Assembly (NCBI RefSeq): GCF_021028975.2
Contig: NC_059430.1
Coordinates: 95,480,001-95,544,000, forward strand
DNA length: 64,000 bases
DNA from: Sphaerodactylus townsendi
Taxonomy: Eukaryota
Reading direction: 5' to 3'
Every line of letters starts with the position of its first letter. Position 1 is the stretch's first letter. Below the pieces are notes generated by a model, which was not told where the DNA came from, did not search any database, and was given only the letters and a program-made list of their open reading frames with translations. This document shows, one piece after another, positions 1-64,000 of this stretch. Both the position numbers and the translations under genes were made by a program.

Positions 1-106
1 AAGCTCCCGACAAAGTGTGACATTGGAATGCAAAATGTGTGGCTGGTTCCTTTCCAAACAGCACCTCCTTTACTGATCATTTATTTTGTTTGTTTTCTTA
101 CCTTAG

Positions 107-256
<150 letters not shown>

Positions 257-859
257 TAGGGGAGCCCAGAGCACTTGTTTCAATTGGTCGGTGGAACAAA
301 GGGCCAAACTACATTTTCTTTGCATCCTCCCCAGGTTTGCCGCGAGAACTTTTGATCATACATGCGCTGGAGGCAGTTTCTTGTGGGGAGGAGGAGGTTC
401 CACCTGCATTTTGCTCACTGGAGTGGTTGATTCAATATTATACTGGTCTAATATCAAATTGACCCTACAGAGAGCAAAACACATGGACCCATTATACTTG
501 GAACACTTACCTTGGAGCTCTTAGCTGTGCAGTGAGGCTCCAGTGTGGTCTCCTCGCATTTATCTGTCTACACACGAGGAATCATTCACTGCCTGCCCTG
601 TAGCTCCTTGCTAAAGTCTCAGTGGGGTATAATGCCGTAGAATCTGCCCTCCAAAGCAGCCATTTTCTCCAGGGAAAGTAATCTATGTAGTCTGGAGATC
701 TGTTGAATTTCTGGGAGATTTCCAGCCCCCCCTGGAGGTTGGCAACCCTAAGTGCATTAGAGGAAGCTAAATACACACAATAAAATCCAGTTTGTTTTAT
801 AAAAGCATCCTTTCCCTGACCTTGAATCACAGACAACCTCCCACTTCCTCATCTGAGCC

Positions 860-1251
860 CAGAGGTGGGATCCAGCAGGTTCTCACAGGTTCCCGAGAGT
901 AGGTTACTAATTATCTGTGTGTGCCGAGAGGGGGTTACTAATTGGTGATTTTGCCACGTGATTTTTGCCTTAGTTACGCCCCTCGTCTCAGCAGTAGTGC
1001 GCAGAACTTGAAGCAGTCTAGCAGGAGGTGCACCGGCGTGCGTGGGTGCCTGCGCCTGCATGCATTCGTTTCCCGCCCAAGGACCGGCGCAGCGGCTGCG
1101 TTCTTGCCACAGCCCTGCCCAGGAATGCCCCACCCCTGGAATGCCCGGCCACACCCCCGTCATGCCCCGCCCAGCCCCATTGGCACTACGCCACAGTTTG
1201 AATACCACCACCATGGGAACCTGTTACTAAACTTTTTGGATCCCACCACTG
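860..1251. mobile_element. hAT-type MITE
   Basis: TIR CAGAGGTGGGATCCA / TGGATCCCACCACTG; 8-bp TSD TCTGAGCC; partial second copy from 61619. Confidence 0.85.
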
Positions 1252-1348
1252 TCTGAGCCCCTTTCTGGAAAGTACAATAAACTAGCATATCTGGTGACTC
1301 CGCGTTCAATTATGTTGTGTGTTGATGCAGCACTGTTTGTTCTTCCAG

Positions 1349-1408
1349 ATTTTGATAAGCTCAAAGCAGAGGCTGATGCCAAGAAGAGAGAATGGAAAAG
1401 GAAGCATG
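1349..1408 (+). CDS. MYOM3: Myomesin-3 coding exon (helical linker)
   Basis: ccag|AT...CATG|gtaaga; DFDKLKAEADAKKREWKRKH; phase 1/1. Confidence 0.88.
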
Positions 1409-3004
1409 GTAAGATCATCTTCAGGCCAGCGGCTCTGCCCAGCCTGCATTAGCTGTGCTCACGGTCAGAGGGATCATCTGCCCATAAAGGATATTAAGCA
1501 TCTAATGGAAGGATGGGGGAGGGGAAGCACAGGTGTGACAAAGAACAGTGGTTAAAATTGTGGCCAAGGTGGAAGGTGTGTGTGTGCAGGGGCGCTGGGT
1601 GTAAAATAGAAAAGGGGTTTTAAAGCTTGATGTGCTTGATAAAGGGTCCTAAAATTGTTTTAGGAAGACTGTGCAGAATTCTACGCGCACGTTGGTATTG
1701 GTATTATGCCACCTTGTAGGGAAGTGAACCATGAATCTCTTGCAGCTTCAGGGATGGTCTTCTGTTGATAGGATAACAAAGTACAAAGGAAACTACTTCA
1801 ATATGTCAGGCAGACATCAGAAAAGTTGCATCTACTAAAATCCTCTCTTCTGCGCAGACATTAACCTTGTTTCCTTTGTATCCTTTCTGATGCATTCTCG
1901 TGCAGTAGCTGTGTTAGTCTATTGCAGCAAAATAAAACAGAAGCCCACTGGCGCCTTAAAGACTAACACTGCTTCTTCCAGGGTCGACTTTCTACACCTA
2001 TCCACACACCCATAGCGGAACTGTTTCAGTTTTGCCCCACACTCTGGGCTTTTTTCAGGCAACAAAAGAGCTTGCCACTCTTTGATGTGCCTATGATGGA
2101 CCATGCCGTGACTTATCTGACAAGTCAAGTCAAGTAAATTTATTTATATATGGCCATAGGCTTTTAAAAACATAGTCAACAAATATAACACTTTATAATA
2201 TGGATATAAACATTATGAGGCTGATTCTGCACAGGCAACTCTAATGGGTTAAGTGAACCCATATTGCCTGTGCCACCGTTTGCACAGTGGGTGTGGGGGC
2301 CATCCTGGATTGCTGGGATCCCGGTGGCAGGAGGCAGCACGGTTCACACATGTTCCCTGAAAATCGTGCACCTGAGAATCCCCTTCACCTGAGAATCCCC
2401 CTCACCCGAGAAATCCCACTTACTCACTTACTGGCACAACGTGGCGGCCGCCTAGAGAAGCCACTCTAATAGCAGCTGCCTGGGGAATCCACTATAATGG
2501 TGGACGGAAGGAGGGGAATAGAACACTACCTGCTTGCCGTAGTTCACACGGGAAATCAGGAAGTGGCTAAAACTCAGCTTAAAGGAAAACAAGTTGCTAA
2601 TTTAGGCCGATTCCCCACTCACCTTTTGTTGCGTGCTACTCGCTGCAAGTAGCACGGGGTCCAGCCGCACTCCCCACTACAGCAGCGGTGACAACGCAGC
2701 TGCTCCAATTCTGCCGCTCTCCTACCCACTCAGTGCGTGTCATTTCTGTTTTTGTTCGGAACAGCGCCTTTTGGAAAAACCCGCGCGGAGCACGGGGCAG
2801 TGGGGAAGCCCGGGGGTGACTCTGGGTTTCAATTTTCCTGCCGCTTAGTGACGTGGACCCTCCCATCCAATCAGGCCATGGCGGGGTGTGCGCGATGCGC
2901 ACGCAGCAGATTATTAATTTTTTAACACGTAGTTTTGAGCACCAATGGGCATAGACACAGAGCCCTTTGGGGGTGGGCGGTTTATAAATTTGATAGATAG
3001 ATAA

Positions 3005-3076
3005 ATACATACATACATACATACATACATACATACATACATACATACATACATACATACATACATACATACATAC
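3005..3076. repeat. (ATAC)n microsatellite
   Basis: Direct tandem tetranucleotide run. Confidence 0.95.
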
Positions 3077-4274
3077 ACGTGGAGACATTGTTTTGTCCTT
3101 TTGAAAAAAAATTCCCGCCCCAGCACAATGCAGCAGCCAATCTGGACACCCCCTGAGTGGATCGTGGGGAGTCCTGCCTGGCTGCTGCGTGGCTGCCACG
3201 TTCATTGGACCAAGGGGCAGAAGCTGCAGTGGGGAACATGACCCCGCGCTCAAAAGGTCCTGGAACAAACTAAACCGGTGCGTATCGACCACCATCTTAG
3301 AAGTGGGGAAACTACCTCTGTGACTTTCATTTAACTCAGGTTCAGCCAAATATAACAGGTCAGAAGTGTTTGGGGGCAAGTTCTGTGGGAAAGCTTTTTT
3401 CACACCCCTGAATCTGTTATTTTTGTCTTGTGCGGAATCACCCTCAGATAACATTTACAATACCACAAAAAGCTTTAAAACAGTAAATATTAATCAGTCA
3501 AACCAACATATCAATCAATAAAATCAATTTTGGACAGCCACTCTCATAGAAACTACATTAGCCCTTATTTTCTTTGCTGCCGGGGCATACAATGACATTC
3601 TATATAAAATCATCAGAATCTGGTAGTAGGAATATTATTTTCTCAGTATCAGAATGAAAATTTAAACCAGATAACATTCCAGCAAGAATTTTAGCTCTGG
3701 GTTGCAATTAAAGTACACATATAGTGGGGTAAATCCTCCAGGGCTAGCATATTTCAAATATAAACCCCTGGTCCTTTGGTATTTGACTATAGTGCTGTTG
3801 GGATTGTTTTGAAATGCAAGGACATGAAAGCTGATCTGAAGTTATGATTTGACTGGCACTAAAGCCCATTTTAAAGTAAAATAAAATGGACTCAAGAATG
3901 GGGGGAGGGAGGGGGGAGGACCCCGCTCCTCTTCCCTCTTCCCTCCAGAAGAGCAGCCCATATTGTTTGGGGCGAGGAAGGCTCCTGGGTTGGGGGAAGG
4001 TGGCTGGGGACGGAATGGAATGTCGTGAGTCCTGCACACCCATTGGCTGGATGGTTTGTTGTCGGACATTCCATCCCTTAGGCAATTATGTATAAGGATA
4101 TCCTAACTAAGCCATTGCTAGACAGAATAGACAAGACAAACCTTGATAGACCAGGAGTCTGACTCAGTAGAAAAGTTTTATGAGATGTGTGGCTATAATG
4201 TGCCGCCAGGTGGCACTGTTACCAGCAAAGTCATATACAGGTGACCAAGACCCAGTCTTTTTGCCCCTGAACAG

Positions 4275-4342
4275 GTCCGCATTTTATTGAACAACTGCAT
4301 TGGAAGGTCACGCCAGAATGTGAAGTCCTGCTGACTTGCAAG
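4275..4342 (+). CDS. MYOM3: Myomesin-3 coding exon
   Basis: acag|GT...AAG|gtaaag; GPHFIEQLHWKVTPECEVLLTCK, typical myomesin sequence. Confidence 0.9.
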
Positions 4343-4596
4343 GTAAAGAGTTTACTCTCAACACACTGGCTTGTTTATAAAAAATGACAAGAAAATGGAG
4401 ACAAATAATACCAGCAGTTAATAAACCTTAAATATTTTGTAAAGCAAACATGCCTTGCCTTCCAAGTTATGCCAGCTCCCAACTGGGGCTAGGAATAGAT
4501 GCTGCCCTATGTGAAAAATGAGCAGGGCAGTTGCTTTGTTTCCCTGTTGTCTGTCTTCTACTAAATTCCCCCCACCCTATCATTTGCTTTTCAAAG

Positions 4597-4707
4597 GCAG
4601 CGAACATGAAAAAGGACAGCACCTTCAAGTGGTTCATGGACAACAAAGCCCGCACAGATGGCCAGTATGAACCAAAGACAGGTGATGGGATCCTTCGGAT
4701 TAAGAAG
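4597..4707 (+). CDS. MYOM3: Myomesin-3 coding exon
   Basis: aaag|GCA...AAG|gtattg; AANMKKDSTFKWFMDNKARTDGQYEPKTGDGILRIKK; 111 nt, phase 0/0. Confidence 0.88.
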
Positions 4708-4953
4708 GTATTGGCTCTCAAACAGGATGATAATGCATGTCTGAAGCTTTTCTGACCTTGGGTTGGACCAAGGATCTCTCTCTAGCTCAGTGTGGTCTAC
4801 CCTAAGGCTATAACCAAATGTAGATGAAAAAAGAAGTTGAAAAAAGGGAAAGAATGATTCAGATGAAGATTAACAGACTCATCTGTTTTCTTTTGATGCT
4901 CCCTTACTGGCCCTTCTTCTTGTTTATATGTTGATTTAATTGCTCTTTATATG

Positions 4954-5343
4954 TGTTAGGTTCTGCTACTCCGGCCATCAAACGAGACTCATGAAGGTTT
5001 CCAAGAGCTTTATTGGTACCATGTCAGACCGTAGGTCCAGATAGTCAAAACTGGGGTTTGGCTCACTAGCCCCAAGTATATATCTGTAGGTTACAGTTTG
5101 GATCAACCCATAATCCCCCACCCTCACATTCCCATAACATCAGAATGAGAAAGGACAGTGGGAAAGAAGCATTGTTTGGGGCAGACAGCTCACTCCCTCA
5201 GGAAGGCAGATAAGGAGGAGCAGTTAAGCACTACTGAACTAGTTACATGCATGGAGCAAGGAGAGGCCCCATGGCCTTGAGTGATGATAATAGTTGGACC
5301 ATCTGCAGCAGAATGGTAGATGTGCAAACTGCCAGGCCTGACA
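4954..5343 (-). mobile_element. Solo LTR (Gypsy/ERV-like, 390 bp) in a MYOM3 intron
   Basis: TGTTAGG...CCTGACA inverted termini; 5-bp TSD ATATG; AATAAA on the minus strand. Confidence 0.75.
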
Positions 5344-5384
5344 ATATGTGTGTATAATATGTATTTTAAAAGCTTATTTTAATG

Positions 5385-5909
5385 TATTGTCGAAGGCTTT
5401 CACGTCGAATTATGCTTATGCTGTGGTTTCAGACTAGCATTCTCCTGAGCGCTTTCAGATCAGGGTTGGTATCTTCAGAGGATCTGATGTTGGGAAAGCA
5501 AGCGGGAGTACAGGTTCCAGGGTGGGGGAAGTTCTGTTCGTGAGTAACAAAGGCGGCAACCAGGTCAATAGTTGAGGGCATCTGAATAGAAGTATGAGTA
5601 ACAATGAAGACTATAGCATGGGCGTAACACTGGAGATGACCTTGCTATCTCCAGTGTTACGCCCATGCTATAGTCTTCATTGTTACTCATACTTCTATTC
5701 AGATGCCCTCAACTATTGACCCGGTTGCCTTCTTTGTTACTCACAGACAAGGTTTCTCCACCCACCCTGGACACTCCAACATATATATACTCCACTTGCT
5801 TTCCCAACATCAGATCCTCTGAAGATGCCAGCCACAGATGCAGGTGAAACGTCAGGAGAGAATGCTGCTAGAACACGGCCATACAGCCCGGAAACCACAC
5901 AGCGCCCAA
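5385..5909. mobile_element. Penelope-like element remnant, palindromic, with hammerhead-like core
   Basis: 12-bp TSD CTTATTTTAATG; inverted arms centred near 5643; CCT-CTGAAGA-stem-GAAAC-GTC-AGG at 5816-5856. Confidence 0.75.
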
Positions 5910-6149
5910 CTTATTTTAATGGTTTGCATTGTTTGCCACCTTGGGATCCATGGGATGGAAAGGCAGCATTAAAATGTTCCTAATTGATTAAATTATTAAT
6001 TAAGCAGGGGGAGACCAAAGGGAGGTCAATAAGCTTTCTAGACAGAAACTCAGTAACAAATTAGCATAAAGCGATATTATAACTTGCCTCTGGCTAGTTT
6101 TCTTATTCCTGACTGTTGTCATTTTTGTTGGTGAAATGTTGTTGGCTAG

Positions 6150-6237
6150 ATTACCAAAGCAGACAAGGGAATATACAAAGCTGTGGTTTCTGATGATCGC
6201 GGACAAGATACCACCCAACTTGACCTTACAAAGGAAG
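6150..6237 (+). CDS. MYOM3: Myomesin-3 coding exon
   Basis: ctag|ATT...GAAG|gtaact; ITKADKGIYKAVVSDDRGQDTTQLDLTKE. Confidence 0.9.
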
Positions 6238-7348
6238 GTAACTGGACCAATTGACTAGGGTTACAAAGTCCTTGTGGCTGCCAGATGTGTTGCTACCAGA
6301 TGTTCATTTGGAGTTCCCAACTGCAAACTTAATTCCCAGCCATGGAAAGGCCCAGTTCAGATCAAGAGCACAGTATTTGGGAAGAAAGGACATAAGCCTT
6401 CCACCCATGCCATTTTTCTTAGCATGAAAAGGCCATGCAGTGCTGCCGTTGGGGTAATTTGTTTGAAGCCAACAGTACGACTGGGGCTTGTTGCTTGTGT
6501 TGAGCACCAGTTCCCTTGGCTGTATTTGAGTCAGTCACTCTTTCTTGGTATAACCTACCTTGCAGGATTGCAGTGAGAATCACAGCGGGAGGGCAGAACC
6601 ATATTCCCTGAGGAAGGGCAGGATAAAAAGATACATGTTGATTAAGGCAGCAGTGTACCCTTACACAATGGCACCCAGGGCTTACCCCAGACACCACATC
6701 CCCCCCTGCACCCACCCCCTGCCAAATTCCCCCCATGCCCCCTCGACCAAACTCCCCCTGTGCCCTAGCCGATCCCACAAAAAACAACAAACCTTTCCTC
6801 TGTCGCTTCAAGTGGCTCCTGGCTGGCAACCCACTGAGAGTGGAGGAAGTTTGGCGAGGGGTGGCGGAGGAGTAGGGGGAAGTTCAGCTGGGGCTGGGCA
6901 GGAGGGAGAGTGAAAGGGGGAGAGGACCAAAAGGTGCCCCCTATGTGATTCAGGAGAATGGTGCCTGAGTCATCTGCACCCTCTTCCCTCCCAGAGGGTG
7001 CAGATACGCCACTGTCTCCAGGAATTACAGCTCATCTTCAGAATACAGAGATCAGTTCCCATGGAGCAAATGGATACTTTGGAGGGTGGACTCTGGCATT
7101 GTGCCCCACTGAGGTTCCTGTCTGCCCCAGACTCTTCTCCCAAATTTCTAGGAGTTTCCCAGTCTGGATCTGGTATACCTACCCCACCCCCTGGTAACAC
7201 TAAATTATTGATAGATGTTTTTTCAATGAAAAAAATTTTTTTTTCAAGTTTACTAATTGACTATGTGATGTGGCTTTGGTTGTTTGCTGTCACTGTGTGC
7301 GTGATTGCTTATTACTCCTCAAGGATTTTTAAAAATTTTCTTTTGTAG

Positions 7349-7387
7349 CGTTTGATGACATCCTGAAGGAACTTGCCAGGATCAGTG
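7349..7387 (+). CDS. MYOM3: Myomesin-3 39-nt coding exon
   Basis: gtag|CG...GTG|gtaagt; AFDDILKELARIS; phase consistent on both sides. Confidence 0.88.
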
Positions 7388-7434
7388 GTAAGTCATTTTT
7401 ATTTTCTTAGCCTGGTGACAATAATACTGTATAA

Positions 7435-7722
<288 letters not shown>

Positions 7723-7759
7723 TAAGAGTGCATTGAGATGTTAATAAATCCTCTGGTAA

Positions 7760-7996
<237 letters not shown>

Positions 7997-8719
7997 TAGA
8001 GAGGAGTCTGTGACTTCTTATTCAAGTCGATTCTCTTCCCAGAACCAGCACAAAAGAGAACCTTCCTCTCTCTTGTGCTCAAAAAATGGCTGCCATGTCT
8101 CCTCAGTACAGTGTGTGAATAGGAACTGTGGGCATACCCCCCAGGGAGAGAAACAATTGTGGGATATTCCTACATGTTATTTTATTTAAATTGTATGTGC
8201 ATTTTTAATTGCCCTTTTCCTGATACTGGACTGATAAGCCAAGTAACCCAACAGGGTCCACAAAAGGAATGCATAAGGTGGGGCCACATCAAAAGCGGTG
8301 AAATGGGAAACTGAAGTGTTCAGTGACCCATATGTTCTACAAGGAGGAAACTAATTCTGTGGAACGTTAGCCAAAGGAAGTTGAAATCTAGGGCACAGCC
8401 ATTTTGAAATCATTTGTATTTTTGAACACATAGGCCCTTTCCGCATATGCAGAATAATGCACTTTCAATCCACTTTCAATGCACTTTGCAGCTGGATTTT
8501 ATTGTGTGGAATAGCAAAATCCACTTGCAAACAATTGTGAAAGTGGATTGAAAGTGAATTATTCTGCATTTGCAGGCCATAGTTTTACTCTTCAGTCTTC
8601 TGTAGCATTGTTTTATAAAATTTCACTGCAGCAAATATATCCCTGCAAATATGCAAATATGATATCCCTGCGCCACAGCAAATATGGAGCAAATATGCAG
8701 CAAATATGATATCCCTGCG

Positions 8720-9507
8720 CCACATGAAGCGGGTGCTTAGACGACAAGAGCGAGAGTGGAGGAAATCTTGTGACGGAGCTGCGCGAGCATCTTATAGGAC
8801 GTTTATGAAGGCCTATGAGATGGCGACGAAGGAGGCGAAGAGAGCTTTCTTCTCCTCCTCTCTCGCATCTGCTAGGTCTCGCCCGGCACAATTGTTTCGT
8901 ATAATTCGGTCTTTAACCTCCTTATCGGAAGGTTCTATAAATCATCAATTGACTATTAGCTGTGAGGCATTCATGAGCTTTTTTGCAGATAAAGTCACAT
9001 TTCTCCGCCAGGACCTTCCCGCCACGTTGACTACAATTAGCGAACTGGAGCTCCATTGCCATTTTCTGGCCCTTGTTTGGCCCAGTTTTCCCTGCTCTCT
9101 GAAACCGCTGCTGACAGGGCCTTGGCTGCTGTTAGACCTACTACCTGTCCTCTGGATCCGTGCCCCTCCTGGCTTATTAAAACTTCAGGGAGGAGCTACG
9201 ACCCCACTTGTTGAAGATCATCAATGATTCTCTTGAGCAAGGAGTCTTTCCGGGTGGGTTGAAGGAGGCAGTGGTCTGCCCACTCCTAAAAAGACCATCG
9301 TTAGATCTAGGAGATCTGGCCAATTACCGCCCCGTTTCAAATCTTTCATTCCTGGGGAAGGTAAATGAGAGAGTGGTGTTGGAGCAGCTTCAGGGTTTCC
9401 TGGATGACACATCGGCCTTCGATCCCTTCCAGTCCGGCTTCCGTGCTGGGCATGGGACGGAGACTGTTCTCGTCGCTGTCACAGACACGCTCCGTATGCA
9501 GCTTGAT
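8720..9507 (+). mobile_element. L2-clade LINE internal ORF2 fragment
   Basis: [15 protein letters not shown]...[14 protein letters not shown]...[13 protein letters not shown] reverse-transcriptase N-terminal motifs, frameshifted, no 3' tail. Confidence 0.85.
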
Positions 9508-9716
9508 TACTCCGTATGCAGTATTATTGCAGTATTATATATTATTTTATATGAATGAAGATCCTATTATAAGGGGTCCAAAAACAGACTGAGCCGGGTT
9601 TGGACCCCTTATAATAATTGTTGTGTTCATATTTTCAGTTGTTGTGTTCATATATTGACAGTAGAGAAAGTCATGGCTCATTCATTGCAAAATCTGTCTT
9701 CAATTTTGTTTCCTAG

Positions 9717-9753
9717 CTTTCGACGATGCGCTGGCTGAACATCAAAGGCTCAA
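9717..9753 (+). CDS. MYOM3: Myomesin-3 37-nt coding exon
   Basis: ctag|CT...CAA|gtgagt; AFDDALAEHQRLK. Confidence 0.88.
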
Positions 9754-10913
9754 GTGAGTTTTCTGCTCCCACAAGCTTTCCTTTTCAACACAATCAAATT
9801 TCCACGTGGCATTTGACTGGGGGTCTAAGCAGGGCTCATCAGAACTTGGGTGCTAAGAAGGGTCGACCTCAGTTAAGACTCTGATGGGAAACCACCAAGG
9901 AAGGCTAGGGTTATTATGAAGCAAATGGAAGTGGCATCTCCGTTCCTCTTGCCAGGAATGCCCCAAGGATGGGGTCACCCTGAGTCAGTTGCAACTCGAT
10001 GGCACATTCTTCGTCTTCTTTACAGTGTCAGAAAACACTTCTCTTGTGGACTTTACCATCTGTTCTTTCTGAGCATGTTCTACTCGTCTGGGCACCCTCA
10101 GTAAGAACTGTGAATGGTTCTGCTGCCCTAATGTTCTTATTGGCAGAATTTGCATCTTGAGACAAGAAATGGCTATGCTAGAAAAGTGATTTCTGAGATT
10201 ACGTTGGCCGACCTCTTGAGTGTTATATCGGGGCAGCAGACTTTTCATGGGGTGAAGACTGTTTGGAAGGAAGGAGGCGAAGGAAGCACATGTAGTCTGC
10301 AGAGCCAGCATGGGGGAATGATTCATATGTTAGAATAGGATCTGGCATATCTTTGTTCAAATCCTCATTCTGCTATGAAGCTCACTGAGTGACCTTGGGC
10401 CAGTCGCTCTCTCTAGAACACATGAATGCATGAAGCATCTTTATACTAAATCATATCGTGGTGCTTTGGGTCCCCACTGGGGATAAAGGCTGGATGTATA
10501 GACAAAGTGAATAAAGGTCTATTCTGCTTCATCAGACACACAGATTCTGGGAGATCAGCTCAGAATAGCTCAAGACATTGCAGGAATTACCTGCAGGTCC
10601 TTTTGAAAGAGCAGCTTATTTATTGATTATGTTATTTATTTATGATTGATCAATGTATGTTATTTATTTTCTTGCTGGGGCTCAGGGTGGATTACACAGA
10701 ACAAATCAATACAATCAAGGTGGGACATCCAATTGACAGTGCAATAGGACTTGACTTAAGAAAGTAGAACTAGGTTTTTGTATGGGTTAAATAGGGTAAC
10801 CCCATGGAAAAGGAGGACAGGGATTCAGAACTGTAGCTGTGGCAATGGCTTTTAGATTTGCATTTAGATTTGCATTGAAAACCTCGCTAAAGTTGTTGAT
10901 GTTTCATTTTCAG

Positions 10914-10936
10914 GCAAGCAGCGGTTGTGGAAGAAC
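10914..10936 (+). CDS. MYOM3: Myomesin-3 23-nt micro-exon
   Basis: ttttcag|GCAAGCAGCGGTTGTGGAAGAAC|gtgagt; QAAVVEE; needed to bridge the phase-2 end of the previous exon and the phase-1 start of the next. Confidence 0.82.
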
Positions 10937-11605
10937 GTGAGTATATGACTGTGCACATCTTTTGATCCTAGTCTCATTTTTATTGATCATCATATATGAA
11001 ATAGGGATGGGTAAAAAAAAACTTTATGGATGAGGCACCCGCCACTAAGGTGCCAATTTTTGCAAATACCGGAGACCCCTTGGATTTGCAGGATTTTTTT
11101 TCAATTCGGAGGCCCTGAAAGGGGCTAAGGATGATTTTTTGTACCTGGGCAGGCATCACGACAAAAAGATGTATTAAAAATGGTGTCAATATGCTTCCAA
11201 CAAGGGGTGAGGAGATGAGGAAACTGGAAGAAGAGGAAAGAGGAAGGGAAAGTAGTACCTAGTGAGGGAAGGGAATGAAGCAGAACAGGATTGGAAGGAG
11301 GGAGGAACAGAATGGATGCAACAGCATGGGTGAAGGCTGCCAAAGAATAGTTGGGGGGTGGGGGAGCAGAAGCCGGAGCAAGTGCAGGGCAGAAGCAGGT
11401 GCAAGATCAGAAGATCTTAGCGGGGGAGGGAAAGTGGATGCAGTGCAAGATGGCTGGCTGGTGGGCAATGGGATTTCCACTCCCCTTTGTGGGTGTCCCC
11501 CCCTTTCATATGTATATGTGAACTAAGATGAACTACTTATTTGGGAGCCAGAAGGCAGTATAAAGCCAGAAATAACAACACCTGCATTCTCTCTCCTTCC
11601 ATCAG

Positions 11606-11661
11606 TCCGAGCCAAAGTTGTTCGGGGCCTTCCAGATGTGGCCACCATCATGGAGACTAAG
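11606..11661 (+). CDS. MYOM3: Myomesin-3 penultimate coding exon
   Basis: tcag|TC...AAG|gtaaca; RAKVVRGLPDVATIMETK, a myomesin signature. Confidence 0.92.
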
Positions 11662-13033
11662 GTAACATTCCTGTAACTGGTGGGATAATTCTTGAACAGA
11701 TAATGGGATGGCACAGACTCATTCTGGGAGTGCTAAGCTGCATAGCAGAGGCCTTAACTACTTACAGTCCTGTGGATCAGAATATTTCCCCTCTCCCCTC
11801 CTATGCCCCGTTGCATCTTAGGAGAAACAAGACTTTAAATGTCTATTTCACATTTTACATTTATCCGCATGCATTTGAGAGATAGAATAACAATGAGATA
11901 AGTGGTAGGTAAGAGGAACTACATACATCGTACTTATTTTTATAATTCCACAGAGACAGCCCATATTTTATTGCAGTGATCTAAGCCTCCCCACCTCACC
12001 CATTCACACAGAATTCACCAGGAACAAGGTCTTAGTAAGATTTATGACATCATCCACCTGATCCACAGAACTGCCCGCCCCCTATGAGACAAATGCAGGA
12101 CTTCCAATGCAGGGATCATGGGGGTGGTGTTTACAGAGGAGATCTGGTGGTCCTTAACCACTGGGGTGTGTCCAACAATTCCTAGTATGGACCCTTCTTT
12201 CAGCCCAAACCTTTGTGGGCCAAAGAAAAACCCAATCCTCACATAACTATAAGATATACCCCACTGGAGTATATCTTTACTTTTGCCATTTGGTAGACCT
12301 TGCCTTCATATGTGTGTATGGTCACATCTGAAATGGGGTAGAGAAGGTTAGGAGACCACAATTTAAAGCATCAAAGAGGTGAGTGAGCTAGAAGTAGGGC
12401 TGCCATCTCTGCGTTGAGAAATTCCTAGAGATTTTGGGGGTGGAGCCCGGCAAGGATGGGGCTTAGGGATGGGAGGGACTTTAGCAGGGTATAATGCCAT
12501 AGAGACCAACATCCAAAGTAGCCATTTGCTCCAGGGAAACTGATCTCTGTCACCTGGAGACCAGAAGATCACCAGCTACCACCTGGAAGTTGGCAATCCT
12601 AACTAGAAGTCTCAGACTACCCTTTGTGGTTAGCCCTGCAATGTCTTCCAAAGCTCTAACCACACTCAAATATTAGCAGGGCAAAAGAATCAGGAAGAGG
12701 AACTGCTGAGGGAAAGCCCACTCCTACACCTTTACTTAGATATGATGGGGCAGTCATGCCTCCAAATCACCCAAATCCATCAATGTCACATTTGAGCCTG
12801 AAAAGGCATGAGGGGACCATGGGGATTGTAGTTTGAGGTGGGGTGGAGATGATACCCTTTCCAGATACCCTTTCCAGATTACAGTTCCCAGGATTCCTAA
12901 GGAAGCATGGCAGTGAAAGATAAAAACCAAGACAAGAATACAACCTAGACAAATATTTCCTTCTTTGTATTGGTTTTTCTCATTTCAAGTTTGAACATTT
13001 GCAACTAACACTAAGCATCTTTCTTTGTTTTGA

Positions 13034-13315
<282 letters not shown>

Positions 13316-26580: not shown

Positions 26581-28516
26581 GTAATTCATGGCTTTGCAGA
26601 CTACTGGCAGTCACAAGACCTTAGTTCAGTGCTCAAATATATGTGTGTTTCTGACTGGTGCGTAGGTTATTGTCCTCATTTATTATCTAACTGATGGTTA
26701 GGTCACAATCCTGGTTTCCATGTAAAAAGTCCTGGAAATGATGGGGTGAACCTTACCAGTTTTTCTGCTTAATCTCATCCAATTCCTTCCTTAGGTCCCT
26801 TCTGCACATGTAGAATAATGCATTTTCAATCCACTTTCACAATTGTTTGCAAGTGGATTTTGCTGTTCCGCACATTAAAATCCAGCTGCAAAGTGGACTA
26901 AAAGTAAATAGAATGTGCAAAATTCTGCATGTGCAGAAGAAGCCTTAGTGTCCCCATTCCATGTGGCTTTTGTCTATGCAGATCCAGCAGGCCTTCTCAG
27001 TGGCCAGAAAGGGAACCACCTGTCTTATTCACAAGCAGAAAAGCTGGTAGGAGCCAACCTTATAGCTCTGAAAAAATGACAGAATTTTTATGATGTTAAT
27101 CCTGAGAACTACAATTCCCAGGGATCCTTGAAGTAATTTTTAAAAAAGTTGATGTAGGCGTAGTCTCAGATCAAGCTCACACCAAGAGATTTTGGAGAAG
27201 ATTCAAATGGCATGTCCTAACATTAGGGTTGATAGCTCCGGGATATGAAACACCTGGAGATTTTGGGGGTAAAGGCTGAGGAGGGCAGGGGTTTGGGAGG
27301 GGAGAGACTTGAATGAGGTATAATGCCATAGAATTTACCTTCCAAAGTGGCCATTTTTGCTGGATGAACATAGACCAGTTGTTAATAGCTGGAGATCTCC
27401 CTCTACCACCTGAAGGTGGGCAACCTTACATAATACTAATGAATTTTTTTAATGTGCTGTACAATTGACTGCCTCAGCTCTGGCCTATTTCTCCTCCACT
27501 TCCCAGTATGGCCCAAGGGTCAAATGTCCTGTTTTATTTTGCCACCCTGCATAGCAACCAAGTCTGCCATCAGAGTTAACTATCTCACCCAGTTTTGTGG
27601 TAGGATTGTCTCTGTCTCAGTAGTCTTTTTTAGGATGGCCAGGGACAGACCGGGGGTGTATGTGTGGATTATTTGTGAATTGGATAGGAGGCATCACTGC
27701 TGCTCTCTGCCTGAAGACCTCTGTTTTTATTTGAGCTGCTTTCAAGAAGCTGCAGCCCCTATGACCACTGCAGGATACTCAGTTTGATGGTCATGGGTTG
27801 CCAACTCCAGTCTGGGAAATCCTTGGTGATTTGAGGGTGGAGCCTGGGGATGGTGGGGTTTGAGGAGGGAAGGACTTGATTAGGCTTGGCAGGTGCCTGC
27901 TTACGGCAGGTAATCTCCTGGCAACTGTTCTTGATGAAATTGTGAAGGAGGGGAAGGATACATCAGTAACGTGCAAGCTTGCCAGCACCACTTCTGGTTT
28001 AAACAAGAAGTGACAAGGGATGCTCTGACATTTCTCAAAGACTCTATGGTGTAACTGTTGAGTTTTTGAGAAATACTAACTAGAGCATTTGCTAGGAATA
28101 CACTGACATCACTTATGAGTACACAGGGACTCCCAGCCAGGGAGTGATGTAAGCACATCATTGGTGATGTCATGGCAATGACACCCCCCCCCCCCACCTG
28201 CAGCACTGTGAGTCCCTCCTGGTTTCCCAGGAGACCAGGCAACCATAGACCTCAGTAAGGAATACAGTCACACAGTCCACCCTCCAAAGCAACCATTTTC
28301 TTTGGGGGAAGTAATCTCTGAAGGCTGGAGATCACTTGTAATGCCAGGAGGTCTCCGGGTCCCATCTGGAGGTTAGCAGCCACTGTCAGGACTATACCAG
28401 TAACATTTAGCTTGGTACGCTGGGTATGTACATCATATGTTTTACATTCGCTCGTGATAAAATTCTGTTTGATTTGGTTATATCTGGCTTTGTTCAATAC
28501 CTCTCAAATTTTACAG

Positions 28517-28606
28517 TGCACAGTGAACCTGGTAGATGGGAAACTAATATCCAAAACAGACAAGTTCACTCATGAGCAAGAAATAATAGGCAACGAAATG
28601 GTGGAG
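28517..28606 (+). CDS. FABP10: FABP10/LBFABP exon 3
   Basis: acag|TGC...GAG|gtgagt; CTVNLVDGKLISKTDKFTHEQEIIGNEMVE. Confidence 0.93.
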
Positions 28607-29149
28607 GTGAGTAAATACTCATGGAATGGGATGGAGGGAAAGGGTTGGGGGAAGAAAAAAATGTCTCAACTGACAAGGGGCTCAGCAGGAACCTCCATGC
28701 TCTTTGCCCCAGAAGTCTAATTCTCAAACATGTGAGGACACTAGGGATGCAATCGTTTCATCTGAATTGTGTATCCCTTTCTAGTTAGCAATGGAAAGAC
28801 TCTCTTCTCTTAACTTAGAGACACACTATTCCATCTTCTTTTTATGTTCCAGTAAATCCAAGCATTGCAAACAGGTTCTAAAAAGGACCAGTTCTCTGGC
28901 AAAACCACCCAAGCCACATCTTGGAGTGGCATAGTGAAAAGGCACTGATACCCACTAGGGGTTCAGGTGCCACCCACCAATCGGTGGCATGGAAGTGACT
29001 GGCATTCCCTTCTAATCCTGCACTGCTGCCTGCCAATTCCAACTCAAATACTTGTGGCATTGCTGCATGGGTTTGGCTTCGACTCAGACGGTCAGCAGCA
29101 GCGCATGCTCAGGAGAAGATGGGTGTATGTTACTCGAGGGTAACAAAAT

Positions 29150-29498
29150 ACCTTGAATGGACTGTGGTTTCAGGGCAACACCTTGGTGAAGCAAACTTTG
29201 AGCCTTGGAAGAAGCAATGAAAGCTTCAGCCCTCTCAAATACTAGTGCATGGAGTGCTTATGCAGCAGCCAGAGATGCGAAATTTGCATAAAGGCAAAGT
29301 CTGCTGCTTCTAAGTTGTCTAATCATTATGAGCCAAGAGACTGTGATTCTGGAAAAGGTGCACACTGACCTGATTGGGCCACTCAAACCCTCTGCCGGAG
29401 GGGCAAGATATGTTTTGAGTTTTGTGGACAGTGCAAGTCATATGTTTACTTGATCAAGACTAAGGACCAAGTGCCTGAGAAATTTAGGAATTATGTTA
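29150..29498 (+). mobile_element. Copia-type integrase fragment in FABP10 intron 3
   Basis: RCEICIKAK zinc-finger half, then LEKVHTDLIGPLKPSAGGARYVLSFVD and VYLIKTKDQVPEKFRNYV across frameshifts. Confidence 0.72.
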
Positions 29499-29810
29499 GG
29501 GCCTTTCCCCACTCTTTTCTCCTCGACGTTTCTATCATCGCTGCGCCGCGAATTCCCAGCTGCTACGCATCCCTAATGGTGCATGCTCCTGGCGTCTCTT
29601 TAATTCCTACTCTACGACCCATAACACTCTGGCGCTGGTCATCAAAAGGCGCCCTTTGCAAGAGTGCCAGGGATGCCTCACGCTGAGGGGGTGTGACAGT
29701 GGCAGCGTCGGGGCGGCTGCGCTGTCGCCGCCCCTCTCGTGGGGAGTGCCGGGGGACCCTTCGCTACTCTCTTCAAGTAGCGCGGGGCTTAAGGTAAGTG
29801 GGGAAAGGCC
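29499..29810. mobile_element. Harbinger-like MITE
   Basis: TIR GGCCTTTCCCCAC / GTGGGGAAAGGCC flanked by TTA; related palindromic MITEs near 8432-8580, 24886-25027, 26795-26945 and 35744-36175. Confidence 0.6.
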
Positions 29811-30275
29811 TTAGACTGCAGCCCTGAGCTCCCTTTCTTGGAAGTGAGTCCTGTTGAAATGTGTGGGACTTTTGATTAAACATGTTGGGCAGGGGAAGAG
29901 TCCTCAGATGGGAAAAGTCCTTCTTCTTCAAATGTTTCTATTTTTTTTCTCCACTGGGGCCTTCACACCTGTAATGTGAGTCTAAAGCACAGTATGCAAT
30001 ACTCTCTCTCTCAACAGCCAGGTACTCTATTGTGTAAAAGCGTATTTTCACATCAAAAAACATACAAATTTTGAGGTCTGACTCTATCATTCGATGAAGC
30101 CTGGGATCATTCAGTAATCAGTCCATAAGGTTTGATGGTTATGCCAATTCCTAAGATCTCTTACAACTTGCATTGTGTTGTGGCCTGATGTTTTCCATGT
30201 AGCTTACAGAAGTTTTAGATTGTTGTAAACGTCAATAAGAAAACTAACAAGACTCTTCAAACTTATCTTCCTCAG

Positions 30276-30326
30276 AAAATAACTGCGGGCTCAGCAACAT
30301 TTGTCAGAAAAAGCAGGAAGATTTAA
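30276..30326 (+). CDS. FABP10: FABP10/LBFABP exon 4 (stop)
   Basis: tcag|AAA...TAA; KITAGSATFVRKSRKI*; the four exons total 381 nt = 126 aa + stop; AATAAA at 30376-30381. Confidence 0.9.
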   Translation, partial: KITAGSATFVRKSRKI

Positions 30327-31682
30327 AACTGCAAAGGAAGACCTTATTTAGCAATTGATATTTTTATATTTGGGAAATAAAATACACTTTCCACCATCCG
30401 TAACGTTTTGTTTTATGTACTTGGCTTCAGTATCCAAAAAGATGAACAGGGGAATCACATAATTTTCTGGGAAACCGTGAGGCCAATTTGGAGAAGTCCC
30501 CACCCACTGAGCGGATTGATGATCACTCTTTCTTGTTTTAAAATTGGTCTCTCTTTGTAGGATCTACCCTCGGTCCAACCGCCTTCTATTGATAATGTAA
30601 ATGCATCAGCCTGTGTGTGTGCACTTCGTGTATTTGGGGAAGCAAACTCTGATTAACTTCTGCTGGAATAAATGTTGTTAGTATTTAAGGCACCACAATG
30701 TTCCTGTTATATTCTGTTTCTACAGCCTAACACAGCTACTTCCTTAAAGAGTGAGGACGGGGGTCCCCAGTGTGGTCCCTGTGGGCACCACGGTGTCTGC
30801 TAACGTCTTTTCTAGTGCCTGCCAAGTGTTTTTAGAAAGTAGGTGGGGTTAGGTGGGGGTTCTGCTGAACAAGGTTTTTGTCTGGCCAGTGGAAATATGC
30901 AGATTTTTCCAGAAGGTTCCTTTGGCAGCAGCTGCCAGTGAGGCACAAAAATCTTCACTGTGTGACTGAGAGAAAGCAGTGACAGCCATTTCATGGCCGG
31001 CTGCACCTTCTCTTACAGCTATTTTATTGAACCCATTTTGGGGCTGTGCCCTCCATGCTATGCCAGATTTCCAAAGGTCCCATCAGGACAAAAAAGATTG
31101 GGGACCCCTGAACTAAAAAAATTGTGCTATTTTATGGATCAGACAAAGTTTTTCCAATCCTTTTTGAGCATGCAGGTACAATTGGAATTATGACAGAGAG
31201 TGGTGGACATGATCACAAAATGGCTGATATGGGAGACGAAGCCAACCACAAAATGTTAGATAATTAGGTTATGCATAACTCCAACAGTAGCTCTTCAGCG
31301 TTTCAGGTTTAAAATTAATATTAAAATATTTCCCTGCATGCATACAAAATAAGTGTATGTATTGAGCTAGCTAAGAAACTAGGATTGCCAACTCAAACCT
31401 GAAAAATTAATGGAGATTTGGGGGTGGAGCGGAGTTTGGAGAGGGATTTCACCTAAAAATTATGATATACCATAATGATATACCAGAGAGTCTGCCCACT
31501 GAAGATGCTGTTTTCTCCAGGGGAACTGATTTCCATAGGCTGCGGACCTGTTATAATTCTGGGAGAACTCCAGGCCCCACTGGAGGATGGCAACCCTATC
31601 AGAAACTCTCATCTTATCAGCATCTGTCTTCATTTTGCATGCATCTAACACATTTATGCAAAAGGGGAAAAAAGTTGTCAAG

Positions 31683-31893
31683 AGGAGGAGGAGGAATTTG
31701 GATTTATACCCCACCTTTCTCTCCTGTAAGGAGACTCAAGGTAGCTTACAAGTTCCTTTCTCTTCCTCTCCCCACAACAAACATCTTGTGAGGTAGGTGG
31801 GGCTGAGAGAGTTCCAAAGAACTGTGACTAGCCCAAGGTCACTCAGCAGGAATGTAGGAGTGCAGAAACACATCTGGTTCACCAGATAAGCCT
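31683..31893 (-). mobile_element. Squam3-like SINE, 5'-truncated
   Basis: Reverse complement of the 3' two-thirds of the 16907 copy. Confidence 0.75.
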
Positions 31894-32037
31894 AAAAATT
31901 TGGTACTGTTAGCTTAAACATTGCTCTCCTGACAGGCACCCTCAAATTTTCCCCGGGGTTCTCTCTTTAAATCCACCCACTTTGGAGTGGATTTAAAGGG
32001 AAAATCTGGGCTCCCTAGATTAAAAAAAACATTGAAA

Positions 32038-32331
32038 GTATTGTTGAAGGCTTTCACAACCAGATTCAACTGGTTGTTGTGGGTTTTACAGGCTGTGTGG
32101 CTGTGGTCTGGTAGATCTTGTTCCTAACGTTTCACCTGCATCTGTGGCTGGCATCTTCAGAGGTGTATCACAGAGAGAAGTCTGTTATAAGAGAAGTCTG
32201 GACACAGTGTATAACAGACTTCTCTCTGTGATATACCTCTGAAGATACCCAGCCACAGATGCAGGTGAAACATGTAGGAACAAGATCTACCAGACCACAG
32301 CCACATAGCCCAGAAAAACACAACAACCAAC
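32038..32331. mobile_element. Penelope-like palindromic element
   Basis: Inverted arms around 32200, each with a CTGAAGA...GAAAC motif; flanking AACATTGA duplication. Confidence 0.72.
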
Positions 32332-34049
32332 AACATTGACAATGTTAACGCTGTTTGGGGTGGATGGGTGGGAAATCTACCCTGAAACAGCATCACTTTC
32401 AATGTTGTTTAAACTAGAGAGCCCAGAGTCTCTCTTTACGGTGGATTTAAAAGGAGAATCTGGGCTCTCTAGTTTAAACAACATTAAAAGTGATGCTGTT
32501 TCAGGGTGGATTCCCCCCTTCAAAAAATAGCATCACTTTCAATGTTGTTTCAACTAGGGAGCCCTGGATGTGTTCAGATTTGTGTGTTCGGGCATGTTCT
32601 ATAATGTGATGGTGACTTTGAGATGACCTGGTGCAAAAAAAATGTTGTTTGGTTGTGGTGGGGGAGGGACGCTGCCCATATGGGGGGGGGGGCGCGCAAA
32701 ACTCAGATTTTTGTCCCGGGCTCCATTTTCCCTAGCTACGCCACTGCTCTTGACCATATTAAGAGGATAATGTTTGATATTATCTCTGGAGAACATCTGA
32801 TTTATGCAGCGCGTATTTCTGTACTCCTTTGTCCAACTGTGTACTCAAAGACCTACTTGAACCCAGCTGTACCCAGATTCAGAATGAGAGCTCCTGGACA
32901 CACACAAAGTGCATTTCCCACAATAGTGGGGATAGATTTATGGAGAACAATCTATCCATGGCTCCGGGGCGGGGGGGGGGGGGGCAAAAAGCCCTGTTGC
33001 TGCTGCTTTGCAAGGCAAGATTTTTTTTTTTTGCAACAGCACACTCCTCACTGTGTAGCCCTGGGAGGGGAACCAAGGCAAAGAGCCGCATCATTGCAAC
33101 AGCGTTCTCCTCGCTGTGTAACCTGTGGGCAAAGAGCCCCATTACAGCTGCTCTACAAGACAAGATTTTTTAAAAAGAAAAAGCAGCAGCAGCGCTTTCC
33201 GTGGGGGGGGGGGGGGGCTAGACTAAGAGCCGGCAGAGAACAAGCAAAGGCATTTTTATTACTCAATTTGTGTCCCATTTATATGGTCATATTTAGTAGA
33301 GTGGGGTTGGGGAGTAGTCACCTAGCTTCTTTCCAAGCAGAGAATCAGGCTGAAAATTATTGAATGTGGAGATCTATCTAAGACTTCTTAGTGCCTTGCA
33401 GCCTGATGTTGAGAAGCTGATATCCCTGCACCAAGCACATCCATCCGGCTAAACTGTGAAGACATAATGGGATGCAAACATACCTTTTCATATTGCTAAA
33501 ACAGCTCAATAAATTGGTTTGTTTTTACTAGGTCATGTTTTATTTGTGAAATACGTGTGTGTGTGTTTACAGTGTTACAAGTTGTTTCAAATTTGCAGTA
33601 GACCTAATATAAAGAAAGGATGTGCTCATATGTATGTAAGGAGGACACTAGGGATATGGAGTCAAATGGGACAGCAGTCCAAAAGTTTGGGAATCACTGA
33701 GCTGGCCGGACCACTGGCCTCAACCAACATAAGTGCTCTTCTGTTCATGTTCCCCTGTGAATTAACAGAACGCCTAGGATGTGTTTTGTAGGGACCTAAG
33801 CAAGAGTTTCAGAGCATATATGGGGCATTATTTCTTTCACTTGGCAGATTTTTTTAATACACCAATATCCACATGTTTTTACAAGAACCACTTTCAACTA
33901 TTTGAAAATTGTAATCTACCTTAAAGACTTTAAAAAATAAATACGCATGTATAGAATACCACTTATTTGTTTCATTAAAGTTCAGAACCAATATGAAAAT
34001 CCCCCCCCCCCCCCCGCTCAACCTATCGGCCAGGAGGATTAAATGGGAA

Positions 34050-34800
34050 GTCGTTCCTCAACGGCGATGTCCTCAGTAACAGAAGATTTCACAGCCACCG
34101 CACGCTCAAAGCGGGAAAAATAACGACTAACTAACGCCCAGCACTACACCCGCTTCATTGACTGAAGTTAAATGTGAAGGAGCCGGGCAGTGCATGCGCA
34201 CAAAACACCACACGAAGCGTTTGACGGCCGCAACATTTACGCAGAAAGAAGCCGACTAGTAGTCCTCCTCCTCCCACTCTTTTGACTTGACTGCGCCTAG
34301 GTCCTGGGAGAACAACGCGCACGCGCTGCGGCACCTCCCCCACCCCTATTGTGAGCGAACAAGGTTTCCTCGCGCGCCCGCCCAACCGCTAGCGGCTGAA
34401 GCACCAACTCTCGCGAGGTGGTTTGGCGTGAGGTGGTTCTCAGCGTCTCGCCGCCGAAGTGGCCAGGTCTCGCGAGACGCCTCCAAAAGGCGGTTGGGCT
34501 GGAGGCGTTCTTTTTACGCCCCCCAGTCTGGAGAGGTTGCTTCCCTTTTCCCTCTTCCGTCTCTCCCCCACCCACGCAGCGGGTCGGCCACCAACACGAG
34601 CGCCATGTCTCGCTACTTGCGGCCTCCCAACACTTCTCTCTTTGTGCGGAACGTGGCCGACGACACCAGGTGTGTGTAAGTGAGGCGGGGGGGCGGGGAA
34701 CGGGTTGTCCTAGTACTGTCTCCGGCCTAGATGGCGCCTGAGCGAGTGACGATGTGGGGGCGCCGCCATCTGTTTAGACTTTGGCGGGCTGGCTTGACTG
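34050..34800 (+). promoter_or_regulatory. SRSF10 CpG-island promoter
   Basis: CpG-dense; NRF1-like TGCATGCGCA 34191-34200; TCTCGCGAGG 34409-34418 and TCTCGCGAGA 34468-34477; YY1-like AGATGGCG / CGCCATCT in early intron 1. Confidence 0.75.
34605..34669 (+). CDS. SRSF10: Serine/arginine-rich splicing factor 10, exon 1
   Basis: gccATG; MSRYLRPPNTSLFVRNVADDT(R); donor AG|gtgtgt. Confidence 0.95.
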
Positions 34801-37800
34801 GCTTCCCAAGAACGAAATAGGAGGCAGCCCAGAAGGCCTTCCCGCTCTTTTCCTCCGTTACTTGTGCTTCCCTTTTTTAAATTCGACTTGGCGCCAGAAA
34901 AGCTTTAAAAGATGTATTTAGAGCAGCGAGATAATTAAGAGAATGTGTTATACGTCTCACACGCATTAGGAGTTTCTTTTAACATCGTAACCTAACCCCC
35001 CCCCCTCCGCTTTTTCTATCTTTTTTATTTTATAACATTTGGCCTAATGAGTTATGGAAGCTCGAAAACTTGCACGCTCCTTTGGTTCATTTTCTTCCTT
35101 TTAAAAGAATTTATTTACTTTGTTTATCCTGTACATTCCCCCCCCCCAGTGGAAACCCTATTCTTAAAAAAAAAAAACACGTTAGATTAGGCTGAGTGTG
35201 CATGCTTTCCAGCAAGCTTTCATAGTATACTGGGCATTTGAACTTGAGTCTCCCTGAGCCTAGTCCACTGTTCTCACCACTTCGTGAGGCTGGCCGATTG
35301 TCGTTGGGTTGGTCCTAATAAAGGTATTGCATGGGTTGTATTCTTTACTGTCTCAAACCAGTAGTTCATCTAGTCTTAGTCAACCACTTGCCCAGGAGGG
35401 CCAGCAAGTAGGATGTAGAATGTAAATGCCAGGATCTTGATGATGCCTCCCAAGGCACTGAGATTCAAAGGACATGGAAGCCCTTTTAGTTATTTTTACT
35501 AGATGTAATCTCTGTGAGTTTCTTTAATCTCCTTTTAAAGTCATCTAGGCTTGTAGTCATCCCAATCTCCAGTGGTTGTGAATTCCACAATTTAATTAAC
35601 AAGGTAAATAACGAAATAGAATTCATGCTTGGTACACATGTTAGTTTGTAACAGCAAAATAAAACAGGCTCAGTGGCACTTGAAAGACTTAACCGACTGT
35701 ATTGCATGTAAGCATTCTTGAGTCAGGGTTCACTTCCAGGTCAGAGGCCCTTTCCGCACGGGCCTTTTACAGCGCCCTAGGGACAGCATAAACGCCGTTC
35801 CTAGGGAGCTGTTCGCATGGGGGGCGCAGCTACATTGCAGCCATGCTCCCCCCCCAGCGGCACGAAGCCACTGTTTCCAAACCTCGCTCCCTGAGCGAGG
35901 TTTTCTGGAAGGCGCCATCCCCACCTTTTCCAATCAACTTACCCGCCCTGCGACTCTGGAGTGGTCGGGCGGGGGGTGGGGTGTGTGTCCCCTGGCCTCG
36001 GCAATGCGCCGGAAGGTCGCAGGGAAGGTAAGTTGATTGGGCGACGGCGCAGCTCTTCCCTGTCTTTACCGGGACCGTTCATGCGAACGGTCCCGGGGTG
36101 TGTGTGTGTCGGCGTCATATGCGCCAACAAAAACACACACACACACCCCCAGCGTGGCCATGCGGAAGCGGCCAGAGTATCTCTTTATTATGCTGGGAAA
36201 ACGGAAGGGGGGATAATACAGAGAGGAAATAGATTAAAGCAATATCCCATCAAAATGGTAACTAATCCAATAAGTGGGTAAAAACCACTCCCAACTGCCA
36301 GTCTGGTTTTGCTTGTCTGTCTGCGGGTGGGAGTGGACCTCAGTCTTTAACAAGAATTGTGTGTTAAAATTTATGCAAAACATTTGTTTAATGAGGCTAG
36401 CCTTGAGAAAATACATTCTAAAACATCATGACTGGAATAAAGCAGCAGTCACACCTTTGCATGAGGAACAGCCTTTTTCCTCTTACATTTTATGTCCGCT
36501 CATTTTTCAACCCTACCTGAGCATTTTTTTAATCTCTCCCACCCCTATGCCTCCATGCTTCTATTATCAGTTTTGAAAGCATCCCTACCAAAGGACATTT
36601 CCCTATATGGGTGTGTGTGTGTAAAACATTACTAATACCACTCCTTGTCTGTAGTTACTTCCATATATTTCACTTCTATCACTTCACATTCTGCCTTTCT
36701 ATTTCTGCCTTCCCATCATGTCTGCAGTTAGTCTATTTTACATGGCCTCTGTTCTCTCAGGGTGATGAATTGAGAGGCAGTAAACCTTTTGAAATGTAAC
36801 TCATTTCTAAACTTACTGTGGTTTTTGTTTCCTAATTGCAAAACAAGTTCATTCTGATTCCTTCTCCCCAGTATAAAATGTGGAAGTCACAGATATCTCT
36901 ATCTATAAGCATATATATATGCCTATAGTGTATAATCTTAATGCTTATAGATATATGGAACCCCAAGATATATATAAGTGTGTATATTGATACTGATCAA
37001 TAGGTTACATTATGTAGTAATTTAACAAATTATGCAGAGATAGTCAATCCAAAACTTGCATCAGTTCCTTTCTCACAACTCATCTTCTCTCCTGGGCTTA
37101 CAAGAGACTCATGATTGAGTCCAAACCCACATGTTCAGAACTGCTGCTTTGAAGAATTACTTAAGATCTGTTGGAATGCTTCTGTTCCTCCTCCAGTCTC
37201 TTCCTTAACTTCATACTACCTTCAGACTAAGGTTTTTACAAAACACACTTAAGATGTTTCCCCCATCTGTTGCCGATCTGGAAAGAGAAGGGCAACATAA
37301 AAATCTAAATAAAGTGTAGTAGTAACGGGGCTTCCACAGCAACGACCATCCCTCACTACTAGGACTTTTAAATTGGCAATTTCACATTTTTATATCAGCA
37401 TATTATGACAATAAAAGTAACAGGTTCTGTGAATTCTCAACTTTAATTTTTTAAAAGAAAGTCTCTAGCTTTTTTGTTGCAAAGATGTACCTTTCCTGTT
37501 GTATCTCTGCAATAGAAGAGGATAGAGACTTTTTAAAAAAAGCTAGGAATTCATATAACCTATTTCACTTATTGCAATAGCAGCAAGACAGTATACAATT
37601 GCTCCCTTTGGCTGTGGGGACTGTGTCTGGGAAAACATAGACTTTCCCACCACACAGCCGCTAATCCTGGCTTTACTCAGTCTTTTCCAAAACTTTGCAG
37701 CAAAGCAGGTTTAAGAAAGATTGGGGGGTGAGAGGCAAGCCTGGATACCCTAGGAAGTGCATGGAAATATGATAGTGCTGTAGAGTAGCAAGAGTGGAAA

Positions 37801-39010
37801 AAGAAAGTAAAACTTCTCAACAGCATGGATAGTTTTTAATTAAAGGTCCTTTGCTCAAATTTAATCACATTTGTGAATGCATAATTGAGTCGTAAGTTTG
37901 TAATCGGGAACAGTTAATACATTTGGGAGCCAAACTGAGAAGTAATAGTAATTTTAATTAAATGACAGATACCTAAATTTGTGGGCTGTTTCATCAAATT
38001 ACTTCACAAAAGTCCCCCCCTCCCTATCTGTTTTCAATTTTTGGTACAGTAACTACTGATTGGTGTTTCTTTGGTTCTGAATTCCCTCTTAATATTATCT
38101 GAGGAAACATTAAGTTAATTATTGCTTTTGTAAAACGGTTAGTTTTCCCGTATGTATTTGATTTTTATTAAAGCAGCAGCCAAGTTCTTAGAATGCACCC
38201 TTCTTTGAGTCTCATCTGGTTTCAGTTTTTCTTATGAATCAGCTTCTCTGTAAACTGCAAAAGGATCATTCTGATGTGTTGAACTTGATATTGAAAAAGA
38301 GTTGGTTTCCAAGAAACTGAGTGTATTCAGGAATTGTAGCAATCCACAGAAGCTACACTTTTGTCTGTTCAGTCATTTTGATTTATAAGAATTGTAAAAC
38401 TTGGGAGATGGGTGACAGGGGTCATCTTTAGTATTGTTGCACATAATGCAATGTATAATGTCTGTAGTGCTGTTTGGTTGAACCACTTCATATATTGTCT
38501 CAATCATTAAAATAGCTCACGTTATTATAGCAGTATTGTAGAAGAGGAGTTGAGAGAGTGACTTGTCTAGGACCATATAGTGAGCTGCTAAACAAGGAGA
38601 GATTTGAACTGAGAATTTCCTAGTTTACAGTGCTAGAAGGCTGTAGGACTGTTAATGATTGCATTATTTCTTAGCTGCTATGCTGTATTAGCTGTCGTTT
38701 ACTTTTCTGTGTCCATCTGTTTAATTATTAGTCATTCACCCACTAGCATGTGTCCTTTTTGTCATTTCTGAGTTCTGGAGGGAGGATTCAGTATAGACTT
38801 GAAAGCCATCTAAAACCTGTTCATTATTAAAGTACTCCTGATATTAAATGCACCTTTATGACATGAGTTTCATTGTCTTTTACTTCCATATTGTATGGGG
38901 GGGGCTGGCTAGGGCTGCTTAAAATAGTATTGGCACTAAGTAGAGTTTAAACAACTAGAATTTTGTTTCACAACTTCATGTAATATTTCCAGGGGAGACA
39001 CAAATATTAA

Positions 39011-40749
<1,739 letters not shown>

Positions 40750-41199
40750 TGAATTGTGTTCACAATTAATTTAACCCTTAAATAATTGGGGCTTAAATTT
40801 TATTACATGGGGTTATAAACCCCAAATCTGCTACATATGTAGAACTTGAATTTTTGTTGTGCTCACTTCACAGTCCACCAAACTGTCTTGAGCTGAGTCC
40901 TGAAATGATGGTTCACAGTAAGATGATCAAGTTGATCCTCTCGGGGTTTTGCATCCTATTTCAACAGATGTTTTTGTGGTGGGAGTATGTGTGTGGATTT
41001 CTATATATGTCAACTATACTCTTGTGTTTTAATTGTTTTGTTTTTATGGTAGCTGTCCTTGGCTCTGAGGAGGAAAGGCAGGATATAAACATGTTAATGA
41101 CAGGAAGAAATTGGATTTACCAAAGCCAGTTGGAATATATTAAAGTATCAGATAGTAATCTGTAAACATTAAGAAACTGTGTTCAATTTTTTTCTTCAG

Positions 41200-41362
41200 C
41201 TCCAAACCAAATGAAAGCCAAGGAAGGAAGAAATATGTACAGCTCTTCCCGTTACGATGACTATGACAGATACAGGCGTTCTAGAAGCCGTAGTTATGAA
41301 AGAAGGCGTTCTAGAAGCCGATCCTTCGACTACAACTATCGCCGATCTTATAGTCCTAGAAA
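41200..41362 (+). CDS. SRSF10: SRSF10 coding exon (RS1 region)
   Basis: tcag|CT...AA|gtaagt; TPNQMKAKEGRNMYSSSRYDDYDRYRRSRSRSYERRRSRSRSFDYNYRRSYSPR. Confidence 0.95.
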
Positions 41363-41623
41363 GTAAGTGTTGTTCTTGGCTTGACCTATGCTGCCATGTG
41401 AAGGAGAAGAGAGATCATATTGCCTGTCTGACACCTCTAAGTATCCAGTCTTTTTTGTAATTACATGCATGGAAGTGTTTTTTGCCTTGCATGCACCATC
41501 TGGTCTACAATAGTCTGTGCCATTGAAGAGGAAAAAAAGTGCATCTCAAGAAACTTCTTAGTGGATGCGTGTGTTATTGTAAAGTATATGCCACTGTTTA
41601 CTTTTTCTGATGTACCTTTTTAG

Positions 41624-41677
41624 CAGTAGACCTGCTGGAAGACGTCGCCGTAGCAGAAGTCCTTCTGATAATGATAG
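41624..41677 (+). CDS. SRSF10: SRSF10 54-nt coding exon with NAGNAG acceptor
   Basis: ttttag|CAGTAG...AG|gtaaag; NSRPAGRRRRSRSPSDND. Confidence 0.9.
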
Positions 41678-41804
41678 GTAAAGATTCTTTTATATAACCA
41701 GTTCAAAATTGGATTGGTGTGCCTAGGATAAGCCATTTTAATGTGAGATATGGAACTCCTAGCAACATGTCCATATTCAAATGTGTTCTTCCTCTTTCTG
41801 ATAG

Positions 41805-42102
41805 GTTCAGACACCGTAACCGATCTTTTTCAAGGTCAAAGTCCAATTCAAGATCGCAGTCTAAGTCACCACCCAAAAAAGAAATGAAGGCTAAATCACG
41901 TTCTAGGTCTGCATCTCGTACTAAATCTAGAGGCACTTCTAAAACGGATTCTAAGACACACTATAAGTCCAGCTCGAGATATGAAAAAGAAGCGAGGAAA
42001 AAAGAACCAGCTAGATCCAAATCTCACTCAAGATCTCATTCTAGATCTAGATCAAAATCCCGATCCCGATCATGGGCTAGTCCCAAATCCAGTGGCCACT
42101 AG
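41805..42102 (+). CDS. SRSF10: SRSF10 terminal coding exon (long isoform)
   Basis: atag|G...TAG; FRHRNRSFSRSKSNSRS...SWASPKSSGH*; the six exons total 789 nt = 262 aa + stop. Confidence 0.95.
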
Positions 42103-44483
42103 CAGTGTACCTTGTTTTTTAGGCATGTATCACCCAATTACACAGTTCAGTTATAATGTTGCAGCATTGCTTAAAATATCTTTGTCAGTTTTCCCTGTAG
42201 CAGGCAACTATAACAATTAAAACACAAATGGAGAATCTTATACAAGAGTCCACTTCGTTAAATGTCATGGGCAGCTACTGAAGTTGTTGTGGCGTCTATG
42301 TATATTTTTGTAATACACCTGCATTTTTATGGTTTAGATATTGATGGTACCTTCATCATGATCATAGCATTGTCCTAATAAGAATTTCATTCACAGATAA
42401 AATGTTCCAACTGTTCCATGAACATAACAGTTATTTAAATTGTCCAGTAGCTCCTGCTGAACAAGTGGAAAATTGGGCAGCAATAATGCAACACCAACAG
42501 CTGCAAATATAAACGGGTCTTTTCACATTCTAGATCAAAAGGGGAGGAGAGGGTTGCTATTCTCCGTGCTCACTTGTATCAAGATGGCTGGTTCCTGGAG
42601 CAAGTGGAAAGATAGCATTGAGTTGTAGGCCGTATAACAACATGGGCTAAGATCAGCCATGAGAAGTTATTGTGAGTCTTGTTGAGATTTTTGGTGTCCC
42701 TTATATTTGAACCCCTACAAGTGAAATAATTAGGTAAATGTGTTTACACTTATACAAAGTGTGGTACATCAAGTTTTAGTGAGCAATGCTCACCATTTTC
42801 TTAGGGCTTATTGCTATATAGATGCAAGTAAAACATCTGATTAGTATATACAGTATGTCAGAACTAAATTTTTATGCCAATGGCTTCATTAAGTAGTTTG
42901 TGTCCATCACTACCAACTTCCAGCCAGGCCTCTAATCCTAACTGGTAGCTTGAGTTTATACTTCAGAACCACCTTTGAGCAGCAGGTCTCAGTTTTGTAC
43001 CCTTTGCTTTTGATTTGTTGTTCTAAGCTGAAATTGAAAAAAATGCCATGTATTTTCTGGAGATGGCACAATGTTGTATTATGAACATCGAAAATCTACT
43101 GAAATGTAAAAAGTCAGCTTCTGACAGCCAAGGGTCCTCTGTTTCTATTAAATAGGATCAATGAACATTGATGAAAGAATCCTGTTTTCAAATCCAGCAG
43201 GACTTGTCTGAACATGAGCTGGGTTTTTTTTAAATAGTGGCTGTGCAACGTGTTTAAGGGGTGATTCTAGAACCTTTGTATATTTGATAGTATTTCTAAT
43301 TTTGGTTATTGTTCATGTTCTGCTATGCAATCATTTATATCTGCATTCCTTTAATTTTGTAGACTTCTCCCTGATGTATAGTTTGAAACAACACAGTGTA
43401 TTGTTAAAAACTGTAGCATTAGAGTGCAGCTCTGGTCAGAGGAAAGTTGTGGAAATAAACTTTGTATTTCCTTTCTTATAGAGGCTTCTTAAAAAGTATT
43501 TTTATATGTTCTTTCTAACAAATATTGTATATGACTTAAAACATCAGTGTTTTGATCAAGGTATAGACCCAGCTTATTCTCTGCTTGCTGTAAATCTAGC
43601 AAACATGTTGTAATAAAAAAGGAAATATTGCTCTAGTAGAATTATTGCAGTCTTAGAACTTTAATTTTGGCCTGGGAACATATACAAATTTGTAACTGAA
43701 GGGAATTCAAATTCAAATAGGAAAATAAGTTACGCTTTAAAATCTTGAATACTGACCTTAATTTTCATGTTCAGTATGGTTTGATAGAAAGGCTTGAACT
43801 TAATCAAGTTGTTCAACACTTGTTTGAACATTTTAGGAGTATGATTTCATTTTGTGCTAAGGGCAGGAACAGTTGTCAGATACCCACTACCTTCAAGTTG
43901 TATGTGTTCAAACTTACTAACCTATGCAAACATTAGTACCTTGCAGTATGGCTTCTAATAAATGAGAGCAAATGCCTCTGAGCTGCAATTAACTTTTGAA
44001 ATGTCCTAGGCTATATTGTGTGACTTCCAAAGATTCTGGCCTGTACAGTGTGGCAAGATATAACATTTAGCTATTTAAACACTTCTCTGTCTGCTGGGTG
44101 AACATGAGCTGTCCAATTTCAGCCTCTTGTACCTCACAAGGTTGGACGGCGGCAGCTAAGACCCAAGGGCACTTTGTCTGTTGGAAAGACGAAAGCTATA
44201 GCTACAGTAGCTCAAAAAGGATACAGATGCTGCTGCTACTAGTGAACTGGGGGAAGTATTGGTATAGCTGATCCTCCTAACATTAATAGTGGTGCTCTCA
44301 AGATATTGTTTGCTGAGGAGTAGGGATGTTTGAATGCTAAGAATTAGTTTTGTGGACATTTCTGCCTAGTTCAGCAGGCAAACTGGCTTAACAGTAAGTG
44401 CTCACCGGTGTCAGGATTTTATTAGCTGAGAGCTAGTTTGAAACCTCAGAAGAAAAAGGAACCTTGGAAACTTACCGTGAGGC

Positions 44484-47400
44484 TTCCTTCTGCTCTGAGA
44501 TAAGGAGGGCATCTTGAAACTTGGATGTTTTTCACTGGCTGCTCAGGGAGACATGACTAAAAGCTTTCCACTTCCTGTCTCCCAGGTGCAAAACTCTTGG
44601 CGCAGTTTAAACACTTCCCAAGCTAACTAATAGTACAGAAAGAAAAAATACTGAACAGTGAACAGTAACAAAAACAAGATAAACTGATGTAGTGAAACTG
44701 GTGTTAGAGCAACAGTAACCAAACCAAACTGAAGGAGATGAACCGAGTCTTCCCTTTCATAGTTTCCAATTGTTATTGCCATCGAATCTTATTTCTGCTA
44801 CGTGATGAAATTAATTCTTACTCTGAGGAGGAGGGGATCTTGAAAAGTGATGTCCCTCTGACTTTGGGTGGGAATTACACATCCTCCATTGTGTTGACTG
44901 AAGAAAAATTATTTTGTAGTGCCTCACAAAGGTCAGTATGAAAGATCAAGTCATTACCTTACATATCTCCTCAACTGAGGTTTTGTGGTCAAGGGCAGCA
45001 TTGGCTGCACTTCATACTGAACTGGCTGTGATGCCTGTGGGGACAGGGATGTTCCTGGCCTTATATGCCTTGGAAATGCGCTATTTCTTGGTGTAACATA
45101 CAACTGACTAGACATTTTTTCTCCTTTGTTTGGGCCTTGTTTGTATGAGAGCCCTTCTTGTATATTATGAGACCCCTTCTCAGATCTAGCATGTGCCAAG
45201 TTTTCTGGCTACAGACAGAAGAAAACGAGTTTGGATTTATATCCCACCTTTCTCTCCTGTAAGGAGACTCAAGACATCTTACAATCTCCTTTCCCCACAA
45301 CAGTCACCTTGTGAGGTAGGGGGGCTGAGAAAGTTTTGGAGAACTGCCTGGCCCAAGATCACCCAGCAGGCTTCAGGTCTAGGAGTGGGGTAACAAATCC
45401 AGTTTGCCAGATAAAGAGTTCACTTCTCATGTGGAGGAGTGGGGAATCAAACCTGGTTCTCTAGGTTAAAAGCCACCTGCGTTTAACCACTACACCTTGC
45501 TGGCTGTCAAAAGGACAGTAGGTGAATGTCTTGTTTTCAGTGAAGAGGTTTTTAAAGAGGCTGAATAGCCATCTGTCAAGAGTGCTTTGATTGTGTATTC
45601 CTGCATGGTAAGGGGTTGGACTTGATGGATCTTTTAGTCTCTCCCAGTTCTGATTCTGTGAGGAACCTATGGTGATCTGTGTAAATAGGGATGTGTAGGT
45701 ATGCCTTGATGAGATTGATGGAAGTCATAAAGTTTCCAGGAATGAAAGCTTTACTGAGTGTAGAGTCTTCATGAAAACTGTTTGTGGGTCACAAAACCAT
45801 TGACATATTTCAGATCCAGAATGGCTCACAGTCCCTTTTTCGCTTGGGTACTATGAAGAAAATGTAATAGACACTTGTTGAGAGATCAGGGAAAAATAAG
45901 GAACTGGTTTGGGAGGAGACTGGTGAACTCTAGCATAATTAAATTATTTGTTTCACTCAATGGCCCTGTTGTGACTGTTCCCATTGAACTTGGAAATGTA
46001 GTCTTCCTGGCCTGGCATTACTTGTTTTCCTTGCTTGAGAGACTGATTGATCATGTTGGATTGGTAGGATTGGAATTGTGAGGCCCTGTTGAACCACAAA
46101 CTTCTACAAATGGAGCTTTTGCTCTTTTCCCACTGGGTCTTCCTACAGTCAAGACTGGACCATCGCAGTGTGAGACAGAAATAAAAGGAGGTTGGGGAGA
46201 AATGACTCCTATCATCTTTTTGTAAACTTTTTGGCATGGCCTTCTTGTCTCTAGTCTTCACCAATATTTTGTCTAGTGTATTTCCAAAAAGTCTGCCATC
46301 CTAAAAAGGCCATCACTATTGGAATGAAGGGTATGTTTGCCTGCCTGAAGTCACAGGGTGTGTCTGGTGGTAGCTGCTGGTACCACAGAATGAGCTGTGA
46401 AGGTCATGGTGTCTAGAAACACATCAAAGAAGGAAACAGCCGTAGAGATGCGATTTGTTCCTTCAGTAGCTTTTCTATTATTGCTAGATGTGAGCTCACC
46501 TAATTTTCCGGCCCAGACAACAGAAGCCTTCAAGATACGGGCAGCAGTAACCGGTGCCTTATAGCTAGAGCAAACACTTCTTAGGATTTGCCTTTTCTGT
46601 CTAATGCATCCTTTATGGACCTTATGTCTCCTAAAAGGAAGTCTGTAAATTGCAAGGTTGCAATGGGGACATCCACTAGTGGTACCTGCAACATTTCTAT
46701 AGTGTGTGGGGCTAGGGAATATAGATTTTAATAGTATTGGAAAACAGTTCTTCATGGGTTCCCCCCGCCCCTTTCTGCCTTTGCCAATGGGCCTTTCAAA
46801 GTATCTGGGGAAGGCATTTTGGCCTAAATCTGGCCCCTTTCAGCAACTTGTCAGAGAGGTTCACTGCCATAACAGCCTTAAAGAGACTGATAATCTTCCC
46901 TTTAAATAACCTAGTGGGCAGCCTTCTGTGGCTGATCCATCCTCTGAGAATTTGCCTTCTGTCATTATCTGATAGGGAAGATCGAGTATCTGATAAGGAA
47001 GCCTTTTTGGTTGCCTTGGTGGGCTACTGTTGGAATTTCTCCCCCATGGTGTTTGGCTCAACTTTCTCAGACCTAAACAAGCCAACAAGAGTGGGAGGGG
47101 GGAGTGCTGTGGTTCTCTGCATAAAGCTGGGGTGGGGATAGGAGTCACAGGATTGCTTCCCCAATTTACCTGGAGCAGGATGGCTGAACTCCCACAACCT
47201 CAAATGAGAGGGTGTATTAATACATTTACCCCTTAGACCTTCAGTTCCTTCTGCTGATTAAGGCGCTCAGGGTAAGATCAGCCACTATAGCTGCAGGCTG
47301 AACTGGCAGCCATTAGGGCTAGTTCCTACTGAGCCCTTTGGGGGAGGGCGGTATAAAAGTGGAACAAATAAATAAATAAATAAATAAAAATACTGTAAGA

Positions 47401-47670
47401 CCCTTTTGCAAGCTTCATCTGTGGCACATTAAGCCACTTTATTTTGCACCTGGGACTTTTTAGTTCTTTGTCCAGGTCTCTCTGGGTCGTCTGGTCATCT
47501 TGCAACAGAGACAATAGCAGCTGTGGGTCTACATCCTCTTCAGAGAGGAATTTCTCCATGCTCACCTATCCTGCCTGAGAGACAGGAAGTGGAAAGTTTT
47601 TAGTCTTGCCTCCCTGAGCAGCAAGTGGGAAGCTCCCAAGTTACCCTCCCTCCTCAGAGCAAGAATGACA
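44484..47670 (-). mobile_element. Degenerate, internally deleted DIRS retrotransposon with inverted terminal repeats
   Basis: About 100-bp inverted repeats 44484-44586 / 47574-47670; gag-like FLDTMTFTAHSVVPAATTRH and LVKTRDKKAMP; RT motif FMTSINLIKAYLHIPIYTDHHRFL near 45660-45740. Confidence 0.75.
45218..45505 (-). mobile_element. Squam3-like SINE nested in the DIRS remnant
   Basis: Full-length reverse-complement copy. Confidence 0.78.
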
Positions 47671-50251
47671 TGTTTACATGTAAAGACTCTGCAAAACGTT
47701 TAAGTCAGTAAAGTAAAGACTCTTTAGTGTAAAGACTCTGCAAAACGTTTAAGTCAGAATTCACGGCAGTTGCCAAAACAAGCTTTCTTGTAGCACTAAA
47801 GCAGTATTAACTTTTCTTGGTCCTTTCTTGGGAGGAGCCCTGCTTTATCCTTGCCTAAGCCGATTTCTCTGTAGCTCAGCTGTGTTGACAATAGCCACAT
47901 CAACAGAAGTTGTTACACTGTGTTGGCCAAAGTACATACTTTCCCTATGGAAACACAATCAGTGCTGCATTTTGTAGGATCTGGGAAGGCAAATAGCCAT
48001 GTAGAAAATAGGGCTTGCTGGAGGGAAAAAGAATAGAATCAGCAGAAGAATAGAATGCAGCCAATTATGTGAAATTGCTGAGGTCCAGTTGTTGTTTTAT
48101 AATTATGAAATCCTCATAGATATTCCACACTGTGTCTAAGCAATCAGAATTATGACCAAGGCTGACAGTTAGTAGAAGCTGTAAAAATAATGACAACAAA
48201 TTATGGGGGGAAAGGGGTTAGGGATTTTTATTGAATTTTGTTTCCAATTCATATTCAAGTAATGCATTTAAATACAGAATTTAGAACACATTAAAATTAT
48301 ATTGGGCTACAGTAAGTACCTTGGATTGATCTGGGATGCAAGACGTAATACATTTTGGTACAGTATCCAATTTTAATGTTAGTTGGGGAAGTGGTTTAAG
48401 TTTTGATTGTTGCTAAAAGATTTTGAATGTATACATTGGTATATAGCCAAGTATCTCTGGCACTATATTTTCCTTGTTTGACTTTTGACAATTATAATAT
48501 CACAACTAGACATTTGCTACGAAAGATGTTTTGATTTTGCAAGTATTGCCAATATCAAATCTGAGATTCCATTAAAAATCTAACTATTAGAAATGTTGGT
48601 TGCCAGAAAATTTCAGAAGCAAAACCAATTGGAGAATTTTTTCTACAGTTCTGCTGTGAAGCAGCTCTTTGGACAAGTGTTGTAATGTAGTAAGAATTTA
48701 AAGTGCCAAGTTCAAACATAGTTCCAGGCTAAACATTGTAAAGCAGGAATCTCAAATGGAATTATGCCTCGCAGATGGGCTTCTGGCAGGCCTGCATGTT
48801 AAAGGAGAATCGTCTTAGAAGAAACTTTGAAATATCCAATACTGTAATGGTTTGTCTTGGCTAGTCACTTAATACATTCAAAATGGAAGCAACACTGGGC
48901 GCAATCCAACACAGTTCTATACTTCAGTCCCAATGAATTCATACAGGCTGCAGGATTGCATCTTAAAGCACACTTTACTTGTCCTATTAAATTAACAAGA
49001 ATTGCTTCAAGTGTTCCTAGGAGCACAGCCTTGAGATGCAATTCAGCTTCATTAAATAAATGTGCTATTGCAAATAATGAAAACTGAACTGCACTCAGTT
49101 TTCAAAGTTTTTGTTTTACCTTCTGACTCATGAGCTTTTTGCACCATGTTCACTTTAAAAGCTCAACTTACAAAGCCAAACATGGGTCATACCCTCACAG
49201 TTACTCAAGTGCAAGGGCACAGACATATGTGCTTGTTTTTTTAAACTTTTTTTTTAAAAAAATCATGCCATGAGCTTAGCATGGTCTTTTTTTTTACATT
49301 CAGCAGTTTTGTACTAAAAATACTTTTATTCTGGCAGGAAAGCCCAGCATAAATGTACATATGCTACAAAGTTTTACAGTTATTTACATGGCTCTTTCTT
49401 CCATATGTAAAAGATGTTTTTACACTTGCAAACCTCATTTAAACAAGTTCATCTAATTTCAGACTGGCCTTAACAGTTCTATTTTAAGAAGAGATATAAA
49501 ACACACAAAATGTATTTCAAATACAGCTCAGTGAAATTGAAGGAGAACACTGAAAAGCATTTGGCAGTCATCTGGCAATGCAAAAATGCTTTTGAGTTGG
49601 CACACTTATAGGCTGGTTGTGTTCCCCTAGGCTTGTACAAGAAGTTCGAGATCAAATGCAGGCTCATGTTTTCTGTTCTTACAACATTCATTTTCCAACT
49701 TAAATGTTCAGCTTTTGGTTACAGGGCTTTGATGGTTTGCCTGCCTAAATCTCCTTCTCAATGACAGATCAGCCATATGTAATGCACAAAATGGAAAAAT
49801 ACATGATCTTACATAGTTTTCTAAAACAATTTTTGATTTTTTTAAAATTTGGAGTGTCAGAAAGTTACCATTTTTTTTTACTCCAACACCTACAACATGT
49901 CATAAAGGTAGGCAAATCATTTTTGCAATTATTTTGTAGCATAAATTTAGTCAACTGGAGTTAATTTTACATTACGTGAAAAGGTCACAGTGCCTAATGA
50001 GAACACAAAAGCTAGATGGTCTTAAAAGCAAGCGCTGACACCTGTGGTGAGGAACTGGTACAGGCTGCCTATCAGTTTTAACACAACAGAGAAATAGATA
50101 CAGTGCACAGAGCACCAGAAGAGTGACATGTGGACAATTCTCACAGAGCGAATCAGAATTCCAGGTGTGTGTGGGGTTGAACTTTGAAACCCCAGCACTG
50201 CAGACTTCAAAACTGTAAAATGTGGGTTTTTTTTTTTTCAAAGATTACACT

Positions 50252-50665
50252 TTATGCCTGAACTTTAAGCAAAGTCTTCAACTGAAAAGTCATGATATCT
50301 TTATCAGCAGGGTTGAGTGAAACAGTGACCCAGTGACTCGGTGGCTTAGGAAGTACACTTGGAGAAGGAGGCTCACTGAATTTTGCTCCAGCATAATTTT
50401 GGTTGGCTTGAGGCATGAAGAGTGCTGTGGATAATGCTGGATTCCAATTCTGACTAGTTGGAAAATGCATTGTGTTCTTTCCCCCAGTCTGCATGGCTTG
50501 CCACGCTGCAGATGGTGGATTACATCCATGTACCCTTTCTTTTTTGTGGATTTTCTTCATCTGTGAATTCTGATCTTTGTTCTTTTTCCTGTTTAGCTGC
50601 TGGTGGGTCTTATTAGAATTTCGGGGCTGGGTAGATGGACTGTTAAACCTTTCTCCACCCCCCAT
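50252..50665 (-). CDS. PNRC2: Proline-rich nuclear receptor coactivator 2 (single coding exon, 137 aa)
   Basis: MGGGERFNSPST...YAGAKFSEPPSPSVLPKPPSHWV...MTFQLKTLLKVQA*; PNRC motif; acceptor AG 18 nt upstream of the ATG (exon starts 50683); the ORF-track GTG extension is 5' UTR. Confidence 0.96.
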   Translation of the reverse strand: MGGGERFNSPSTQPRNSNKTHQQLNRKKNKDQNSQMKKIHKKERVHGCNPPSAAWQAMQTGGKNTMHFPTSQNWNPALSTALFMPQANQNYAGAKFSEPPSPSVLPKPPSHWVTVSLNPADKDIMTFQLKTLLKVQA

Positions 50666-50679
50666 TTTCAACTTAAGTG

Positions 50680-51670
50680 TCACCTATTGAGGAAAGAAAA
50701 ATAGAGGAAAGAGAACAAGCACAAATGTCAACAGAAATCTGAAGTATTTTCTTGAAAATACATGCACAGAACACAAAATACATTTTTTTCTGCAAAGGGA
50801 ATGCCAAACTTTAGTATTGCTAAAGGCTAAGTTAAATGTTACAAGGGTTTCCCAGACAATTTAAAAAGTGGAGGGAGGGGGTGCTCAGTGCCACGATGAA
50901 GGAAGGACTTGACAGGAATTATCCCTAAATTGCTATTCTGTCCAGGAGGGATGAAAGACAAATATCTCAAACTTTCACAAACTAATCTGGCTACCAAAGA
51001 AAAGCCACTAGAACTTTGTTCTCAAATACAACCAAAGTTCACAAGCCAGTCCACTTATTACACCCGAAAACATTGTCATTTGAAAAGTTACTTAAGTTCA
51101 TAACGGTAACAAACGGTAAGTTCATAAAGTTCATAACGGTAACAAAACATAGATTTATAAAACAGATTGGCACACATATGAGATTTGGGTATTTACACAT
51201 TAAAACCTTAACGTGTGATACAGAATGTTCTTGCCAAATATTCTACAAGCAACACCCCAACGGAATAATAGGCAGATATAACATCTAAATGTTGAGTAAT
51301 TAAACATCGTTACTACAATACTACCTCAATTTTCATTGCTTCCTACAAAATATAAGGCTATAATGCGTTTTTACATGTGAGCTCCAACTCTTCACCAAGG
51401 ATGCAGGAAGCCATGACAAATGGTCTTTCTTAACAGACCAGTTCTGAGCAGAGAAGATTTCAAAATACCCTTCAGGTTGCATTACAGTTATTGCCCTGTT
51501 TACCTTTCAGTTTTCTTCTCAAAGTCCACAGTCTCCACCTCCTGCCCTCTTTCTTGCTGCCACACCTGAAAGAATAGATGCTGATTCCTGTTGGATCCCT
51601 TCCTTTGCCTGGAAATGGTAGTTCTCATGGGCCGATCTGCTGTTTTCAGCCACGAAGCCGAGCCCAACAT
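50680..51670 (-). CDS. Spliced 56-aa upstream ORF/microprotein in the PNRC2 leader, join(51670..51504,50683..50680)
   Basis: MLGSASWLKTADRPMRTTISRQRKGSNRNQHLFFQVWQQERGQEVETVDFEKKTER*; last codon AG|G is split by the intron and followed by TGA 14 nt before the PNRC2 ATG. Confidence 0.65.
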
Positions 51671-51712
51671 CGGATTCTTGGCACGCGGGCTTCAAGGGTA
51701 GAAGTCCCAGCT
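51504..51712 (-). other. PNRC2: PNRC2 5' leader exon 2
   Basis: Minus strand tgtctttttag|AGCTGG...GAAAG|gtaaac; 209 nt; internal alternative acceptor ttctttcag| at 51565. Confidence 0.75.
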
Positions 51713-53949
51713 CTAAAAAGACAAAGTATGAATAAGTATCAAATAAAGTTCCTTGCCAGAAAGTAGTAGTTTTGGGGATGATACGTAAATAACAGCCCAA
51801 CTGACCAATCCTAGGCCCAGCCACATAGTTACCAACCAGATTCTACTTGGAAGGCTTTAAAGGACCTCAAGGTTGATGAGTTCTAACTACTAGCCTCTAA
51901 ACATAAAGATGTGCTTTGTCCATCTTTACTTTAAAAAAAAGTGGATACCTTAATTTTGTATTCTAATATGAGTACACTACTGGCTACATTAACATTTAAA
52001 AGTCAGTTTGCAGTAAACTATTATTTCTTGTCTCTTCTACTGTGTATTTTCAATTCCAGGGCAGCAATAATGGTCTACTAGAATCTACAGTACTTAAAGA
52101 CAAAAAGCGAGTTGTAGTATAAGCTTCTGTGAGTTGGAACATATTAAAGTATTTTGTGTATTAGTTTAAAAAGAAAAAACCCAGCAAAACAGAATGATCA
52201 ATTACAGGGCTGCCTATAGGAAACAACTCATTTAAAATACTTCTGTACATCAAACTTTTCATTGTTTGTAGTTTACATTTTAAACATATTGCTCAGATTT
52301 TACAAAATTAAAACAGTTTATTTTAGTGAAATCCAGTAGTGAGCAAGCCCACATAGATTTTTTACATATTCATATCAAGTTACTAGTCTGAACTATTGAC
52401 TCAATTGTAGAAAATTTAAATCACTCATTTAATTCTCAAAAAACTAACAAGTATTCGAAACCCCTCCCCCAGTACTTCAGATACTGTAAGAAAGCTCTTC
52501 CACATTGGTTTTTTGTTGTTGTTCAGTCAGGTCTGACTTATGAGGGTCCCTGGTGGGGTTCCAAGGCAAGAGATGCTCAGATATGGTTTGCCACTGCCTG
52601 TCTTCCACTGCCTATCAGGTCTTAGAGGTCTCCCATCCAAATTCTCATCAGGATCAATCCTACAAAGCATCTGAGATCTGACAAGATCAGGCTAGACTAG
52701 ATTATTCAGGTCAGAGTGCGTTTCTTTTACTGAACACAAATAGTTATTTGACGCTTACAATAAACACCCCCCCCCCCCCATGCACAAGGTTCTCACTGCA
52801 TGTAGCATCTAAGTCTCACTTTGAACGAAGTACATGGCAGTAACCCACTTCCAAAAGAGCAGGTCTCTTTGCCCCAGCAAGTCCAATCCTGTCCAGTGAG
52901 GCACATCTTGGCCATTGATTTCAATGCTAGTCTGCTCTGCATAGGACCACTTTTCTTTCCAGACCACAATAACAAATAAAAGAAATTATCTCCCCCACGT
53001 ACAATATCTCCTTGATACAAGGCTCGTACCATGGTCTCTCCTGAGCATAATGGTTCCACCTCCTTTTCTCCACAAGACACAAGACAAACACCCCATTTTA
53101 CACATATTTTTCACAATTTGCTGCAAAGGATGAGGTCACATTCACACTAACCGCTAGGGGCAAAACAGCTTTGATTACATACACCAAACAACTCTCTTTC
53201 TCTGGACATTCGTTTTCTTCCCCAGCTCCCGCAGGGAAACATCACTCCTGGATTCAAATACGGTTGCAAACTACGACTCGAGCAATTCTTGCAGATATGG
53301 GGGGGGGGCGTTTTGGGCGGGTGTTCAACGGGGGTGTAAATGCACAGAACCTCCCTTCCAAAACTGCCTTTTCCTCCAGGGGGCGCATCTTTGTAGTAGA
53401 TCTTGACCTGCTGTGATCACAGAACACCAGACCCCACATGGAGGCTGGCAAGCCTAACAGGATACTTGACCCGCTGCTTACATCCCCGATCCTTTAATGT
53501 CGTTGACACACAAAACCTCAACCCTCAAAGCACGTCACAAACATACCTACCCCCAGGAAAAATGCAGTCATCCTTACCCAATTTTTTTTTTAAAAAATCT
53601 CGATTACCAAACAGTTCCACAGCCGTGGCAATCTTGCCTCAATTTTATTGGGGAGGGGAGGGGAGATTCCTTCGGGCAAGCAGTCTATCTTACAGCTTTT
53701 ATTTTGTCGCCAAGGGCGGCCGGAAGTCCTTCTGACACCCGCCCCTTCCCTTCAGCGTCCCCCCAAACAAATACCTTCCAATTCCACACCCCTTATCAGA
53801 CGACCCTTCGTTTATTAGTTGTTATGCAGGCCAGCCCCTTTCAAGCACGTAGCAGAAGCAACACCCCCCCGCCCTTTCTTGCTAGACTTTTTCACTGTCT
53901 TCCGCTGTCTTGGGGGGGGGGGGGTATACATGATCGGGTAACCTCTCCC

Positions 53950-54500
53950 ATTCCTTTCTCCTCTGAACAACAACCGCCTGCCCCCTCCCCCCGCCAAGCG
54001 CTAAAGAGAGCCTACCTCTTGCTTTTAAAAAGAAAACGCAACATGGCGGCGCACTATCGGCTCCCATCCCACCTCCCTCAGAACTTTCTCCCACCCCAAG
54101 TTCTTACAGACAGACCTTGATCCGTCCGCCTCCCCACACGTCTAGTCACAGCCTCAACCGCTCCTCGCCTTCCTCAGAGACAGCGGCGAACACAAAATGG
54201 CGGACGCCTTCCTGAGCTGAAGAGCAGAAGGAGGGGGAGTCTCTTCTTTTCTCGAGCAATCTGACCAATAACAGTGCGGCGCATACAAAAAGTTAGCCAA
54301 TAGTAACAGCGTCCGCCTGTTGCTAGGGTTGTGAGGGCGGGTTCTGTAGGAGGAGAAAAGGAAATAGGGAAGCTGCTGTCGGTTGTTGTTTCATTTTGAA
54401 CGCTCTGTACGGGGGAATGTCGGGAAAATGTGGGGGGAAGGTTCCGGATGGTGTAATGCGAAACCAATGGAATAAAGCGGGGCAGGAAAGCGGAGAGAGA
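53950..54500 (-). promoter_or_regulatory. PNRC2 CpG-island promoter and noncoding exon 1
   Basis: CpG-rich; YY1-like AAAATGGCGG near 54195 and ACATGGCGGC near 54041; CCAAT at 54265 and 54297; candidate minus-strand donors after 54016 (AAGAG|gtaggc) or near 54116 (CAAG|gtctgt). Confidence 0.7.
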
Positions 54501-55254
54501 GCCCCCCCTTTCCCTTTTGGTCAAATTTGAAAAGTTGGCCTCTAAAGTTGCGAAATGTGTGAAGATAAGAGCATCCTAAGCCAGTAGTCCACTTAGTATA
54601 GCATTATGGTTCACACAATGGCCAGCCATTTGCCCTGCATAGTAGGGAAACAAGGCACAGAGACCACACCCTCTACTCTTTATGTTGACTGCTGGAGTTT
54701 GACTACCTTTGGACATGGACTTTAGTCACCATGCCTAGTAGCCATGGATGGTCCTCTCCTCCATGAATTTGTCTTAACTATAGTCATCTATGCGTGACCA
54801 CCATATCTACAGTGAAGTCCACAATTTAATTACAGAGTAATGGTTTGTCCTGAACCAGTTCCCCATCAATTTCATTGGGTGCCCCCAAATTCCAGTATTT
54901 AGGGGAAGAATTTTTTTCTATATCCAGTATCTCCACAATTCATAAAACCCTTATCATACCCCCGAGAGCCAGCATGTTGTAGTGGTTAATGTGTCAGACT
55001 TAAGGTTCAAATACTAACTGGTTCCATGCTCCTATTATTATTGTTGTTGTTGTTGTTGTTGCCATACAGCTGACTTATGGATTTTCAAGGCAAAAGATGT
55101 TTGGAAGCAGTTTGCCATTGCTTGCCTCCACATTATGGCCCTGGTATTCTTCAGGTATCATCCATCCAAATACTTGCAGAGTAAGGGTGTGTGACTGGCC
55201 CTGGTTCCCCAGCAAGCTTCCATGGAACCAGATGACAGAAAAGTGAACGCACCT

Positions 55255-56040
55255 CCTGAGGTATCAAATTTTGTACCATATCAAATTTTGTACCATTCAG
55301 AATATTCAGGCTATATAAAGAAAATAACTCCAAAAGTTCAAAACCTACTTTGCTTGTAATTTGGTCTTGAGCACACTGATCCAAGAAAAGAGCATGATCA
55401 GCTACTTGCGCATCAATACCCGAAGTCACTTTAAATTGCCCTGGCCCAATCCTAGCATTGAAATCTTCATATATAAGTGTCTTCTCTATTGGCTATAAGG
55501 AGGTCACACTTTCCAGGGTCTAGGACAGTTGTTCCCATATTTTCCCATTTTTTCTATACCTGGAGTTTACAGGCGGGATATAAATGTTAAAACACAATCA
55601 ATTTCCGAAATACTGACCCGTCATTTGAATGACCTGTATATAATTGTCACTAAAGCTCCCCAAGGTACATATTTCAATCTTTAAATCAACCAATATTAAA
55701 ACAGCAAGACCCGCACTTCCCTGTCCCTTTGGCATAGATTTAATTGCTGGGATGGTGAGGGATTTGTATCCCTGAAGTTCTGAACTGGCTAACTCATGAA
55801 CCCAGGTTTCCTGCATAAATATCAAATCAAATTCTTTCAGAAATAATAATTCAGGGTCAAATTGTCCAATTCTTTCTTGGAATCAAGGAAAACGCAGCCG
55901 TTCCAGATCTGTGATATATAATCGTTATTATTTAGATTTTGTAGATGTAAATCCTCCAATCCATGGACTGTATTAGAATGAACAGTAGCTGAACTCCCCA
56001 GAGAGTGTTTTGGTAGAATCCCGCCTTTCAAATCTGCAGA
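55255..56040 (-). mobile_element. Non-LTR retrotransposon APE-endonuclease fragment (clade uncertain)
   Basis: LIFMQETW, GLAVLI, NIYIPP and DFNARIG endonuclease motifs on the minus strand. Confidence 0.7.
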
Positions 56041-56042
56041 AG

Positions 56043-56480
56043 TGAAGTCAGCCCGCGAGGGTCGCAAGGAAGAGGCGAGACACAGAGATATCATCCGGTG
56101 GAGAGAAGCCAGTGGCAGGAAGCGTGATCCGTGGATCTGGCTAATCTGCTGTAGTCTGGTCCCTGGCACCTTTTATTAGGGTTTTCCAAGAGACGGGTCA
56201 GTAGGCGGGAGAGCGGGAGAATATTGTACAGTACATGACTCATGGGGCTGCGTACGTGAGAGAGGAAACGTTCCTGTCCAGGCCTAATCCATACCTGGGG
56301 GTATGCACCCCTTTGTCCCTTTGTCCGGGACATCTTGTGACAGTGAGTCAGGCATTTCATGACCTATGACTCATGGGGGTCTTGTGACCGGTGAGCGTGT
56401 GCGCCCAGAAGGGCACAGATGGCACAGGCATTCCTGCGCTCTCTCTGAGGTCTTCTGGGTTCGCGGGGCTCACCCCTACA
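56043..56480 (-). mobile_element. ERV-like solo LTR (438 bp), same family as 19511-19888
   Basis: Reverse-complement similarity over its length; TG...CA; TSD CAGAAG/CAGAAA. Confidence 0.85.
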
Positions 56481-57683
56481 CAGAAATATGTAACTTCCAC
56501 ATTGTACTCACTATTGAAAAGGCGACTTTACTTATAGAGTTGATTTTGGCTGCTTGAGAGCATAAATGCTAAACATTTATGAGCATTAAATACTTTAGAC
56601 ATAAAAGGTGAGAATTCTGCAGCTCAGAACTTTTCAAACACTTTATATTTTATTTATTTTATTTATAATCAATTTTATATACCGCCCCTCCCCCGAAGGG
56701 CTCTGGGCGGTGAACAACATAATCATAACAGTAATAGCATTAAAATCCTAGTTAAAACAGTGAATTAAATAAAATTACAGCGGCATCCGACAAAATTTCA
56801 TAAAACGTAATACACCCACCCTGGAAGCAGACCCAAAAAGCTGAGGGCCCCCATAAAAATTAAGGGCCCAGAGCAAAAAAAAGGAAGGGAGGCGGGGGGG
56901 GAGGGCGCAAAACTTTGCCAAAACTTTTCCTAGCAGAATCTAAATAAAAGCAATAGCTTCTAGCACGTTTGGAATAGAAGAAGAAGAAGAAGAATTTGGA
57001 TTTATATCCCCCCTTTCTCTCCTGCAGGAGATGAAGGAAATTAGGGAGTGAGGGTCATAGTCACCTGATCTTGGAGTAGAATGGTCTGCTGGATAGAGCT
57101 GAGCTCTGGTACAAGAAGAACAACACGTTGTGGGACAATATCAACAGAGAGGTGTCCAGAGATATTCAACAAGTAGAAAACAGGAAACCATGGATTGAAT
57201 AAATATATAATACAGATGGTGCTGAGGATAGAACAGAATCTTCAGCAACATGTAACGGTAAGGGATTGGAAGTGGGGCATGGATCCTTCATATGAGAACA
57301 CAGGAACATAAGAAAAGTCATGTTGGATCAGATCAAAGCCCATCAAGTCCAGGAGTCTGTTGACTCAGTGGTCAACCAGGTGCCTTTAGGAAGCCCACAA
57401 ACAAGACATCTGCAACAACATTATCCAGTCTGTGTTCCACAGTGTCTATGTAACAGGAATGCTCCTCTGATACTGGAGAGAATGGGTGTACATCATGACA
57501 AGTTTCCATTTTTAGTAGCCATGGATAGCCCTATCCTCCATGAACATGCCCACTCACCTCCAGCCCTCATCACATCCTGAGGCAGGCAGGGAGTTCCACA
57601 ATTTAATTAGGCATATTGTGAAGAAATGGAATGTTGCAAGTGTATCCCTATTTTATGTTCAAGATGTTAGAGGGTATATTGAT

Positions 57684-57972
57684 GAGAGCCAGCATGGTGT
57701 AGTGGTTAAGAGCAGGTGGAACTGGGTTTGATTCCCCACTCCTCCACCTGAGTGACAGAGGATTATCTGGTGAACCAGATGTGTTTCCACACTCCTACAT
57801 TCCTGCTGGGTGACCTTCAGAACTCTCTTCAGAACTCTCTCACCTCCACCTACCTCATAAGGTGTCTGTTGTGGGTAGAGGAAGGGAAAGGAGTTTGTAA
57901 GCCATCTTGAGTCTCCTTACAGGAGAGAAAGGTGGGATATAAATCCAAACTCCTCCTCCTCCTCCTCTTCTT
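57684..57972 (+). mobile_element. Squam3-like SINE
   Basis: GAGAGCCAGCATGGTGTAGTGGTTAAGAGC head; (CCT/CTT)n tail. Confidence 0.8.
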
Positions 57973-60071
57973 CTTGGATCAAATGTACCCAAAATGTGAC
58001 CACCAGCAATAGAATTCTCTTGTGAAATTAGGTTATATGTAGTCTGCACAATTTTATTTGTTTACATTATTTACCTTTCTCACAGGGACTCAGGACAAAT
58101 TACACAGACTGAGTCACTACAATTGAGAAAATGAGACAGTTAATAAACAATCCAGTAAGATTAGAATTATAAAAGTGTGAAACCAACCAAAAGCCTAAAG
58201 CAGAACTGAAGCATAGCATAAGTATTAACATGACGCATAAGGCTGCACAATATTACATCGTGCAATCCTACTTACAGTAACCTAAACATAAAACTCCTAG
58301 ATAATATATTTTTGCATAATTTGCAGGAAGCCAGGAGAGTGAGAGCTTTCCTGACGTCATTGGGCATGCCATTCTATAAGAGGAGACCACAATGGAGAAA
58401 GCATGTCTACAGGCAGTTTTGATTTTCCCCATTTGCAGGCTGGGACCTGCAGAAGACTCTGCTGAGATGCGTGACACTGTTGTGATGTATCTCTGTATTC
58501 TAAAAGTTATGATTTCAAAGATGACAGCAGGTGGCACGCAGAGGTGTTCTTCCATATGCAAACGGCGACATTTGCTCCCCTTGTGCTGGTATATTGTGCA
58601 AAGAAAGCTGAACAAACTTGGATGATGTTCTTCTTGCATACAAGGTTCTGCAGCCATTTGCAACAAATGTTGTACAAGCAGAAGCCTGAGAACTCATTTA
58701 CAATCTACCCGTTAAGCAGTGGCTCTCAGCCAGTGATATGTATACCACTGGAGGGATGCAGAATCAGTCTAGGTACATCACAAGGTTTCCATAACAATTA
58801 CTAGGAATTCGGTTCTTCTCAACTTCCTTGTCTACCTATTGCCCCTACAGCCCATGGATAATCCATCTTTGATCTTTTGGACACTAAGTATTTCTCCTAA
58901 TCTCCTGATTCCCACACACCCCACCACAGTGACGTAGGTATAGATTTTTTACGGGGTGGGTTCGGTGACTGAGGGCTTTCCAGCTATTCCATTCCATGCA
59001 TTGTTTCAAGCAAGCTGGACATGTAATGGGAGGGATTTGAAACCCCCCCCCCCTTACTACGTCCCTGCCCCCCTACCCCCATTAGCAAGGGTCGCTTCCC
59101 ACTTGCTTGCCAGGGATTATCCACTGGGCTTCTGTACATTTTTATGTCCTTAAAACTTACTGTGAATGATGATATAACAGAAGGCCTGTAAACATTTAAA
59201 TTTTTCTGGGGGTGGGGGGAAGAGGGCTGTTTCTATCACAGTGGGATCCAATTCTTTGAGGGAGTGATTGGTAGAATGTAAGATATCACAATGAGAGCCA
59301 GTATGGTGTAGTGGTTAAGAGTAGGGGACTCTAATGGGGAGAATTGGGTTCGATTTCCTCACTTCTCTACATGCAGCCTGCTGGGTGACCTTCGGCCACT
59401 GACAGTTCTCTCAGAATTCTTTCAGCCCATGCAGACCCAGTCAGTGGCAAACCACCTCTGAATATCTCTTGCCTTGAAAACCATACAGGATCATCATAAA
59501 TCAGCTGCGACTTGATGGTCCTCACATACATTCAAGATATGAGAGGCTGAGAACCACTACATTAAAGCACTTCCTAGCCAATACCCCTCCCACATAAATA
59601 GTTAAGCAAACATTCGTGGAATACCATGATGATTGTTTTCTCTCTTCTCATGGTTAGTTGGTCCAGCTCAGTATGAACATCTATGCAAGGTGTTGGGGTT
59701 ATGATTGAAAAACAGGAACTATTAAGGATCAACTTGGCAGTTTAGCCCATGTGATAATACTTTTTTCTTGGCAGCAAAGGAGGTTTTCTTGGCTGTCAGC
59801 ATATATTGTGGTTTGTGGAGTTCTCACTGACCACAGGGCATATTTTCTGTTGTTGATAGCAAAGGAACTGTGTGTGCTCAGCAGAAAATAACAGAAGTCC
59901 AACTAAAGGCAGCCCATAATTTCTAGAAGTTGTCAACCTAGTTTCTAATAACCTTCCTTCAAATATGTTGGCCAACTATTTTCTTGCTTCAAATCAATAA
60001 GTGAATGTTCTTTCAACTTTAGTCCTATTTCAACATTAAGTATACCACTATTCATAGTTCCCCTCAACTCT

Positions 60072-60073
60072 TT

Positions 60074-60117
<44 letters not shown>

Positions 60118-60119
60118 TC
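60072..60119. repeat. (TTTC)n microsatellite
   Basis: Direct tandem run. Confidence 0.95.
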
Positions 60120-60699
60120 ACGGAGTAACTCGGATGAAAGGGGACTTCCTAGCCAATACCCCTCCCACTGAAAATCAACGCCTCCAGACTGTTGTCGCAT
60201 CTGGTGGGGAAAATCCTTGGGCACTTATATTTTTAAAGACTTTTGTGTGCACTTATGAAAGGGTAGAAAAGGCATAGTCTCTTCTTGGAAATGGCAGCCC
60301 CAGGGTCTACTGACTGAAAAGATAATATGTCCTTTGTGTAACTAGGTGTATCAACCTGAAGCTTCCAAGCACCAACTCAGAAAGCACCTTCCTGTTCTGT
60401 GCGAAACAAGTCAATGCTTGCATAGCAAACATCAGGAGATCTTTTTCCCTCTGGGTCATGCAGGAAACATGGCTGGTTATTGTACCTCAGTCTGGTGACT
60501 CAGTTTAGCCACTGCCTTGGACTAGTTTCGGGAAGGAACAGAGCTAGAGGCCAGAATATGACTCATAAAATAGTGAGAGAGCAGGAAGTAATTCAGTGAG
60601 AAATAGCCACAGCCAACCCCACTATTAAGGAGGGTGAGATGGACTGCCTCTGGTGGCAAATTTCAGAGTACTGTTCTCTGTGTGTAGAAAACCATCCAG

Positions 60700-60945
60700 T
60701 CACAGCAGACCTATGACGCCATAGGATTTTCAAGCAAAAGACCAGCATAGGTGGTTTGCCACTGTCTTCCTCTGCAAATTTCAGCTGACTTACAGCACCC
60801 TGTAGGGTTCTCAAGGCAAGAGACCAACAAAGGTTGTTTGCCATTGCTTTCCTCTGCATTGGGTAATTTCCCATCCAAATACTGATCCTGCTTAACTTCC
60901 AAGATCTGATGAGATTGGGCTGGCCTGGGACATCCAAGTTAGGGA
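60700..60945 (-). mobile_element. 5S rRNA-derived SINE (5S-Sauria-like)
   Basis: Minus strand GCCCAATCTCATCAGATCTTGGAAGTTAAGCAGG...TTGGATGGG resembles 5S rRNA, fused to a Sauria/BovB-like tail; related copies near 9830-10010, 52520-52715 and 63675-63800. Confidence 0.6.
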
Positions 60946-61111
60946 TCAGAATACTATTAGAGGGCAGCAAATTGTTTCTTATTGAAGATAGGGAAGATAA
61001 ATAAGATTTTCTGCCTCAGACATTCAAAGGTTTGGGGGCTGTTCAGCTTTATGTCATGATATCATGTGTGTCCCTGACAAGTTTCCATCTCTGAGAGAGT
61101 TATTCTGCAAC

Positions 61112-61306
61112 TGGTTGTTGTGGGTTTTCTGGGCTGTGTGGTCGTGGTCTGTGTGTAACAGACTTCCCTCTGTGATACATCTCTGAAGATGCCAGCCACA
61201 GATGCAGGTTAGACGTTAGGAACAAGATCTACCAGACCACGGCGATACAGCCCAGAAAACCCACAACAACCAGTTGAATCCGGCCATGAAAGCCTTTGAC
61301 AATACA
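61112..61306. mobile_element. Penelope-like element remnant
   Basis: 12-bp TSD TTATTCTGCAAC; same family sequence as the 5385 and 32038 copies. Confidence 0.72.
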
Positions 61307-62729
61307 TTATTCTGCAACCTCCTCAACCAATTTAAGCTGGGTTTATACCACAGTCTGTACTGAAATGACAATTGGCTTGTCTGCTGGGGCCATTACTCCT
61401 AAATGGAGATTCTTGAGAGTAGGCACACTAACGTGCTTGATTAAAGTTCTGGAGTTTTCCCCCAATAAGTTCAAGGGTTTTGTAATGTCTAAATGAAGCC
61501 TGAGTTCATCTTCTTCTCCAGAGTCTGTAGAAGTTTAATCTTGGAATGGGAGAGTGACTACATCTTGCCTCTAATGTGCGTGCACATAAACCCACACACA
61601 CAAACACAAACATTAAGGCAGAGGTGGGATCCAGCAGGTTCTCACCAGTTCCCGAGAGTGGGTTACTAATTATTTGTGTATACTGAGAGGGGGTTACTAA
61701 TTGGGTCCACTTTTCCTTCTCCATGCCCTCGCCTCCCCCTCTCTTCTTTCTCGTAGCCCAGAGCTTGCCGGCTAGTAAGAGGAGGGACCCTTTAACTACT
61801 GTTGGGTCCAGGGGACTCTTTACTTGCTTGGTAGGCTATTTATTTTGGCACTCTGTCTGTTCATTTTATGATAAATTGTGATTTACCATGATTCTTGGCC
61901 ACTTAAAAGCTCTGTATTCCTGTATGTGAGAATGTTATGCTAATCTTTGTCTCTAATCCTGGATTAATTAATGTGAAATATTTGCAGAATATACAGTATG
62001 GATTGCGAATTCTAGTTCACAATGGATGATGTTCTGGTTTANNNNNNNNNNNNNNNNNNNNNNNNNNNNNNNNNNNNNNNNNNNNNNNNNNNNNNNNNNN
62101 NNNNNNNNNNNNNNNNNNNNNNNNNNNNNNNNNNNNNNNNNNNNNNNNNNNNNNNNNNNNNNNNNNNNNNNNNNNNNNNNNNNNNNNNNNNNNNNNNNNN
62201 NNNNNNNTCTCTCCTGCAGGAGACTCAAAGGGGCTTACAATCTCCTTGCCCTTCCCCCCTCACAACAAACACCCTGTGAGGTGGGTGGGGCTGAAAGCTG
62301 TGACTAGCCCAAGGTCACCCAGGAATAAAAAGGGAGTGTTAATGACTGATTTTAGGTATTTATGGAGCTTAAGGATTACAAAGCATTTTGTATAAGTGAA
62401 AGATTAAAGGTACTAACTACTAATGCTTACACAATTTTTTAAAAAGTCATGACCTGTGTATCCTGGCAGTAGCCTTGATATGTAGCTCTTGAATATGCCT
62501 ATGCAGTAGGAATGGTCCATCGGATCCATGTTTTAATTAATTTGTGTCTTAATCTAAAGTGCAAATTATTTTGAGTATTGAATGTATTAGCCCTTCAGAA
62601 TATAGTTAACAAAAAGTGGTGATGGTGAATCTTCACTAAACTGTAGTGACCACTCATGATTTCACAGTTGGCATAAAGTCCTGTTGTTTCCTATGTGACT
62701 GGTTAGCGAAGGTAGAAAATGGGATAATT

Positions 62730-63672
62730 GATAAATTAGGTGAGTGGGCTAAGAAATGGCAAATGCAGTTCAATGTAGCAAAATGCAAAGTGATGCACAT
62801 GGGGGCAAAAAATCCAAACTTCACATACACGCTACAAGGGTCAGTGCTATCAGTCACAGACCAGGAAAGGGATTTGGGCATCTTAGTTGATAGTTCCATG
62901 GGAATGTCAACTCAGTGCATGGCAGCTGTGAAAAAGGCAAACTCAATGCTGGGGATAATTAGGAAAGGAGTTGATTATAAAACTGCAAGGATTGTCATAT
63001 ATAAAGCTGTGGTGCGACCGCACTTGGAGTACTGTGTTCAGTTCTGGTCGCCACATCTCAAAAAGGATATGGAAGAAATAGAAAAAGTGCAGAGAAGGAC
63101 AACGAGGATGATTGAAGGATTAGAGCACCTTCCTTATGAGGAGAGGCTGCAGCGTTTGGGGCTCTTTAGTTTGGAGAGGAGACGTCTGAGGGGGGATATG
63201 ATTGAAGTCTAAAATTATGCATGGGGTAGAAAATGTTGACAGAGAGACATTTTTCTCTCTTTCTCACAATACTAGAACCAGGGGGCATGCATTGAAAATG
63301 CTGGGGGGAAGAATTAGGACTAATAAAAGGAAACACTTATTCACGCAACGTGTGATTGGTGTTTGGAATATGCTGCCACAGGAAGTGGTGATGGCCACTA
63401 ACCTGGATATCTTTAAAAAGGGGCTTGGGCAGATTTATGGAGGAGAAGTCAATCTATGGCTACCAATCTTGATCCTCCTTGATCTCAGATTGCAAATGCC
63501 TTAGCAGACCAGGTGCTCGGGAGCAGAAGCAGCAGAAGGCCATTGTTTTCACATCCTGCCTGTGAGCTCCCAAAGGCACCTGGTGGGCCACTGCGAGTAG
63601 CAGAGTGCTGGACTAGATGGACTCTGGTCTGATCCAGCAGGCTCGTTCTTATGTTCTTCTTATGTTCTTATG
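62730..63672 (+). mobile_element. CR1 LINE, 5'-truncated 3' end
   Basis: WQMQFNVAKCKVMH...RPHLEYCVQFWSPHLKKD...RRLRGDMIEV, 3' UTR and (TTCTTATG)n tail. Confidence 0.92.
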
Positions 63673-64000
63673 CCATTGCCTGCCTCCACGTTGCCACTAT
63701 GAACTTCCCTGGTGGTCTTCTATCCAAGGATTAACCAGGGCCAACCCTGCTAAATTCCCAAGATCTAATGAGATCAGGCTAGCCTGGACCATCCAAACCA
63801 GGGAAAGAGTATACACGTGTGCCAAAAAGAAAGAAGCGAGCGAGCATGTGCAGAGTACCTTTTCCTTATAACCCAAACCCAAAAGTTTGGTAACTGAGAA
63901 AAGGCCCATTCAAGCCAATAAATGTGGCCTGGACTTGCCCTAATATCTGCTGTTTAAGGCTATCTTAAGAAGGTCTGTCCAAAATCTTACTTAAATGTAT

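What the first reader, a model, noticed from the sequence alone, without database searches (positions are those of the whole stretch)
50680..51670. Hidden 56-aa microprotein ORF makes the PNRC2 mRNA potentially bicistronic
Seen: an ATG at 51670 opens MLGSASWLKTADRPMRTTISRQRKGSNRNQHLFFQVWQQERGQEVETVDFEKKTER. It runs to the end of leader exon 2, completes its last codon across the splice junction (AG|G) and stops at TGA 14 nt before the PNRC2 ATG. It is absent from the ORF track. Established: PNRC2 links UPF1 to DCP1A decapping, and uORFs both repress translation and can sensitise mRNAs to NMD. I recall a similar-sized uORF peptide reported for human PNRC2 but cannot verify it here. Inference: a conserved, functionally uncharacterised microprotein and/or a feedback device that tunes an mRNA-decay factor.
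Basis: partly seen in the sequence, partly recalled or inferred. Interest (0 to 1): 0.8.

Follow-up and report, generated by a model that had tools for sequence, protein, structure and literature searches.

The report
Known conserved PNRC2 upstream ORF, lizard copy
The 56-codon upstream reading frame in the leader of this squamate PNRC2 mRNA is real, spliced as described and conserved across amniotes, but it is the counterpart of a conserved PNRC2 upstream ORF already published for human and mouse, so it is a confirmation, not a discovery.

Summary
An ATG at 51670 (minus strand) opens a 56-codon frame. It fills leader exon 2, finishes its last codon across the exon 2/exon 3 junction, and stops at TGA 14 nt before the PNRC2 ATG.

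cDNA-like contigs from the same organism join 51504 to 50683 and 54116 to 51712. This confirms both introns and makes this AUG the first one in a leader of about 309 nt.

The ORF alone is not beyond chance: 8% of shuffles give one as long. Its conservation is. Ungapped 56-residue orthologues exist in Anolis, Varanus, birds, platypus, dog and pig. Spliced bird and other sauropsid mRNAs show the same junction stop, 14-nt spacer, weak uAUG context and strong main AUG.

dN/dS is 0.32, with omega = 1 rejected (2ΔlnL about 23). Control frames give about 1.

This is already known. Takahashi 2020 lists and tested a human PNRC2 conserved-peptide uORF. Paolini 2018 shows translated Pnrc2 uORFs in mouse and higher ribosome density on Pnrc2 under eIF2 phosphorylation.

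The most likely role is a leaky-scanning translational gate on PNRC2. A trans-acting microprotein remains open. EJC-dependent NMD is not predicted, because the stop lies on the last junction.

The parts
54116..54197 (-). PNRC2 leader exon 1 (82 nt seen; 5' end approximate). It holds no ATG.
   Evidence: an X4 contig joins 51712|54116 with 82 nt on the exon 1 side, and there is a loose end at 54197. One search gives the sequence. One search shows similarity of the exon end to the 5' ends of spliced sauropsid mRNAs L005, L010 and L006.
51713..54115 (-). Intron 1 (2403 nt, GT..AG).
   Evidence: joint table: skips 2403, ends CT..AC on the + strand, depth 1431 in X4, absent from the DNA-like runs X1-X3.
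51504..51712 (-). Leader exon 2 (209 nt): 42 nt of non-coding sequence, then the uORF.
   Evidence: Both joints; conservation between the squamate and birds starts at the acceptor and stops at the donor. The only indels are single bases upstream of the ATG.
51504..51670 (-). uORF codons 1-55 plus the first two bases of codon 56. The AUG at 51670-51668 is the first AUG of the mRNA, in a weak context (C at -3, T at +4).
   Evidence: 56-aa orthologues. dN/dS 0.32.
51626..51628 (-). Second in-frame AUG (codon 15), invariant in all orthologues and also in a weak context.
50684..51503 (-). Intron 2 (820 nt, GT..AG). If it is retained, TAA at 51502-51500 ends the same 56-aa product.
   Evidence: joint 50683|51504 (depth 1850). 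One low-depth X4 contig (record 26, depth 10.9) runs through the intron. One search gives the sequence.
50680..50683 (-). Last base of codon 56 (50683) and the uORF stop TGA (50682-50680), created by splicing.
   Evidence: The same AG|GTGA junction is seen in spliced mRNAs L005, L010 and L006-L009 and at the bird acceptors.
50666..50679 (-). 14-nt spacer between the uORF stop and the PNRC2 AUG. Its length is identical in every sauropsid locus read.
50252..50665 (-). PNRC2 main ORF (137 aa plus stop). Its AUG is in a strong context (A at -3, G at +4).
   Evidence: (PF15365, E 2.7e-06).

Best explanation
This is the squamate orthologue of the conserved-peptide upstream ORF (CPuORF) of PNRC2.

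Shown here:
- It lies in the spliced leader of the mRNA and starts at the first AUG.
- It is 56 codons long in every amniote sampled.
- It ends at a stop codon assembled across the last exon junction, 14 nt before the PNRC2 AUG.
- Its amino-acid sequence is under purifying selection.

Inferred mechanism: it is a cis-acting translational gate.
- The uAUG, and a second in-frame AUG at codon 15, have conserved weak contexts. Part of the scanning 40S subunits would therefore start there.
- After translating 56 codons and terminating 14 nt from the main AUG, those ribosomes would rarely reinitiate.
- PNRC2 would be made mostly by subunits that leak past both uAUGs and reach the strong main AUG.
- Conditions that change start-codon stringency or ternary-complex supply, such as eIF2-alpha phosphorylation, would shift this ratio. 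In mouse erythroblasts the uORFs are occupied, the CDS is poorly translated, and ribosome density on Pnrc2 rises 1.9-fold with tunicamycin.

Frame-specific selection means the peptide itself also matters, either as a nascent chain or after release. Which of the two is not settled.
For: Anatomy and splicing: (cDNA-like contigs of the same organism join 50683|51504 and 51712|54116).

First AUG, contexts and spacer. The layout is identical in spliced mRNAs L005, L010, L006 and L007 and at the bird acceptors.

Orthologues: (Anolis H9GA24 and Varanus A0A8D2JJA9, 56 aa, 82% identity). (peafowl, golden pheasant, turkey, goose, parrot, platypus, dog and pig, all 56 aa); ungapped alignment, with M1, M15 and the terminal T-E-R invariant.

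Coding signature:
- variable sites by codon position are 17/15/31.
- pairwise omega is 0.11-0.46 in frame, against about 0.6-4.4 in the two control frames.
- Fisher p = 0.0008-0.02 for the deep pairs.
- ML omega is 0.316. lnL is -637.7, against -649.2 with omega fixed at 1 (2ΔlnL about 23, 1 df).
- no indel inside the ORF, while single-base indels occur just upstream of the ATG.

Literature: PMC7530721 lists PNRC2 among the human CPuORFs tested. PMC5892948 reports two translated Pnrc2 uORF start sites, a poorly translated CDS, and a shift between start sites with a 1.9-fold rise in ribosome density under tunicamycin.
Against: - There are no ribosome-profiling or proteomic data for this species. 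One search found no run recorded as RNA, and translation is extrapolated from mouse.
- In the human reporter test, PNRC2 was not among the eight CPuORFs whose frameshift raised reporter expression. A peptide-sequence-dependent cis effect was therefore not seen in HEK293T. That assay did not test loss of the uAUG.
- Orthology to the human CPuORF was not checked directly, because human sequence was deliberately not compared. It rests on dog, pig and platypus entries.
- Synonymous sites and the 42 nt before the ATG are also unusually conserved. Some nucleotide-level constraint that I cannot explain therefore overlies the coding signal.
Confidence: 0.72

Rival explanations
1. The product is a stand-alone, trans-acting 56-residue microprotein, basic in the N-terminal half and acidic in the C-terminal half. 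Repression of PNRC2 translation would then be a by-product or a second role, as proposed for the MIEF1 and MKKS uORF products.
For: - Frame-specific purifying selection over the whole length, and exact length conservation across amniotes.
- Between the squamate and birds, dN of the uORF (0.18-0.22) is close to dN of PNRC2 itself (0.13-0.14).
- The human reporter assay saw no sequence-dependent cis effect for PNRC2. The authors themselves say this can mean a function other than control of main-ORF translation.
Against: - No Pfam family and no informative Atlas neighbour.
- The AlphaFold2 model is of low confidence: pLDDT 58, pTM 0.21, and only one helix at residues 28-51.
- No hydrophobic segment or signal-like N-terminus.
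- The library search for PNRC2 plus 'microprotein' found nothing on it.
- Omega of 0.32 is weaker constraint than on PNRC2 (0.12).
Confidence: 0.25
2. NMD feedback device: termination at the uORF stop marks the PNRC2 mRNA for nonsense-mediated decay, so that an mRNA-decay factor limits its own mRNA.
For: General knowledge that uORFs can trigger NMD. Zebrafish MZpnrc2 mutants over-express uORF-containing transcripts (bioRxiv 10.1101/2025.05.08.652725), but that paper says nothing about pnrc2's own leader.
Against: - The uORF stop is assembled on the last exon-exon junction, and the whole CDS and the start of the 3' UTR lie in the same exon.
- A ribosome translating the uORF removes the only nearby exon-junction complex, and none lies downstream. 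The 50-55 nt rule is therefore not met, and only EJC-independent NMD could apply.
- None of the papers I opened describes the PNRC2 mRNA as an NMD target.
Confidence: 0.1
3. There is no peptide-level function. The exon is conserved as RNA (splicing enhancers, a protein or miRNA site, structure), and the open frame persists as a side effect.
For: - The ORF alone is not beyond chance (8% of shuffles).
- Synonymous divergence is about 3-fold lower than in the main ORF.
- The 42 non-coding nt before the ATG are about as conserved as the ORF.
Against: - Third-position excess and omega of 0.32, with omega = 1 rejected; control frames give about 1.
- No indel in 168 nt, while indels occur just upstream.
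- The fold of exon 2 is no more stable than shuffles (z = +0.86), and only 1 of 51 consensus pairs covaries.
Confidence: 0.05

Closest known systems
Human PNRC2 conserved-peptide uORF (CPuORF), found by the ESUCA pipeline (Takahashi et al. 2020, Sci Rep, PMC7530721)
   Same: An upstream ORF in the PNRC2 leader whose peptide is conserved across orders. It was chosen by those authors for its well-conserved C-terminal region. Here the C-terminal T-E-R and the whole 56-residue length are conserved from squamates to dog and pig.
   Different: Human sequence was not compared here, by rule, so identity with that CPuORF is inferred from non-human mammals. That paper held no supplementary text in the library, so its stated taxonomic range for PNRC2 could not be read. 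Its reporter test found no sequence-dependent repression for PNRC2.
Mouse Pnrc2 leader uORFs seen by ribosome profiling (Paolini et al. 2018, PLoS One, PMC5892948)
   Same: Long uORFs directly upstream of a poorly translated Pnrc2 CDS, with two nearby initiation sites. The squamate ORF has two invariant in-frame AUGs 42 nt apart, which may be those two sites (inference).
   Different: The mouse data show translation and a response to tunicamycin. Nothing of that kind exists for this species. I could not see the figure, so the match of start sites is unverified.
Inhibitory single uORFs bypassed under eIF2-alpha phosphorylation, as in DDIT3/CHOP and PPP1R15A/GADD34 (from my own knowledge of the field, not checked in a paper here)
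   Same: A uORF with a weak start context close to the main AUG, with main-ORF translation depending on leaky scanning and favoured under stress.
   Different: The mechanism has not been tested for PNRC2. In CHOP a C-terminal peptide motif stalls elongation, whereas the human PNRC2 CPuORF showed no sequence dependence in the one assay reported.
uORF-encoded proteins with dual roles, MIEF1 and MKKS uORF products (as discussed in PMC7530721)
   Same: A conserved uORF whose product may both gate the main ORF and act as a small protein.
   Different: Those products have demonstrated localisation and detection. The PNRC2 uORF peptide has none that I could find.

Membership tests
PNRC2 CPuORF (conserved-peptide uORF) | Lies in the 5' leader of a PNRC2 orthologue's mature mRNA | tested here: met
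   The main ORF matches PF15365. cDNA-like contigs of the same organism join exon 1, exon 2 and exon 3.
PNRC2 CPuORF (conserved-peptide uORF) | An AUG-initiated ORF that ends upstream of the main AUG | tested here: met
   56 codons, TGA 14 nt before the main ATG. The same is seen in spliced mRNAs of other sauropsids.
PNRC2 CPuORF (conserved-peptide uORF) | Peptide sequence conserved across several orders with Ka/Ks below 1 | tested here: met
   ungapped alignment of 11 amniotes, 57-82% identity to the window; omega 0.316, omega = 1 rejected (2ΔlnL about 23).
PNRC2 CPuORF (conserved-peptide uORF) | Homologous to the published human CPuORF | not tested
   Human sequence was deliberately not fetched or compared. 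Dog (A0A8C0LX54) and pig (A0A4X1VSX5) 56-aa entries align without gaps, so this is inferred.
Translated uORF | Ribosome initiation and in-frame footprints on the uORF | not testable with these tools
   No Ribo-seq exists for this organism, and one search found no run recorded as RNA. Mouse Ribo-seq supports it in a mammal.
Sequence-dependent (nascent-peptide) regulatory uORF | A frameshift of the uORF relieves repression of the main ORF | not testable with these tools
   In the literature, PNRC2 is not among the eight CPuORFs that showed this effect in HEK293T.
eIF2-phosphorylation-resistant uORF mRNAs (ATF4/CHOP/GADD34 class) | Main-ORF ribosome density maintained or increased under eIF2-alpha phosphorylation | not testable with these tools
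   Reported for mouse Pnrc2 (log2FC 1.04, FDR 2e-08). Here only the conserved weak uAUG and strong main-AUG contexts are shown.
EJC-dependent NMD target through a uORF | The uORF stop lies more than 50-55 nt upstream of an exon-exon junction | tested here: not met
   The stop is formed on the junction at 51504|50683. No X4 joint was seen in the part of exon 3 that was laid (50560-50683), and the whole main ORF is contiguous in the genome.

The most novel reading that the evidence does not exclude
The 56-residue product is an amniote-wide, trans-acting microprotein. It is co-expressed from the PNRC2 mRNA, and its non-synonymous rate is as low as that of PNRC2 itself. It would be functionally coupled to PNRC2 (mRNA decapping/decay or nuclear-receptor co-activation), which would make PNRC2 a true two-protein locus. 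Unexplained synonymous-site constraint on the exon hints at an extra RNA-level signal.
Probability: 0.2. Interest if true: 0.6.

Novelty: already known. Interest (0 to 1): 0.22.

Why it matters
PNRC2 links UPF1 to the decapping complex, so control of its dosage bears on mRNA decay in general. For this window the result is mainly a clean annotation: a three-exon gene model and a conserved uORF with a measured coding signature.

Beyond the published listing of the human CPuORF, this work adds three things:
- The whole layout is fixed across amniotes. That covers the first AUG, the weak context, the second in-frame AUG, the 56 codons, the stop on the last junction and the 14-nt spacer.
- The peptide is under significant purifying selection (omega 0.32).
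- The geometry argues against EJC-dependent NMD.

The function of the peptide remains an open, testable question, but not a new one.

Tried and rejected
- RNA evidence: the look-up of sequencing runs found no run recorded as RNA. One run of unrecorded kind (X4) proved to be cDNA-like when laid.
- Exact look-ups of the window, Anolis and Varanus peptides found no contigs. Squamate-to-squamate dN/dS could therefore not be done, and the nucleotide tests use the window plus seven bird or other sauropsid loci.
- The long 'proteins' P0004 and P0012 (189 and 208 aa) seemed to read the uORF through into exon 3. They are gene-calling artefacts of a code that reads TGA as W on spliced mRNAs; under the standard code the ORF is 56 aa. 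Rejected as read-through isoforms.
- An ATG in a strong context at about 54045 first looked like an exon 1 uORF start. The X4 joint places it in intron 1. Rejected.
- RNA structure as the cause of the synonymous constraint found no support.
- Pfam, the ESM Atlas and AlphaFold2 gave nothing informative on the peptide.
- No amphibian or fish relative appeared. This is not evidence of absence.
- One literature search was badly framed and returned only general microprotein reviews.

Full report
**1. What is in the sequence**

All features below are on the minus strand.
- The ATG at 51670-51668 opens a 56-codon frame (window:51503-51670:-).
- In genomic DNA it ends at TAA 51502-51500, which overlaps the GT of a donor site (…GAAAG|GTAAAC).
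- The downstream acceptor (…CAATAG|GTGACAC) lies at 50684|50683.
- Splicing AG|G keeps the last codon as AGG and brings in TGA at 50682-50680. Fourteen bases follow, then the PNRC2 ATG at 50665.
- The main ORF is 137 aa and carries the PNRC motif PF15365.
- The ORF listing reports the uORF at a 30-aa threshold. It is 'hidden' only from tracks with a higher length cut-off.

**2. Is the splice real?**

No run of this organism is recorded as RNA. One run of unrecorded kind, X4, behaves as cDNA when laid on window:50560-54300.
- Its summed contig depth is about 1300-3500 over 51435-51684 and 2217 over 50560-50684. Depth is 3-12 in the introns.
- Its contigs contain two joints that the DNA-like runs X1-X3 lack:
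  - 50683|51504 skips 820 nt.
  - 51712|54116 skips 2403 nt.
  - Both have GT..AG ends on the minus strand.
- The second contig extends 82 nt into exon 1 and ends near 54197.

The resulting gene model is:

| Feature | Coordinates |
|---|---|
| Exon 1 | ~54197-54116 |
| Exon 2 | 51712-51504 |
| Exon 3 | from 50683 |
| Leader length | about 309 nt |

Exon 1 has no ATG, so the uORF AUG is the first AUG of the mRNA, at about position 125. A low-depth X4 contig also runs through intron 2. If the intron is retained, the intronic TAA yields the same peptide.

**3. Is it more than chance?**

The ORF alone is not. 401 of 5000 dinucleotide-preserving shuffles of exon 2 contain an ATG-ORF of at least 56 codons. 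The case rests on conservation.

**4. Conservation**

- The word search found 56-aa UniProt entries from Anolis carolinensis and Varanus komodoensis, both 82% identical.
- A profile search of 1.84 billion representatives found 14 relatives.
- Cluster look-up and a second profile search named 56-aa entries from peafowl, golden pheasant, turkey, goose, a parrot, platypus, dog and pig.
- Eleven of these align over 56 columns without a gap. M1, M15, the central Q-H-L…Q…R block and the terminal T-E-R are invariant.
- Public transcript contigs give the same architecture in other sauropsids.
  - L005, L010 and L006-L009 are spliced mRNAs. In them the ORF ends …AG|GTGA and the main ATG follows 14 nt later.
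  - Bird genomic or pre-mRNA contigs have the matching donor (AG|GTAA) and acceptor (AG|GTGACATT…ATGGG).
- Two long 'proteins' that appeared to read through the stop (P0004, P0012) are artefacts of gene calling with TGA read as W.

**5. Coding signature**

The test set is eight sauropsid nucleotide sequences: the window plus seven loci.
- Variable sites by codon position are 17/15/31.
- Pairwise Nei-Gojobori omega is 0.11-0.46 in the uORF frame, against about 0.6-4.4 in the two shifted control frames.
- Fisher tests on synonymous and non-synonymous counts give p = 0.0008-0.02 for the deep pairs.
- A GY+F3X4 codon model gives omega 0.316 and lnL -637.74. The best lnL with omega fixed at 1 is -649.2. 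So 2ΔlnL is about 23 with 1 df.
- PNRC2 itself has omega 0.12 on nearly the same taxa.
- In the genomic alignment of squamate and birds, similarity begins at the exon 2 acceptor and ends at the donor. The flanking introns are unalignable.
- There is no indel inside the 168 nt, while single-base indels occur in the 42 nt before the ATG. The window also has an in-frame TGA eight codons upstream.
- The reading-frame constraint therefore starts at the ATG.

**6. An unexplained extra constraint**

- Between the squamate and birds, dS of the uORF is 0.53-0.64, while dS of the main ORF is 1.5-1.8. dN is similar in both: 0.18-0.22 against 0.13-0.14.
- The non-coding 42 nt upstream are also well conserved.
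- RNA structure does not explain this. The exon folds no better than shuffles (z = +0.86), and only one of 51 consensus pairs covaries.

**7. The peptide**

- It is 6.7 kDa with pI 10.4 and is very hydrophilic.
- The N-terminal half is basic and the C-terminal half acidic. It has no hydrophobic segment.
- It matches no Pfam family and has no informative Atlas neighbour.
- The AlphaFold2 model is of low confidence (pLDDT 58, pTM 0.21) and shows a single helix at residues 28-51.

**8. What is already known**

- Takahashi et al. 2020 (PMC7530721) list a human PNRC2 CPuORF among 17 tested in HEK293T. PNRC2 is not among the eight whose frameshift raised reporter output. The authors note that poor start context, condition dependence, or a function other than main-ORF control could explain such negatives.
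- Paolini et al. 2018 (PMC5892948) describe two closely spaced translated uORF start sites on mouse Pnrc2 and a poorly translated CDS. Under tunicamycin, occupancy shifts toward the first start site and ribosome density rises 1.9-fold.
- None of the papers I opened characterises the peptide or describes the PNRC2 mRNA as an NMD target.

**9. Mechanism**

Shown:
- The uORF starts at the first AUG.
- Both uAUGs have a conserved weak context (pyrimidine at -3; T or A at +4).
- The main AUG has a strong context (A at -3, G at +4).
- The uORF is 56 codons long and the spacer is 14 nt.

Inferred:
- Ribosomes that start at the uAUGs translate a long uORF and terminate too close to the main AUG to reinitiate efficiently.
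- PNRC2 output therefore depends on leaky scanning and responds to factors that alter start-site stringency. This fits the mouse data.
- The frame-specific selection implies that the peptide also matters, as a nascent chain or as a free microprotein. This is unresolved.
The stop is built on the last junction, and the translating ribosome would clear that junction's complex.

**10. Verdict**

It is the orthologue of a published feature of PNRC2 and is already present in UniProt for other squamates, so novelty is low.

Notes on rules:
- Contigs behind unnamed mammal-type ORFs were not fetched or compared because they might be human.
- The joined spliced model was not sent to any search.

Noticed in passing
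window 52560-52800 (intron 1 of PNRC2): In the DNA-like runs X1-X3, summed contig depth jumps from about 20-80 to 1650-11000 here. Many short contigs branch off at 52584-52600 and 52666-52696. This marks a high-copy interspersed repeat inside the intron.
   Followed up: no
P0004, P0012; loci L006-L009: The public protein collection holds 189-208 aa 'proteins' that fuse the uORF to an out-of-frame reading of the PNRC2 exon. They arise from gene calling with TGA read as W on spliced vertebrate mRNA contigs, and the look-up of encoding contigs flags them as 'translates_to_query: no'.
   Followed up: yes
window 51504-51712 compared with 50252-50665: Between the squamate and birds, synonymous divergence of the uORF exon (dS about 0.5-0.6) is roughly a third of that of the PNRC2 CDS (dS about 1.5-1.8). 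The 42 non-coding nt before the uAUG are also conserved, and RNA structure does not explain it.
   Followed up: partly
window ~54197 and 54187-54199: The X4 transcript contig ends at about 54197 with a loose run of A on the + strand. The apparent 5' end lies in a CCGCCATTTTG stretch that resembles a YY1-type promoter motif (my recollection, untested).
   Followed up: no
window 54043-54045 (minus strand): An ATG in a strong GCCGCCATG context is followed by a good GTAGG donor-like site about 35 nt downstream. According to the X4 joint it lies in intron 1, so it is not in the main mRNA. An alternative first exon cannot be excluded.
   Followed up: partly
L006:1-50 compared with L001:3930-3965: One bird mRNA contig uses an acceptor 19 nt upstream of the usual exon 2 acceptor. 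This adds a 3-codon ATG mini-ORF ahead of the conserved uORF.
   Followed up: no
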